Below, in pieces: positions 1 to 64,000 of a stretch of 64,000 nt of DNA. The translations under genes were made by a program, and so were the position numbers. Source of the DNA: Promethearchaeota archaeon. GTDB lineage: Archaea > Asgardarchaeota > Lokiarchaeia > Sigyniarchaeales > SOKP01. The notes below the pieces were generated by a model that ran no database searches, had not been told where the DNA came from, and saw only the letters and a program-made list of their open reading frames with translations. Numbering within the stretch: position 1 is the first letter of the stretch; each line of letters opens with the position of its first letter. The stretch is taken from contig JAHPZE010000012.1 in assembly GCA_019058365.1 (NCBI GenBank), positions 13,451-77,450 on the forward strand, in the 5' to 3' direction.

Positions 1-331
1 TTCTATGCAAACGATACAACAGGTAATCTTAATTATCAAGAAGTAGTGGTTAGAAAAGATATTATAGCTCCTGGTATTATCATCAACTCCCCAAATTCTA
101 ATGATTTATTTGGAAAAACTGCTCCGAATTATAATCTTACAATCATAGATAATAATTTAGATTCGATCTGGTATTCACTTGATGGAGGGAGCACGAATTC
201 AACTCCAATTGCAGCAACAGGAACTATTAATCAAATTATGTGGAGTGTACAACCTAATGGTACTATTACCATTCGATTCTATGCAAACGATACAACAGGT
301 AATCTTAATTATCAAGAAGTAGTGGTTAGAA
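1..331 (+). repeat. Intragenic direct repeat: 55 identical nt at 1-55 and 277-331 (276-nt/92-aa period)
   Basis: ttctatgcaaacgatacaacaggtaatcttaattatcaagaagtagtggttagaa occurs at both positions. Confidence 0.95.
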
Positions 332-2643
332 TAGATATAATTGCTCCTATTATTACAATTATAGAACCAAATAATTTTGATAAGTTTGGGATTACTCCTC
401 CAGATATTACTATAAATATTAATGATACTAATTTGGATAAAAGATGGTATCAATTGGATAATGGAACAGTTATTACTAATAATTACACATGGACAGGACT
501 TATCGCTCAGAGTGTATGGGATCAAATCGGCAATGGAACAGTAATAATTCGATTTTACGCAAATGACACGTTAGGTAATTTAAGAACCGCGGAAGTTATA
601 GTTTATAAAGATATATACTTCCCTTGTATAATAATCAATTCTCCCAATATTAATGATGTTTTTGATAGTACGGCACCTGGTTTTATTGTTAGTGTGAGTG
701 GAAGTGATCTGCATACAAGATGGTATTCTTTAGATGACGGATTATCAAATTATACATTTACAGGGTTAACTGGGACTATAAATCAATTGGCATGGGATGC
801 CTTAGGGGATGGTACCGTAACGGTTAAATTTTATATAAATAATACCTTAGGAGTTATAGGATTTAATGAGATAACAATCATAAAAGACACTTTAGCACCT
901 TTAATTACAATAAACCTTCCATCGAATAGTACCTATTTTGGAACAACCCCAATTATCAATATATTAGCAACTGATGCAAATCTTGATGCGATTTGGTATA
1001 AAGTGAATACAATTAATATCTTATTAGGAAATAACATAAATCAGCAACTTGATGCTTCAATTTGGAATAGTTTACCAGAAGGAGTCTTTTATGTCTACAT
1101 TTATGCAAATGATAGTGTTAGTCACTTGAGTGACCCTGTTATACTAATCTTATATAAAGACACAATTGCTCCCTCAGCGCCGATATTAATAAGTTTTCCT
1201 CAAGGAGAAGTAAGTGGTACTTTAATATTCGAATGGCAAGAAGGTATTGATCCTTCTGGGATATCAAAATATAGATTGATTATAGATAATGAAGCAGATC
1301 CTTTTGCTACATCAGGATTCATATTTGAAATTAACATAACAGGCAATTATTATGAATATACGGGCTCCCTTCAACCAGGAACTTATCATTTCTTTTTATA
1401 TCAGATTGATGGAACAGGTCATCAGAGTCCTGCTTCAAATGGTAGTTTTTCTATAAGATCGAGTTTTCAACCTTCGCAATTTCCTTTTTGGATTATCATT
1501 GTTATAATCGGAGCAGCTATAGGTGGGGTGGTTGGAATTATAGTCTATAAGAAATCAAAAAGTAAGTCAGTAAAACCTATTGAAATTCCAGAAAAAGCAA
1601 TTATACCTAAATTTAAGCCAAAAATAGTAGAAGAATTAAAACTATTGGAATATGAAGCACTTAAAAATAAAAGTCACAGCGAATTAAAAGCTAGAGAAGA
1701 AAAAATACTGGTTTACATTAAGTATTTAGAAGAAAACAATGATTATATTAAAGCATCAGAATTTATAGGAGAACTGATCATAATTGAAGAGATTCTTGCT
1801 AATCCTATTAAAGCAAAATCATATCATCAAAAACAAATAGATACTGCGGTTAGGGGCCTTGATTATTTAAAAGACCAATACGAAATGGAGTCAAAAAATG
1901 CTGCTATTTCAGGAGATTATTCAAAATCATTAGAATTATATAAAGAGAGCAAATTAATATCTGAGAATCTTAAATTGTATCTTGAACAACAAAAATCTTC
2001 TTTACCTGAAGAAGATGTTGTACTAAAAACAAAAGGACCAGCAATATTAGTGGAAGATACAGAAATCGTGTATTCTTGTATTAACGACTTATTAACAAAA
2101 TACTTTAACGAGATTGGAATTAAATATTACTACAATCCTCATTTATATGGTGATATTTCCAAAAAGATTCATGGGTTAATTCTTGCTACTGATATTATAT
2201 TATTTGAAGACCTTGATCCCTCAATTCGGGATAAAATAAAAGCCATTCAAATTATTTTCTCTGAGGATATATCCAATCAAAATATTCAGAGAATTTGCGA
2301 AGATTTTCAAAGCTCATCGATGATTTTAATGATTATTGGTATTAAATGGCCTAAAGATAGTGAAACTCAAACAATTGAAGTCCCTCAAAATAAAAAAATA
2401 AAATATCCAGAAAATATTAAAATTGTTCACTATGAGCTCTTTTCTAAATTAATAGGATTAAAAGGTGATTATGAGGTTGCCCTTAGGGAGATTTTTAATT
2501 TATATGATAAATCAGAACTAGACCTCTTACATGACTCACATAATTTTAGTACTGCAAAGATGCATGATACTGAAGAATTACTTCAAGATCTTAAAGAAAA
2601 AGGCTTGAATGAGAAAAAATTAGAAGAATATTTTAACAAGTAA
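1..2643 (+). CDS. Large single-pass membrane/surface protein (5' truncated): tandem ~92-aa Ig-like repeats, one TM helix, ~365-aa cytoplasmic tail
   Basis: Frame is open from base 1 (FYANDTTG). Repeated WYSLD...GT.TIRFYANDT.GN motifs and many N-x-S/T sequons. TM FWIIIVIIGAAIGGVVGIIVY (~1480-1548) is followed by KKSKSK. Confidence 0.85.
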   Translation, partial: FYANDTTGNLNYQEVVVRKDIIAPGIIINSPNSNDLFGKTAPNYNLTIIDNNLDSIWYSLDGGSTNSTPIAATGTINQIMWSVQPNGTITIRFYANDTTGNLNYQEVVVRIDIIAPIITIIEPNNFDKFGITPPDITININDTNLDKRWYQLDNGTVITNNYTWTGLIAQSVWDQIGNGTVIIRFYANDTLGNLRTAEVIVYKDIYFPCIIINSPNINDVFDSTAPGFIVSVSGSDLHTRWYSLDDGLSNYTFTGLTGTINQLAWDALGDGTVTVKFYINNTLGVIGFNEITIIKDTLAPLITINLPSNSTYFGTTPIINILATDANLDAIWYKVNTINILLGNNINQQLDASIWNSLPEGVFYVYIYANDSVSHLSDPVILILYKDTIAPSAPILISFPQGEVSGTLIFEWQEGIDPSGISKYRLIIDNEADPFATSGFIFEINITGNYYEYTGSLQPGTYHFFLYQIDGTGHQSPASNGSFSIRSSFQPSQFPFWIIIVIIGAAIGGVVGIIVYKKSKSKSVKPIEIPEKAIIPKFKPKIVEELKLLEYEALKNKSHSELKAREEKILVYIKYLEENNDYIKASEFIGELIIIEEILANPIKAKSYHQKQIDTAVRGLDYLKDQYEMESKNAAISGDYSKSLELYKESKLISENLKLYLEQQKSSLPEEDVVLKTKGPAILVEDTEIVYSCINDLLTKYFNEIGIKYYYNPHLYGDISKKIHGLILATDIILFEDLDPSIRDKIKAIQIIFSEDISNQNIQRICEDFQSSSMILMIIGIKWPKDSETQTIEVPQNKKIKYPENIKIVHYELFSKLIGLKGDYEVALREIFNLYDKSELDLLHDSHNFSTAKMHDTEELLQDLKEKGLNEKKLEEYFNK

Positions 2644-2707
2644 GAACAGTTAAAAAATAGAGATAAGTGTATTTAATTATTAATTAATATTTTTTTTTCC
2701 TTTATTT

Positions 2708-4255
2708 TTAAAGATTCTTAATAGTACTAAACATAACATTTAATTGTTCATATAATTCTAATCGGAATTCAGAACTAAGATTAAATATAAAATAAGAAAT
2801 TTGTCTTTCTTCCAATTTTGTATATAAATCAAACTCCCCAATCATTTTTGACCAATTTACTTTTTCCTTAGTTATTATACCAATTAAGATCACTGCATTA
2901 TCTTTAAGAGTTTCAATTAGTTTTAAAATAATGTCATTCCAATGAAGATCAATAGAATCCTTTTTTTTAGCATCAAAAATAACAAAAACTCCATCAGAAT
3001 CAGAAACTTTCATAGAAATAAAGTTATAGCTTTCCAAGATTAATCCATTTGAAAATTTATAGATCTCTCTATCTTTCTTATCCTTTTTAGAAAATGGCCC
3101 TAAATCTTTTATCTCTTTTAAAAGCATTAAACCAGGATTGTTGACATGATCTTCTGATATAAATGCTATTGAAAGATCATTTTTGCTTTCGAGGATTGAA
3201 TTAATTTCCCTTAAAATCACACTTTTTAGGTTATTTTCTTCAGACTCTTTACTTAACATGATAAAATGATAAGCTACAATCCCAAAAGCTTCTTCAATAT
3301 TTTCTCCCGTTAACGCACTTGTTTCAATATATGAAATCTTTTTTTTATATTTTTCAGATAACATTTCTACTAATGTTACAGCTTCCTCGGATTCAATTTC
3401 TCTTTCTTGCTCCAGATCTTGTTTATTTCCAACAATAACCACTGATATCTCATGTTCTCTAAATTCATTCAATTCATTAAACCAATTTATTAAATTATAA
3501 TAGGAATCTTTATTTGTTAAATCAAAAACAATAAATGCAGCTTGAGCCCCTTTATAGTATACTTTTCGATATCTTTTAAAATATTGCTGAGCTCCTATAT
3601 CCCAGACAAATAAACTAATTTCATTTCCAAAAAATTCAAAATTATGAGATAATACATTCAATCCTATAGTAGTACGATAATCTGCTAAGAATCTCCCTTC
3701 TACAAACCTGCGTAAGATTGAAGTTTTACCAACTTCATGGTCTCCTATAATAATAAATTTAAATCTATACGTCCCTCCAGACTCTAGTCCAATTTGATAA
3801 GATGGACTGTCTCTTCCATAATACCCTTCAGTTTTATACTCAAAGTTAGGAATCGATAATTCAATTAAATCACCTTCTGATGCAAGTAGAATTTGAGCCA
3901 CTTTCTCCGCAAGAAAATAGGCGTATGGCGCTATTTTATCAATAGAGCCTAGATTTTCAATAACTAAACTTAACGTTATATTTTCAGTAATAGATATAAA
4001 TAAAATACGATTGTGTTCTGTATCAAAGTTTGCTGTTCCAAATTTTTTAAATGAAAATTCATTACGAAATCTCTCTATAACAGGATTAACAACAGCAGTC
4101 ATAATTGAGACTAATTCCATATCTACATCCTTTCTGCGTTCTCCTGAAATAATTAATCCGTCTTGATCAGAAACTATAATGGCTTCGGCATCCTTATTTA
4201 TCTCTAAGAAGTTCTTAAATAATTCACTGAATAATATATTTTTATTTATTGACAA
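2708..4255 (-). CDS. Roadblock/LAMTOR-like domain + Rab-like small GTPase + C-terminal degenerate GTPase-like domain
   Basis: N-terminal AIIVSDQDGLII roadblock pattern. G1 GDHEVGKTS, G2 YRTTIG, G3 WDIGAQ, G4 NKQD, G5 ETSAL. The C-terminal alpha/beta domain (SDGVFVIFD, VILIGI) has no P-loop. Confidence 0.9.
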   Translation of the reverse strand: MSINKNILFSELFKNFLEINKDAEAIIVSDQDGLIISGERRKDVDMELVSIMTAVVNPVIERFRNEFSFKKFGTANFDTEHNRILFISITENITLSLVIENLGSIDKIAPYAYFLAEKVAQILLASEGDLIELSIPNFEYKTEGYYGRDSPSYQIGLESGGTYRFKFIIIGDHEVGKTSILRRFVEGRFLADYRTTIGLNVLSHNFEFFGNEISLFVWDIGAQQYFKRYRKVYYKGAQAAFIVFDLTNKDSYYNLINWFNELNEFREHEISVVIVGNKQDLEQEREIESEEAVTLVEMLSEKYKKKISYIETSALTGENIEEAFGIVAYHFIMLSKESEENNLKSVILREINSILESKNDLSIAFISEDHVNNPGLMLLKEIKDLGPFSKKDKKDREIYKFSNGLILESYNFISMKVSDSDGVFVIFDAKKKDSIDLHWNDIILKLIETLKDNAVILIGIITKEKVNWSKMIGEFDLYTKLEERQISYFIFNLSSEFRLELYEQLNVMFSTIKNL

Positions 4256-4579
4256 CGTGGATGCCTCATAAGAAAAGGATTAATAATAACAAAAAAGTTA
4301 ATTTACGATTTAATTTGTTATTTGATATTAATATAATCTTATAATTATATAAATTTGATTAAGGTTTTGATTCAGAGGATTTAGAATATAGAAAGCTTTC
4401 GGACTTATCATTCAGCTTATTAATCTCAACCGCATGAGTATTCATAAGATTTGAAATTTTTTTGTGCGGGGATGTGATTCATATAAAAATGCGATTGAAA
4501 TATTGAGGAATATGCCATAAATTTATTTATCTCTAAGAAGTTCTTAAATAATTCACTGAATAATATATTTTTATTTATT
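4194..4579. repeat. Perfect 57-bp direct repeat (4194-4250 and 4523-4579)
   Basis: ttatttatctctaagaagttcttaaataattcactgaataatatatttttatttatt occurs twice, 329 bp apart. The first copy lies in the 5' coding end of the GTPase gene and the second is intergenic. Confidence 0.95.
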
Positions 4580-4634
4580 TATTTTTATTTTTAATTATAA
4601 AGATTAGATTATGACTTTTGGTTATCCCTTTTTT

Positions 4635-4907
4635 TCAGCTTTGATTTAAATCAAAATAGTCATTTACTAGGGTATAAAATCTCTTTAATACTTCTTCTCC
4701 TCGTTGTGTTGTGTGATATTTTATAATGTCACCCTCATTTAATTGTTCAATTAAACTTCGAGATAGGAGAAATTGAAGTGTTTCTTTTATTGCGCTCGTT
4801 TTTAAACGTGTTTTTCGTAATAACCAAGTTTGAGTTCTTTTGGCCCTTAGACAAAATTCCAATACTTCAGCCCAAATTTCGAATTTACTACGTCTAGAAG
4901 AACTCAT
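4635..4907 (-). CDS. Archaeal winged-helix protein (HTH_45-like)
   Basis: RRSKFEIWAEVLE...YHTTQRGEEVL pattern. ATG at 4907 is preceded by SD-like AGGTGAT, so I prefer it to the track start at 4949. Confidence 0.8.
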   Translation of the reverse strand: MSSSRRSKFEIWAEVLEFCLRAKRTQTWLLRKTRLKTSAIKETLQFLLSRSLIEQLNEGDIIKYHTTQRGEEVLKRFYTLVNDYFDLNQS

Positions 4908-4929
4908 TACTATATCACCTAAACAACAA

Positions 4930-5661
4930 TTATGGGAGCTCCTCCTCATCAGAAGAAACAGAATTTTCTATAGAAAATTGTTCTACTTCTTGAGCCCATT
5001 CTTCTATTTTAGGGAATAGCTTTTCCCATTTGATGACTTGTTTTCTAATTTTAATTGAAGTCAAAAAATTCATTAACCAAAAGAATAATATTGGAAAAAA
5101 TATTATCACGATAAAGAGATTTATTAAATTGTTCGAATTTCCAGCATCCAAAAAACGAGTAACCAAAAAAAAAACGTAAAAACCTGAGAAGAAATTAAGG
5201 AATAAGAAAGTTCTTACTAATATAGTTAAAGAGGTTTTTTCTTTTGAATAACAATTAAAAAACGCATAAAAATTGGTTATATATGGGACAATTCCGTCGT
5301 AGAGAGCTGTTCCTGTTTCTTTATTCACTTTAACCTGTTTAAGAGAACGATTTCCTCTTATTATGAATAATCTATAAAAGATTATTTGTATTCCTATTTG
5401 AGTAATTAGCAAATAAAGAACCGTTATCATAATAATTGTCACTATGGTTCCAAACAAGCCATATCTCTGAGATAGTTCAGTTGTTGCTTGTCCTGTAACC
5501 AGTAAACATGTCAATAGAATAATAAACACTGATGCAAATAAAAAAAACAAGATTAAGGAAGAGAAATGAATTTTAAATAACTGATTAATTCTTTCTAATT
5601 TTGTATATAAAACTTTTTGGCTTTGAATTAATCCATTTTTTTTGTTTTCAACTTTTTCCAT
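4930..5661 (-). CDS. Hypothetical 4-TM membrane protein
   Basis: 243-aa ORF with two pairs of hydrophobic helices. An AGGTGA SD lies upstream. Confidence 0.7.
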   Translation of the reverse strand: MEKVENKKNGLIQSQKVLYTKLERINQLFKIHFSSLILFFLFASVFIILLTCLLVTGQATTELSQRYGLFGTIVTIIMITVLYLLITQIGIQIIFYRLFIIRGNRSLKQVKVNKETGTALYDGIVPYITNFYAFFNCYSKEKTSLTILVRTFLFLNFFSGFYVFFLVTRFLDAGNSNNLINLFIVIIFFPILFFWLMNFLTSIKIRKQVIKWEKLFPKIEEWAQEVEQFSIENSVSSDEEELP

Positions 5662-5843
5662 AATTTCACCTTAGAAGTTATTAAAATATACAAGGGAGCA
5701 ATGATATTTAAGTATATAAGGGCAAATAATGGCTAGGGACGTATAATCCTCACCCGAAATATCGTAAAGTTTATTTTTATATCTATATGAATTTCAGAAT
5801 TGAAGATTGAAATTAAAAATCATAAATCGAGATTGAAAATCTG

Positions 5844-6269
5844 TCAAGATTGAGAGAAATATTTAATCGTTAATTTTTTTTTACCTTGTTCAAGCCACAT
5901 TTCCAAGGCATCTTCTGGAATTTTATTAAATAAGATGATCCCATCTTGGAGTATACTGTGTAGGAAGGGATTACCTTCCATTAGCCCTTTTTTAAACTCT
6001 TCATAACTAATATTTTTTGGTTGTACTAAACCCTCACTATATTTATAAGAGATTAAAAAACGCTCTCTTAAATCGTTAAATTCTTGGTCGTAAACACATA
6101 GTACATCAATATCACTATATTGTGTATATGTTCCCTTAGCTAATGAACCGTATAACAAAATTAATTTTAGGGTTTCCTTATCAATACGATTGATAAAAGT
6201 TTTTAATTCATCTAGATGAGGATATCTCTTTAATTTTTTCTCTAACAAATCTATTGATAAATTTTGCAT
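5844..6269 (-). CDS. Minimal nucleotidyltransferase (MNT), putative antitoxin
   Basis: LYGSLAKG...SDIDV Pol-beta superfamily motif. Start is uncertain (ATG 6269 vs track 6323). Overlaps the HEPN gene. Confidence 0.88.
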   Translation of the reverse strand: MQNLSIDLLEKKLKRYPHLDELKTFINRIDKETLKLILLYGSLAKGTYTQYSDIDVLCVYDQEFNDLRERFLISYKYSEGLVQPKNISYEEFKKGLMEGNPFLHSILQDGIILFNKIPEDALEMWLEQGKKKLTIKYFSQS

Positions 6270-6639
6270 ATTCAATACACTCTTTTGCTGTTTTTTGGTT
6301 GTAATATTCTGCGGGATAACCACTTGCGAATCCGTTTGGATAACGGGGTTGTATATAATGGCGATCTAATTCTTGGCTTTTCTCAATTAATTCGTTAAAT
6401 TCTTGTTCATCTAATTCCATTTTTTCTTCTTTTACAAGGCGTTTCCATTCTTTCAATAAATGAATTAGTCCATGTCCCCAAGAATCAATATTTAGAAATA
6501 ATAGCAATGCTTTTAAAGCTTTCTCAGCTGATTGATGTGCTTGAAAGCATGCCCACTCAAAATGTTTGTATTTTTCACTGTCGGATGCTGCTTCCATGTC
6601 TTTTTCGGCTTGTTTAAGCCAATCATTAAATCTATTCAT
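6208..6639 (-). CDS. HEPN domain protein, partner of the MNT
   Basis: WLKQAEKD...WACFQAHQSAEKALKALL...GHGL...LDRHYIQPRYP, the classic archaeal HEPN signature. Confidence 0.92.
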   Translation of the reverse strand: MNRFNDWLKQAEKDMEAASDSEKYKHFEWACFQAHQSAEKALKALLLFLNIDSWGHGLIHLLKEWKRLVKEEKMELDEQEFNELIEKSQELDRHYIQPRYPNGFASGYPAEYYNQKTAKECIEYAKFINRFVREKIKEISSSR

Positions 6640-7010
6640 AACGGATCGCTCATCGTAAATTTAATATCTTATCATATAATAGAATCATAAATATAAATTC
6701 ATTTGCTTTCTAATCAATTTAAATTACTAAAAATATGTGTTTTTTATTAATTAAGTATGTTCCAATTAATCTTTTCAATTTTCCATTAAAATTTCCTTAA
6801 AAATTAATTGCTTTTACCTTAAAATTTGTGTGTATCTGATTTAATCAATTCATTGATGATTTTATCGAGAGAAAAATATTATAATTCATAAGGATAGATT
6901 TGTTAGTATTCTGGAAAAAATGGAGATACAAACTTTCTTTTTGGGTATATTTAAAAATACAGAGTTTTATAGATGTTGTATAAAAATGTATTTTTAAAAG
7001 TAAATCGAAT

Positions 7011-8126
7011 ATGGTCAGTTATGAATCAAGACCTATTGTAATGGATAATGGAACAGCTCTATCCAAGATTGGCTTTGCTGGGGAGGATGAACCAAACATA
7101 ATAGTCCCAACATTCCCTACCAATCCAATTATAGCAAAACCAAGTATTATCCGTCCCCTCAAGGATATGAGTGAAATTAGACCAAGATCTTTAGTGCAAA
7201 AAAATTTTTCTCAAGGTAAATCTCCTTTAGAAAGAGGGATCATAACAGATTGGGATGCAATGGAGAGATTTTGGCAAATCGTTTTTTATAATCTGCTTAA
7301 AATTGACCCAACAACACACCCTTTAATTTTATCGGAAATACCATTAAACCCAACGGAAAATAAGCTTAAAATGGCACAAATTATGTTTGAAAAATTTAAA
7401 GTCCCTTCACTTCTTATTATTTTGCAACAATCTTTATCATTATATGCATCTGGTCGTACAACGGGCTGTGTTGTGGATATTGGGGAGGGAGTAACAAAAA
7501 TCGTGCCAATTTCTGAAGGCTATGTTCTCACACACGCAATTCAGCTAATGGATATTGCTGGACAAGATATTACAAGATATTTATTAAGATTATTGAGAGA
7601 AGCGGGATATCCATTAACATCAGCAACAGAGAAAAGTCAAGCTATAGATATTAAAGAAACATTTTGTTATGTTTCTTCTGATTTCAATAAGGAGACAGAG
7701 TTAATGAAGAACTCCCCAACCATGGAAAAGATATACAAAACTCCTGATGGAGAAGAAATAAAGATCAAAGGTGAACGATTTATTGCACCTGAATGTTTGT
7801 TTAAACCTGTTCTAATTGGAAAGGAAATTAACTCTCTACCTGAAAATATCATAGAAGCAATATCTTTATGTGATATGAATCTTCACAAAGATTTTTATAA
7901 TAATATAATTCTTTCTGGTGGGACTTCAAGTTTTCCTGGTATAAAAGAACGGCTGAAACATGAAATTATTAAAAGAATTCCCACATCAATAGGAGTTAAC
8001 ATAATTGCATCTCCAAAGAGAGAATTATCTACTTGGATTGGTGGATCACTTTTAGGATCTCTTCCGAGTTTCTCTGAAATAGCAATAACTAAACAACAAT
8101 ATAAAGAATCAGGTTACGAATATTAA
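7011..8126 (+). CDS. Actin-family protein (divergent Asgard actin-related protein)
   Basis: VMDNGT..SKIGFAGED, GIITDWDAME, SLYASGRTTG.VVDIGEG, DIAGQDIT, ERFIAPE.LFKP, ILSGG, TWIGGSLLGSL. Confidence 0.95.
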   Translation: MVSYESRPIVMDNGTALSKIGFAGEDEPNIIVPTFPTNPIIAKPSIIRPLKDMSEIRPRSLVQKNFSQGKSPLERGIITDWDAMERFWQIVFYNLLKIDPTTHPLILSEIPLNPTENKLKMAQIMFEKFKVPSLLIILQQSLSLYASGRTTGCVVDIGEGVTKIVPISEGYVLTHAIQLMDIAGQDITRYLLRLLREAGYPLTSATEKSQAIDIKETFCYVSSDFNKETELMKNSPTMEKIYKTPDGEEIKIKGERFIAPECLFKPVLIGKEINSLPENIIEAISLCDMNLHKDFYNNIILSGGTSSFPGIKERLKHEIIKRIPTSIGVNIIASPKRELSTWIGGSLLGSLPSFSEIAITKQQYKESGYEY

Positions 8127-8255
8127 ATTTAATATTTTTCACAAAAATTCTATTTTAAAATTTGCTACTTTAAAGTACTAGTTGGAATAAATGAAAGAAA
8201 GCAGGTTAAGGTCAGTACTTTAATATTTCCTAGGAACAGTTCTCAATAATAACCT

Positions 8256-9374
8256 CTAATGATTCATAAAGACTTCTTTTCGCATAATTTTTTGTTTGGA
8301 AAATTTCGATAGCAACTCTTTTATTTCTTTTAAACGTTTATTATCAAGTTCTACCGGATTTAAAACTCCAGCTTTAATTGCCTTGGTAAAAATTTCATCT
8401 CCTTTTTTTGTGCGAGTCATAACTGTTGTAAATTTATCCGGAGATCCTAAGCCTCCAAAAGAAATATCGGCATAAATATTAGTAAAATCGTTGCACGCAT
8501 TGCACGCAGAGCGCATATAATTATTTAGCTTATCAAAGGGAATATGAATTGTCTCTGACTTAATGTTACTTTTCTTTACATTAATTATTAAATCTTCTTT
8601 TATATTGATTTTTTCAACTTCCTCAAACTTAATATTAAATTCTTTTTCAAATTGCTCACTTTTAGCTTTATCAAAAAAGAAATTCTCATAACAAAACAAT
8701 CCTATGCATAAATCTATATTTTGTGAGGGAATTATTCCTAATTCTTGCATACATCTAATAGTATAAATTTGACAGGGAGTTCCAACAATTGCTAGTTTAT
8801 CAAATCTTACTTGTTTTAATTTTTCGAAAGAACTGGTGTAAGTATGGAATTTTTGTATTTCTGTTACTTGATGGTGTAAATCTAATTTAACTCCTGATGA
8901 ATTAATTAGGTCTTCTTTATTTTTAGCAATATTAGCTTCTCTTGAAAAAGCAGCTTTGGTTTTTGCAACAATCGCTCCATTAATTATTTTTTTTTCTAAT
9001 AAAAAGTTCAATAATGAATTTACGATACCTCCATCAGTTCCATATTTTAAAAATTCTTCATCATTTGTTTGGCAAATATAAATATTTCTAATATGCCCAA
9101 TGGGCATTGAAGAAAAGTCTGCAAAATTATAAGTCTTGTTAAGTTCATCATCTAAAACGTGTGTTTGTGGACAAATTATATAACATATGCCACATTCAAG
9201 GCAATTATCTTCATTTATAAATTCTGGTGGGCCACTAGATTTTTTAAATCCGATTACTCCACTTTCAATAGCATTACAAAAACTTACACATCCCCCACAT
9301 TCTTGACAAATTCCCTTATTATGAACTTCCTTAATCAAATCCTTAAAACTTTTAACACTCACTTGTATAACCAC
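8256..9374 (-). CDS. Coenzyme F420 hydrogenase/dehydrogenase beta subunit (FrhB/FdhB family) with N-terminal 2x4Fe-4S
   Basis: CQECGGCVSFC and CLECGICYIICP, GTDGG, VGTPCQ, IGLFC, C.ACNDFT..YADISFGGLGSP. Confidence 0.9.
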   Translation of the reverse strand: MVIQVSVKSFKDLIKEVHNKGICQECGGCVSFCNAIESGVIGFKKSSGPPEFINEDNCLECGICYIICPQTHVLDDELNKTYNFADFSSMPIGHIRNIYICQTNDEEFLKYGTDGGIVNSLLNFLLEKKIINGAIVAKTKAAFSREANIAKNKEDLINSSGVKLDLHHQVTEIQKFHTYTSSFEKLKQVRFDKLAIVGTPCQIYTIRCMQELGIIPSQNIDLCIGLFCYENFFFDKAKSEQFEKEFNIKFEEVEKINIKEDLIINVKKSNIKSETIHIPFDKLNNYMRSACNACNDFTNIYADISFGGLGSPDKFTTVMTRTKKGDEIFTKAIKAGVLNPVELDNKRLKEIKELLSKFSKQKIMRKEVFMNH

Positions 9375-9788
9375 CCAAATTTCCTACTTTTTTTTCCATT
9401 ATATTAATTGTGGATTTCATATATAGATTATGGGATCCAGTCACAGACATTTAGAACATGGAAAATAGTAGTGTCAATAAATATAAAAATTTTTTTCATA
9501 TAACTTTTAAGGTATGTATTATCATGGAAGATCTGATGAATTTTGGCAAGCAGACATGTCTTATATGAAAAGTGCATTGATAAATTTTAACATACTTAAA
9601 AACCAGATTTTTGGATAAGTTATACAATAAGAAGATAAAACATAGTATAGGTGATGTGACACTTTATCTTTACATTAATTGCTTTTTATCCCAACCTTTA
9701 TATATACGATATATCATACTATTAATAGAATTAAGAGTATTACAAGTATTAAAAAAAAATATTTTTCTAATAATTAAGGTTGAGAAGA

Positions 9789-10013
9789 ATGGTCATATCA
9801 GAAATTGATTATTCTAAAATGTTTTTGGAAGCACTACACTTTTTGCAAAACAGTTATAAGAAATTTCCTAAATTTATGATTGAAATTATAGCTGAAAATT
9901 ATGGAATACCATCTCCAGAAGTGAAGAAACTCTTCAATCTTTTTAGAAGGAATGGAATGTTAAAAATTCTAAAAAATGAAGGATTTTATTATCAATTAAA
10001 TGATATTTCTTAA
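9789..10013 (+). CDS. Small hypothetical wHTH-like protein
   Basis: Helical ~74-aa ORF ending in a wing-like segment GMLKILKNEGFYYQL. ATG at 9789 follows AAGGTTGAG. Confidence 0.55.
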   Translation: MVISEIDYSKMFLEALHFLQNSYKKFPKFMIEIIAENYGIPSPEVKKLFNLFRRNGMLKILKNEGFYYQLNDIS

Positions 10014-10666
10014 AAATAATTCTCATTAATGATTTGATTGGATAGAAAAGTATAGATGGTGTTCCAGCAACTTTATCACTTATAGATGACGCTATACAAA
10101 TGGAAATCGAAGACTAAATAATTAATTGGGACGTCACTAATTATATAGAGATTCAAAACATAGGTATATATACGGGGGGAGGCGAATTAGGAAAAATCAA
10201 GCTGATTGTTACTAAATTTGAAGATTACATGTCCCTAATAGCATTCGAGACTGGAATACTTCTTATTGAATGTTTATGATAGCAAATTAATTTTAAAAGT
10301 TTAATTGAATAAATTACTATTTTTTTATTACTCTTAGAATTACTCTAATTGAATTATTTAATGGACCTTACCTAAGGTATATATAATTCCAATTAAGTAC
10401 AACTAAAATATGTGAATAATTTTTAATATTTGTATTAAAAATCATCAAACAGGAAAAAAATTTTTTGAATATCCAATTTTTAGGACTATTTATAATGAAA
10501 TTAAAAGCAAATTTAATATTAGATACCAATATAATTCTAATTTTTAGATTCTTTTTTCTAAAGAGATTTTTAAAACATCTTTTTAGTGTTATCAAAAACT
10601 TTATTTAAGATTTTTTCCAAATAAGACTATAAAAATGTGGTTTATCCAAAGTAAATCCAAACTATA

Positions 10667-11512
10667 ATGGTTAAAATAAATATTAAATGTCCAACATGTT
10701 CTCAGAACCGGGACCTTAATATCAATGAGGACGAGATTGAATTAAAGCCAAGTGGTCTTACTTCGATAAATATTGTAAAAAATTTTACTTGTGAACATAC
10801 CTATATTGCCTATATTGATCGACATTATAATGTAAGAGATTATTTCGATTTGGATTATAGTGTCGAGCTTCCCAAAATAATTACAGAAGACCAAACAATG
10901 GATATTGTTGAAGATTCAATTATGTCCTTTGATTACGATTTGATTAAATTAAATTTAACTCAAAACATATTAACAGTTATTCTTAAAGCAATTCTATCAA
11001 AAAAACCATGTGTTTTCATTAAAGATAAGGACATTTTATACGATTATGTAATCCCCTTTTTCAAGACTATTAATGAAAATGCATTTGAATTTGATATGGA
11101 AATAATCTCTGAGGAGACTTACCAAAATTCTAAGTCTAAATTCAAAAAATATGTAATCGTGAATAGTTCTGCTATTTTGAACAATCCCTATAAGTTCATT
11201 GATATAAAAAAATTAAAGGTAGAAAAAAGAATTATTAATGCTTTTATTGTTGAATTGGATATTAGAATGGGATTAAAAATTATCAAGAATCATATTAGAA
11301 ATGCAAATGATTTAGCTGTTAAAATTTGTGATTATGTAAAAAATCATGTAAATGAAAAGCATATTTATGCGAAAAATATAATAGATTATCTAGAAAGTAC
11401 TTATGGAATAATAATTTCTTCGCAATATTTAGATTTCCTGATTGAAGTAGTTCATCAATATTTTGAAATTCCAGTAAAGCTTTCAATGTCTCGTTATGCC
11501 GGAGTCTTTTAG
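10667..11512 (+). CDS. Zn-ribbon (CPTC...C.H) protein of a Lokiarchaeia-type family with a C-terminal alpha/beta domain
   Basis: IKCPTC, CEHTYIAYIDRHYNVRDY motifs. Confidence 0.7.
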   Translation: MVKINIKCPTCSQNRDLNINEDEIELKPSGLTSINIVKNFTCEHTYIAYIDRHYNVRDYFDLDYSVELPKIITEDQTMDIVEDSIMSFDYDLIKLNLTQNILTVILKAILSKKPCVFIKDKDILYDYVIPFFKTINENAFEFDMEIISEETYQNSKSKFKKYVIVNSSAILNNPYKFIDIKKLKVEKRIINAFIVELDIRMGLKIIKNHIRNANDLAVKICDYVKNHVNEKHIYAKNIIDYLESTYGIIISSQYLDFLIEVVHQYFEIPVKLSMSRYAGVF

Positions 11513-11581
11513 CAATACTATCATTTTATTATAATTTTGCTAGTATATAAAAACAAGAAGTTAATGATAATTTAGATAGAT

Positions 11582-12235
11582 TTATTTATCAGAAGTTTCC
11601 AATTTAAAGGGTCTGAAATAACCTAACGCGAAGAACATGCCATAACAATAAGCAATTATCCCCAGAATAAATTTTAAATAAGATTCTGAAACCCCTACGA
11701 ATGTTGTAAGAATGAAAAAGAGTGCTAAACCAAGTGCCCCATTATCTTTTAACTTAAATCCTGTATAAAGTAAAAATACTAACACTGCTAAATAACCAAT
11801 GAGCATCGAAGGTAAATATAACACAGTAAAGTCAACCAAGAAAATTAAAAGAATTACAATAATAAAGTAAATAACCGGAGCTATTTTTAAGAATACCCAT
11901 TTATTAGCATGACCTACAATGTATAATCCACATACAATTACAACAGGAACAGATAAAGATTGTACAACAATAGTGCTATAGTCAATATCCATCCAGTAAA
12001 TTGGAATTACATTGTGCAATGGCGTATTATAATATAGAAATTCCCATATGTTAAAATAGAGTATCCCAAGAAACCAGACAATCATCAATATTCGAATTAT
12101 ATCCCAATCATTTGTCTTATCATGATAATCTTTTAATTTTATAAACATCGTGATAACCATTATTATTATTGCAACTACTCCTAATAAATTAGTAAAAAAG
12201 CTTAAACCCACTTCAAGATTTATTTGACCAATCAT
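11582..12235 (-). CDS. Hypothetical multi-pass (~7 TM) membrane protein
   Basis: About seven hydrophobic segments in 217 aa. Confidence 0.7.
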   Translation of the reverse strand: MIGQINLEVGLSFFTNLLGVVAIIIMVITMFIKLKDYHDKTNDWDIIRILMIVWFLGILYFNIWEFLYYNTPLHNVIPIYWMDIDYSTIVVQSLSVPVVIVCGLYIVGHANKWVFLKIAPVIYFIIVILLIFLVDFTVLYLPSMLIGYLAVLVFLLYTGFKLKDNGALGLALFFILTTFVGVSESYLKFILGIIAYCYGMFFALGYFRPFKLETSDK

Positions 12236-12372
12236 ATCAATTACTCATCTTTCATTTTTATTTAAATTTTATTATTTTTTTAAACAGAATTGAAGATATA
12301 TATGAACACAATTTCTAAATAATTAAAAAAATTATGTAAATTAAAGATTTTAACTCCAAAGTTTAATATCCT

Positions 12373-12990
12373 CTATTTTCCTAGCAATTTGAGGGCAATA
12401 CTCACTGCTTCAGTAGCATTAGGAGCATAAGAATCAGCACCAATAGATTGAGCGAAACGTTCAGAAACGGGAGCCCCTCCTACCATAATCTTCACTTGAT
12501 TCCTTAAATTATTAGTCTTTAAAGCTTGAATTACCCCTTCCATTTCTAGCATTGTTGTGGTTAATAAAGCAGAGAGTCCTATGATATCTGGTTTATCGTT
12601 CTTGACAGATTCTACGAATTCGTTCTTATGTACATCAATACCTAAATCTATTACTTCAAATCCAGCTCCTTCAAACATAGTTAATACCAGATTTTTTCCT
12701 ATATCATGAATGTCTCCTTGTACAGTTCCGAGAACTATTTTGCCCTTATATTCTTTCTTTGTATCTCCTAATTTTGGCTTTATTATTTTCATCCCTTCTT
12801 TAAATGTTTCAGCCGCCTGCATCATATCGACTACAAAATACTCCCCACTTTTGAATTTTTCACCAGCTAATTTTAATCCATTGATAAGCTCTTCGGTAAT
12901 TTTGATTGGCTCTGTATTTTTTACAGCTTCTATTACAGCTTCTTCAATAGCATAAACCTCCCCTTCTTCGACCAGTTTGCTTAGTGACAT
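12373..12990 (-). CDS. Corrinoid (B12-binding) protein of a methyltransferase system (MtbC/MttC-like)
   Basis: GTVQGDIHDIGKNLV (DxHxxG), GLSALLTTT, IMVGGAP, plus an N-terminal cap domain. Confidence 0.95.
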   Translation of the reverse strand: MSLSKLVEEGEVYAIEEAVIEAVKNTEPIKITEELINGLKLAGEKFKSGEYFVVDMMQAAETFKEGMKIIKPKLGDTKKEYKGKIVLGTVQGDIHDIGKNLVLTMFEGAGFEVIDLGIDVHKNEFVESVKNDKPDIIGLSALLTTTMLEMEGVIQALKTNNLRNQVKIMVGGAPVSERFAQSIGADSYAPNATEAVSIALKLLGK

Positions 12991-14192
12991 TATTTATACA
13001 CCCCATATTTTTCTACTGAATTAAGAATTAAATCGATTTTTGTTAAATCAGTTCCTAAAGGAACTGCAGCTACTCCTAAACCTAAAGGGACTTCATTTTT
13101 CACTGCAAGTTCACATATCTTTCTTACTTGTGCCTCAATTTCTTCTTTAGTTCCATCTCTTAAAAATTTACCATGAATAAGATATTGGTAGGGGGTTTTG
13201 AGTTCCTTTGATAACTGAATCATTTCCTCATCATATGCATCTGGTGTCAAACCAATTTCATTTTGTGGGAACATATAATTATTAAAACATGCTATACCAC
13301 TAAGAGCGCGGTAATCACTAATCTCATTTGCTACAGTTGGTGAGGGTGGCATGTAACCTGCTGTTGGACGATACTTTTTAAATTCCTTCCATACTGATTC
13401 CACATACGGATATATATAGGTAATAAAATCGTTAGGGGACATAATCGGTGGATTTGCATATTGATTTACAATTACACAACCGAGCATATTAATTCCTTGT
13501 TCTTTATACATTTTCCCTATATGAATACTAGCTTCAGTAGCAAAGTCCATGATCCTAGGAAAAAAGGTTGGATCACCTTTTTTTTTTATCTTCTCTTTTT
13601 GAGCTAAATCCGTTGTTTTAACATAATTTTTGTAGAGAATGAAATCATTAAATAGTTTCTCTCCCCGCAATAAAATTGCTAAATCAAAAGATCCCTCAAC
13701 AATTGGAGGAGAATTCATTTCGGGATATCTATCTTGGGTTTCAACAATCAATTCAATCTGGTTTTTTAAAAATCCTTCCAATTTTGGTAATTCTAATTCT
13801 TCTAATGACATTTTATCAAGCGCATACACATCCGGAGAAGGCTCAACCATAGGGGATATTCGCATTGTAGTCCCCATCTCTACTTGACCCATTCCGGCTA
13901 ATCCCAACCAACTTGCTGGCATTGCAGCATCTACAGTAGGGAATCTTTTTCGCATTATAGCAAATAATTCTAGATTTGCTTCCCAATTATTAGTCAAACG
14001 TACAAAATCATAATTAGGATCAAGTAGTTGTGGGTGAATATTACTTGGAACAAGCAAAGTTGCTACTCTATCAATTTTAGAGAAAAGTGAAGTTAATAGA
14101 AACCTCTCAGATCCGGTTAAAGGTCGTCCCACCGTCATTTTTAGTTTTCCTTTAACAATATCTTTAATAATCTTAAACATTTTTAGTGTCAT
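12990..14192 (-). CDS. Uroporphyrinogen decarboxylase-fold methyltransferase (MtaA/CmuA-like, divergent)
   Basis: GSFDLAILLRGE, MSPNDF..YIYPY, GTKEEIEAQV, VPLGT. Translationally coupled (TAATG) to the corrinoid gene. Confidence 0.75.
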   Translation of the reverse strand: MTLKMFKIIKDIVKGKLKMTVGRPLTGSERFLLTSLFSKIDRVATLLVPSNIHPQLLDPNYDFVRLTNNWEANLELFAIMRKRFPTVDAAMPASWLGLAGMGQVEMGTTMRISPMVEPSPDVYALDKMSLEELELPKLEGFLKNQIELIVETQDRYPEMNSPPIVEGSFDLAILLRGEKLFNDFILYKNYVKTTDLAQKEKIKKKGDPTFFPRIMDFATEASIHIGKMYKEQGINMLGCVIVNQYANPPIMSPNDFITYIYPYVESVWKEFKKYRPTAGYMPPSPTVANEISDYRALSGIACFNNYMFPQNEIGLTPDAYDEEMIQLSKELKTPYQYLIHGKFLRDGTKEEIEAQVRKICELAVKNEVPLGLGVAAVPLGTDLTKIDLILNSVEKYGVYK

Positions 14193-14388
14193 TTAGTAAT
14201 TTATCTTAATTATCAATAATTTACATTAGACGTGAATCCTTTTAATATATCCTTTTTTTTTTTAAATTAAATTTTTTTTGATATGAATTTTTAGAGATAA
14301 GAGGAATTCGGTTTGCATAATTTTCTAAATCCTTTTTAATTATACTTGTCTAACCTTAAATAAAGGTATAAATATGATTTAAAAGCTA

Positions 14389-15654
14389 ATGTCCTCCGAG
14401 TTTAATCAAAAATTAGAAAAGTATGCAGAAGTGATATTAAAAGTAGGTTTGAATCTGCAATCGGGGCAAAAGCTTCTGATTGGAGGTCCTTCGTTAGATG
14501 CTGATGGAATTCCTCTTGAATCTGCTCCTTTGGTGAGATTAATAACAAAAAAAGCATATCAAATGGGAGCCCGATTGGTCGATGTAGTATGGGGAGATGT
14601 GCAATTACGTAAAATTCAATTTCAGAATGCTCCTAAGGATTCAATTGAAGAATATCCGAAATGGAGAATAGATTCGAGATATAATATTTCTAAAGCGGGA
14701 GATGCGAATCTTCACTTTACAAGCCCAAATCCCGATTTACTAAGCGATGCGGAACCTGAATTGGTCTCACAGTTCCAAACATCATATTATAAGCAAATGA
14801 AGCCGGTCTATGATCTTCTTACAGCTAATGCATTTAACTGGTTAATAGTTCCATTTCCAAATGATGAATGGGCTGATAAGCTTTTCCCAGATGTCCCTCA
14901 AAATAGTCGAAAGGACAAACTTTGGGATATCATTTTCGAGATTTGCCGTATAAACAATAAGGATCCGATTTCTGCCTGGGAAATTCACAATAATAATCTT
15001 TCTAAGCGAAGTAGATATCTTAATCAGAAACAGTATACTGCATTAAAATTGACTGCTCCTGGCACAGATTTAATGATTGGTTTACCTAAAAACCATATCT
15101 GGGAAGGTGGAAGTTCTATTGCTAAGAATGGTATAACTTTTATAGGTAATATACCCACTGAAGAAGTCTATACAATGCCACATAAAGATAAAGTTGAGGG
15201 TGTAGTGAGTACTTCTAAACCGGTGTACTATGGTGGATACACTGTAGAAAATTGCCGTTTTACATTCTCTGAAGGGAGAATAATTGAAGCTACAGCAGAT
15301 AAGGGTGAAAAATTCTTACTTAACACACTTAAAACAGATGAAGGGGCAAGTAGATTAGGAGAGATTGCATTAGTGCCACATAGTTCTCCTATATCACAGA
15401 CTAAATTGCTTTTTTATAGTATGTTAATTGATGAAAATGCTTCGAATCATATCGCGTTAGGTCAAGCTTACAGAGATTCATTGAAAAATGGTAAAGCATT
15501 AAGTGATAAAGAATTTATGTCTGCTGGGGGTAATAATAGTCTTATTCATCTTGATTTCATGATTGGTTCGGGAGAAATGAATGTAGATGGAATATTGGAT
15601 GATGAAACCACAGAACCAATAATGCAAAATGGAGAATGGGCTTTTGAAATATAA
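14389..15654 (+). CDS. Aminopeptidase, M29 family (AmpS/AmpT-like)
   Basis: NIPTEEVYT, RLGEIALV, DENASNHIALGQAY, NNSLIHLDFMIG. Confidence 0.95.
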   Translation: MSSEFNQKLEKYAEVILKVGLNLQSGQKLLIGGPSLDADGIPLESAPLVRLITKKAYQMGARLVDVVWGDVQLRKIQFQNAPKDSIEEYPKWRIDSRYNISKAGDANLHFTSPNPDLLSDAEPELVSQFQTSYYKQMKPVYDLLTANAFNWLIVPFPNDEWADKLFPDVPQNSRKDKLWDIIFEICRINNKDPISAWEIHNNNLSKRSRYLNQKQYTALKLTAPGTDLMIGLPKNHIWEGGSSIAKNGITFIGNIPTEEVYTMPHKDKVEGVVSTSKPVYYGGYTVENCRFTFSEGRIIEATADKGEKFLLNTLKTDEGASRLGEIALVPHSSPISQTKLLFYSMLIDENASNHIALGQAYRDSLKNGKALSDKEFMSAGGNNSLIHLDFMIGSGEMNVDGILDDETTEPIMQNGEWAFEI

Positions 15655-15717
15655 TATTTTTTAACCCAAAAATTTTCTCAAAGATTCTAAAAAAAATCTA
15701 CTCTAGATGATAAATAA

Positions 15718-16053
15718 CTGAAGTTAAATAGATTAAAATCAATCGTTAATCAAGTAATAAGAGAATCATCCAGAAATTTACACGGATATATGGTAGATCC
15801 ATTTTACAATTATACTCCTGAATATGAAATTATAATAGATTTAAAAGCAGGTACCTTAACTCCAGATTTGGGAGGAGATGATGTGGAAAGCTATTATAAA
15901 TCTATTATCGATTGGTTTCATAAGGTGTTGCCAAAAGAAGGGATTCCAATTGAAATTATTTATACTGCAATTTTAAAGATAAATCCTCAAGGTAAAAAGT
16001 GTCATATTGAAGCTCAAGGACGAAAATTTACTTCTTTTTTAAAATTTACATAG
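15718..16053 (+). CDS. Hypothetical protein (possible CTG start at 15718; first ATG at 15790)
   Basis: The frame stays open 24 codons upstream of the ATG: (L)KLNRLKSIVNQVIRESSRNLHGY-MVDPF. Confidence 0.55.
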   Translation: MKLNRLKSIVNQVIRESSRNLHGYMVDPFYNYTPEYEIIIDLKAGTLTPDLGGDDVESYYKSIIDWFHKVLPKEGIPIEIIYTAILKINPQGKKCHIEAQGRKFTSFLKFT

Positions 16054-16467
16054 TTCAATTCAATTGTATTGACAAATAGAATGCAAAAGTCCTCGAATTT
16101 CCTACAGCTAAATAAAAGATTTAAGAAAAAGAGTCTCATAATATGTATTAAAATACAACCAAGAGATCCAAGAAAAATTAAAGAATCAATAAACAATCGT
16201 TTAAAAAATATATCTCTAAGATTGGTCTGCCAAGTAAGTTATTTATAACTGAAGATGATATTATTTTAGAAGAATTAACATAAGATGTCATTGGATCTTA
16301 AATTATATTAATAAATACTTCCAAACTTCTTATGCAGAAGGAAATTAAAGATTGTATGTTTAAGTATAATAAAATATTGGACTATTAAAATTTCATATAG
16401 ATTTCTTTTTTCACTTTAATATAAATAAAATACCTTTTTATTCTAATTACAATATGAGGTCGTTATT

Positions 16468-16929
16468 ATGAAAAAGATTTGGATAATTCATAACTCTGAG
16501 CATGGAAATTCTGAAAAGATTTCAAAACAACTTGCTGAGGGTTTAAAAGATGGTTATGAAGTAAGTGTAGGGAGCATCCGAAATACTAATCCGGAAGATA
16601 TTGCTAAAGACGAGCCTTATGGATTAATTATTGCTGTTAGAATTATTGCATTCTCATCAGATAAAGAGATGCGAAAGTTTGTCAGCAATTTAAATGATGT
16701 CATAACTCAACCAATTTCGAAAGTCGCCTATTTTGCAACCCATGCTTTAGGATGGAAGAAATTCTTTATAAAAGGAATGAAAAAGACTCTTGAAAAAGTT
16801 GGATGCGTTGAGGAAATCTGCCCAGAATATCTTGAAGTAAGAATGCAAGGGGCTGAAGGACCAGCTGTAGAAGGTGCAGATGCGAAAATTGAAGAATATA
16901 TTTCTACATTAAAGGAATTTCTAAAATAA
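16468..16929 (+). CDS. Flavodoxin-like protein
   Basis: IWIIHNSEHGNSEKIS FMN-loop pattern and VAYFATH. GAGGT SD upstream. Confidence 0.8.
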   Translation: MKKIWIIHNSEHGNSEKISKQLAEGLKDGYEVSVGSIRNTNPEDIAKDEPYGLIIAVRIIAFSSDKEMRKFVSNLNDVITQPISKVAYFATHALGWKKFFIKGMKKTLEKVGCVEEICPEYLEVRMQGAEGPAVEGADAKIEEYISTLKEFLK

Positions 16930-17158
16930 AATAAAATAAAATGAATTCATTGATTTTAAACTGATTTTATTCCATAAATATATAATATTTTTTTTTGATG
17001 ATAAAATATATAATCTTTTTTGATTGAAGTAGAAGTATCTAACTTACATATTAGTCTTTTTTCTATTAGTGAAAGCAGAGAATTTTTAATACGAGTTAAA
17101 TTATTCTAAGACATTCAAATATTAACTTAATATATTTAATTTAAATGAAGGTTCAAAA

Positions 17159-19588
17159 TTGAAGCTTGAGGATATTATAATTACGATTTCAGAAGGCGTT
17201 AAAGCCCCAGAATTTAAAGAACTTTTTTCTGAAACTAGATTATATACTTTTTTAGTAGGAGCAGGAATCTCGATGGATCCTCCATCCTGTGTTCCTTCTG
17301 CTAGAATGTTTGTGCGTGAATTGTTTAAATATTATGCTCCTGAAGAGGAAATTAAGAAGTTATTATCATTAGAGTCCTTAAGATATGAATTATTAGTTGA
17401 AAAAGTTCAGAATCTATTCGATAAGGAATTAAAGTTCTTGGATTATCTAGATAGAGTAAAAGAGCCGAATGCTATTCACATCTTCTTGGCAAATATGATA
17501 ATGAGATATAATTATGTAATTACGACAAATTTTGATTATTTTATCGAAATGGGGCTGAAGAAAAAACTCGAAGTGTTTCCAACCTTTCATGATTATCATA
17601 AAAAGGTTATGGTTATTATTACCAAAGAAGATTATCAGAACAAAGTATCTTTCCAGTTCCCAATCATTAAAATTCATGGATCTAAATGGGATGTGATAAA
17701 AGGACGATCAACTAAAGATTCTTTAATAACTACTATAAGTGCTCTTGGACGCGAAAGGGAAAAGGGTGAAACATTTGCAATCGAGCCATATAAAAAGCCA
17801 TTAATCAATGACGTTATGAATGGAAGAGACTTAGTTATTATGGGGTATTCAGGGAGCGATGATTTCGATATCAGCCCAATGTTGAAAGAATTGAGGAATA
17901 TGAAGAGAATAATCTGGATAGAGCATGATCACACCCTAGCTCCGGGAAAAGAAGAGATTTTTAAATATAAGTCAGTAAAAGATTTATCAGAATTAGAAAT
18001 ATCTGAATTATCTAAATTAGATAAATTGTTACTAGAACTTGCTTCAAATAAAAACATAGAAGTTTACAAAATTAGAGCGATGACTATTGAATTTGTAAAA
18101 GAGCAATTAGCACCAATATTTGATGAATCTTTTGAGCTACTGAGAAAAGATACACCAGAGACTTTAAGTTTTAGTGATTATATGCTAGAAAATCATTTAA
18201 AAGCATCAATTTCTTCAAAATATCGACTTGCTCATGAACTATTTTTTGAATTAGGAGATATAGATTCAGCAGAAAGAACTGCTCAAGTTGGTTTAAACTC
18301 ATCCAATGAAGAAAATAATGAAATTAATCAAAACTATTTTATAAATGCTTTGGGGATAATTGACGTCTCCAAAGGAGATTATGATAAAGCCTTGGAATAT
18401 TTCGAAAAATCTCTCAAATTTACTGAAAAATTAAATCAAACTGCTGAAAAAATAGCAGTACTTTTAAATATAGGAAATTTATATCATAAAAAGAGCGACC
18501 TTAAGAATGCATTTAAATATTCATTTGAAGCTGCTGCTTTGCTAAAAGAAACCACTCCAAATTTCATAAAATTTTCTGTTTTGAATAATTTAGGTATTTT
18601 ATATAGAGATAATGGGGATATTCCTAATGCTGTAAAAAATATTGAATCTGCACTTGAAATTGCTGAAAAAACAGGAGATTTATTTAGAAAGTCTTCATGC
18701 TTAAACAACCTTGCTGGAATGAAAATTTCTCAAGGTCTATTAAATCCCGCTTTAAATTATGCCTCTGGAGCTCTTAAAATTAATGAGCAATTAGGAGATT
18801 TAGACAGTATGTGCAATACACTAAATACTATTGGTAACATTTTTAAAACTGCAGGACAATATAGTCAAGCTATGCAATATTTAGAAAGAGCATATCAAAC
18901 AGCAATAAAAATTCAAAACTTGAACGCCAAAGCTCTTACATTAAATTCGATTGGTGTAATTTATTTTAATACGGGAAAGCTCGATTTAGCTTTCGAAAAA
19001 TATAACGAAAGTTTCAATATCAACAAAAATATCGGTGATTTGTCGGGGCAAGCTACTGGTTTAAATAATATTGGGATGTATTATCGTGCTAAAGGGGATT
19101 TCAATAAAGCTTTTGAATTATTTGACCAATCTATAACCCTCACTGAAAAAATTGGAGAAAAGACAAACTTAGGCCTTCGGTATGGAAATAGAGCTTCTAT
19201 TTACGAAATAAAACGAGAATTTGAAAAAGCATTGGCAGATTATAAGAAAGCATTAAGTATTGAACAATCTCTAAAAAATTTAGAAGGAATTGCCAATCAA
19301 CTTACTAATATTGGAGGAGTATTAGGGGATTTAGGAAGATATAACGAAACACTAGAAAATTATGAAAAATCGTTGAATATCATGGAAAATCTAGGTAATA
19401 AACCTGGTATTGCCAGAGCACTAAATAATCTAGGTATTATTTATTATAAATACAAGAAAGACTATGAGAGATCTATTGATTTTTTACAACGAGCACTTGA
19501 TATTTATAAAGAATTAAATATTCCTCAGATGATAATGGAGACGCAAAATAGTATAGATTTAATCAAAAACCAGGTTAATTTAAAGTGA
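17159..19588 (+). CDS. SIR2-like domain + long TPR array
   Basis: FLVGAGIS..P.S.VP, TTNFD, KIHGS, GYSGSDDFD, followed by about 10 TPR repeats (LNNLG..Y...G...A). Confidence 0.9.
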   Translation: MKLEDIIITISEGVKAPEFKELFSETRLYTFLVGAGISMDPPSCVPSARMFVRELFKYYAPEEEIKKLLSLESLRYELLVEKVQNLFDKELKFLDYLDRVKEPNAIHIFLANMIMRYNYVITTNFDYFIEMGLKKKLEVFPTFHDYHKKVMVIITKEDYQNKVSFQFPIIKIHGSKWDVIKGRSTKDSLITTISALGREREKGETFAIEPYKKPLINDVMNGRDLVIMGYSGSDDFDISPMLKELRNMKRIIWIEHDHTLAPGKEEIFKYKSVKDLSELEISELSKLDKLLLELASNKNIEVYKIRAMTIEFVKEQLAPIFDESFELLRKDTPETLSFSDYMLENHLKASISSKYRLAHELFFELGDIDSAERTAQVGLNSSNEENNEINQNYFINALGIIDVSKGDYDKALEYFEKSLKFTEKLNQTAEKIAVLLNIGNLYHKKSDLKNAFKYSFEAAALLKETTPNFIKFSVLNNLGILYRDNGDIPNAVKNIESALEIAEKTGDLFRKSSCLNNLAGMKISQGLLNPALNYASGALKINEQLGDLDSMCNTLNTIGNIFKTAGQYSQAMQYLERAYQTAIKIQNLNAKALTLNSIGVIYFNTGKLDLAFEKYNESFNINKNIGDLSGQATGLNNIGMYYRAKGDFNKAFELFDQSITLTEKIGEKTNLGLRYGNRASIYEIKREFEKALADYKKALSIEQSLKNLEGIANQLTNIGGVLGDLGRYNETLENYEKSLNIMENLGNKPGIARALNNLGIIYYKYKKDYERSIDFLQRALDIYKELNIPQMIMETQNSIDLIKNQVNLK

Positions 19589-19638
19589 AAAATGGAAGAA
19601 ATTGAGACTTAAACTATAATATTTAAATAAAAGTAGAA

Positions 19639-19812
19639 TTAAACAATTTTATAGTCATCATCTTCCTCAGGTATTTTCCCTTTTTGTGGATAAATACGAT
19701 GACGATATTTCTCTTCTTTCGTTAAAATAACTCCGTATTCCTTTACTTCAGAATCCTTTCCTTTAGATTTCTTATTCCTATTTATTTTCTTTTCATTTCT
19801 TTGCTTTTTCAT
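19639..19812 (-). CDS. Small basic hypothetical protein (57 aa; not in ORF track)
   Basis: Manual translation: MKKQRNEKKINRNKKSKGKDSEVKEYGVILTKEEKYRHRIYPQKGKIPEEDDDYKIV*. AGGA lies upstream. Confidence 0.5.
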   Translation of the reverse strand: MKKQRNEKKINRNKKSKGKDSEVKEYGVILTKEEKYRHRIYPQKGKIPEEDDDYKIV

Positions 19813-20008
19813 ATTATTTCCTACAAATATTTATCCGTTTTAAAATTGGTTAAAGAATATATTTAATTTTTCTATATACTTATTAGTACGGCAATTATAA
19901 AAAGAATTTCAAATATTATATCTGTGAAATCATAACCCAAAAGTTAATAAAAAGGATAAAAAGAATAAAAAGGAAAGTGGAATTCTCTTATAGAGAAGAT
20001 TTTTAATT

Positions 20009-20179
20009 TTATTTTTCTATTTGTTTTTCTGGAACTTCTTCAAAATGGATGTTATATGTTTTTTCAGGATCAATTACCTTATATTGAATGAGTTTTCTTG
20101 GAATGATGATCACATAGTCAGGTCCCATTGAGGCTAATTTTTTATTTTCTAAAGTAAATATCTTCTTCTCATTTTCCAT
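20009..20179 (-). CDS. Small AbrB/MazE/SpoVT-like DNA-binding protein (56 aa; not in ORF track)
   Basis: Manual translation: MENEKKIFTLENKKLASMGPDYVIIIPRKLIQYKVIDPEKTYNIHFEEVPEKQIEK*. It shows the K..G....I.IP swapped-hairpin pattern. Confidence 0.6.
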   Translation of the reverse strand: MENEKKIFTLENKKLASMGPDYVIIIPRKLIQYKVIDPEKTYNIHFEEVPEKQIEK

Positions 20180-20456
20180 AATCTAGACCATAAAGAATAA
20201 TTTTAATTATTTTTCCTTATTTTTTATAGACATTCTAAATTTAGAGGCGTAATACGTTTCTATAGAATTTCCTATAGATCCCCTAACTATTAACATACTC
20301 AAAATCTATATTAAATACTATAGAAATTAAGGTTATATTAAAATAATTATTAAAAAACTTTAAATTTAATTTCTCAGTATGATTTGAAAGCCCTTAAAAG
20401 AAGATTATATATCTGATAATAAATAGAACCTTATTAAAAAATAGCAATCACACTTT

Positions 20457-21365
20457 TTATAGGTAATCTTCTAGATTTATTCCATATTTCTGGAACAAAT
20501 CTTTATTTGCATTGAAATTCTGTTCAGTATAATTAATTAAGAATTGCTCAAATTTTTGTGGATCAGTGCCTTTCATCGCATAAGGCATAAGAACAGCCCT
20601 CATGTCATATATATATAACTGATTATTCTTAATGCCCTTTATATATTTTTTAACAGCTCTATTAGGAAGCATAGCCTTACTTTCCATAACTTGTAGCATG
20701 GAATTATAAATTTCCCGGAGTTTTTCTTCTCCTACTTCCTCCATAAGTTTCTTAGAGTATTTTATTTTGGCTGATGAAAAAATACGGGTTCTAATATATG
20801 ATGGGACTATAACAGAGACATTAATCCCATGACGATGAAGGCGTCCAAAAAGTGCTTCCGAGATCCCTACTACAGCAAACTTTGAAGCAATATAGGGTAA
20901 AGGTTCTATTGAGCCAAAGACACCTGCTCCTGAAGACACATTTACAATGTGTCCCGACTTATTTTCAAGCATATGAGGTAAAAATACCTTGATTGAATGA
21001 ATTACACTCCATAAATTGATATCAAGAACTTCTTTCCAAACTTCTGGTTCCAAGTCTACAGCATTCCCTCCGATTGCAATTCCCGCATTATTTATTAAAA
21101 GATCGAGTTTACCTAATTTGCTATGAAAATTTTCTGCGGCACTTTTAAAATCTTCATACCTAGAAACGTCACATTTATCAGTGTACACATTTCCTCCCAA
21201 AACTTCAATTTCTTTTTTAACATTCTCTAAATTCTCTTTATCTATGTCTGTAATAAAAAGGTTCATACCCTCTTTAGCAAGTGCTTTTGAAAAAGCACAA
21301 CCTATCCCTTTAGCAGCTCCAGTTATAAAACAATTTTTTCCTTCTAAATCTTTCGTAAATTTCAA
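20457..21365 (-). CDS. Short-chain dehydrogenase/reductase
   Basis: TGAAKGIG, NNAG, YIASK. Confidence 0.93.
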   Translation of the reverse strand: MKFTKDLEGKNCFITGAAKGIGCAFSKALAKEGMNLFITDIDKENLENVKKEIEVLGGNVYTDKCDVSRYEDFKSAAENFHSKLGKLDLLINNAGIAIGGNAVDLEPEVWKEVLDINLWSVIHSIKVFLPHMLENKSGHIVNVSSGAGVFGSIEPLPYIASKFAVVGISEALFGRLHRHGINVSVIVPSYIRTRIFSSAKIKYSKKLMEEVGEEKLREIYNSMLQVMESKAMLPNRAVKKYIKGIKNNQLYIYDMRAVLMPYAMKGTDPQKFEQFLINYTEQNFNANKDLFQKYGINLEDYL

Positions 21366-21896
21366 CTCTTTTTCTAAAACTAGTTTTTAATGTTAGATAA
21401 TAAGATCCAATTTATTTAACATTTTTCTTGTTTCCTCCTCGAAATTATTCCAGATACCGAATCCAATAATTGTGAAACCTAATTTATTTTTTTTAATTTG
21501 CTTTATAGGGGTAGATGTGAAATAACCAGATTTCTCATGTTACTGGTATTTTGTTAGTTATTAATGAGTGAATGGTGTAAGGGTGAATCATTATTTTATT
21601 AAGAAGGTGAAATATATTAGAAATTTAACTATGCTTTTAATATATATCTTTTAATCTTTATTATCATTAGGATATCCATCCTATTTAATAAAAAGTGCAT
21701 TAAGATTAACATCAGATATAAATTTTGGTTTAATGGTAAAAAGCCTAAACTTTTTTACTTATAAATGTAATAAAATAAAAAGTAAAAATATTGGTTGACT
21801 TAACTAGGCATCTATTTCAATAAACCTAATATAGAAGGGTTTATTATTTAGTAACTTGGTTTTTATTTATTATAAGAATAGAGAAAGCGATATAAT

Positions 21897-22820
21897 ATGA
21901 AACAGAAGAGAGACAAAGTGAACTGTCCGGTTTGCAGTTTTAAATTTATTCCAGAATCTTTTCATTATGAAAAAACACATTTTGATCAAATAGAATCCCA
22001 GGGTGTGCTTATAGAATTTCCAAATGGAAAGCATCAGCTTGAGCTTAAGCCATTCACTACAATCCGAGGTTCATATGTAACATATTGCCCTGAATGTGGA
22101 TATCTGATAAGATTTGTTGCGGAAATAGCTAGAAAAGAAGTAGTAGAAGATCCCTCTCTAATAAAAAAACTGGGGGGAATTAAGGAATTTGGGAAGACAT
22201 ATAAATATCAATTTGCTTTAAGTGAGAAGCCCTATATGGATTATTCAGATTATTTTATCGAAAAAGTAGATGATATCAAACTAAACATTAAGAAAGCTTT
22301 AGATGATGTCAATTTTGACCATTGGGGAAGTTTCTATAATAAATGGAAAGAGGATAAATCAATTGATTCTTTTAAATTCTTAATACACTTTTACACAACT
22401 TTAATTGATTATTTAGACTCCCAAGTTGAGGAGCATAATAATAAATCAGTGGCACAAAAAATTGAGGAATTACAATTACCCCAAAACCTTGAAATATTAA
22501 CAAAAAAAGTAGGATATTTAAGAAATAAAATAGCTCATGAAGTATATGAACTAACTGAAGAGGAAGAACAGTTGGTGGAAAGTACATTCACTCAATTCAT
22601 GAGACATTTAATAATAAAGCAATTAACTCCTTTAAATTTAAATAAAATTAGGATTGAACCTGAACACGAGTTTATTGATATTAATAAAGTGAACTATGAA
22701 ATCCAGGATTTTTTATATATATATTTAGAGAATTTATTACATATCAAAGAGTTTTATTCCGTATTCTTAGGACCCTTATTAGAAGATCTTGGAGTTAGTA
22801 ATCCTGATTATAATCCTTAA
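21897..22820 (+). CDS. Zn-finger + HEPN-like (RxxxxH) protein
   Basis: CPVC...CPECG at the N-terminus. Helical C-terminal domain with LRNKIAH. Confidence 0.65.
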   Translation: MKQKRDKVNCPVCSFKFIPESFHYEKTHFDQIESQGVLIEFPNGKHQLELKPFTTIRGSYVTYCPECGYLIRFVAEIARKEVVEDPSLIKKLGGIKEFGKTYKYQFALSEKPYMDYSDYFIEKVDDIKLNIKKALDDVNFDHWGSFYNKWKEDKSIDSFKFLIHFYTTLIDYLDSQVEEHNNKSVAQKIEELQLPQNLEILTKKVGYLRNKIAHEVYELTEEEEQLVESTFTQFMRHLIIKQLTPLNLNKIRIEPEHEFIDINKVNYEIQDFLYIYLENLLHIKEFYSVFLGPLLEDLGVSNPDYNP

Positions 22821-22990
22821 AATCTTTCTTTCTATTTTTTAAGGGTATTATTTATTATAGAAAAAAAGAGAGATTAAAATATCGCTTAAGATCTTTCTAT
22901 CTAACGTTTGGGTAGACACTAAATACAGTGAAGGCTATAAATTCTTCTACTTAAAAAATAAAAAGAAATTTTTAATTTGGTTTTGTTTTT

Positions 22991-23167
22991 TTATTGGTTA
23001 GAATACCAGACTAACACAATTCCGAAAAGAGAAAGAAAGATCGACAAATATATAATAAATGAAAATATCTGTGAATTGTTTATAAGAGTCATTATAGGTG
23101 ATTGGATTGCAAGGTAAATAAGAAGAATTCCTAAAATTTGACTAGTATTTAGGTTATTATTTTTCAT
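22991..23167 (-). CDS. Small 2-TM membrane protein (58 aa; not in ORF track)
   Basis: Manual translation: MKNNNLNTSQILGILLIYLAIQSPIMTLINNSQIFSFIIYLSIFLSLFGIVLVWYSNQ*. Confidence 0.45.
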   Translation of the reverse strand: MKNNNLNTSQILGILLIYLAIQSPIMTLINNSQIFSFIIYLSIFLSLFGIVLVWYSNQ

Positions 23168-23475
23168 AATTTTTTCACTTTTTGTATTTTAATACCTAAT
23201 ATGTCATTGTTATGAAATATTCTCTTTATTATAAAAAATATTAAAATTTGTGTAATGTAAAGCGGATTTTTTTTATTAATAAGATAATTACTAAAAGATG
23301 ATACTTCAAAATTATAGTGATATTCTTTGAAATGTAAAACTATAATTTTTTAGAGTTCCAAAATGGTTAAGGAAATAAAAGCTAAGTTAAAATACTAATA
23401 AAAAATAAAGAATTATTTAAACAATAAAGTGTTAATATTTTATTATTCAACTTTAATAGTTAGAATTGGGTAAAT

Positions 23476-24333
23476 GTGGATGAAATAATGACTAAAGTAA
23501 AACTTAATGATACTGAATTATATTACGACGAATTTGGGTCAGGATTTCCATTTTTAGTCATGCATGGGGGCTTAGGAATTGATCATACTTATCTTCATCC
23601 CACGCTTGATCCTTTAGGAGATATATTCAAATTAATTTTTTATGATTATAGAGGACATGGACGTTCAGGTAGACCACCAATCAATACCATTACATTTGAA
23701 CAACTTGCCGACGATGCTAATGAATTACGTGAGATATTAGGATATGATAAATTGGGAGTTATCGGCCATTCTGCTGGCGGATACGTTGCTTTAAACTACG
23801 CAATACGTCATCCAAAACATATAAGTCATCTGATACTTATAGATACAGCTCCTGCCTTTGATTATATGGAGGAGATAATGGCGATTGTACAAAATAAAAA
23901 ATCAACACCAGAACTTATAGCAACTTTAAATGCTCCAGTAGATCCTACTATAGATGGATTTAGAAATCAATTTAAAATGTTACAACCGTTGTATTTCTAC
24001 AGATTTACTCCTGAAGTAGAAGAGATGGCATGTAAAGTGATAGATAAAATGATATTAAATCCTGAATTGGCAGCGCTTAATGAGATTTTGATGCTAAAAT
24101 ATAATGTATCCTCACAGCTTACTAAAATTGAAGTACCAACACTTATTTTAGTAGGAAAAGACGATTTTGTGTGTCCACCTTCACAATCTCAACGTATGCA
24201 TGATAGTATTCCCAATTCTGAACTCCATATATTTGAGAAATGTGGTCATTATCCTTTTTATGAGACGCCAGATGAATTTTTCAGAGTTTTACATAATTGG
24301 TTTAAAAAAGTACATCTTGAATTAGAAGTCTAG
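23476..24333 (+). CDS. Alpha/beta hydrolase (proline iminopeptidase-like)
   Basis: HGGLG, DYRGHGRS, GHSAGG, GKDD, CGHYP. Confidence 0.92.
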   Translation: MDEIMTKVKLNDTELYYDEFGSGFPFLVMHGGLGIDHTYLHPTLDPLGDIFKLIFYDYRGHGRSGRPPINTITFEQLADDANELREILGYDKLGVIGHSAGGYVALNYAIRHPKHISHLILIDTAPAFDYMEEIMAIVQNKKSTPELIATLNAPVDPTIDGFRNQFKMLQPLYFYRFTPEVEEMACKVIDKMILNPELAALNEILMLKYNVSSQLTKIEVPTLILVGKDDFVCPPSQSQRMHDSIPNSELHIFEKCGHYPFYETPDEFFRVLHNWFKKVHLELEV

Positions 24334-24440
24334 TAATAGATTTAGTAAAAATATATAAACTTTTTATTCTGAATTTAGATATTTCGAAAATAGAAAGTAA
24401 AATTAGAGATATTTTTTACTAATATTATGTTTATAAGGGT

Positions 24441-25073
24441 ATGAGCATCGCAAAAGAGTTATTGTATCCCGCTCCCTTCTATAACTTTTTATCCTATCTT
24501 TCTGAATCTGAAGTTAAGGGACAAATTCTCGATTGTGGTTCAGGTGGACCCTTTCCCAAACAAGCACTTTTTGTACAATTAGGGTTTGATATAATTGGTA
24601 TTGAATATTCGGAAGATCGATTAGAAATGGCACAAGATTATGCAAAACAACACAAATTAGAATTATGTATGCAAATAGGTGATATACGAACAATACCATT
24701 TAACTCCAATTATTTTGGACATGTTTACTCTTGGAATACAATATTTCATATGAATAAAAAAGATATTAAAAAAGTTATATGTGAAATGATTCGAGTATTA
24801 AAACCAGAAGGTCTTTGTTTCGTTAATTTCCTTTCTGTGGATTCAGAGTATTATGGTAAAGGTGTAGAAGAACACTCTGGTGAATTTATACAAATTGAAG
24901 GGGATGAGAAAGTTATGCATACTTTTTTTACTGATGACGAATCTGATGGATTTTTTGAAAATCTAAATATCGAAATCTTATTCAAAGAAAAAAGAATCTT
25001 ACACAAGAAACTTGAAGATCGAGTAATGAAAGATAGTTATATTGATTATATTGTTCAAAAGAAAAAAATTTGA
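24441..25073 (+). CDS. Class I SAM-dependent methyltransferase
   Basis: ILDCGSGG, GDIRTIPF, RVLKPEG. Confidence 0.9.
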   Translation: MSIAKELLYPAPFYNFLSYLSESEVKGQILDCGSGGPFPKQALFVQLGFDIIGIEYSEDRLEMAQDYAKQHKLELCMQIGDIRTIPFNSNYFGHVYSWNTIFHMNKKDIKKVICEMIRVLKPEGLCFVNFLSVDSEYYGKGVEEHSGEFIQIEGDEKVMHTFFTDDESDGFFENLNIEILFKEKRILHKKLEDRVMKDSYIDYIVQKKKI

Positions 25074-25196
25074 AAAGTATAGAATCTTTATTATAATGAA
25101 GTATTTTATCTTATGTTGTGGATGTTATAAACCCATTAATAAATATCAATTTTAATCAAATAATACTAATATAATATTGTCTATGAGGAGGTAAAT

Positions 25197-25475
25197 ATGA
25201 TATTAAAAGAGGAAAAAATATCAAACTCGAAAAAAGCGATGTATGTAATATTTTTTATTGTATGTGCTTTATTAAGCATCCTGACTACATCAGCTATTCA
25301 TTTTAAAATTTTAACAGTAATTCAACCAGGGTATCTATATAACGTTTACCTTTTAAATTTCCTTTGGATGGACATTCTAATAGGGTTTGGAATAGGTTCT
25401 GCTTTATTTGTTGCTATTCGTGTAGTTATTAATTATTATTTCAACATAAAAGAAGGACCAAATTCAATTCAATAA
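25197..25475 (+). CDS. Small 2-TM membrane protein
   Basis: Two hydrophobic helices and a strong GAGGAGGT SD. Confidence 0.7.
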   Translation: MILKEEKISNSKKAMYVIFFIVCALLSILTTSAIHFKILTVIQPGYLYNVYLLNFLWMDILIGFGIGSALFVAIRVVINYYFNIKEGPNSIQ

Positions 25476-25489
25476 ATATCAAATACTTA

Positions 25490-26434
25490 TTATAGTGGAA
25501 ATTTACTCATCGCGATTTTAAGTTTTTGAAAACCCGCTTCTATCATATTAGGAAGGTTATTTTCAACACCAAATTCAATATATCCCAAGCTAGATCGCCC
25601 ATATAAGAATTTCATTCGCTTTTTAAAATTAGTTTCTAATAAGCCTTTATAATTGGATAAAAGCTCATTTAAAAAAAGATCTCCCTCTTCATAGAAAAGA
25701 AAATCTGCTGCAGGGTCATAGATTCTTGATTCTTCAAAATCAACTATTCCAGTAATTTCAAAAGTTTTATCATCAACTAAGATATTACTAATGTCAAAAT
25801 CTCCGTGAATTATTGTATATTTGAATTTAAAATTTTTTTTTTCATTTAGGAAAGAATTAAATAAATTTGTTATCCATCTTTTTTGAGTCGAATTCATAGA
25901 TTTAAAGATAGTCATCTGGATTTTCTCAAAATATTTTTCCCAATTCTCTCGATAGATTTCACATAAGAATGGAGTTTCAACTATCCCTTTACTTATCGCG
26001 TCTTTAAACAGCTCATCTGAGTGAAGTTCGGAGAGAAATTTACTAACTTCTTTGGCAATTTTGATTTTTTCATTATTTGAAGTTGAATAATAACACTTGG
26101 ATAATGGAATTCCCTCAATTTTTTTATATCCCATAAGAGGGCAATCTGGATCTATCGAGAGATAGATTGGTTGAGGGATAACTACAGAAACATACTTTTG
26201 GATATGATGAAGCATTTTAAGTTCATTTTGAATCAGTTTAACACCCATATGGTTCCGGAAAACCTTATCAGGGATACGGAATATAAACTGGTTTTTTACT
26301 TCAAATACATTATATGTTCCATGATAAAAGAATCTGATATCGGGTTCCTCTATATCTGGGAAAAATCCATAAATACCATCAATTACTTCTGTTAAAGATA
26401 TGTCCGCAGCTCGTTTTTCTTCGAATAAGGTCAT
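25490..26434 (-). CDS. Aminoglycoside phosphotransferase (APH)/choline kinase family protein
   Basis: IFRIP, HGDFDISNIL, GIVDFEE, DPAADF. Confidence 0.9.
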   Translation of the reverse strand: MTLFEEKRAADISLTEVIDGIYGFFPDIEEPDIRFFYHGTYNVFEVKNQFIFRIPDKVFRNHMGVKLIQNELKMLHHIQKYVSVVIPQPIYLSIDPDCPLMGYKKIEGIPLSKCYYSTSNNEKIKIAKEVSKFLSELHSDELFKDAISKGIVETPFLCEIYRENWEKYFEKIQMTIFKSMNSTQKRWITNLFNSFLNEKKNFKFKYTIIHGDFDISNILVDDKTFEITGIVDFEESRIYDPAADFLFYEEGDLFLNELLSNYKGLLETNFKKRMKFLYGRSSLGYIEFGVENNLPNMIEAGFQKLKIAMSKFPL

Positions 26435-26536
26435 TGTTAATAATGAATTATCATTCTTCTCATTTAAAAAATATTGGTTTGAAACCTTAGAATAAAGATC
26501 AAATCTTTTTTATTTAGGAGTGTTTTATCTTAAGTT

Positions 26537-27730
26537 ATGAACTTAGTAACCTTTTTCATTGAATTCAGACTTAAGATTAAGCAATACAAGTTAGCTTTTA
26601 TATTTCTTTTCTTTTTTTGGTTTGGGGGTTTTCTTTTTTTTCTCATTACAGAACCAGACCAAAACGTATGGGTTATTTTTTTATACTCTTTAACTGTGCG
26701 CTCTCCAGTAGATGCGAGCGATTTCGTGAATTTATATGCTTTATTATGGCCGATATTATTGGAAGTGATTGTTTTTGGCTTCATCATTGGAGAATTACTG
26801 GAAAAGTATAATCCGATTATAACAAGCAGAATACTTGCTAGTCATAGGAAAAATCATACAGTAATCATTGGATATCATCATCTTTCTAAAAGAATTATTG
26901 AATCATGTCTCGAATGTAAAAAACCCTTCTGTCTTATAGAAGATGATGAAGAAGCAGTAGAAGATCTAATTAATGCAGGACAACCAATAATAATTGGTGA
27001 TGCTACTGAAGTAACCAATCTTAATGCTGCAAATATAAAACAAGCGAAAGAAGTTTTTATCAATGTTGGAGATGTTAGAGTTGCTATAATTTGTACTGAA
27101 AAAATTCGCAAGATGAATCCCAAAATTCCAATATATGTACGCGTATTTGAAGATCACGTGCAAGAGTATCTCAGACAACCCCCATTAAATGCCTTTCCAT
27201 TTTCCACGTCGAAATGGACTATGGATGATATTGATAAGTGGACAAAAGATAAAACTGGAAACGCAATTGTGATTGGTCGTGACAGTTTAACTCATCGGAT
27301 TGCTTATCACATTTCTACACAACCAGACCGTGAAGTTTTTCTTTTTGATGATGAACACGATGGTATCGAGTTTGAAGTAAATGAAAGATTACATATCATC
27401 AATGAGTTCGCTTGCTTCTTGAGTGATTTACGTACTCACATAAAACTCGAACATGTTTCCCAATTATTTATTTGTTGGAAACGGGAATCTGAATTTGATG
27501 AATTACTCTATCTAACAGCTAAAATCCATTTACGGTATCCATTCATTAGAGTATTTGTACGAGTTTTTGATGAAGAACTTGAAAATTTAGTTAAAAGGTA
27601 TAACGCAAAAACTTTCTCGTCTTCTAAAAGAGCATTCAAAATGCTTCAAAAAGAAGTTCCACCAGATTCAGCGATTTGTGCAACCAATAAAATAAATCGA
27701 AAATATAGCTCAATAGTAAATCAGAACTAA
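26537..27730 (+). CDS. 2-TM channel-like protein with tandem RCK/TrkA-N domains (no GYG filter)
   Basis: TM-pore-TM N-terminus, HTVIIGYHHLS, IIGDAT...L.AANI..A, and a second RCK starting AIVIGRD. Confidence 0.8.
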   Translation: MNLVTFFIEFRLKIKQYKLAFIFLFFFWFGGFLFFLITEPDQNVWVIFLYSLTVRSPVDASDFVNLYALLWPILLEVIVFGFIIGELLEKYNPIITSRILASHRKNHTVIIGYHHLSKRIIESCLECKKPFCLIEDDEEAVEDLINAGQPIIIGDATEVTNLNAANIKQAKEVFINVGDVRVAIICTEKIRKMNPKIPIYVRVFEDHVQEYLRQPPLNAFPFSTSKWTMDDIDKWTKDKTGNAIVIGRDSLTHRIAYHISTQPDREVFLFDDEHDGIEFEVNERLHIINEFACFLSDLRTHIKLEHVSQLFICWKRESEFDELLYLTAKIHLRYPFIRVFVRVFDEELENLVKRYNAKTFSSSKRAFKMLQKEVPPDSAICATNKINRKYSSIVNQN

Positions 27731-27795
27731 AAAAAAAATTAGTTTTTTCTATTTATTGTTTATTTTAATATTTCCTTGTTTAAACATCTCATATT

Positions 27796-28263
27796 TCAAT
27801 CTAAATTAAAAGCAAATTCACAATTGATACATTTTTTTACACCATGGAATAACTGGATTCCACAATTTGGGCATTTGTATCTTTTTTCCTCTTCTCTAAC
27901 CCATTTTTCAGTTCCAAGTTCTCGCCAAGCAGGAATAGCACGAAGCATGACCTTTTTCTCTAAATGATCCGGCCAAATTATTATGGATGTGCACGGAAAA
28001 TCATCACATAGATAACACCCTTCAAGCTTTTTATTCTTTATACAATCTTTAATAGGACATGTTCGACAGAAATGAAATATAATATCATCAGATAAACATC
28101 CTGTACAAGCTATATCATCTACACTTTTTACTCCCTAATCATTAAGGGTAGGTAGTATTTCTTTTTTAAACTTTAAATCATTGTCTCTATGAGCTTTGTA
28201 AATTCTACATACACCACAATATAAACCACAAGGAGCTAAAAGTTCTTTTTTAAGATCAAACAT
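27796..28263 (-). pseudogene. DUF3795-type Cys-rich protein (155 codons) interrupted by an in-frame TAG at codon 43 (28135-28137); pseudogene or amber readthrough
   Basis: MFDLKKELLAPCGLYCGVCRIY...LND*GVKSVDDIACTGC...CRTCPIKDC...GCYLCDDFPC...CPNCG...CINC. Both halves share one frame. Confidence 0.85.
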
Positions 28264-28373
28264 TTCAAAAATACTCAAAAATTTTGATATAAAATAATTC
28301 TCTAACATTTAATTTGAGGTGAACAAATTTTTTCATTTATTTTTTTATAATTTTGTATATTGTTCATTTATGT

Positions 28374-28428
28374 TTAAATATTCCGTACTATGTCTAGTAA
28401 AACTTAAATACTCTGTACAATACCTAGT
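28374..28428. promoter_or_regulatory. Imperfect 25-bp direct repeat, 30-bp period, upstream of the Lrp gene (putative Lrp operator)
   Basis: ttaaatattccgtactatgtctagt vs ttaaatactctgtacaatacctagt (20/25 identical). Confidence 0.55.
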
Positions 28429-28457
28429 GATTAATAATAAAAATAACCAACAAAAAA

Positions 28458-28904
28458 ATGATTGATAACCTTAATAAAAATATCTTAGAAGAGTACCAAA
28501 AAGATGCTAGTATAGCCTACAGAACTTTAGCAGAGAAAATTGGAGAAGCTCCATCAACAGTTTTTTCAAGAATTAAACAAATGAAAGATTCTGGAATTAT
28601 AACAGGGGTAATCCCTTTAGTTTCTCCTGTGGCAGTAGGCAAAGCTACTACCGCTTGGATCAAGATAAGTCTTGATATCGATACAGATTGCTGTGATTTT
28701 GCAGATGAAGTAGCCAAAAATAAGAACGCAATGGAAGTTCATGAAATTGCTGGTGAATGGGATATACTAATTAAAGTCAAAGTAGAGGATAACCTAGCTT
28801 TGCATGATCTTACAAAGGAAATCAGCAAAATATCTGGGATTAGAAATATGGAATCACTGATTGCCTTTAAAACAATAAAAGAGGATCCTAGAATAGCTTT
28901 ATAG
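28458..28904 (+). CDS. Lrp/AsnC family regulator
   Basis: LAEKIG.APSTVFSRIK..K.SGII HTH and EVHEIAGEWDILIKV RAM domain. Confidence 0.93.
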   Translation: MIDNLNKNILEEYQKDASIAYRTLAEKIGEAPSTVFSRIKQMKDSGIITGVIPLVSPVAVGKATTAWIKISLDIDTDCCDFADEVAKNKNAMEVHEIAGEWDILIKVKVEDNLALHDLTKEISKISGIRNMESLIAFKTIKEDPRIAL

Positions 28905-28988
28905 TTAGTAGTATATGATTCAAGATATTAAATATGGCTATTCAATCGCTATATAAATTAAAAAGAAATTTCGAATTATTTTAAGAGA

Positions 28989-29933
28989 GTGATGGCTATA
29001 ACAAATGAAAATAACATTATACAGAAGTTTTATAAAAACTTAGAACTGAAAGGTTATAAAGGAAAAATAGTATCTGTAGAACATATTCCGGATTTACGTA
29101 GAGATGTTCAAAAATATCATGATCAAAAGCTTATAGATCCCAAATTTTATGAAGAATATAAGTCTTATTTTGAATTTGAACCAGAGGTTGATTTTCCTCA
29201 AATTAGGTCGCTTTTTATCATATCAGTTCCAGTACCGCAATTTGAAGCTTTCTTTCACTGGAATAATAAGAAGATCTCCTTACTAATCCCTCCTACATAT
29301 TTGTATTGGCTTAAAATAACTAACGAGATGATTGAATTTCTTACTGAAATATTAAAACCAAGTGGGTATAATGTAGCTTACGCTCGTCTTCCTCAAAAAA
29401 CATTAGCTGTACGTAGTGGATTAGCGGAATATGGTAGAAATAATATCACATACGTATCGGGAATGGGAAGTTTTCATCGCTTAACAACATTATACTCCGA
29501 TTTTCCTACAAAGGAAGATAATTGGAGAGAATTACAAATGATGGATTTATGCAAGGAATGTTCTGCATGTACACGAAAATGCCCTACGGGAGCGATTCCA
29601 ACCGATCGTTTTCTACTTCGAGCTGAACGATGTATTACATATCATAATGAACAACCTGGGGATGTTCCTTTTCCAGAATGGATTGATCCAAAAGGGCATA
29701 ACTGTTTAGTAGGGTGCTTGCATTGTCAAAAAGTATGTCCTGCTAATAAGAAAGTTAGAAATTGGACTGAACCAGGACCAGAATTTAGTGAAGAAGAAAC
29801 AAAACTAATAATGAATGAAATAAAATTCGATGATCTTCCCACAGAAACTAAGAATAAATTTGAAAAATTTGAATTTGTTAATTATTTCGAGGTTTTTCAC
29901 CGAAACCTAACTCCTTTTTTTAATAAAACTTAG
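28989..29933 (+). CDS. QueG/reductive-dehalogenase-like 4Fe-4S (cobalamin-dependent) protein
   Basis: KTLAVRSGLAEYGRNN, CKECSACTRKCPTGAI, RCITYHNE, GCLHCQKVCP.N. Confidence 0.85.
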   Translation: MMAITNENNIIQKFYKNLELKGYKGKIVSVEHIPDLRRDVQKYHDQKLIDPKFYEEYKSYFEFEPEVDFPQIRSLFIISVPVPQFEAFFHWNNKKISLLIPPTYLYWLKITNEMIEFLTEILKPSGYNVAYARLPQKTLAVRSGLAEYGRNNITYVSGMGSFHRLTTLYSDFPTKEDNWRELQMMDLCKECSACTRKCPTGAIPTDRFLLRAERCITYHNEQPGDVPFPEWIDPKGHNCLVGCLHCQKVCPANKKVRNWTEPGPEFSEEETKLIMNEIKFDDLPTETKNKFEKFEFVNYFEVFHRNLTPFFNKT

Positions 29934-30034
29934 GAAATAAAATTTCTTTAAAAAAGATTTTTTTCTAAAATTGTAAATATAATGGAACATAAAAAAAAAA
30001 GGATTTTGGCTAATTTTGCTTTTATTTGATTGAA

Positions 30035-30361
30035 CTAATCTTCTGGCATTGATAAACCGATCATTGGTAAGGCATCTACTCCAGAAAGGAATGTCTCTAT
30101 TTTGTAACTAAAACCTGGAACATCTGAATATATAAGATTCATATTTGTAATGCGTTTAAGCATTTCATCATATTTTCCTTCTTTAACTTCTGTTGCGGAG
30201 ATTGATTTGATTCCTTTATGGGTGGCTTTAACTGCAACACGGATGAGTGATTTTTCTAATGATCTATCCATTGGATATTTTTTCACTATCTCAAGATATT
30301 TCTCGGCAATAGTTTTTTCTTTACCATAGGGGATATAGGATGTTGTAAGAATTATAACCAT
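30035..30361 (-). CDS. Small hypothetical alpha/beta protein
   Basis: 108-aa ORF with a GAGG SD. No motif recognised with confidence. Confidence 0.7.
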   Translation of the reverse strand: MVIILTTSYIPYGKEKTIAEKYLEIVKKYPMDRSLEKSLIRVAVKATHKGIKSISATEVKEGKYDEMLKRITNMNLIYSDVPGFSYKIETFLSGVDALPMIGLSMPED

Positions 30362-30532
30362 TAATTTCGCCTCTATTTAATAAATATTTTTAAAAATTAG
30401 ATTTCAGAGTAATATTCATATGTTTTAATTCAATTTAAACGTTATTAGGAAAACTATTCAATGCTTTCAGTAATTAATTTTCTAGAAAAGGAGTTTTCAA
30501 AAACTAAATTAATATTCTGATGGAGTAAATAT

Positions 30533-31033
30533 TCACCATTCATATCTGCATTTAGTACAAGATTTCTTTTTTGCGTATATACGTCTTGGAGTATAGCTAA
30601 TTACATTGGATTTATCATCTATTTCTCTTATAGCAAATCCCATAGCACCACAATTAGGGCATACTCTTTTATTAATTCTAGAATCGTCGCTTATAGAATG
30701 TGAATCCTCTAACTTTTCTGAGAGAGATGGTGGAGTAAATGATTGCTGTTTTGGAGGAAAAGATGGCGGAGTGTAAGATAACTCAACTGGAGGCGGTGGT
30801 TTATAAGACTCCTGACTTGGTGGAGGAGTTGGAGTTGATTTGTGCATTAATTCTTGAATTTTAACAAGCAATTTTTGATTTTCCTTGGCTAGTTGAGCTA
30901 TTTGATGATCTTTTTCAGCAACAAGTGCTTGATAAAAATGAATCTTAGAAAATAATTCTGTTATTTGATCTGATAATTTATTAATCGTAACTTCATATTC
31001 AGATATAGGTTCCTCTGGGTTGTTATACATCAC
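30533..31033 (-). CDS. Coiled-coil + proline-rich linker + C-terminal Zn-ribbon protein
   Basis: Heptad region, PTPPPS...PPPP...PPS, CPNCG...CTKCRYEW. Confidence 0.8.
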   Translation of the reverse strand: MMYNNPEEPISEYEVTINKLSDQITELFSKIHFYQALVAEKDHQIAQLAKENQKLLVKIQELMHKSTPTPPPSQESYKPPPPVELSYTPPSFPPKQQSFTPPSLSEKLEDSHSISDDSRINKRVCPNCGAMGFAIREIDDKSNVISYTPRRIYAKKKSCTKCRYEW

Positions 31034-31251
31034 AATTCATACTCCTCATTCTTAACAATATTGTCGGGTCTTTCTATTGTACTTAGTTTGATTTAATATA
31101 TAAATGTTTTCGGAGTGAAATTTTCGAAAAATAGATATTAATATGAGCTTTATAAATGTCGAGCTTAACATTTGCTTCAGAGTAATAACATTTAAAAAAA
31201 CTATAATGTATTTTACTATATTAAAGAATTCAAAATAGAAAGTGATTTATA

Positions 31252-32307
31252 ATGTCTAAATTAAATGATTCTTCAATTAAAGAATTGGAAAATCAAATTA
31301 AAACTCTTGAGAACAATCTACAAGAATTGAGAAATGAATTTATTAAAAAAACTGGGCAATTACCCTCAAGAAATTTAAGAGATTTCAGCTGGAAATGGAC
31401 AATTTTCGTAACTCTGGGTTTTGCGTTTATATCAAGTATTGTCTATCTTTTAGGTATAGCAAAAGTTGGTATCTCAGAAAATACGGGTATTCCATCATTC
31501 TTTTTTCATACTGATTTAGCATATTTTAACATTCTCACTCTTTATGTTATTATCATGGTATTAATAGTTCAATCAAATAAAATTAACGGATATCAAACAC
31601 TAGTGCTGATTTCAGGTTTTTGGTGCGCTCATTGGTTAATTTATGACTGGTCATGGTGGACTCTTAGAATTGGGATGGGTACAATTAACTTAGACGGTTT
31701 CTGGATACGTGGATTAGGATCTCCAATAGTCGTACCTCATCCTTCAATGGGGATGTTCTTATTATGGGCTATCTTAGGAGGGATAATGGCTTTATATACC
31801 TTCACAATACCCAAAAATTATATTGAACTTTTGCCTCCTACGATTTGGTTATATACCGGATATCCCAACGCAAGTATTTGTGAGATGATAGGTATATCAG
31901 ATGATATTATATTGATTATTGGGATAATACTTATAGTTATATCATTTTCTATAGGTGGATTCTTTACATATCGAAGATTCAAGGGCAGATCTATAGAATA
32001 TCATAAAAAACGAGACGAAATTAAAAATAGCTTTAAAAGAGAAAATCTAAATTTTGATCCACTTACACTGCCTTGGATTTTTATTATAGCAGGAATGTTG
32101 ATATTTATGTATCTTTTTCTTGTATTGATACCTGTAATAGGATTATTCTTAGGGTTTATTTCGTGGATGCTGATTCCGCTTTTTTATATACTCTTCAAAG
32201 GATCAAGTGCACTAAAGTATAGAAAGACAGTTCAAATAACAATTGCTATTACCTTAATTATATCAATAATAGTGATAATGTATGGTATACATATGTGGCT
32301 CCTTTAA
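31252..32307 (+). CDS. Multi-pass membrane protein with N-terminal coiled coil
   Basis: IKELENQIKTLENNLQEL followed by about 8-9 TM segments. Confidence 0.75.
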   Translation: MSKLNDSSIKELENQIKTLENNLQELRNEFIKKTGQLPSRNLRDFSWKWTIFVTLGFAFISSIVYLLGIAKVGISENTGIPSFFFHTDLAYFNILTLYVIIMVLIVQSNKINGYQTLVLISGFWCAHWLIYDWSWWTLRIGMGTINLDGFWIRGLGSPIVVPHPSMGMFLLWAILGGIMALYTFTIPKNYIELLPPTIWLYTGYPNASICEMIGISDDIILIIGIILIVISFSIGGFFTYRRFKGRSIEYHKKRDEIKNSFKRENLNFDPLTLPWIFIIAGMLIFMYLFLVLIPVIGLFLGFISWMLIPLFYILFKGSSALKYRKTVQITIAITLIISIIVIMYGIHMWLL

Positions 32308-32424
32308 ATACTACATAAGATTTTTTAATAATTCTTTAAAATTTTGGATTATTTAAACACAAAGTTATTAATTTATTAATTCAATTAGAATCAGATTTCA
32401 AAAATGCTCATCCAATAAATTTTT

Positions 32425-32682
32425 CTATTTTTCGCTTAATAACCTATTTCTTGAAAACCTTAAAGCAATTATTATTAATATTACACCTAAAATCAAAAAA
32501 CTCATAGAATTAAAAACCTCCGCAGCTTCAGCTCTCCAAAAAATCTGAGATCCTACTAATTCTGGCATAAATCCTTGAATATAGTGAAAATGTAGTTCAC
32601 TTATAAATGATAATATTATTAATAAAATTCCGAAAAATAAAATCACTTTTTCAGCTGAGTTATATTTCATTTTTCCTTTCAT
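32425..32682 (-). CDS. Small 2-TM membrane protein
   Basis: Two hydrophobic helices. Overlaps the Staygreen gene end. Confidence 0.6.
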   Translation of the reverse strand: MKGKMKYNSAEKVILFFGILLIILSFISELHFHYIQGFMPELVGSQIFWRAEAAEVFNSMSFLILGVILIIIALRFSRNRLLSEK

Positions 32683-33178
32683 CCTTTACTATATTAACAA
32701 TGTTCTCTTTCATTTTTCCAAAATTTTCAATCTTATTGTATTTCTTATTTTTTGATTGAAAATGAACATAGATTTGTGATTCTTTTAGATGTGGAAAATT
32801 TTCAATTAATTTCTTTTCTCCATGTATAATGGTTTGAAACACAAGTGGTAAGTGACTACGAAATATTCTATCTCGCATACTCGCCCATCCAAATAGTAAT
32901 CCTCCACTCACGTGAATATAGAAATGTAATTCAAGGTGATCATTTGTCATTAGCCATTCAGCTAAAACTTCGTCTCTCATAAAGCGAGTATAAAAGCTGG
33001 ATATTTGTTTTAAATCATAGTCATCACTTATAGTCAAGAATAGATCTCCCGTTGAATCAGAATGAGTTAAAGTATATCTTCGCGGTAATTTTAAATTATT
33101 AGATTCTACCGAGGCTTTAAACACTACTTTTAGTTTCTCAGGATTAAAATCTACCATTAGTAAGTCTAAAATAATCAA
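32660..33178 (-). CDS. Staygreen (SGR, Mg-dechelatase) family protein
   Basis: FNPEKL.V.F, PRRYTLTHSDSTGDLFLTI, MRDEVLAEW, HVSGG, R..IF...LP, VHFQS...YN..E.FG. The true start may be the ATG of MVDFNP. Confidence 0.92.
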   Translation of the reverse strand: MIILDLLMVDFNPEKLKVVFKASVESNNLKLPRRYTLTHSDSTGDLFLTISDDYDLKQISSFYTRFMRDEVLAEWLMTNDHLELHFYIHVSGGLLFGWASMRDRIFRSHLPLVFQTIIHGEKKLIENFPHLKESQIYVHFQSKNKKYNKIENFGKMKENIVNIVKDERKNEI

Positions 33179-33292
33179 AAATGATGTTTAAACGTTTTTT
33201 TTATTAAATATTACTATAAACTATTTAAAATTGTTTTTAATTTAGGATTGTATTATATATTAAAAATAAATTTACTAACCTAGATGTTATGA

Positions 33293-34114
33293 ATGAACAC
33301 TCTAAAAGGTAAAACAATTTTTATTACAGGTGCTAGTAGAGGGATAGGAAGAACTATAGCTTTACGGGCCGCAGCAGATGGAGCTAATATTGCAGTAGTC
33401 GCTAAGACTAAAGAACCTCATCCAAAATTACCAGGAACAGTGTATACTACTGTAAAAGATATTGAACACGTCGGAGGTAATGCAATCCCATGTATAACAG
33501 ATATAAGATTTGAAGATCAGATTCAAACTGCTATTGATGCCACTGTTGATAGATTTGGAGGGATAGATATCCTTGTGAATAATGCCAGTGCGATAAATTT
33601 ATCTCCAACTTTAGAAATTGGGATGAAGAGATATGATCTTATGTTTTCTGTTAATGTACGAGGGACTTTTTTATGTTCAAAGTTATGTATTCCGTATCTA
33701 AAAGACGCAGAGAATCCTCATATTTTGAATCTATCTCCTCCTCTAAATATGAACCCAAAATGGTTTAAAAATAATCTAGCTTATACTATGGCTAAATACG
33801 GAATGAGTATGTGTGTTTTGGGGATGGCAGAAGAATTTAAAAAAGATGGGATTGCAGTTAATGCGTTATGGCCAAAAACGTCTATAGCTACTGCAGCTGT
33901 GAGAAATTTATTAGGTGGCGAATCAGCAGTTAAACATTCGAGAAAACCAGAAATTGTAGCAGATGCTGCTTATCTAATTTTAACTAAACCAAGTAAAGAA
34001 TATACGGGTAACTTTTTCATTGATGAAGAAATTCTACTTGAGCATGGGATAACTGATTTTGAGAAATATTCAGTTGATCCTAATTCGAAATTATACCTTG
34101 ATTTCTTTCTATAA
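33293..34114 (+). CDS. SDR, HSDL2/citronellol dehydrogenase-like
   Basis: ITGASRGIG, HPKLPGT, NNASAI, YTMAKYGMS, NALWP. Confidence 0.93.
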   Translation: MNTLKGKTIFITGASRGIGRTIALRAAADGANIAVVAKTKEPHPKLPGTVYTTVKDIEHVGGNAIPCITDIRFEDQIQTAIDATVDRFGGIDILVNNASAINLSPTLEIGMKRYDLMFSVNVRGTFLCSKLCIPYLKDAENPHILNLSPPLNMNPKWFKNNLAYTMAKYGMSMCVLGMAEEFKKDGIAVNALWPKTSIATAAVRNLLGGESAVKHSRKPEIVADAAYLILTKPSKEYTGNFFIDEEILLEHGITDFEKYSVDPNSKLYLDFFL

Positions 34115-34140
34115 TAAAAAAAATAAGAAAAGAATTAAAA

Positions 34141-35034
34141 TTAAGGATTGTTTTTTATAAACTCCACTATTAGGTTGGCTAGTTCAGGACCCTTATCTTC
34201 TTGGATAAAGTGACCAGCATTTTTAATTGTAGTATGATTTTGTCCTTGAGCACCTGGAATACTTTCTTGCCAAAATTTATCTCCCCCTCTTGTAATTGGA
34301 TCACTATCAGAAAAAGCGGTTAAAAATGGTTTTTTCCATTGAAAGAACTGTTCCCATGCTTTTTTATTCGCCATGTGCTCTGGATCTTCTTTAGTAGTTG
34401 GAACCAATGAAGGCATAACTCTTGCTCCCGCTTTAAAAGTATCATCCGGAAACGGGGCATCGTACGCTTTAATCACATTACTAGGCAATTTAGTAACTGT
34501 AGCCCCTTGTATTATCTTTCCTATATCAAATTTCGATGAAGTTTTAGAAAACTCTTGCCATTCTAAAAAAGCTTTACCCATCTTCTGTTCTCCTGTGGGT
34601 AATCCTCCATTCGATAAAATAATCCTCTTAAAACGTTCTTGATTCTCAATAGCAACTCTTAAACCTATTAATGAACCCCAATCTTGGCAAAATAAAGTAA
34701 TATTTTTGAGATCAAGCAGATTTACCATTTTTGTTATCCACACCACATGCTTACGGTAAGAATGATCACTTTGTTCAGTTGGTTTATCAGATCGTCCAAA
34801 TCCTACTAAATCAGGTGCTACTGTTCTGTAACCCGCTTGTATTAGAATTGGGATCATATGTCTATATAAAAAGGACCATGAAGGTTCTCCATGCATGAGA
34901 AGGATGCTTTCAACATCTTTTGGTCCTTCATCTATATAATGAATCCTAACTCCGTCAACATTTAAATAATTAGGTTTAAATGGAAAATTTGGGAGATTCT
35001 TAAACTTTTTCTCCGGAGTGCGTAATAATTTCAT
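34141..35034 (-). CDS. Haloalkane dehalogenase
   Basis: LRTP, HGEPSWSFLYR, PDLVGFGRSDKP, nucleophile QDWG, AGHFIQED. Confidence 0.93.
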   Translation of the reverse strand: MKLLRTPEKKFKNLPNFPFKPNYLNVDGVRIHYIDEGPKDVESILLMHGEPSWSFLYRHMIPILIQAGYRTVAPDLVGFGRSDKPTEQSDHSYRKHVVWITKMVNLLDLKNITLFCQDWGSLIGLRVAIENQERFKRIILSNGGLPTGEQKMGKAFLEWQEFSKTSSKFDIGKIIQGATVTKLPSNVIKAYDAPFPDDTFKAGARVMPSLVPTTKEDPEHMANKKAWEQFFQWKKPFLTAFSDSDPITRGGDKFWQESIPGAQGQNHTTIKNAGHFIQEDKGPELANLIVEFIKNNP

Positions 35035-35290
35035 ATAAATTTCTTCTCTTTGTTAATTATTAAAATTATTAAATCTTAGCTATCTTTTAAATTACAATTA
35101 ATTTGTTTAAATTTGAATTTAGATGATATTAAGCAGGTGAAATCAGAAAATTAAAAATAAGAAACCATTTTTGTGATAAATTTCTTATCAAAAAGATAAA
35201 AAGGCATGATATCTTAATTAAAATTGTAGTGAAAATTATTAGTCATAATTTATCGCTTTTTTAAATTCAATTAAATTTTGAGACATATTT

Positions 35291-35926
35291 ATGATTCGCG
35301 TTCTAGATCAATTAGGTAAAGATAATAAAGATTTTTTTACTTCTGATGAATTAAAAAAACATTGCGATGATTTGTATATCGATTATAGGCGCACAATGGA
35401 TTATCTTGTTTCTCGTGGACATTTAGTCCAGATTATTGAAGATATTTATTATGTGAAAACCATTAAAGAAATTAGTAAAAACCAGTTAAGATATTCAATT
35501 TTAGAATTTGTGGCGAAAGGATTAAAATTAAAACGAATTAATAATTGGTATTTTGGGCTTTACACCGCATTAAATATAAACAAAATTAGCCACGATCATC
35601 AAGATGAATTTTTGTACTTAATTAATGATCATATTTTAAACGAACAACCTATAAAGATTTTAGGTAAAGATTTTAGGTTTTTAAGATTCAAAAACGCTTT
35701 TTTCAATTTTGGTATTATAAAAAACAAAATCAGATATTCTGATCATGAAAAAACGATTTTAGATTTAATTTATTTATGGGAATCTAATCATATCAATGAA
35801 AATAGAATATATATTGAGGTGTCTAAATTATTGGAAGGAATATCTGAAGAAAAAATATTGCAATATGCCCAATATTATCCGGATTCTAATCAAAAACTAT
35901 TGAAAAAAGCTTTGAATAAATCATAA
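35291..35926 (+). CDS. AbiEi-like (type IV TA antitoxin / transcriptional regulator) protein
   Basis: N-terminal wHTH (YLVSRGHL..I...IYY), WYFGLYTAL, YSDHEKTILDLIY. Confidence 0.75.
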   Translation: MIRVLDQLGKDNKDFFTSDELKKHCDDLYIDYRRTMDYLVSRGHLVQIIEDIYYVKTIKEISKNQLRYSILEFVAKGLKLKRINNWYFGLYTALNINKISHDHQDEFLYLINDHILNEQPIKILGKDFRFLRFKNAFFNFGIIKNKIRYSDHEKTILDLIYLWESNHINENRIYIEVSKLLEGISEEKILQYAQYYPDSNQKLLKKALNKS

Positions 35927-35929
35927 ACT

Positions 35930-36427
35930 TTATTTTTTAAATGGATTTGGAATCCATTTTCGTACTCTCTTTTTATATTGTATATACTCATCACCAAACA
36001 TATTTTCAAGTATGTTTTCTTCAAAATTTGCCATCCAATTATAGACTAAGAACACTAGAATGAAGAAAGCGATGCTAATCAATGAAATGGACAAAAATAT
36101 AAATGCTACATAAATTAATAGTATTCCAGAATACATCGGATTTCTCACATAACCAAGAATTCCGTTGGTAATCAATGAGTCAGGCGGTTTGTGTGATTTA
36201 AATAAAATTCGATGGGATAATTCTATAAAGATAAGAGCAATACAAAGAACTGATATAAATAATATTAACCGAATAATAAAAGGTACAAAATCGTTTAAAA
36301 TTGTCGATATTTTAAGTATGTTTGAGTCTAAAAACCATATTAATATAAAGACTATTGGTATTACCGCATGATATATATGTCCATGTGGTATTTCTCGCTC
36401 ATGGCCTTCATGTCTTTTTAAATTCAT
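35930..36427 (-). CDS. Isoprenylcysteine carboxyl methyltransferase (ICMT/PEMT) family membrane protein
   Basis: LITNG..GYVRNPMY, EE..L...FGDEY..Y...V..WIP. Confidence 0.88.
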   Translation of the reverse strand: MNLKRHEGHEREIPHGHIYHAVIPIVFILIWFLDSNILKISTILNDFVPFIIRLILFISVLCIALIFIELSHRILFKSHKPPDSLITNGILGYVRNPMYSGILLIYVAFIFLSISLISIAFFILVFLVYNWMANFEENILENMFGDEYIQYKKRVRKWIPNPFKK

Positions 36428-36603
36428 TTTTAATCCATTATTTGTAGACTTTTATATTCTAGATTTTACAGTTTATTATTTATTTTTTATATAGACCAAT
36501 TTTTCATATTTTCTTATAATCTATTCATACTCATAATTATAGATATTGAATTTATTGAATTAAAACATAAATATCTTATGAAGAACTCAGACATAAATAA
36601 TTT

Positions 36604-37374
36604 TTATAGTAAATCTAAACTTATTACCATTACAATCATTCCAAGGATGATTCCTATTATTGAAAGATGTTCAAATCCGCAATCTCGAGACGCAGGAAGC
36701 AATTCATCAAGAGAAATGTAAACCATAAATCCTCCCACACCAGCAAGCATTATGCCTAATATAAAATCATTAATGAAGGGAAAGAGGATTAATCCGACAA
36801 TTAAAGCACCAATTGGTTCACTTATTCCTGAAATGAATGACCAGAAGAAAGCTTTTTTTCTATTCTTTGTTGAAGAATAAATTGGGACTGCTACTGCGAT
36901 ACCTTCAGGAATATTATGGAGTGCTATAGCAAAGCATAATATAATACCGAGATCGATGTTTTTTATGGTAGCTACAAAAGTTGCCATACCCTCTGGGAAA
37001 TTATGAATAAAAATACCAAGGGTGACGAGTAATGATGTTTTCTGTAATTTATTTTCAAAATTGCCTTTTTTATCTTCAAATTCGTATTTATGGGAAATTG
37101 AAATGTCAATTATTAACATTAGAAACATTCCAATTAAAAAAAATGTATTTCCTAATAAGAAACCCAATGACTTAATACCCTCTTGCAGTAATTCTACAAA
37201 AGAAATAAATATCATTACTCCAGCAGAAAAACCCATAATAAGGGAGATAAACTTCTTGCTAGGTTCTTTAACAATAAGAGCAAAAACACTACCTATAGTT
37301 GTGGATAAACCTGCGATTGAAGTCAAAATAAGTGCAAATAAAAAAGCTTCCATAATTATTTTCCGTGTATACAA
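36604..37374 (-). CDS. zupT: ZIP family zinc transporter
   Basis: GFSAGVM..ISFVE, IHNFPEG, LHNIPEG, DELLP. Confidence 0.93.
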   Translation of the reverse strand: MYTRKIIMEAFLFALILTSIAGLSTTIGSVFALIVKEPSKKFISLIMGFSAGVMIFISFVELLQEGIKSLGFLLGNTFFLIGMFLMLIIDISISHKYEFEDKKGNFENKLQKTSLLVTLGIFIHNFPEGMATFVATIKNIDLGIILCFAIALHNIPEGIAVAVPIYSSTKNRKKAFFWSFISGISEPIGALIVGLILFPFINDFILGIMLAGVGGFMVYISLDELLPASRDCGFEHLSIIGIILGMIVMVISLDLL

Positions 37375-37424
37375 ATAGGTCTTATGTATTTAAATAAATT
37401 TTATTTTCTATTGCGTTTTAGTAT

Positions 37425-38066
37425 TTATAATTTTTTCATACTAATCGCAGTAATCCAACCTTTGTTATATTCTTCAAAAATTTGGATATTAGAAAATCCT
37501 GCTTGTTCTAAAAATTCTTTATACTCTTCTGGAGTATGGATAGGAAAATTTCCTAACTTTGACCACTTTTCAGCTCCTTTCCTTCTTTTTTGATTATTAC
37601 ATTTGTATCCTTCATTAACTAAGATAAAATGCCCATTTGGTTTAAGAATTCTATATATTTCTCTTAGATCTCTTGTTAAATCTGGCCAGAAGTAATATGC
37701 CTCAAAACCGCTAACTAAATTGAAGAAATCATCTGGGAAAGGGAGAGATGACACAGAACCTTGGGAAATTTCAACAATTCCTTGTATAATATATCTTTTA
37801 TTAATTTCTGTACTTACATTTACAGCAGTTCTAGAATAATCTATTCCAAAAATCTTTCCATTTAATATCATTTTCGCATAACGTTCTATATTTCCCCCGC
37901 CACCACATCCAATATCTAAAATTTTATCGTTTGGATCTATCTTAACATGTGATAAACCCCATGCTGCTAACTTTGCATGACCTTTATTCATACCTTTTGC
38001 TATTATTTTTCCTAGCCTTCCAGAAGGCTTTCTTACTTGGTCAACTAATTTTTGTTTAAAACCCAT
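37425..38066 (-). CDS. Class I SAM-dependent methyltransferase
   Basis: RKPSG..G, ILDIGCGGG, YFWPD, RILKPNG. Confidence 0.92.
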   Translation of the reverse strand: MGFKQKLVDQVRKPSGRLGKIIAKGMNKGHAKLAAWGLSHVKIDPNDKILDIGCGGGGNIERYAKMILNGKIFGIDYSRTAVNVSTEINKRYIIQGIVEISQGSVSSLPFPDDFFNLVSGFEAYYFWPDLTRDLREIYRILKPNGHFILVNEGYKCNNQKRRKGAEKWSKLGNFPIHTPEEYKEFLEQAGFSNIQIFEEYNKGWITAISMKKL

Positions 38067-38095
38067 TTTGAGATAATCATCTGTTTTATAACTAA

Positions 38096-38860
38096 TTATT
38101 TGATTCCATATAACAAACCCATTGTTTTAAGTTCAAATTTCAATAAATTCGGCATTGGTATCTCATAAGCAGTTTCAATAAAATTAACCTCCTCAACACC
38201 CCATTCCTTAATATCTCTTATTAATTCTTCAATATTACCATATTTTTTTTCATTTTTTAATGTATCTTGTAGAGAAAATACCCCTCCTTTCTTCAAAACT
38301 CGAAAGGACTCACTAATGAGTTTTTTTTTATCTCTAATATCCCGAACTTCATGATATACAAAATTACTTACAATTGCATCAAATTCACCATCTTTATAAG
38401 GCAACTTAGAAGCACTTGCTTTTTGAAATACAACTTGGTTTTCTACACCCTCAAGTTTGGCATTTTCTTCACATTTGAGTTTAGAATAATTCCATGATTT
38501 TCCCCAATAATCAATTCCCCAAACAGTACATTCAGGAAATCTCTTCGCAAGCTCTATTGCTAATGCTCCTGCTCCTGTACCGACATCGAGTGCTTTTCCC
38601 CGTCCATTCCAAGGTAACTTTTGGATAACTAAATTCCAAACCTTGTATTGGAGCTCTTTATTATGTGCTGAAAATTGATAATATAAATATATTAAGTAGG
38701 AGAAAGGCAAAAGAAGTAATCCTACTATTATCCATAATATTATTCTAACGACTAGAAAAATAGGAAATAATGTGGGAATTAAAACAATTAGAATAATTCC
38801 TAATATCGTATATAATAAATTTAGTGGTACCCAATTTCCATAATTTGCTAATTTGTTCAT
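38096..38860 (-). CDS. Membrane-anchored class I SAM-dependent methyltransferase
   Basis: NYGNWV, two TM helices, LDVGTGAG, SNFVYHEV, RVLKKGG. Confidence 0.9.
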   Translation of the reverse strand: MNKLANYGNWVPLNLLYTILGIILIVLIPTLFPIFLVVRIILWIIVGLLLLPFSYLIYLYYQFSAHNKELQYKVWNLVIQKLPWNGRGKALDVGTGAGALAIELAKRFPECTVWGIDYWGKSWNYSKLKCEENAKLEGVENQVVFQKASASKLPYKDGEFDAIVSNFVYHEVRDIRDKKKLISESFRVLKKGGVFSLQDTLKNEKKYGNIEELIRDIKEWGVEEVNFIETAYEIPMPNLLKFELKTMGLLYGIK

Positions 38861-39197
38861 GTTTTTTCAAATCATTTTAAAAATTCTTATTAAAATCTAT
38901 AATTACAGTACTAAGTAATTAATAATTTTCCTCAAATTTAAATTTAGTCATGCCTAATTTATATAAAAAAACATTATAATAATTAAGAGAAATATAAAGA
39001 TACATTAAAACTTAAATTAATATTTAAAAAATTGAATATTAATTTAATTAATTTCCCATAATGGTTAAAATTGTTAGGATTATAAATGAAAAAAGGCTTC
39101 TCTTAAATTTGAGCCTATTCGACCTAATAATTACTTATTTATTAACTTAGATAACGGAAAATAAGAAAACTACACAATATTAGAAATAAGAACATAA

Positions 39198-40061
39198 TTA
39201 TTTCCCAATTATTAACAACATGATTAATTCCAATAATATTCCAATTTTCAATATTGAACTGATTTTTTTATAAATATCATTTTCTAATATGCTTGCTAGT
39301 GTTAAAAAAGCTCCAAGAATAATAATTATTAAACCAGGAATAGTAATAAAAAGAAATAGGGAGGGATATTTAAGAATTTTATAAATTGAAAGCACCATGA
39401 AAAGTACAGATAAAATCTGGAAGAATAATGAATATTTGAGCAGTTTATAATCGTCCATTCTAATAGGGAATAGGATAAAATCTTCAACTTTCTCTCTTTT
39501 ATTAAAGCCTTTAGTGAATTCTCGTGATATTTGTAGAAAAGAAATTGAAAAGAAGAAATAATAGATATAAACAGGTATATTTAATATATTTAGAAACGCG
39601 CCATAAATTAATCCGATAGAGAAGGTAAAAGTTATAATACAAACTTTAACAATAGGGATATTTTTTCTAGATTTTAAACCAATAATAATGAAGATACACC
39701 AAAGAATACCAATGAAGGCTGTAAAAATTATAATTGAAATATTAATATAATAAATTATAGAATTTATAACTACATTAACTATAGTCAAAATAAAACCAAT
39801 AAGATATCCTGTTCCAATTATTATCAACACTCGCTTAATTGTTAGGTTCCCATTGTAAGAAGGTGTATCTAAGACTTGAAAGAGTTTAATGACTATTAAT
39901 CCAGAAAAAGCAAGAAAGAGATAGGCAAGTGGGCCATAAATAAGATTTATAGTAAAAATTTCAACCCCAATACCTAATCGAGAATTGAAAATGCCAAAGA
40001 GGACCATTATACCCCCTTTTACTGATGGTTTGCCTATTTTTAAATACGTTCTAATTCTCAA
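39198..40061 (-). CDS. UbiA/DGGGP-synthase-like membrane protein, degenerate
   Basis: ~8 TM topology, YLKIGKP N-terminus, SREFTKG motif, KKISSILKIG. The Asp-rich motifs are absent. Confidence 0.6.
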   Translation of the reverse strand: MRIRTYLKIGKPSVKGGIMVLFGIFNSRLGIGVEIFTINLIYGPLAYLFLAFSGLIVIKLFQVLDTPSYNGNLTIKRVLIIIGTGYLIGFILTIVNVVINSIIYYINISIIIFTAFIGILWCIFIIIGLKSRKNIPIVKVCIITFTFSIGLIYGAFLNILNIPVYIYYFFFSISFLQISREFTKGFNKREKVEDFILFPIRMDDYKLLKYSLFFQILSVLFMVLSIYKILKYPSLFLFITIPGLIIIILGAFLTLASILENDIYKKISSILKIGILLELIMLLIIGK

Positions 40062-40081
40062 AGTAGCTTCCTTTCACCTAT

Positions 40082-42421
40082 TTATGTAATTTGATATATT
40101 CTTGAAGCAGTATCGAAATTGAGGACTAAGCTCTGGTTGCCAAACTTTATGAGAGTGTTTTTAGTATCGAAGTCTTGATAACAATAATCATTCTCAAATC
40201 GAGGATATGGACCCAAATCAACTTCACTACCATCTACTTCCATTGAACCTTCCCAAGCTACACTAATTAATCCTTGAGAGGGAGAGGAATATCGTACACT
40301 ATACCCTAATGCATGTGGTATGACTTGAACTTGAGATTGCTGAATATCCGATATAAATTGGGCAAAAGACCCGTATTCATCAACACTTCCTAATTCAACT
40401 ATCCATAGATTTTTAAACCCATCTACTCGAAGTTCATAATCTGAAGCCCAATAAGTGTCCATATAAGAATATAGTGCAACATATCCATCATCTTTAGCAC
40501 CAAATGTCCATTTGCCATGTTGCTCCCAATCGTCAAAAGCCCAACGAGGAAAGTATGCATGTTGGTAAAATTTATTACCCATAAATAGATTTAAAAAGTA
40601 GAGAAGAAGTTCCCCTTCTAATGGTAAAGTTTCACGGTCATACTGAATAATTCCAACATTCTTATATAATGTGGCACGAGGATTCCATCCTCCAACATAA
40701 TTCTGCTCAAAATCTTTTGTGAGCCCTCCCGGTGAATTAGTATATACAAAAGCATCATCATCTAAGGAAGCTTGCCAAATATGTTCTTGATAACTATTCA
40801 TCCCTTTTTGATGGTCCTGGGAACCAGAAAGTTGGTAATAGGGTGTTCTATATGTATAAGTATTTGAAGATTCCAAACAAATACCTTGAGTAATTAATTT
40901 CAATTTTTCTGAATATGAGCTTAATGGTATACCATATAAAAATGCAGACACTTTAAAGAAGTCAGCAATTATTTGAGGTCCGTACATAGTATCCGATTTT
41001 ATATTATATTTTTCTACTAGATTAAAGACTTCCTTTATAGTTTGTGAAGGGAGGACTGCCGACATTCCAAGCCAGAACATAAGATCTTCTTCATTATAGT
41101 GTAGATTATATAATGGACCTTCATCCATATTTATGCTATTTCGTTCTTTATGCTCATTATATAAAGTCGCATTATTAGCAATATCCTCCAAAATTGGGGG
41201 AGGAGCATAATAATCACTAGTAGCTAAAGCAACAGCAGCGAGATTACTATTATCAAAGGGGTTATGATCTCCAATACTAAGCATTATCCAAGCCGACTCA
41301 GATGTACTATCTCTAGAAGCAGGGGATGCAATACTAGTTCCTACTTTAGTTCTATCATAACAGCGACCGTGAGTGGTTGCATATCTACCTTTATAATAAT
41401 TATTAGCAAAGTCAAAAGCAATAATATCCAAAACACTCGCTGCTTTATAGACGATTTCCGGGTCTTCTGAAAAATCTACTAAATTAACTAACGCAGCAAT
41501 ATCCTCTGTGTAGTATGTATTTGAATGCCATTCTGAGAAACCAAATTGTGCTCGCCAATCAAGCCATCTTTTTACAAGCGGTAATGCATGATTCACATGT
41601 TCCAACCCGGTCATACCTGAATTAACAAACGTATCATTAGGAAATAGTTGACCAATTAGTAATTCTGCTGTGTGAAAAAGAATCTGATGATTCTCAGTAT
41701 AAAATATCATATCATCTCTAGTAGGCTCTGTATACCAATATTTAGTTTTACCAAAGGCATCAATAACTTTGTTCCTTATTGATGGACTCAAAATACTCCT
41801 ATTAATATCAATATATATTAATCGTAAAAGATTGTTTAATGTAAAATCTAAGGTGTCTCTAAAACTATAGATTTTATAAAGGGAAGTTTCAATACTATCT
41901 TCACTTACATTCAACCCTAAATAAACCCGACATACTTGTGCATAAACATCTTCGCTGTTTTTGCTATCATTTAAATATATATTTTGACGTTCTTTATATC
42001 CATCTGTAGCGTTAAACGTTTCAAATAAATCGAAACTGCGATTAAAATTAGTTCTCATTGAGAACTCCCATTGACCTTGGCTTATGTTTGGGCTTGTTTT
42101 ATCTTGTCTGGAATGAAAGAATTGTGGTAAAATTAAAATAATAAAAATGAAAAATAATTTTGGAAATTTCTTACTTTTACTAACTTCAGGTCGCTTTATA
42201 CTATAGATTTTACAAGATAAATAAATTACAAATAAAATTATTACAATATTATTAAAAACACTATATGATGATAGACAATACATTCCAAAACCAATAAATA
42301 TGAAATAACCTCCTATACTACTCGAAATAATAATTTTCCAAAAAAAAGTTATACCAATTAAAATTATTGTAGAATAGAATAACCATCTAATTGTTTTCTT
42401 CTGATTTTTTAATTTTATCAT
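40082..42421 (-). CDS. Membrane-anchored uncharacterised enzyme (helical N-domain + beta-rich C-domain; possibly lyase/glycosidase-like)
   Basis: N-terminal TM helices, YTENHQILFHTAELL.GQLFP, GFSEWHSNTYY.ED, THGRCY, QEHIWQA. Confidence 0.7.
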   Translation of the reverse strand: MIKLKNQKKTIRWLFYSTIILIGITFFWKIIISSSIGGYFIFIGFGMYCLSSYSVFNNIVIILFVIYLSCKIYSIKRPEVSKSKKFPKLFFIFIILILPQFFHSRQDKTSPNISQGQWEFSMRTNFNRSFDLFETFNATDGYKERQNIYLNDSKNSEDVYAQVCRVYLGLNVSEDSIETSLYKIYSFRDTLDFTLNNLLRLIYIDINRSILSPSIRNKVIDAFGKTKYWYTEPTRDDMIFYTENHQILFHTAELLIGQLFPNDTFVNSGMTGLEHVNHALPLVKRWLDWRAQFGFSEWHSNTYYTEDIAALVNLVDFSEDPEIVYKAASVLDIIAFDFANNYYKGRYATTHGRCYDRTKVGTSIASPASRDSTSESAWIMLSIGDHNPFDNSNLAAVALATSDYYAPPPILEDIANNATLYNEHKERNSINMDEGPLYNLHYNEEDLMFWLGMSAVLPSQTIKEVFNLVEKYNIKSDTMYGPQIIADFFKVSAFLYGIPLSSYSEKLKLITQGICLESSNTYTYRTPYYQLSGSQDHQKGMNSYQEHIWQASLDDDAFVYTNSPGGLTKDFEQNYVGGWNPRATLYKNVGIIQYDRETLPLEGELLLYFLNLFMGNKFYQHAYFPRWAFDDWEQHGKWTFGAKDDGYVALYSYMDTYWASDYELRVDGFKNLWIVELGSVDEYGSFAQFISDIQQSQVQVIPHALGYSVRYSSPSQGLISVAWEGSMEVDGSEVDLGPYPRFENDYCYQDFDTKNTLIKFGNQSLVLNFDTASRIYQIT

Positions 42422-42502
42422 TATTTTCCAGTAAGAAAATTTTACTAAATTTTGCTATTTTAAATTTGATTTATGTCTTAAAATATCTTTTTCTAGAAAT
42501 GG

Positions 42503-43876
42503 CTAATTCTTATATTGAGGATCTCTTGTTGCACATCCTACATTTCTTCCAAGTTTCATGAATTCAGAGCACTTTGAACATGTAATACAAGTCTGCTTTT
42601 TATCAATAATTCCATCTTGGAAAAGCTGTTTAGGAAAGTTAGGATTTGCGAGTGCCATCCTTCCAAAACCACAAATATCAACTTTTTTCTCATGGGTTAA
42701 ACCTGCTGCAATATAACCTGCAAATTGGCGTAAATAAGAATAACCAGACCCTAAAATTATTGCGTCATTTGGTAAATGATTTTTAATTAAAGATGTTAAG
42801 TTTAAAAGTCTACTCACACCAAATAAAGGATTTTCATTAGGTAAAATCCCTCCTTTTACAGGTGTATCAAATGGACGTGTAATCTGGGGTTTGTAATGAG
42901 GATTTCCAGCAGAAATGTTAATTAGTCTTATCCCTAAATTATATAGCCTATTTATTATTTCAATAGGTTCAATAAGATCAATAGAAGCTGGAAATTTTTC
43001 ATTTTCTACTGGCTTCACTCCAAACCCATAAGGATAAGGAATACCATCATATATACTCATGCGGGTAGTTAATACGAAGTCACTTTCATTCATTAATTCT
43101 TTATTCAATCTTTCTATAATATTTAAAAAGAATCTTGCTCTGTTTTCAAAACTATTTCCACCATATATAGAATTCTTACGAATTCTTGAACTTAATAATT
43201 CATGAATTAAATAACCATGACAAGCTTTTATATCTACACCATCAAACCCTACTTTTTTTGCTAAAATCGCCTTTTGAACCCAAATATCTTCTAACTCTTT
43301 TAAATCTTCATCAGATATTATAATACCATCTTTTTCTGAAAGACCTCTAGCTTTATCTAATTCAGCATATTGAAACGCTTTTATTGGGTATTTTTTACCC
43401 TTTCTTACACAATATCTTCCAGAATGATTCAATTGGAGAATTAAAACACAATCATTTAAAAATCCTAGTTCTCTCAAAGTGGTATTACAAATATCTCTTA
43501 TATATGAGACAAATTCTTTAAATTTATCAGAATTTTCTTCAGTTAAAACTAATTGATGTGCGTTTGAACGGCAATCATGGCTAATTGCTGTTGCCTCAAA
43601 CCAAATTAATCCTGCGCCCCCTCTTGCATATCGTTCATATCTTCTATAAGTTAATCTTCCCGGGTCTCCATCTGGATTAGCATCAAAACCTTCTATTGGT
43701 TGAATGGATAACCTGTTGGGGATAAATCTCTTAGCAATGTTTATTCTTTGCTGTAAAATTTCAACTCTAGGATAGAAAGGAATATCTAAATGTAATTCCA
43801 TGACCTTATTCTTCAAATCTTCTAAACTCTTATAAATAAATGGTTCAAATTGCATGTGGGAAGGATTAAAACTCAT
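42503..43876 (-). CDS. NADH:flavin oxidoreductase (Old Yellow Enzyme family)
   Basis: NRLSIQPIEG.D, GGAGLIWFEATA, QLNHSGR, GFDGVDIKACHGYL, YGG.SFENR.RF, C-terminal CITCSKC. Confidence 0.92.
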   Translation of the reverse strand: MSFNPSHMQFEPFIYKSLEDLKNKVMELHLDIPFYPRVEILQQRINIAKRFIPNRLSIQPIEGFDANPDGDPGRLTYRRYERYARGGAGLIWFEATAISHDCRSNAHQLVLTEENSDKFKEFVSYIRDICNTTLRELGFLNDCVLILQLNHSGRYCVRKGKKYPIKAFQYAELDKARGLSEKDGIIISDEDLKELEDIWVQKAILAKKVGFDGVDIKACHGYLIHELLSSRIRKNSIYGGNSFENRARFFLNIIERLNKELMNESDFVLTTRMSIYDGIPYPYGFGVKPVENEKFPASIDLIEPIEIINRLYNLGIRLINISAGNPHYKPQITRPFDTPVKGGILPNENPLFGVSRLLNLTSLIKNHLPNDAIILGSGYSYLRQFAGYIAAGLTHEKKVDICGFGRMALANPNFPKQLFQDGIIDKKQTCITCSKCSEFMKLGRNVGCATRDPQYKN

Positions 43877-43934
43877 TACATTATAATTAGAGAACCCTTA
43901 ATAAAGAACTTTTCATTTTTTTTAATGATGATTT

Positions 43935-44570
43935 ATGGCTAAAAAGAAAATTTTACTATGTCAAAGAGGTAGGTATTTCAAAAAGGATAAGACTTATTCT
44001 TATTTCAAAGAAATCTTGAATGAATATATCATTGATAATTATGTAGATGTTGAGATTTTTAAAAATAGAGACTTTTTTGAGTATGATACAACTATTTTTT
44101 TTACCCAATTCGGTGAATTTACAGAAGAACAAGAGAAAAATTTGTTAGATTTTATTTCAAGTGGAAAAGGTTTTGTAGGACTGCATGGAGCTTCAGCATC
44201 CTTTAAACAACACGCTAAATATTATGAAATGATTGGAGGAAGATTTTCTGGTCATAAAAAGAAATGCATCATAGATATCAAAATTATAGATAAAAAACAT
44301 CCAATCACAAAAAATTTGGATGACTTCACTTTTTTTGATGAACCTTATCGTCATGATTTCTCCATGAAAGGTGATATGAAAGTATTAGCAGAAGCATATT
44401 ATCATGATGAGGAAGATCCTGAACCAGAACCAATTATCTGGGTAAAATCTTATGGGAAAGGAAGGATCGCATTTTGTGCATTAGGTCATCAAGCAAGGGC
44501 TCTAAAAAATGAGATTTTTCGTACAATCATTAAAAATTCAGTAAAATGGGTAATAGACGGGCAAAAATAA
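43935..44570 (+). CDS. ThuA-like domain protein
   Basis: GKGFVGLHGA, MIGGRF.GH, HPIT, DEPY, YGKGRI...LGH. Confidence 0.9.
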   Translation: MAKKKILLCQRGRYFKKDKTYSYFKEILNEYIIDNYVDVEIFKNRDFFEYDTTIFFTQFGEFTEEQEKNLLDFISSGKGFVGLHGASASFKQHAKYYEMIGGRFSGHKKKCIIDIKIIDKKHPITKNLDDFTFFDEPYRHDFSMKGDMKVLAEAYYHDEEDPEPEPIIWVKSYGKGRIAFCALGHQARALKNEIFRTIIKNSVKWVIDGQK

Positions 44571-45607
44571 AGGTGAATTATATAGAAAATAATAATTTTG
44601 TAAAAGTTGGTGTAATCGGCTGTGGATTGATAGCAAATAGTTACAAATTAGCTACTAGAGTGGTCAAAAACACAACAATTGTTGCTGCAACGGATTTAAA
44701 CTTAAACAGAGCTATCAGAATAGCCGGTAAAAAGCATGCTTATACTAACGTTGAAGATATGTATGAAAATGAAGATTTTAATGCAGTCTATATTGCAACA
44801 CCTCCTTTTCTCCATAAATCTATGATTAAACAGGCTTTTGAAAAGGGGAAACATGTTTTATGTGAAAAACCTATAACAGTTACAATAGAAGATACTCGTG
44901 AAATTATTCAATTAGATAAAAAATTTAATGATTTAAAATTAGGCTTTAATTATATGCATAGATATGACCATAAAAGTTATCGTTTAGCTTCAGCTCTTAA
45001 CAATAATCATTTAGGAGAAACATACTATGCTAATTGTAATATATTTTTTAGCAGAGATGCTACTTATTTTGAAAAAGGTCCATGGCGAGCTGAGAAAGAG
45101 AAAGCTGGTGGAGGAACTATCTTATCTCATGGGTCCCATTTTATAGATATATTGTTATGGGCTTTAGGAGAACCTTTATCTGTAATTGGAAAGATAGACA
45201 AATTAAAATTTAAAACTTCTGAAGTAGAAGATATTGGATTTGGAATCATCGAATTTGAAAATGGATCTTATGGACAATTAAATAACTCCATGTTTGTTTA
45301 CCCCCCCATGAGTATATTAAAAGAAAGAATGGAGATACAAATTTTTGGAAATAAAGGAAGATGTTATTATAAAGCCCCTTGGCCATTTTCTTCCCTAAAA
45401 TGGAAGGGAGTTAAGAAATTTAAAATAAAAAAAGATACAAAGGGTTTCTCTCATTTAGGGAGATCTATAAAAGCCTTTGGAAATTGGATCCTTCATGATA
45501 AACCCTACTTAAATACTGTGAAACAAAGTGCAAAAATTCTGTGTTTAATATCTGCTCTATATAAATCTTCTGAAACCGGTAAAAAAGAACAAATTGAAAA
45601 ATTATAA
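44546..45607 (+). CDS. Gfo/Idh/MocA oxidoreductase
   Basis: VIGCGLIA, IATPPFLH, KHVLCEKP, GGG......HFID. Confidence 0.93.
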   Translation: MGNRRAKIKVNYIENNNFVKVGVIGCGLIANSYKLATRVVKNTTIVAATDLNLNRAIRIAGKKHAYTNVEDMYENEDFNAVYIATPPFLHKSMIKQAFEKGKHVLCEKPITVTIEDTREIIQLDKKFNDLKLGFNYMHRYDHKSYRLASALNNNHLGETYYANCNIFFSRDATYFEKGPWRAEKEKAGGGTILSHGSHFIDILLWALGEPLSVIGKIDKLKFKTSEVEDIGFGIIEFENGSYGQLNNSMFVYPPMSILKERMEIQIFGNKGRCYYKAPWPFSSLKWKGVKKFKIKKDTKGFSHLGRSIKAFGNWILHDKPYLNTVKQSAKILCLISALYKSSETGKKEQIEKL

Positions 45608-45628
45608 AGAGAATTTTTCTATCTAGAG

Positions 45629-47677
45629 TTATAATTCAAATTTAATTGATAATAGCTCATCATTCTTAGATGAGCCACCCATATAAAGTGTGTATGTTAT
45701 CTTTTCAATTTCCCATGATTTTGATTCTGGATTATACCAAGCTAGGTTTTTCCTTGACACTTCAATTTTAACGTTTTTTGTTTCATTTTGTTTTAGAGGG
45801 ATACGCTTAAATCCTTTCAAGAGTTTTAAAGGGCGATCAATTTGAGATTGTTCAAACCCAATATATAATTGTACTACCTCATCTCCAGCTATTTTTCCTG
45901 TATTTTTAACATCTACAGTTCCAATAACTTTATCATTCTTTACATCAACTTGTAAGTCACTATAAGAAAATGTAACATAACTTAGCCCGAATCCAAAAGG
46001 GAATGCCGGTTCATATCCATTTTTATCAAAAAGAGTATATCCATGATAATATCCATATTCAATTTCATCTGCATTTTTATCGAAATAAGGTAAATGCTTA
46101 GGATCTTTAGGAATTGTAAAAGGTAATTTTCCCCCTGGATTTATATCTCCAAAGAGTATTTTTGCTAAAGCATTGCCTCCTTCTACACCAGAATACCAAG
46201 CCATTAATATTGAAGGTATTTGATCTTTCCATTCTTCCATAGTGATTGCGCTTCCTCCAATCAGAACCACAATAGAATTTTTATTTTCCGCTGAGACTGT
46301 GTTAATTAATTCAATATCTTTATCATGTAAGGAAAGAGTGTCTCGATCACCACCAGTTCTAAATTCTTTAATATATTCTCCTTCATCCTTATAATTTAAA
46401 CCAACAACTATAATTGCGACATCTGCTTCCTTGGCAGTATTTTTAACACTTTTCTGGTCTTTTCCATCGTCATAGACCACTTCAATTGAGTCTCCTAGAT
46501 ATCTTTTAATACCCATCAGTGGGGTAATAACTTTTTTAACTGCTACATTACTACTTCCATGATCTCCTGTATTTTTCACTTTAGCATATTTTCCAAAAAC
46601 CACTAATTTACTGATTTTATTTTTATTCAATGGTAAAATTTCATTTTCATTTTTGAGGAGTACCATACCTTTTTCTGCTGTTTCTAATGCTACTTTATAG
46701 TGTTCTTTACATCCAATTAACTCGTTTTCATAGTTCTGCGGATCTTCTTTTGTAACATAATTGAGAATCGTTCGCATAACTCGTCCTGCTGCATCATCTA
46801 TCATTGCTTCTGTTATTTTACCTGCTTCCAATGCATTTTTGATTTTTTTAACTTTAAAATACTTTGCTCGAGGCATTTCAACATCTAATCCACCAGCTAC
46901 TCCCCCTACGGTGTCTTTCACACCATACATCCAATCAGAATGAACAAATCCCTTGAAATTCCAATCACCCTTCAAAATATCACGCAATAAATAGTTATTA
47001 TGTCCACAATATTTGCCCCGAATTTTATTGTAAGCACTCATTATAGTGGCACACCCTTCTTCAATACATCGTTTAAAATGAGGCAGATATACCTCTCGAA
47101 GTGTGCGTTCATCCATTTTCACATTCACTTTAAATCGGGCATTTTCAATGCTATTTGCGGCAAAATGCTTAGCAGTCGCCATAACATTATGTTTTTGAAC
47201 ACCTCGAGTCAAAGCAACACCAAATTCGCTGAGTAAGAATGGATCTTCACCATAAGTTTCTTGAGCTCTACCCCACGCAGGATGACGTAATAAGTTAATA
47301 CAAACACCCCCAAAGAGATTTCCCCCATGCGCACGGACTTCTTTTCCAATAACATCACCCACTCGTTGTTCTAGATCTATATCCCATGACGCTGCACGAG
47401 CCATAGATACAGGAAAGCAAGTAGAACCTGGAATAATTACCCCACGGGGACCATCTGTAAATTTGAAGGGGGGAATATTAAATTTTTTTGAACCCGCAGC
47501 ATCATATGCTCGTTTTCCAAAGCCTTTATCCTCAATTACTTTCATGAATAGACCATTTCCACTCATTTGGGCAATCTTTTCTTCCAAACTCATATGTTCT
47601 AGAACATAATTTACATAGTCATCAATTTCACTTTCATTCATTCCTTTCTTGATTTCAATCATCCATTTTATCCCCAA
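45629..47677 (-). CDS. GH3 beta-glucosidase (BglX-like) with FnIII domain
   Basis: DGPRG, WGRAQETYGEDP, KHFAAN, MSAYNK, SDW nucleophile, FPFGFGLSY. Confidence 0.95.
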   Translation of the reverse strand: MGIKWMIEIKKGMNESEIDDYVNYVLEHMSLEEKIAQMSGNGLFMKVIEDKGFGKRAYDAAGSKKFNIPPFKFTDGPRGVIIPGSTCFPVSMARAASWDIDLEQRVGDVIGKEVRAHGGNLFGGVCINLLRHPAWGRAQETYGEDPFLLSEFGVALTRGVQKHNVMATAKHFAANSIENARFKVNVKMDERTLREVYLPHFKRCIEEGCATIMSAYNKIRGKYCGHNNYLLRDILKGDWNFKGFVHSDWMYGVKDTVGGVAGGLDVEMPRAKYFKVKKIKNALEAGKITEAMIDDAAGRVMRTILNYVTKEDPQNYENELIGCKEHYKVALETAEKGMVLLKNENEILPLNKNKISKLVVFGKYAKVKNTGDHGSSNVAVKKVITPLMGIKRYLGDSIEVVYDDGKDQKSVKNTAKEADVAIIVVGLNYKDEGEYIKEFRTGGDRDTLSLHDKDIELINTVSAENKNSIVVLIGGSAITMEEWKDQIPSILMAWYSGVEGGNALAKILFGDINPGGKLPFTIPKDPKHLPYFDKNADEIEYGYYHGYTLFDKNGYEPAFPFGFGLSYVTFSYSDLQVDVKNDKVIGTVDVKNTGKIAGDEVVQLYIGFEQSQIDRPLKLLKGFKRIPLKQNETKNVKIEVSRKNLAWYNPESKSWEIEKITYTLYMGGSSKNDELLSIKFEL

Positions 47678-47757
47678 TTAAAATTGTAATAACATCAAAG
47701 ATAATTAAAAAAAAAAAGGATTTAAAGTAAATTTTCTCCTTTTAGAATTTTATAATT

Positions 47758-49437
47758 TTAAAGAGATATTCCTAGATCTGCCAAGCTAAATAAGCATGAG
47801 AGAATTAACCATACTAAGAAAAATCCAATGCCCGTAAGCGAAATTATTAGTGCTCGCTTATTATAGGTGTTATCTTGTTCAGTTCTTTTTGATCCTCTTG
47901 CTATAATATATGTAATAAATGAAATTGGGAAAAAGAGAAAACCAAAGAAAGACATCTTATAAGCAAATTTAGAATCTGCTTGTAAATCATGTCGAATCTC
48001 ATTCTTTTCTATAACATTTAACCATTCAGCATTATAAAATGCTTCTTCAACATTTAATTCTCCTGACTGCCACCATTTCTGATTAGCCACTTTCCTAGCA
48101 GGAATGATCTGCGCTGAAATTGTACCTATAGTCCATTCCAAGCTTCCAATATATTTAACTCTTTCCCAAGCGAGCAAAATACCATGTAAAATTAAGAAAG
48201 TTATAGCCATCGTTAGAAAAGTACCTACCCAATCGAGATGGAGGTATGGTTGTTTATATATCGTTGAGGAGATTATAAACCACACTATAAAATAGACCCA
48301 CTGAATATTATAAACAGTGAAAGCGACGAATCCAAATCGACGGAAAAATCGTGTTTTATCAGCGAATTCTTTGCCGCGACCTCGAAATTCAACCACACGA
48401 ACTACAACCATAATAAGACACGTTGCTGCTCCATTTAAACTCATAAATTGAAAAAGCCATCCTAAGAACGGTACAGGATTATCTGGATTGTCAGGAACCC
48501 AATTTCGGTGAAATGGAAGATTAGGCCAAAGTGCTAATGTTGCATCAATGCCAATTATAGCAAAATTGATAATAAGACCAAAAATACCAATAATAAAGAC
48601 TATAAATCCTATTTGCATTACTCTATTGGGGAAGTGATGTTGAACTTCTTCTCTTTTTTGTGCTAAAGTGATTCCAATGATACTACCCATAAATGATACT
48701 GCTAAGTAAGGAAATATGGGTTCCTCTCTTCCTGCAATAGCATTAAAAAAGAAGTGTGTAATAAAATCCCACCATGGAGACCTTCCAAGGTAAGGATACT
48801 GCACATCTACACCTGTAACTGGATCGATGGCCCATGGATATCCAGGGATTGCTAAATCAACAAGCCACCACATAAGTGGTGTGAGAACAACTATAGCTAC
48901 AATCAAGATTATGTATTTTTTTATAAGGTGATTAGGGTTTTTCCAGCCCTCATTCCTAGAGAGAATTCCTTGTACAATACCATTAAGAATAATACACCAG
49001 GCTATTGTATGGATTGTTTCAAAGTGATAACCACGATAAAGTATTACTTGCCAATTCCACGCAGAGACATCATCTAATGTTTTCATAAGATTGGCTACAG
49101 CTCCATGGATACTTAAGAAACTTTCAGATATCATAGCAAAAATCAACAATAATACACCACCCATGATCTGTCTTATCACTAAATCCTTTACACTTCTTCC
49201 GGCTTGTAAATGTCGGTACATACTAATCATATTTCCTATAGCTGAAACCATTAAAAAAAAACCCGCTAAACCACCTAAAAACGGCAATACGATAAATGCT
49301 ACTATATTTATCAACACTATGTTGTCTATTTGAGCGAGTAAGCCATCAATATCTAATACATGAAGTATAGTGTGTAAGAAGATCATTAAAACAATTGCAA
49401 TACCACGTAAAAAATCAATACTAGCAAATCGTCTCAT
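47758..49437 (-). CDS. DUF1624/HGSNAT-like membrane acyltransferase
   Basis: RFASIDFLRGIAIVLMIFLH signature and multiple TM helices. Confidence 0.75.
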   Translation of the reverse strand: MRRFASIDFLRGIAIVLMIFLHTILHVLDIDGLLAQIDNIVLINIVAFIVLPFLGGLAGFFLMVSAIGNMISMYRHLQAGRSVKDLVIRQIMGGVLLLIFAMISESFLSIHGAVANLMKTLDDVSAWNWQVILYRGYHFETIHTIAWCIILNGIVQGILSRNEGWKNPNHLIKKYIILIVAIVVLTPLMWWLVDLAIPGYPWAIDPVTGVDVQYPYLGRSPWWDFITHFFFNAIAGREEPIFPYLAVSFMGSIIGITLAQKREEVQHHFPNRVMQIGFIVFIIGIFGLIINFAIIGIDATLALWPNLPFHRNWVPDNPDNPVPFLGWLFQFMSLNGAATCLIMVVVRVVEFRGRGKEFADKTRFFRRFGFVAFTVYNIQWVYFIVWFIISSTIYKQPYLHLDWVGTFLTMAITFLILHGILLAWERVKYIGSLEWTIGTISAQIIPARKVANQKWWQSGELNVEEAFYNAEWLNVIEKNEIRHDLQADSKFAYKMSFFGFLFFPISFITYIIARGSKRTEQDNTYNKRALIISLTGIGFFLVWLILSCLFSLADLGISL

Positions 49438-49564
49438 TTTGAATCATCAAATAATTATATTTTGTTATAGTAAGATAGATATATTCTTATATTTATTCTT
49501 TTAAATTCACTTCTTTGATACTCATTTAAAAATATTTTTAATAAACTCAAATAAATAGTATTGT

Positions 49565-50365
49565 ATGGATAAAGATAATAAAAAAGTGGCATTAGTAACT
49601 GGCAGTACTCATGGAATAGGAGAAAGCATTATTTTAGAGCTTGCCAAAATTGGATTTTCAATAGTCATAAATGGGGCTTCAACTAAAGAGTTGCCAAATG
49701 ATTATAAAAATAAACTAAAAGAGATCTTTAAAGGAGAGCTTGAAGATAAATATATTTATATTCAAGCTAATGTAGGGAAAACAGAAGATCGAAAGAAGTT
49801 AGTTGATGGAATTAAGAAAAAATTCAATCGTATAGATGTGTTAGTGAATAATGCAGGAGTTGGACCTATTCAAAGAGGGGAAATGTTAGAAATGACAGAA
49901 GAATCCTATGATAGAGTAATGGGAATCAATCTTAAGGGTCCATTTTTCTTAACTCAAACTATAGCCAAATGGATGATTGAACTTAATGAGACTCTCAAGG
50001 ATGAATATCAGCCATATATAATAAATATATCTTCTATAAGCAGATACACAGTTTCACTCAATAGGGGGGAATACTGTATTTCTAAAGCAGGAATGACAAT
50101 GATGACTAAACTCTTTGCAGTAAGATTAGCTGAAGAAGGTATTCCGGTATTTGAGATATCACCTGGTATAATAGATACTCCTTTAACAAAACCTAGGTAT
50201 GAAATGTATGATAAATTAATTAATGAAGGAGTTGCTCCAATTAAAAGATGGGGAACACCAATTGATATTGCAAAACCAGTAGTTGCTATCGTAAGTTGTT
50301 TAATACCATTCTCTACAGGTACAGTTCTGGATATAGATGGAGGATTTCATCTTCACCGATTATGA
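49565..50365 (+). CDS. SDR (PRK12745-like '3-ketoacyl-ACP reductase' subfamily)
   Basis: TGSTHGIG, NNAGV, NRGEYCISKAG, STG.V..IDGGFHLHRL. Confidence 0.9.
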   Translation: MDKDNKKVALVTGSTHGIGESIILELAKIGFSIVINGASTKELPNDYKNKLKEIFKGELEDKYIYIQANVGKTEDRKKLVDGIKKKFNRIDVLVNNAGVGPIQRGEMLEMTEESYDRVMGINLKGPFFLTQTIAKWMIELNETLKDEYQPYIINISSISRYTVSLNRGEYCISKAGMTMMTKLFAVRLAEEGIPVFEISPGIIDTPLTKPRYEMYDKLINEGVAPIKRWGTPIDIAKPVVAIVSCLIPFSTGTVLDIDGGFHLHRL

Positions 50366-50379
50366 TTTTTTATTAAGAG

Positions 50380-50874
50380 TTAAAAATATTTTTTAAAATT
50401 TCTTACAGGGCAATTCTCTTTATTACTACATTTTGGGCATAGAATTGGCCATGCTATTGTTGCATATATGAGGAAGCAAAAGGGAGGGATTAATGTAATC
50501 AAAAATAAAGATGACCATAATGAAATAATTATCACGATAAAGCTAAAAATAAAATTACCCATTCCTATTAAGGTATAAAATATTAAAGTAATTCTCATCA
50601 TTTTTCGGCTTATTTTTTCTTTTTTAATCAACTTTTTTGAGAGCAAAGCACCAAATAGTAATTGACTAGTTCCAGGACAGAAACGACCTTGATGAGGACA
50701 ATCATGACAAATAATTGCTATTAATAAATTCATTAAAATATAAAAAAAAATGAAAATCATTAAATAGATGATTGAAATAATACCAAGTAAAATTATAATC
50801 CCAAAAAAAGATATTATATAAAAAAGATCAATAATAACAGTATCTTTTAGTTTCCAATTATAGATATTATTCAT
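50380..50874 (-). CDS. Small membrane protein with Cys clusters
   Basis: Four TM helices, CHDCPH...CP and CPKC....CP. Confidence 0.7.
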   Translation of the reverse strand: MNNIYNWKLKDTVIIDLFYIISFFGIIILLGIISIIYLMIFIFFYILMNLLIAIICHDCPHQGRFCPGTSQLLFGALLSKKLIKKEKISRKMMRITLIFYTLIGMGNFIFSFIVIIISLWSSLFLITLIPPFCFLIYATIAWPILCPKCSNKENCPVRNFKKYF

Positions 50875-50933
50875 TTTAACAACAAATAATAATCAGTTTT
50901 TTGTATAATATATAACTAACATTATAATAAAAT

Positions 50934-52955
50934 ATGAATGATTTTAATATCAAAGATCCTGAAGTTAAAGAATTTAATGCGATAATAATCGGATCCGGTG
51001 CTGCTGGATTAAATTGTGCTATTCATTTAACGCAAGAAGGTATAGATACTTCAAAAATCGCAATAATCACCGAAAAATTAGGTGGTGGAACTTCATTTAA
51101 TGCTGGTTCCGATAAACAGACATATTATAAAATGTCAATTTATGGAGATCAAGGTGATTCTCCTTATGAATTGGCTAAGGATCTTTATGCTGGAGGTGCC
51201 ATGCATGGTGATATTGCCTTAATTGAAGCGACCAATTCAATTAGAGAATTTTTTCATCTAGTTCAATTGGGGGTTCCTTTTCCATATGATGAATATGGAG
51301 GATTTGTAGGATACAAAACTGATAATGATCCTAAACAGAGAGCAACATCAATTGGTCCTTTTACTTCTCAAAAAATGGGGGAATGCCTATTAAACGCAGT
51401 TAAAGAGAAAAACATAAAAATTTTTGACAAACATTATGCCATAAAAATACTCGTTGATGATACTGCTGAAAAACCAGAAGCAATTGGATTAATCTGTATT
51501 GATTTAAATGAACTTTTAAATAATAAGAATATCGATACTTTACTCAGTTCTTTAAGAATTTTTAAAACAAGAAATATAATTATCGCGACTGGAGGTCCAG
51601 CAATATTATATAAAAATTCAGTTTATCCAGAATCTCAGAAAGGAACGACGAGTTTAGCTATTGAGGCAGGTTGTAAATTACAAAATTTAACAGAATCTCA
51701 ATTTGGATTGGCATCGACTAAATTTCGTTGGAATGTTTCTGGTTCATATCAACAAGTGATACCGCGGTATTTTTCTATTGATAATAATAATATCGAAAGA
51801 GAATTCCTCCTTGATGTTTTTCCTTCTTTTAGGGAACTATCAAAAGTAATCTTTTTAAAGGGCTATCAATGGCCTTTTAATGCTACATTGATCGAAGGAT
51901 CCAGTTCTTCTCTAATTGATTTAGCTGTGTTCCATGAGACAGAAATACTCAATAGACGAGTCTTCTTAGATTATACAAAAAATCCCAGCAATTTCAGTTT
52001 AGATGAGCTCCACCCCATAGCAAAAGAATATTTATACAAATCAAATTCTTTAGGAGATACACCAATTGATCGCCTAAGAACATTGAATGAGCAAGCAATT
52101 AATGTATACCATAAGCATGGTATCGATATCGCATTGGAACCTCTAGAAATAGCAGTATGTAATCAGCATCTTAACGGTGGAATATCATGTGATTTATGGT
52201 GGGAGTCAACAACGGTTAAACATCTCTTTGCTATAGGTGAGATTAATGGCAGTCATGGTATTTATAGACCTGGTGGAGCAGCGTTAAATGCAGGACAAGT
52301 AGGAGGATTAAGAGTCTCACAAAAAATTGCTCATTCAAATTATAAAAATCTAATCGAAAATCATAAGGTGTTCCAAAATAATCTCAAAAATGAATTAAGC
52401 AATATAAAAAATAAATTGTCAACAATGTTACAAAATTCAGTCTCTTCAAATAAGAGTTGTCTAACAACAATAGGTCTTTTAAATCAAATACAAAATAGAA
52501 TGTCCAAATTTGCTTCAATCATTCGTCCCTTGAATGGTCTTGAATCTGAATTTGATATTGTTAAAAATCAATTAAAATCCATTACGAATTTAATAGCATT
52601 AGAAAATGACACAGAAATTGTTGACTATTTCCGAGTAAAAGATGCTCTCCTTACTCAATTGTTCTTTTTAAAAGCTATTTTAGACTATCATCTTTCATAC
52701 GGAAGAAGTAGAGGTTCTTACTTAATTTTACGAGATAACCTGAATGATTCATTTTCAGAAATGTACATATTACCACCAGGCAAGCTCAAAGCATATAAAT
52801 TTATTCATAATAATTTAGATTTAACAAAAAAAATTCAAACACTCCAATGGAAAAATGAAGAAATAATTATCGAATGGGAGGAAACAAGAGAAATTCCGTC
52901 TGAATTTGGGTGGTTTGAAAATGTATGGAAAAAATTTGTAAAACAAAACTTATAA
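50934..52955 (+). CDS. FAD-binding oxidoreductase (Sdh/Frd flavoprotein superfamily, GSDKQTYYK subfamily)
   Basis: IIGSGAAG, GTSFNAGSDKQTYYK, IATGG, QHLNGG, LFAIGE. Confidence 0.88.
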   Translation: MNDFNIKDPEVKEFNAIIIGSGAAGLNCAIHLTQEGIDTSKIAIITEKLGGGTSFNAGSDKQTYYKMSIYGDQGDSPYELAKDLYAGGAMHGDIALIEATNSIREFFHLVQLGVPFPYDEYGGFVGYKTDNDPKQRATSIGPFTSQKMGECLLNAVKEKNIKIFDKHYAIKILVDDTAEKPEAIGLICIDLNELLNNKNIDTLLSSLRIFKTRNIIIATGGPAILYKNSVYPESQKGTTSLAIEAGCKLQNLTESQFGLASTKFRWNVSGSYQQVIPRYFSIDNNNIEREFLLDVFPSFRELSKVIFLKGYQWPFNATLIEGSSSSLIDLAVFHETEILNRRVFLDYTKNPSNFSLDELHPIAKEYLYKSNSLGDTPIDRLRTLNEQAINVYHKHGIDIALEPLEIAVCNQHLNGGISCDLWWESTTVKHLFAIGEINGSHGIYRPGGAALNAGQVGGLRVSQKIAHSNYKNLIENHKVFQNNLKNELSNIKNKLSTMLQNSVSSNKSCLTTIGLLNQIQNRMSKFASIIRPLNGLESEFDIVKNQLKSITNLIALENDTEIVDYFRVKDALLTQLFFLKAILDYHLSYGRSRGSYLILRDNLNDSFSEMYILPPGKLKAYKFIHNNLDLTKKIQTLQWKNEEIIIEWEETREIPSEFGWFENVWKKFVKQNL

Positions 52956-53126
52956 TTAAATTTATTTCTATATTTTCTTTTCTTTTTTGGATAGATTAGG
53001 TATTCTTTAATAAATCGGAGTTATTAATTCTAGTCATCTTTTTGAAAAATAAGAAGATCATTTAATTAACCATAATAATTCCATGCATATAATATAAATA
53101 TTGATAATATGATGGATTTGTAGATT

Positions 53127-53969
53127 ATGAGTATGGATGGAAAAATATGTATGGTAACTGGTGCTAATTCTGGTATGGGTAAAGCAACAGCTATTGGTTT
53201 AGCAAAAATGAATGCTACTGTAGTAATGGTTTGTCGTAATAAAGAACTTGGAGAAAATACCCGAGAAGAAATAATCAATCAAACAGGAAATAAAAATATA
53301 AATTTATTACTCTGTGATTTATCGTCTCAAGAGCGGATTCGAAAACTTGTTAATGAATTTAAGCAAAAATATCAGAATTTACATGTATTAATAAATAACG
53401 CTGGGGTTATGCTGAAAAAGCGAGAAATATCTGTTGATGGAATTGAAATGAATTTTGCAGTGCACGTTCTCGCACCGTTTTTATTAACTAATTTATTGCT
53501 CGACCTTTTAAAAAAGAGTGCTCCAAGTCGCATTATTAATGTTGCTTCAGCAGCACATAAACGTGCAAAAATTGATTTTGATGATCTTCAAAGTGAAAAC
53601 AAGAAATATCGCTTATTTTCTGTATATGGAGTTTCAAAGTTAGCAGAAATATTATTTACTTATGAATTAAGTAGGAAATTAGAGGGAAGTGGAGTAACCG
53701 CAAATGCTGTTCATCCTGGGGTTGTGAATACTAATCTTGGTAGGAATCAGTCTAAATTTAGTCAAGGATTTTCAAGAGCTTTTTTTAAAAGCCCTGAGAA
53801 GGGAGCAGAAACTTCGATTTACTTAGCATCTTCCCCAGAAGTGGAAGGAATAACGGGGAAATATTTTATAAATAAAGAACAAAGGCAATCATCCGAAGAA
53901 TCCTATAATGAAGAACATGCTATGCGACTATGGAAGATACTCGCAGAAATGACAGGTTTGAATATTTAA
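53127..53969 (+). CDS. SDR, retinol dehydrogenase-like
   Basis: TGANSGMG, INNAG, YGVSK, VHPGVV.T. Confidence 0.93.
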   Translation: MSMDGKICMVTGANSGMGKATAIGLAKMNATVVMVCRNKELGENTREEIINQTGNKNINLLLCDLSSQERIRKLVNEFKQKYQNLHVLINNAGVMLKKREISVDGIEMNFAVHVLAPFLLTNLLLDLLKKSAPSRIINVASAAHKRAKIDFDDLQSENKKYRLFSVYGVSKLAEILFTYELSRKLEGSGVTANAVHPGVVNTNLGRNQSKFSQGFSRAFFKSPEKGAETSIYLASSPEVEGITGKYFINKEQRQSSEESYNEEHAMRLWKILAEMTGLNI

Positions 53970-54046
53970 TAACTTTCTTTATTAGTAATTTTTCTTTTTT
54001 TAAATTAAAATCTAACTATTATTTGAACTATAAGATCTGATTTGTT

Positions 54047-54637
54047 ATGTTTCATAAGATACACGAATCTATAAAGAACCAAATGGAATATTTAGAAGAC
54101 TTAGACACAAAGGATAGGATCAATGGAACGCCAAGAATGAAAAGACTCCGTCAAATTCCCCCTGAGACGGGGAGATTTATATCAATTCTTGCTGCTAGTG
54201 CACCAAAAGGGGAATTTTTGGAAATAGGGACTAGTGCAGGGTATTCTGCCCTTTGGATAGGTTTAGCATGTCAACTCAATGGAAATAAACTATATACCTT
54301 TGAAATTTTAAAAGATAAAGCAGAATTAGCAAGGGAAACATTTGCGGCAACTAGTTTAAAGGAGGTAATCGAATTAATTGAAGGTGATGCTCGAGATTAT
54401 ATTCCAAATTATAAGAATATATCTTTTTGCTTTTTAGATGCTGAAAAAGAAGTTTATGAAGATTGCTATGGTCTAGTGATTCCAAATATGGTTAAAGGAG
54501 GTATTCTTGTTGCTGATAACGCAATTAATCACTATGAAACGTTAAAACCAATGTTGGATAAAGCACTTGCTGATGAACGAGTAGATGCTTTGATCGTGCC
54601 AATTGGAAAAGGGGAATTAGTGTGTAGGAAGATTTAA
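54047..54637 (+). CDS. O-methyltransferase (caffeoyl-CoA OMT/YrrM-like)
   Basis: [20 protein letters not shown]. Confidence 0.92.
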
Positions 54638-54692
54638 AGTTCTATTGCAGATTCTTTATTGCATCTACTAAATTTAAGACATATCTTTGTTC

Positions 54693-55616
54693 CTAAGGAA
54701 GATTCCATATTTTTATAGTTTGATCAGTTGATCCACTGGCAATATATTTCCTATCAGGTGAAGCTGCAACTGTAAAAACTGCGCCCTTATGCCCGGTTAA
54801 AGTGTGGATTAATTGAAGTGAAGGTATTTCCCATATCTTTATTGTTTTATCCCCTGAGCCACTGATTAAATATTTTCCATCAGGAGTTAACGCAAGAGAA
54901 TACACTGAACTCTTATGACCCTCAAGTGTAGCTATCTTATCACCAGTAGAAAATTCCCAAACATGTATAAGTTTATTAAATGAACCACTAATGACATATT
55001 TCATGTCAGGGGTTATCACAAGTGAATGAATATCACCCAATTTTTTAGTCTTTAATTCTCTAATGTTATTTCTTGCTTCTATATCCCAAATATTAATAGC
55101 TTTTTTTGCTTTCACATATGCGATATAATTATTATCTGATGAGATGGCTAATGTCCTACTTACCCCACCAGTTTTAAATTTATCAATAACTTCCCCTGTT
55201 ACCAAATCCCATATGCGTATTCCACCATATGTGCTAGCTATTCCAATAATAAATTTACCATCAGTAGAAACATCGACTTTTGAAACAGCTCCTTTTGTTT
55301 TAGCTTCCCACACTAAGTTTCCAGATGAAAAATCCCACATTTTTATTCTAACATTCTCAATTCCGGTGATAATATATTGCCCATCAGGAGAAACTGCTAC
55401 ATCATTTACCCAACTAAAAGTGCCTGTAGTTGCTTTAATTTTTCTAATTTGACTACCAGATTCAATATCCCATATTTCAAAATAGTTTTTTGAAGCACAA
55501 ACAATATAATTCCCATCGGGGGTAAATTTTAATGAACTTATTGTTCCTTGGGTACCCATATCCTCTTTTTTCCTAATTGTTGTATGACTATAACTAGTTT
55601 CCATTTTTAAAACCAC
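54693..55616 (-). CDS. WD40 repeat protein (7-blade propeller)
   Basis: GH...V..LA.TPDG.Y..SGS.DKTIKIW repeats. Confidence 0.95.
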   Translation of the reverse strand: MVLKMETSYSHTTIRKKEDMGTQGTISSLKFTPDGNYIVCASKNYFEIWDIESGSQIRKIKATTGTFSWVNDVAVSPDGQYIITGIENVRIKMWDFSSGNLVWEAKTKGAVSKVDVSTDGKFIIGIASTYGGIRIWDLVTGEVIDKFKTGGVSRTLAISSDNNYIAYVKAKKAINIWDIEARNNIRELKTKKLGDIHSLVITPDMKYVISGSFNKLIHVWEFSTGDKIATLEGHKSSVYSLALTPDGKYLISGSGDKTIKIWEIPSLQLIHTLTGHKGAVFTVAASPDRKYIASGSTDQTIKIWNLP

Positions 55617-55832
55617 TTTTAAATTTGGATTAATAATAATTATATGACTTAATATTATTTATACCTTCAATATCCAATTTAAAAACTTCTTAATAAAGCA
55701 AAAATTCTAAAATTAAATACTACTTTTGAAATATATTCATAAGGATATCAAGGATTTTTACTACTTCTTACCCTATTTTGCGTTTAATCAACCTTTCAAC
55801 GCATAAAATCCACGTTTTAAGAATCATAAAGT

Positions 55833-55857
55833 ACTTTGCGATACAAAGCTTTAAATA
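55833..55857 (+). promoter_or_regulatory. Inverted repeat CTTTG-N5-CAAAG abutting a TATA-like TTTAAATA upstream of the ABC operon
   Basis: actttgcgatacaaagc tttaaata is seen directly. Confidence 0.55.
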
Positions 55858-55959
55858 TTCTCTTTCATATAATTTTAGTAGGACTTAAGAAAGTCTGTAA
55901 GGACTGAATTTAAGAAAATTTAAAATATATGGATTAGTTCAATTTAGGTTAGGTTAAAT

Positions 55960-56193
55960 ATGAAGAAAGAATCTATGTTTATAATTGGATCAAGTTCTTT
56001 AACAATATCCCTTATATTGGGTATGTTTCTACCAGATTTACCATTAATCGGCTTTTTTGAAGGGATGTTTATGGGAATTTCTTTAGCTATGAATATTTGT
56101 TTTCTAATTAGATATCGACTCGAAAAGAATGGCTTTAATGAAGAAAATAGCAGAAAAAGTGAATCACGAGGTGACCAATTTGGAGAAAGATAA
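55960..56193 (+). CDS. Small 2-TM membrane protein
   Basis: FFEGMFMGISLAMNI-type hydrophobic hairpin. Confidence 0.65.
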   Translation: MKKESMFIIGSSSLTISLILGMFLPDLPLIGFFEGMFMGISLAMNICFLIRYRLEKNGFNEENSRKSESRGDQFGER

Positions 56194-56386
56194 TCCATGT
56201 GGGATATGTATAGTTGGAATAATATTTGCTCTCTTAGAAATTTTCATAGTTATCGGAGAAAGTCTTGGATGGATTAGTTATAGCATGAATTTTGAATCGT
56301 TCCTATTTATAATTTTTCTTATATTCATCGTATCTTACGAAAATAAAAATCAAAATAAAAAAATTGAGGTAGAAAAATATGAGTAA
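56129..56386 (+). CDS. Small 2-TM membrane protein (start uncertain)
   Basis: Two TM helices. Overlaps the ABC ATPase start. Confidence 0.6.
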   Translation: MALMKKIAEKVNHEVTNLEKDNPCGICIVGIIFALLEIFIVIGESLGWISYSMNFESFLFIIFLIFIVSYENKNQNKKIEVEKYE

Positions 56387-57212
56387 AATACACGCAATTA
56401 AAACCCAAAATCTTACCAAAAGTTTTGGAAATCTTCATGCTGTTAAAAAAGTAAATCTCAATATTCCTTATGGAAAAACTTACGGATTATTAGGACCAAA
56501 TGGTGCTGGAAAAACTACAACTGTAAGGATGCTCAATGCTATTATATCGAAAACCTCAGGAAATGCTTTTGTTGGAGGGTACGATATCGTAACCGAAAGT
56601 CAGAAAGTTAAAATGATATGCGGCTTTTTACCAGAATCCCCTGGATTATATTCTAAACTTACTGCCAAAGAATTCTTAGAATTTATTGGAGAATTATATT
56701 TTTTACCAAAGGATGTAATTTCCAATCGAATCAATGAATTAATAGAGTTATTTAATTTGGAAGGGCGAGAAAATGATCTTTTGGAAGGTTATTCAAGAGG
56801 AATGAAGCAGAAAGTCTGTCTATGTGCGGCTTTGATTCAAGATCCTGAAATATTATTTTTAGATGAGCCTACATCGAACTTAGATCCTGCTGCTGCTAGA
56901 ATGGTAAAAGATTTAATTTCTCAACTAGCTAAGAAAGCAGATAAGACAATTTTTATTTGTACCCATCTTCTTGATACAGCTGAAGAATTATGCGATATAA
57001 TTGGCATTATTATTGATGGACAACTAAAAATTGAAGGAACGCCAAAAGAAATAATTGAATCTGTTGGTGCTAAAGATTTAGAAGAAGCATATTTGAAAAT
57101 TACTGGAGCCTCTCATATGGATGATTTACTTAGCTGGCGAGAGGAGAATCCTAATAATAATGAATTTGGCAAGAATAAAAAAAATAAGAAGAAAGGTAAT
57201 AAATCGAGGTAG
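56379..57212 (+). CDS. ABC-2 type transporter ATP-binding protein
   Basis: GPNGAGKTT, YSRGMKQK, LFLDEPT, CTH. Confidence 0.95.
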   Translation: MSKIHAIKTQNLTKSFGNLHAVKKVNLNIPYGKTYGLLGPNGAGKTTTVRMLNAIISKTSGNAFVGGYDIVTESQKVKMICGFLPESPGLYSKLTAKEFLEFIGELYFLPKDVISNRINELIELFNLEGRENDLLEGYSRGMKQKVCLCAALIQDPEILFLDEPTSNLDPAAARMVKDLISQLAKKADKTIFICTHLLDTAEELCDIIGIIIDGQLKIEGTPKEIIESVGAKDLEEAYLKITGASHMDDLLSWREENPNNNEFGKNKKNKKKGNKSR

Positions 57213-57219
57213 AATATAG

Positions 57220-58899
57220 ATGACGGTTTTAACAACTGAAGAAGTAATTGATTCAACTGTAACTGATATTAAGAGAAAGGAATCCCTCGCTCTAATACAA
57301 GAAAAAAGAAGTTTATGGAAAATAGTAGCGAAGAATGAGATAAGAATTAGGACAAGTAATTTCAGAAATCATCGTATTTTATTTTTCATGGTATTATATT
57401 CGGTTCTATTGATATGGGCGTTGATAATTGCTCCCTATCTCTTCGATTTATTTATGCCAACTTTAGCAGTTCAATTTTCCGATGTATTTAAACCTGTAGT
57501 TGCAATTATCATCGAATCTATCATGATGATGCTATTTTTAGTGCTTGTAATATACCCATTGAATAATGTGTACAAGGAAGACGAAATTGGATCTAAAGAA
57601 ACATTACTGTCGACACCAGTTAAGGCAAATGATATATTTTTAGGGGAACTTCTAGGCAAATCTCCGATATTTTCAATTTCGATCTTGATACTTGCTCCAA
57701 TTATCGTTGGATTGATAAACCCCATCATCAATTTGACTGTAATCCAGTATATCATAATATATGGAACAGTTTTCGGCTATGTTTACTTTGCTAATCTGAT
57801 AGGATCAATTATCGGAAGCTGGATTGAACATAAAATTTCGAAAAATGAAAAAGCAAGGGATTTAGGAAAGGCTTTGATATGGGTATTTACCATTGTTTTA
57901 GTTGTTATAATGTATGCGATAATGTTTTTCCTTAATTTCCTGTTGGAGCACCCTGAACTAAAAAATTGGTTGGCATTTTATCCCTCTCTATGGTTTTCAA
58001 ATATTATATTATACTCTATTGATCCAGTTTTAATCAACACGTTCATACTGAATATATGGATAAGTATTCTATTAGCCGTTGTTATTCCGACTATTACTTT
58101 ATATTTTTCATATAAAAAAGCTGAATCATTTTATACTTTAGAAGGAGGTATTGAAAAGAGCCGTATTACGATCATCGAGCATGAAAATCCATTTTATGTG
58201 CTTGTAAGTAAAATTTCCGGGCGTAAGTGGGGTGGCTTAATTGTCATACAACTAAAGAGATTTTTCAGGAAAAAAGCTAATATTGCTAGAATTGCTTATG
58301 TAGTAGGGCTTTTAGTTTTTATGAGTTGGTTTATTTCAAGAATGGTTGAAGATGCAATTATGATAGTTTTCAGCTCCACTATATTGATCGCTATAGGAGG
58401 GGGAATAGGAAGTATAATTGTAGGACATCTCGCTTTTGTTGATTCAAAAGATTTAATATGGGTCTATAAGCGATCTCCAAGAGGAATAAAAGCAGTTGTA
58501 TATTCTTATCTGCTAATGATGTTAATATTCAACATTTTCTTAGCACTATTTGTTACCACAATGCTTACAATATTCTCGAATATTGATCTTCTCAATACGG
58601 TGATTTTCTTTGTCGAATTTCTATTATTTGCGCAGATATCAATGTGTCAAGCTATGGGTCTTCAATGTATTTCTCCCGCTTTCGGAGAGAAAGATTCAAG
58701 CATGAGAGGAAATATGATGATCTCTATGTTACTTTTGCAACCATTAATGTTTTTGCCAATAGGATTATTGATATTCTTTAGTCCAGGGAGTGCTGAGCTG
58801 ATGAGATTAATTATACAAGCTCCTCTGTTTCTATATAATATCGGGGTGAGTCTTCCACTGTTGTATTTTGGTATGAAAAAATTGAATCGACTTGAGTAG
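57220..58899 (+). CDS. ABC-2 type permease (duplicated, ~12-13 TM)
   Basis: Two halves with LLSTPV...DIFLG and KRSPRG motifs. Follows the ATPase gene. Confidence 0.85.
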   Translation: MTVLTTEEVIDSTVTDIKRKESLALIQEKRSLWKIVAKNEIRIRTSNFRNHRILFFMVLYSVLLIWALIIAPYLFDLFMPTLAVQFSDVFKPVVAIIIESIMMMLFLVLVIYPLNNVYKEDEIGSKETLLSTPVKANDIFLGELLGKSPIFSISILILAPIIVGLINPIINLTVIQYIIIYGTVFGYVYFANLIGSIIGSWIEHKISKNEKARDLGKALIWVFTIVLVVIMYAIMFFLNFLLEHPELKNWLAFYPSLWFSNIILYSIDPVLINTFILNIWISILLAVVIPTITLYFSYKKAESFYTLEGGIEKSRITIIEHENPFYVLVSKISGRKWGGLIVIQLKRFFRKKANIARIAYVVGLLVFMSWFISRMVEDAIMIVFSSTILIAIGGGIGSIIVGHLAFVDSKDLIWVYKRSPRGIKAVVYSYLLMMLIFNIFLALFVTTMLTIFSNIDLLNTVIFFVEFLLFAQISMCQAMGLQCISPAFGEKDSSMRGNMMISMLLLQPLMFLPIGLLIFFSPGSAELMRLIIQAPLFLYNIGVSLPLLYFGMKKLNRLE

Positions 58900-59000
58900 A
58901 ACTATAGCTGAGAACGATAACTGAATATATCTATAACTTTCTTTTTTTTTAGATTATCAATTATAAAATAAAAAAAATTAAATCAAAGGAGGAGAAATAA

Positions 59001-59096
59001 ATGGATAAGATATTACTTTTAAGAATCATAATAATCATTGCATTTACAGCAATTTTTGTAGTGTTTCTTATGAATTTCGTAGATAATATATCTTAA
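59001..59096 (+). CDS. 31-aa single-TM micropeptide (not in ORF track)
   Basis: MDKILLLRIIIIIAFTAIFVVFLMNFVDNIS*, preceded by a strong AAAGGAGGAG SD. Confidence 0.55.
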   Translation: MDKILLLRIIIIIAFTAIFVVFLMNFVDNIS

Positions 59097-59110
59097 GATT
59101 TGATATTAAG

Positions 59111-59758
59111 GTGAAAAAAATAACAGAAAAGATTGATTTAAAGGAAATTGAGAAAAAAACATGGAGATCGACACTCGAAGATGGAATTTTAGATATTTAT
59201 TTTGGTATATTAGTTTTAGGTATTGGTATGGGTATGACCCTTAGTCATGTGTTGCCTAATCCTTTCGATATATTTATACCATTTATTTTTATTGGAATTG
59301 GGTTAGCTTTTTTTTTAACTGCAAAAAAATTTATTACTCAAACTAGATTAGGTGTTGTAAAATTTGGATTTAAACGAAAAGGGCGTAAAAGAAAGACGTT
59401 AATTGCATTATCTGTAAATTTTATAATTATGTTAATCCTATTTTTAATCCGATTTACTAACCCTGAATTAAGCTTAGAATTTCCAGGATATTTAGATGGA
59501 TTAATTTTGGGTTTACTCTTTATAACTGCTCCTGTATGTTTTGCAGCATATTTCTTAAAATATCCCCGTTTTTACTTTACCGGTTTACTGGTGGGAGTAA
59601 GTTTCTTTTTATCAGATTTATTCTCAATTTTTATACCCGAACCTTTTGATACTTTAATAGTATTTGGCCTTTTAAGTGGTATAATAATAATTATGGGGAT
59701 TGTATTTTTAATCAAATTTCTCCGGAAATACCCATTATCTAAAGAGGAGATGGCTTAA
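59111..59758 (+). CDS. 6-TM membrane protein, tandem paralog 1
   Basis: IDLKEIEKK..R...EDG..DI, TRLGVVKFG, FLRKYPL. Confidence 0.85.
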   Translation: MKKITEKIDLKEIEKKTWRSTLEDGILDIYFGILVLGIGMGMTLSHVLPNPFDIFIPFIFIGIGLAFFLTAKKFITQTRLGVVKFGFKRKGRKRKTLIALSVNFIIMLILFLIRFTNPELSLEFPGYLDGLILGLLFITAPVCFAAYFLKYPRFYFTGLLVGVSFFLSDLFSIFIPEPFDTLIVFGLLSGIIIIMGIVFLIKFLRKYPLSKEEMA

Positions 59759-59761
59759 AAA

Positions 59762-60385
59762 ATGGCAGAGAATATTGATTTAAAGAAAATTGAGAAAAAT
59801 ATTCTCAAAACTGCTCATCAGCATGGTTTTTTTGATATTGTAATAGGTTTTATAGTTTTTGGAATGAGTTTTGGTCCTGTTTTCCGTGAGAGTCTACCCT
59901 CGCCATATAAATACTTTTTATGGCCATTGATTCTTGTTGTTATTGCAGAATTATTACTTTTTATTATTATCAAATATGTCGTTCAGCCTAGAACTGGAAT
60001 TGTTAAACCCGGACCTTCGCTAAAATCAATGAAAAAGAAGTTATTTATAGTTATTTCCATTCAATTTGTAATTCAATTAATTTTTACTATTTTATTGGTG
60101 ATTGGAAATGGTTCTGGAATACATGTAGAAGGAATTTTATTTATTTTAATTATAGGTTTATTTATTATACCTCTTTTCGGTATTATAGCTTATTTAATGA
60201 AATATCCACGATTATATTTAATCGGAATGCTTATATGGTTGGCGATATTCATCAATGAGCTATTATACGATTCCTTTGATTATAGATTAAGATGGCTTTT
60301 TTCATTTGGAATTATAGGAAGTATAATCTTTTTCATGGGTTTAGCAATTTTTATTCGATTTCTTAAAAAATATTCATTAACATAA
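59762..60385 (+). CDS. 6-TM membrane protein, tandem paralog 2
   Basis: IDLKKIEK......HG.FDI, PRTGIVKPG, FLKKYSL. Confidence 0.85.
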   Translation: MAENIDLKKIEKNILKTAHQHGFFDIVIGFIVFGMSFGPVFRESLPSPYKYFLWPLILVVIAELLLFIIIKYVVQPRTGIVKPGPSLKSMKKKLFIVISIQFVIQLIFTILLVIGNGSGIHVEGILFILIIGLFIIPLFGIIAYLMKYPRLYLIGMLIWLAIFINELLYDSFDYRLRWLFSFGIIGSIIFFMGLAIFIRFLKKYSLT

Positions 60386-60403
60386 GAGGGGGTGGTCTAA
60401 AAT

Positions 60404-61051
60404 ATGGTAGATAAAATTGATTTAAAGTCGCTTGAGAAAAAAGCTTATAGAAGTGTTTTTAATGATGGTCTATGGGATTTATTTATTGGATTGCTAATTT
60501 TAAATTTTGGAATAGGACCATTATTTAATTTACTTTTTGATTTACCTGAATTCTTTTTCATCATCATTTCATCTATATTATGGAACTTCATGGCTTTACT
60601 AATATTTATTTTAGGTAAAAAATATATAACAACCCCCCGCGTAGGATATGTTAAATTTGGACCAGAGCGCAAGTCAAAACAACTAAAGCTGAAGATATTT
60701 TTAATGATTGTATTTATTGTAAATGTGATTCTTCTCATTTTCCCTCTATCAGGTATAATAAATTATAGCCAAATTACACCTTTCCTTATAACATTATTAC
60801 TAGGTATTGGTATTTTTGCTTTTCCGTTTAGTGTCATTGCTTATTTCTTAGATTATACTAGACTATATTATTATGCTTTTTCGATAGCAATAGGCTTTTT
60901 TTTAATTAATTTAATAACTCCGATTGTAGGTAATCCATTAGGCATCATTATTATTTTTGGGGTTATAGGAGTAATAATTGTGATAATCGGGTTATACTAT
61001 TTTATTCTTTTCTTAAAAAAGTACCCCTTATCAAGAGAGGAGGTGTTATAA
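60404..61051 (+). CDS. 6-TM membrane protein, tandem paralog 3
   Basis: IDLKSLEKKAYRS...DGLWDL, PRVGYVKFG, FLKKYPL. Confidence 0.85.
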   Translation: MVDKIDLKSLEKKAYRSVFNDGLWDLFIGLLILNFGIGPLFNLLFDLPEFFFIIISSILWNFMALLIFILGKKYITTPRVGYVKFGPERKSKQLKLKIFLMIVFIVNVILLIFPLSGIINYSQITPFLITLLLGIGIFAFPFSVIAYFLDYTRLYYYAFSIAIGFFLINLITPIVGNPLGIIIIFGVIGVIIVIIGLYYFILFLKKYPLSREEVL

Positions 61052-61054
61052 AAA

Positions 61055-61390
61055 ATAGCAAAAAAGAAAACAGAATCAGAAGATATTATCCAACCACTTA
61101 GTGATATTAACAAGATCATTCATGAGCCAGCAAGGTTAATGATCATGTCATATTTATATGTAGTTGAGAGTGCTGATTTTGTTTTCTTGAGAAATCAAAC
61201 TAACCTAACAGATGGAAATTTATCCTCTCATTTAACTAAACTCGAATCTGCTGGATATCTTGAAATTGAGAAAAGATTTAAGGGCAAAAAGCCTCAAACA
61301 ATGCTGAAACTTAGTGCAAAAGGTCGAAAGGCTTTTGAACTCTATCGGAAAAAAATGGAACAAGTATTAGGTGGATTAAATGAAAAATGA
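61055..61390 (+). CDS. wHTH transcriptional regulator (HTH_34/ArsR-MarR-like), probable ATA start at 61055
   Basis: The family motif IIHEPARL lies upstream of the first ATG (61139). TDGNLSSHL..LE..GY and GRKAF are also present. Confidence 0.85.
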   Translation: MAKKKTESEDIIQPLSDINKIIHEPARLMIMSYLYVVESADFVFLRNQTNLTDGNLSSHLTKLESAGYLEIEKRFKGKKPQTMLKLSAKGRKAFELYRKKMEQVLGGLNEK

Positions 61391-61477
61391 TTATCTAATT
61401 TTAGGATTGGTATCCATCTTACCGAAATTCTTTTCCAGATTAAATAATCCTCATTTTTAATCCAATTTTTTCAAAAT

Positions 61478-61753
61478 CTAAAAAGATATTTCAATTGCCT
61501 GTGAAGGACATACTTCGACACATTTCATACAATCGGGACAAAATTTATCGGCGAAGGATTTAAAGATCATATGGATTTCAAATCTAATAGGTGCACCATC
61601 TTTATCTTTTTTTTTTAATGGCCTAAACATTAATAAAGATTTAGGACAAACCTCTAAACATTTTAAGCATTTAGTAGGGCGTAATTCAGTGGGATCATAA
61701 GGTAAATCACATTTTTTATGGTTATATTTGAATTTTACCATCTTTTTAATCAC
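61478..61753 (-). CDS. Ferredoxin-like 4Fe-4S protein
   Basis: C...CLKCLEVCP and CPDCMKCVEVCP. Confidence 0.8.
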   Translation of the reverse strand: MIKKMVKFKYNHKKCDLPYDPTELRPTKCLKCLEVCPKSLLMFRPLKKKDKDGAPIRFEIHMIFKSFADKFCPDCMKCVEVCPSQAIEISF

Positions 61754-61756
61754 TCC

Positions 61757-62605
61757 TCACCATATTTTCTTAGCTATTGAATGAGTATTTCGATCAACTA
61801 GTCTGATTGCGTTTTGCTCACAAACAAACCTACATTGTCCACATCCAAAACAGATTCTAGGATCTATATCGGCTCTACCATCCTCCCCTAAGCTAATTGC
61901 TCCAAATTGACAGTGTGAAATACATTCTCCACAGCTAATACATTCATCACTATTAACCTCAGCTACATATTCTGCTTTTCGATAAGTATTAGTTATACCA
62001 TACCATATTTTTGGTCTTGCAGCATAACAATATTGAGCCTCACAATTACATACACATGCTACTTGTGGCATATCCATCCACCAGAAAACAGTGTGTATAT
62101 AACCTTTTTCTGAAAATTGTTGTAACCATTCTTTTGCTTCTTCAGGGCTTAATCTCTTTTCTTTCCAATTTCTTGGTACTTTTCTATTAGTTTCAACTAA
62201 AGGTCCAAAATTTAAGCATTTAAATTCATCTTGTCCTTTAAAAAGCCTTTTACACATACATGGGTAAGCTACATGATCATAAGCTAGATCTGATATCTTT
62301 AATGCATCTTCTAATGGGACTACTTGTCCAGCATGGCTGCGTATTGCAAGATAATTACCATATGCCCTTGCTATATTACCAAAGAATGGAATTTTCGCCC
62401 AATCAACCATATCTAAAAGTTTAGATATGTCCAGAGGATACCATGCTGAATCTGCCCCATTAATCGCTTCTCTTACCATCTTGGGTTCTCTACCAAGAAT
62501 TCGATCTAACAGCGACAATTTATAGAAAAGTTCGCCGGAATACCCTTTAGGGTTAAAATACCATTTATCGTATCCTTCAGCATGCTTTCTACAATACTTA
62601 CACAT
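61757..62605 (-). CDS. 4Fe-4S dicluster protein with Cys-rich N-terminal region
   Basis: MCKYC, PCMCK, VCNC...C, CISCGECISHCQFGAI, CFGCGQCRFVC. Confidence 0.88.
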   Translation of the reverse strand: MCKYCRKHAEGYDKWYFNPKGYSGELFYKLSLLDRILGREPKMVREAINGADSAWYPLDISKLLDMVDWAKIPFFGNIARAYGNYLAIRSHAGQVVPLEDALKISDLAYDHVAYPCMCKRLFKGQDEFKCLNFGPLVETNRKVPRNWKEKRLSPEEAKEWLQQFSEKGYIHTVFWWMDMPQVACVCNCEAQYCYAARPKIWYGITNTYRKAEYVAEVNSDECISCGECISHCQFGAISLGEDGRADIDPRICFGCGQCRFVCEQNAIRLVDRNTHSIAKKIW

Positions 62606-62935
62606 TTAAAATACCTCCCAATATATCCATTTTTAAAGATAAAAATCAATATTAAATAAATTGTAATTAAAACTTATAAGGATTTATCAAAGCTAATATT
62701 AATACGTCTCCTTCTTATTTTTTGCTACAATCATTTCTGAGCAATCTATTACACTTTTAGTGGCCAATTCTGTTCCAATATATTTTTAATTTACCTAACT
62801 TAATTTTATGGTCGATAATCGTAGTAATTTAATATTCAAATATGATATAATATAGATATTTTAAATTCAATTTTAAAATGTCTTGGGCTTTAGAGATTAA
62901 TTGACTTTATTACAAATAAATAATTCAATAGAATT

Positions 62936-63742
62936 ATGCCAATTGTAGGAATAGATTATGAGAAATGCAATGATTGTAATATCTGTGTAACCACATGTAT
63001 ATTGTTTAGACGAGATAAAACACAAAATAAAATTGTCTTCAACAATTCAACAGAATTGTGCAATTTATGTGGTAAATGTATTGCAAAATGTCCCCAAGAT
63101 GCTATTATTTATGAAGGTATGGGAGAGGCGTACATTTATGAAGGAATTAATAAACCAGAAACTATAGCGTCTTATGAAACAATATATAAGTTTCTCAGAG
63201 CAAATCGATCAGTTCGACTTTATAAAAAGAAAAAAGTGCCAACTGATAATATAAGAAAAGTTTTTGAAGCAATGTCATATGCTCCTACTGCGGATAATAT
63301 GAGATCAGAACGATTTTCTATTTTATCAGAGCAAGACAAAATTAAAAATCTGAACGATGCGGTTTTAGAAGCAATCTTAAGTATACCAGAAATGAATGAA
63401 AGATATGGACTAATATTTAGACTTACTAGCAGAGTTTTCCATAGTCCTGTATATTTTGATGCCCCCCATGTTATTTTTGTGGACTCTTCAGAGGATTCTA
63501 AAATTGAGGCTACTAATATTGGAATTATAATTACTTATGGCAGATTAGCTGCACAAGCTCTCGGTCTAAGCACGTGTTGGAATGGATGGACACAAATAGC
63601 TATGAGGATTAATCCAAAAATAAAAGAATTGGCAAATATTAAAGGAAATACGGTCGGAGTTTTGATTATTGGGTATTCGGCAGAAAAATTTTATCGCGCT
63701 TCCCCACGATCTCCCAAACCTATTGATGGTTTGGAGGAGTAA
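62936..63742 (+). CDS. Nitroreductase family protein with N-terminal 2x4Fe-4S
   Basis: CNDCNICVTTC, CNLCGKCIAKCP, RSVRLYK, APTADN, LGLSTCWNG. Confidence 0.92.
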   Translation: MPIVGIDYEKCNDCNICVTTCILFRRDKTQNKIVFNNSTELCNLCGKCIAKCPQDAIIYEGMGEAYIYEGINKPETIASYETIYKFLRANRSVRLYKKKKVPTDNIRKVFEAMSYAPTADNMRSERFSILSEQDKIKNLNDAVLEAILSIPEMNERYGLIFRLTSRVFHSPVYFDAPHVIFVDSSEDSKIEATNIGIIITYGRLAAQALGLSTCWNGWTQIAMRINPKIKELANIKGNTVGVLIIGYSAEKFYRASPRSPKPIDGLEE

Positions 63743-63747
63743 ATATG

Positions 63748-64000
63748 CTAAAATATTGCATATTTAAAAATTTCGTCTTCAATGATCCACGCTTCAAGAA
63801 AGTCATCTCTTATTTTTGTATCCCATATATTATCAATATTTTTTATCCCTTCACTAAGATCCACTAATAACTCTTTGCCAACAGCGAATTGTTCATGAGA
63901 GGGATAAAGCTCAATGTTTTCAGATTTTTTATACAAATCTATTAATTTCGAAATACTTGAAAGAATGATGGGAAACGTCTTTTTAGTGAGATACATCATT
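63748..64000 (-). CDS. C-terminal fragment of a gene running off the window (possibly MBL-fold hydrolase)
   Basis: Frame is open to the window edge. LYPSHE resembles the MBL C-terminal P.H motif. Confidence 0.5.
   Translation of the reverse strand, partial: MMYLTKKTFPIILSSISKLIDLYKKSENIELYPSHEQFAVGKELLVDLSEGIKNIDNIWDTKIRDDFLEAWIIEDEIFKYAIF

Follow-up and report, generated by a model that had tools for sequence, protein, structure and literature searches.

Small GTPases are accompanied by Roadblock domains in MglA-MglB (Myxococcus, Thermus) and in Rag-Ragulator, and in Asgard archaea the two can follow each other in one chain, Roadblock first: 26 of the 74 GTPases of MK-D1 carry roadblock or longin domains, and Tran et al. 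2024 (PMC10933270) report no transmembrane partner for such fusions. A conserved neighbourhood naming candidate regulators of Rab-like GTPases is the co-directional, Asgard-wide Roadblock, Rab and DENN operon, whose products are soluble (Liu et al., bioRxiv 10.1101/2020.10.19.343400). In bacterial immunity, inactive restriction endonucleases (iREases) paired with NTPases have been proposed as nucleotide sensors (bioRxiv 10.1101/2025.10.09.681413), for example with the BrxHII helicase or as the NACHT-associated NA-iREase1 (PF22722), all sharing the PD-(D/E)xK fold, an erased active site and an adjoining or fused NTPase. On the cell surface, adhesin-like giant proteins are built of DUF2341, LamG and Ig modules, and unordered surface proteins have been imaged in Ca. 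Lokiarchaeum ossiferum (PMC9834061), with which the receptor described here may be compared. Neither Asgard transmembrane proteins with DUF2341 nor the receptor-GTPase pairing described here came up in a literature search, which had most subscription papers outside its reach.

The stretch of Lokiarchaeia DNA analysed here (the window, 64,000 nucleotides) opens with two convergent genes that recall each of these systems and depart from all of them (Table 1). Unlike in MglA-MglB or Rag-Ragulator, the Rab-like GTPase is fused behind the Roadblock domain, and its candidate partner is a membrane receptor. Compared with the known Asgard fusions, it has a third, apparently degenerate G domain, an exchange of Gly for Ala in G3, and a surface protein to which it is tied as a dedicated paralogue, while in contrast to the Roadblock, Rab and DENN operon the arrangement is convergent, family-restricted and equipped with an ectodomain. 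The nuclease-like domain differs from iREases in being acidic and sitting at the cytoplasmic terminus of a giant single-pass surface protein, in having a separate Ras-family GTPase as partner, and in lacking any Pfam or PADLOC match. Finally, the surface protein shares head and stalk modules with the adhesin-like giants but ends in a folded tail of 363 aa.

Table 1. Features of the receptor-GTPase locus and its surroundings (positions in the window)
Feature	Position	Strand	Evidence or remark
Giant single-pass surface protein, 3' part	1..2643	+	clade A receptor; full gene G000:C29:7825-16093
Stalk, 92-aa Ig-like repeats (four complete, one partial)	1..1155	+	repeats; Big_13 on sister repeats
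Juxtamembrane beta unit and short linker	1156..1485	+	FN3-like by eye only
Single TM helix	1486..1551	+	aa 496-517; sequence and hydropathy scan
TPR-like helical hairpins	1675..1995	+	AF2 helices at tail residues 41-147
Catalytically dead PD-(D/E)xK (restriction-endonuclease-fold) domain	2044..2640	+	model, fold searches, motif counts, trees
Convergent spacer, 64 bp, T and A runs	2644..2707	.	17-67 bp in relatives
Roadblock - Rab-like GTPase - pseudoGTPase, type-A paralogue, 515 aa	2708..4255	-	without C-terminal cysteine
Degenerate G-domain-like region	2711..3190	-	without P-loop, DxxG or NKxD
Rab-like G domain	3260..3772	-	G1 GDHEVGKTS, G2 Thr, G3 WDIGAQ, G4 NKQD, G5 ETSA
Roadblock/LC7 domain	3881..4255	-	Robl_LC7, PDB 7yh1
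Actin homologue	7011..8126	+	E 7e-102; outside module

The open frame in the window (880 aa) is the 3' third of the receptor gene, which starts 5.6 kb upstream and is interrupted by a scaffold gap of 100 N immediately ahead of the window. At full length (about 2,750 aa), the receptor carries lectin-type DUF2341/LamG heads on an Ig stalk that leads through a single TM helix into a folded tail, its N-terminal part consisting of a hydrophobic leader, four DUF2341 and three LamG domains, and Ig repeats; continuous homologues measure 1,778-2,373 aa. The 92-aa repeats start at nt 55, 331, 607 and 883, before a different juxtamembrane unit that is without match in a Pfam search. The Ig-like nature of the ectodomain, already proposed in a preliminary description, is weakly apparent when repeats from the window are taken singly (Big_13, E 0.03) and is borne out by repeats further upstream in this gene (about 80% identical DNA; Big_13, E 7e-7) and by PF19077 on homologues. 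The single TM helix and the tail of about 365 aa that had been announced are likewise present, the helix bearing two GxxxG motifs, with a lysine-rich stop-transfer behind it. The tail is nevertheless not "unusually large", as had been thought: most DUF2341/LamG/Ig paralogues of the source genome stop 5-30 aa past the membrane, but several single-pass giants carry tails of 126-471 aa, three of them with TIR domains.

The tail comprises TPR-like helices and a PD-(D/E)xK nuclease-fold domain. For the former, TPR/solenoid fold matches are generic (Z about 8), TPR_2 is weakly detected in 8 of 26, and in the alignment clade B tails retain the second hairpin only. A VIA search with the whole tail was swamped by such generic helical matches, so the end domain was folded separately; its model (pLDDT 92) has the alpha-beta-beta-beta-alpha-beta core, nearly all of its 50 best VIA matches are PD-(D/E)xK proteins (top AF1548, Z 6.1, rmsd 4.0, 128 aligned), and the top Foldseek match is MspJI (E 3e-3). 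Since the fold matches are unanimous and the motifs are present in relatives, the modelled domain can be assigned to the PD-(D/E)xK superfamily, at modest Z values. Soluble homologues (E to 1e-41), some of which bear HTH repeats, retain H..E..D..D/E-x-T, with H and E each kept in 49 of 52, and D and the motif-III acid (D/E) in all 52. Receptor versions keep these residues in 0, 3, 7 and 0 of 40, respectively, the present one reading Y691 for H, N712 for E, H724 for D and I752 for D/E. Receptor end domains form one clade (support 97-98) whether the motif columns are included or left out. The domain descends from soluble endonucleases through a single fusion to a membrane protein; it lost its catalytic residues stepwise and became acidic. 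Net charge per 100 aa is 0.0 in soluble relatives, -2.4 in unpaired receptors, -6.0 in clade B and -7.7 in clade A, an acidity that speaks against the paired clades binding DNA. The tail is under purifying selection (dN/dS about 0.14-0.30). Tail searches in Pfam, PDB sequences, PADLOC and Atlas features returned nothing usable, neither a STAND ATPase nor a helicase is fused to the receptor, and no eukaryotic receptor counterpart of the dead-nuclease tail was found.

On the opposite strand, the Roadblock and Rab-like GTPase gene is where the preliminary description had placed it. Robl_LC7 is detected in 19 of 23 members of this GTPase family, and the Roadblock domain matches PDB 7yh1 (E 4e-4) and, weakly, MglB (E 0.55). 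The G domain matches Ras PF00071 (E 6e-42) with G1-G5 intact; in G3, Ala replaces the usual Gly and Gln is retained, a DIGAQ variant common to most of the family. The prenylation cysteines of eukaryotic Rab are absent from the C-terminus, where the chain runs into the third domain. For this domain, earlier called a pseudoGTPase, motif loss is clear, and its identification as a degenerate G domain is moderately supported (Rho6, E 0.007; hhalign 68%, E 5e-5, with 8% for a control domain). Among roughly 90 Ras-like genes, those taking part in the pairing are dedicated paralogues, and the genus has its core tandem pair of GTPases at another site.

Is the adjacency of the two genes conserved? Across 135 genomes of one Asgard family, the pair occurs in two paralogous versions, A and B, and each receptor clade retains its own adjoining Roadblock-Rab-pseudoGTPase paralogue: type-A GTPases face receptor A in 15 of 15 cases, plus one metagenome contig, and type-B GTPases face receptor B in all 13 with a visible neighbour, two more lying at contig ends. 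These 29 convergent pairs stand against one exception, genome G010 (83% complete), where receptor A has no adjoining GTPase and none was found in the genome. The pairing spans two genera, with identity between versions A and B at about 30-36% for the tails and about 50% for the GTPases, and persists amid changing flanks (beyond the GTPase, 28 loci show 21 gene families; beyond the receptor, 10 loci show 9). Conserved synteny, the check that had been suggested for this locus, has thus come out positive. The A and B GTPases are sisters at support 57/20 only, so that the tree neither establishes nor dismisses a single duplication of the whole pair. We weighed a FAM92/BAR-like gene, present near five type-A loci, as a possible third component and dropped it: five further type-A genomes have it on different contigs, and many pair-less genomes have one. 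An apparent spread beyond the family, under Hodarchaeota, Thorarchaeota and Hermodarchaeota labels, was also discarded, as the homologues P0002, P0004 and P0006 agree in protein length with loci of G010, G130 and G002, all of this same family.

From these data we lean, on balance, towards the receptor and a dedicated GTP switch forming a functional unit, with putative direct binding. Convergent genes are not co-transcribed, which counts against this reading. A prediction of the tail-GTPase complex, with both partners as alignments, scored 0.00 against a mark of 0.32; the controls were not folded, and the result counts neither way. The main competitor is passive linkage, in which a GTPase copy landed tail-to-tail beside a surface-protein gene, the block was duplicated, moved and lost together, and the receptor uses other partners. 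The tiny spacer is a small rearrangement target and would hold shared terminators (a promoter/terminator scan, based on a bacterial model, is uninformative here), and the upstream spacers, at about 170-950 bp, are several-fold bigger targets than the 17-67 bp gap. Short convergent pairs often survive anyway, 8 of 11, 5 of 10 and 6 of 21 control pairs being kept in three relatives (29-73%). The pair also sits in a 15-kb island absent from the near-identical genome G005, and since both genes share it, adjacency by itself is enough to explain their being gained or lost together. Besides the G010 exception, 11 other receptors with the dead nuclease domain have no adjoining GTPase, so the tail can exist without such a neighbour; clade C and basal receptors are among the unpaired. 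Against this, control pairs survive almost only in syntenic blocks (12 of 15 with both flanks kept, 0 of 8 with neither), no orphan type-A or type-B GTPase was seen among the 135 genomes despite purifying selection on both genes, and the link is retained in both paralogous versions. Genetic linkage of receptor and GTPase exceeds the background, as measured with small controls, in which pairs are few and related genomes are not independent. Passive linkage is rather unlikely on this evidence.

If receptor and GTPase do form a unit, the LamG heads may bind glycans or partner cells, and the GxxxG helix could dimerise or cluster the receptor. The TPR hairpins and dead nuclease would then serve as a protein-docking platform, bringing the anchor-less GTPase to a patch of membrane and altering its nucleotide state, perhaps by bringing two Roadblock domains together in the manner of MglB dimers; the likeliest guess for the output is local remodelling of membrane or contact sites. 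That a single-pass lectin receptor with a domesticated endonuclease tail thus recruits and switches its dedicated GTPase upon ligand binding is, taken as a whole, a tentative model.

Alternatively, the receptor might be a membrane-anchored defence or danger sensor, whose heads would bind a virus or foreign cell, whose dead nuclease would bind a nucleic acid or nucleotide signal, and whose GTPase would be the downstream switch. Such a role would fit the description of inactive REases adjoining NTPases as nucleotide sensors (bioRxiv 10.1101/2025.10.09.681413), the TIR tails of sister single-pass giants in the source genome, and the patchy distribution and island location of the pair. It is improbable in view of the strongly acidic end domain of the paired clades and the slow evolution of the GTPases (about 76-86% identity), which sets them apart from typical conflict proteins; moreover, no conserved effector, nuclease or other defence neighbour was recognised at the pair loci, where neighbours are annotated in part. 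Coupling to the actin gene, which indeed lies 2.8 kb from the pair and had prompted the idea of a cytoskeletal link, is disfavoured on genomic grounds and very improbable: this gene is outside the island, none adjoins the pair in relatives' loci, G005 keeps it without the pair, and the source genome has six actin-like genes.

The proposal of receptor-GTPase signalling stands as regards conserved linkage, but "eukaryote-like" has to be qualified, for the dead domain of the tail, with its restriction-endonuclease fold, is almost exclusive to one Asgard family. The system is lineage-specific, within part of that family, and not a eukaryotic ancestor; its lesson concerns the evolutionary capacity of Asgard cells rather than eukaryotic inheritance. 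If the tentative model is true, receptor-to-Ras-family signalling arose independently in Asgard archaea. The pair is a concrete candidate for a route by which these closest relatives of eukaryotes would pass signals from outside to inside the cell. Asgard genomes encode dozens of anchor-less Rab-like GTPases and many giant surface proteins, and the pair bears on both membrane recruitment and inward signalling; with purified proteins, its two versions offer internal controls of specificity (tail A with GTPase A, tail B with GTPase B, versus core copies). Regardless of the GTPase link, the tail cleanly illustrates the passage from enzyme to pseudo-enzyme, with surviving stages in soluble relatives that bear the active site, half-decayed early-branching receptors and fully dead receptors.

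The receptor gene begins upstream of the window, at C29:7825 in the source genome's numbering, position 1 of the window thus lying inside it. Its upstream part (1,842 codons) encodes a hydrophobic leader, four DUF2341 stretches, three LamG stretches and Ig-like repeats, and ends at a 100-N scaffold gap, the reading frame resuming at window position 1. Because its relatives are uninterrupted proteins of 1,778-2,373 aa with the same module order, a single gene of ~2,750 aa probably spans the gap, through which the frame is unreadable. Within the window, the Ig-like repeats, single transmembrane (TM) helix and large tail of the preliminary description were all recovered (Table). The tail had no match in any family library searched; its model passes from helical hairpins into an alpha/beta domain. 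The facing gene, convergent with the receptor gene at a distance of 64 bp, encodes 515 aa comprising, as described, a Roadblock domain and a Rab-like G domain with motifs G1-G5 (a Gly-to-Ala change in G3 is common to most of the GTPase family), and then a third domain, which with moderate support is read as a G-domain look-alike stripped of motifs. The first codons of this gene are present as an exact 57-nt duplicate, either the scar of a recent rearrangement or an assembly error.

Features of the window and of related loci (window positions unless a contig or locus is named)
Feature	Location	Strand	Remark
92-aa repeats	in window	+	four full copies; receptor stalk
Juxtamembrane unit	between 92-aa repeats and TM helix	+
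TM helix	1486-1551	+	GxxxG motifs
Receptor tail	after TM helix	+	363 aa
57-nt duplicate	4194-4250 and 4523-4579		329 nt apart
MNT (nucleotidyltransferase) + HEPN pair	5844-6639		toxin-antitoxin-type module
Actin paralogue	7011-8126		~50% identical to next two of six actin-like genes
15.0-kb segment	G000:C29:4082-19111 (up to window 5661)		missing at same site in near-identical G005
FAM92/BAR-like protein	L001:500-1147 (upstream of window)		PF06730, E 6e-10
895-aa Roadblock-GTPase-pseudoGTPase	L073:7597-10284 (G002:C32)		extended by coiled coil and TPR-like repeats
Giant single-pass surface proteins, cytoplasmic TIR	G000 C7:139840-143649, C33:54916-61557, C54:45694-50250		tails L178, L182, L183; E 1e-13 or better
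Single-pass giants, tails longin-like by eye	G000 C7:2883-6920, C12:16721-23524, C16:113829-118703, C16:161268-165317

The source genome has 92 Ras-like genes and three of the three-domain (Roadblock-Rab-pseudoGTPase) type: two in tandem, present across the genus, and the receptor-paired gene. The 135 family genomes contain 15 type-A GTPases, defined as orthologues of this paired gene (last-domain identity 58-100%, the next sequences dropping to 50%), every one of them opposite a clade-A receptor; one further such pair comes from a metagenome contig. Among the 15 GTPases of a second paralogue, type B, 13 lie opposite a clade-B receptor and two at contig ends. Spacers measure 17-67 bp; in two genomes tandem receptors face a single GTPase, and receptor A occurs without the GTPase in one (G010). 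No such GTPase adjoins 11 other dead-nuclease receptors, or the ~20 soluble relatives with a visible neighbour. Types A and B are each a solid clade, their sisterhood being unsupported (57/20). The adjacency, proposed for checking in relatives, is therefore conserved with G010 as the exception, while the genes flanking it are almost always different (on the GTPase side, 21 families in 28 loci; on the receptor side, 9 in 10).

Does this linkage reflect function or inertia? Short convergent pairs are generally sticky, 8/11, 5/10 and 6/21 control pairs being shared with three relatives, respectively, and a small spacer is a small target. Moreover, in the source genome the pair lies in a 15.0-kb segment (beta-helix surface protein, 296-aa gene, receptor, GTPase, wHTH, membrane protein; no recognised mobility gene) that is missing from G005, a relative mostly 92-98% identical in DNA, so that joint gain or loss is expected from adjacency alone. 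Yet the survival of control pairs, themselves few, is tied to syntenic blocks (12/15 with both flanks kept, 5/17 with one and 0/8 with none), whereas the receptor-GTPase pair is kept with neither flank, in two versions and two genera. Passive linkage without shared function is hence rather unlikely, and we lean, if only slightly, towards a shared function.

The end domain of the tail, folded by itself from 92 sequences (pLDDT 92), has 50 best structural matches that are nearly all PD-(D/E)xK nucleases, with modest Z scores (4.2-6.1); Foldseek and Atlas give the same fold. A profile search found 162 relatives of two kinds, membrane and soluble proteins. In the soluble proteins the active site is intact (His 49/52, Glu 49/52, Asp 52/52, Asp/Glu 52/52), versus 0/40, 3/40, 7/40 and 0/40 in the receptors. 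Quick, midpoint-rooted trees place the receptor domains in one clade (support 97-98, also when motif columns are removed), in whose earliest branches two of the acids are still present. Purifying selection acts on the domain, whose net charge per 100 residues is 0 among soluble members and drops to between -6 and -8 in the two receptor clades adjoining the GTPase. Given this single clade, active-site loss, selection and charge drop, the receptors go back to one fusion of a nuclease with a surface protein, the nuclease being retained as a non-enzyme. HTH repeats in some soluble relatives, together with the patchy spread, suggest that the ancestor may have been a selfish or homing-type nuclease. 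The family is nearly restricted to one archaeal family (44/91 genomes searched, versus 1/209 elsewhere). The soluble members (L011, L012, L013 and ~50 further proteins) form an unnamed family of large proteins whose PD-(D/E)xK-like site is intact, possibly selfish nucleases, with up to eight domain matches per genome and, in one member, an RNase T-like exonuclease. Clade-C receptors (L074, L075, L076) join the same dead tail to an ectodomain of subtilase (S8) type (assigned by Pfam for P0045 and by eye for L020), a conserved ~260-aa gene often lying next downstream.

Receptor and GTPase are a real candidate module, lineage-specific and well linked genetically; the pseudo-enzyme tail of the receptor is unusual, and its coupling to the GTPase is putative. 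Lectin-type heads would attach to glycans or to cells, the GxxxG helix would cluster the receptor, and the TPR hairpins and acidic dead nuclease could dock the unanchored GTPase there. Docking might then alter its nucleotide cycle, perhaps through Roadblock pairing; MglB acts as a dimer. The alternative that the dead nuclease senses nucleic acids or nucleotides, a role suggested for inactive REases next to NTPases (bioRxiv 10.1101/2025.10.09.681413), is disfavoured by its acidic charge and by the lack of recognised defence neighbours. Roadblock-GTPase fusions (PMC10933270), a soluble Roadblock-Rab-DENN operon (bioRxiv 10.1101/2020.10.19.343400) and the complex surface-protein coat of Lokiarchaeum (PMC9834061) are already described; our literature search found no paper on the receptor family, the dead nuclease or the receptor-GTPase pairing.

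The suggested actin or cytoskeletal link fails as a genomic argument: no relative has the actin gene next to the pair, and near-identical G005 retains this gene but lacks the pair. The genes around the actin gene are different even in G005. In five genomes the FAM92/BAR-like gene is located at most ~15 kb from the type-A pair, but it is also widespread where the pair is absent. Among other giant surface proteins of the source genome, four have tails of longin-like appearance, with no Pfam support. Large signalling-type tails recur, three further giants ending in TIR domains, a predicted Toll-like topology in an archaeon.
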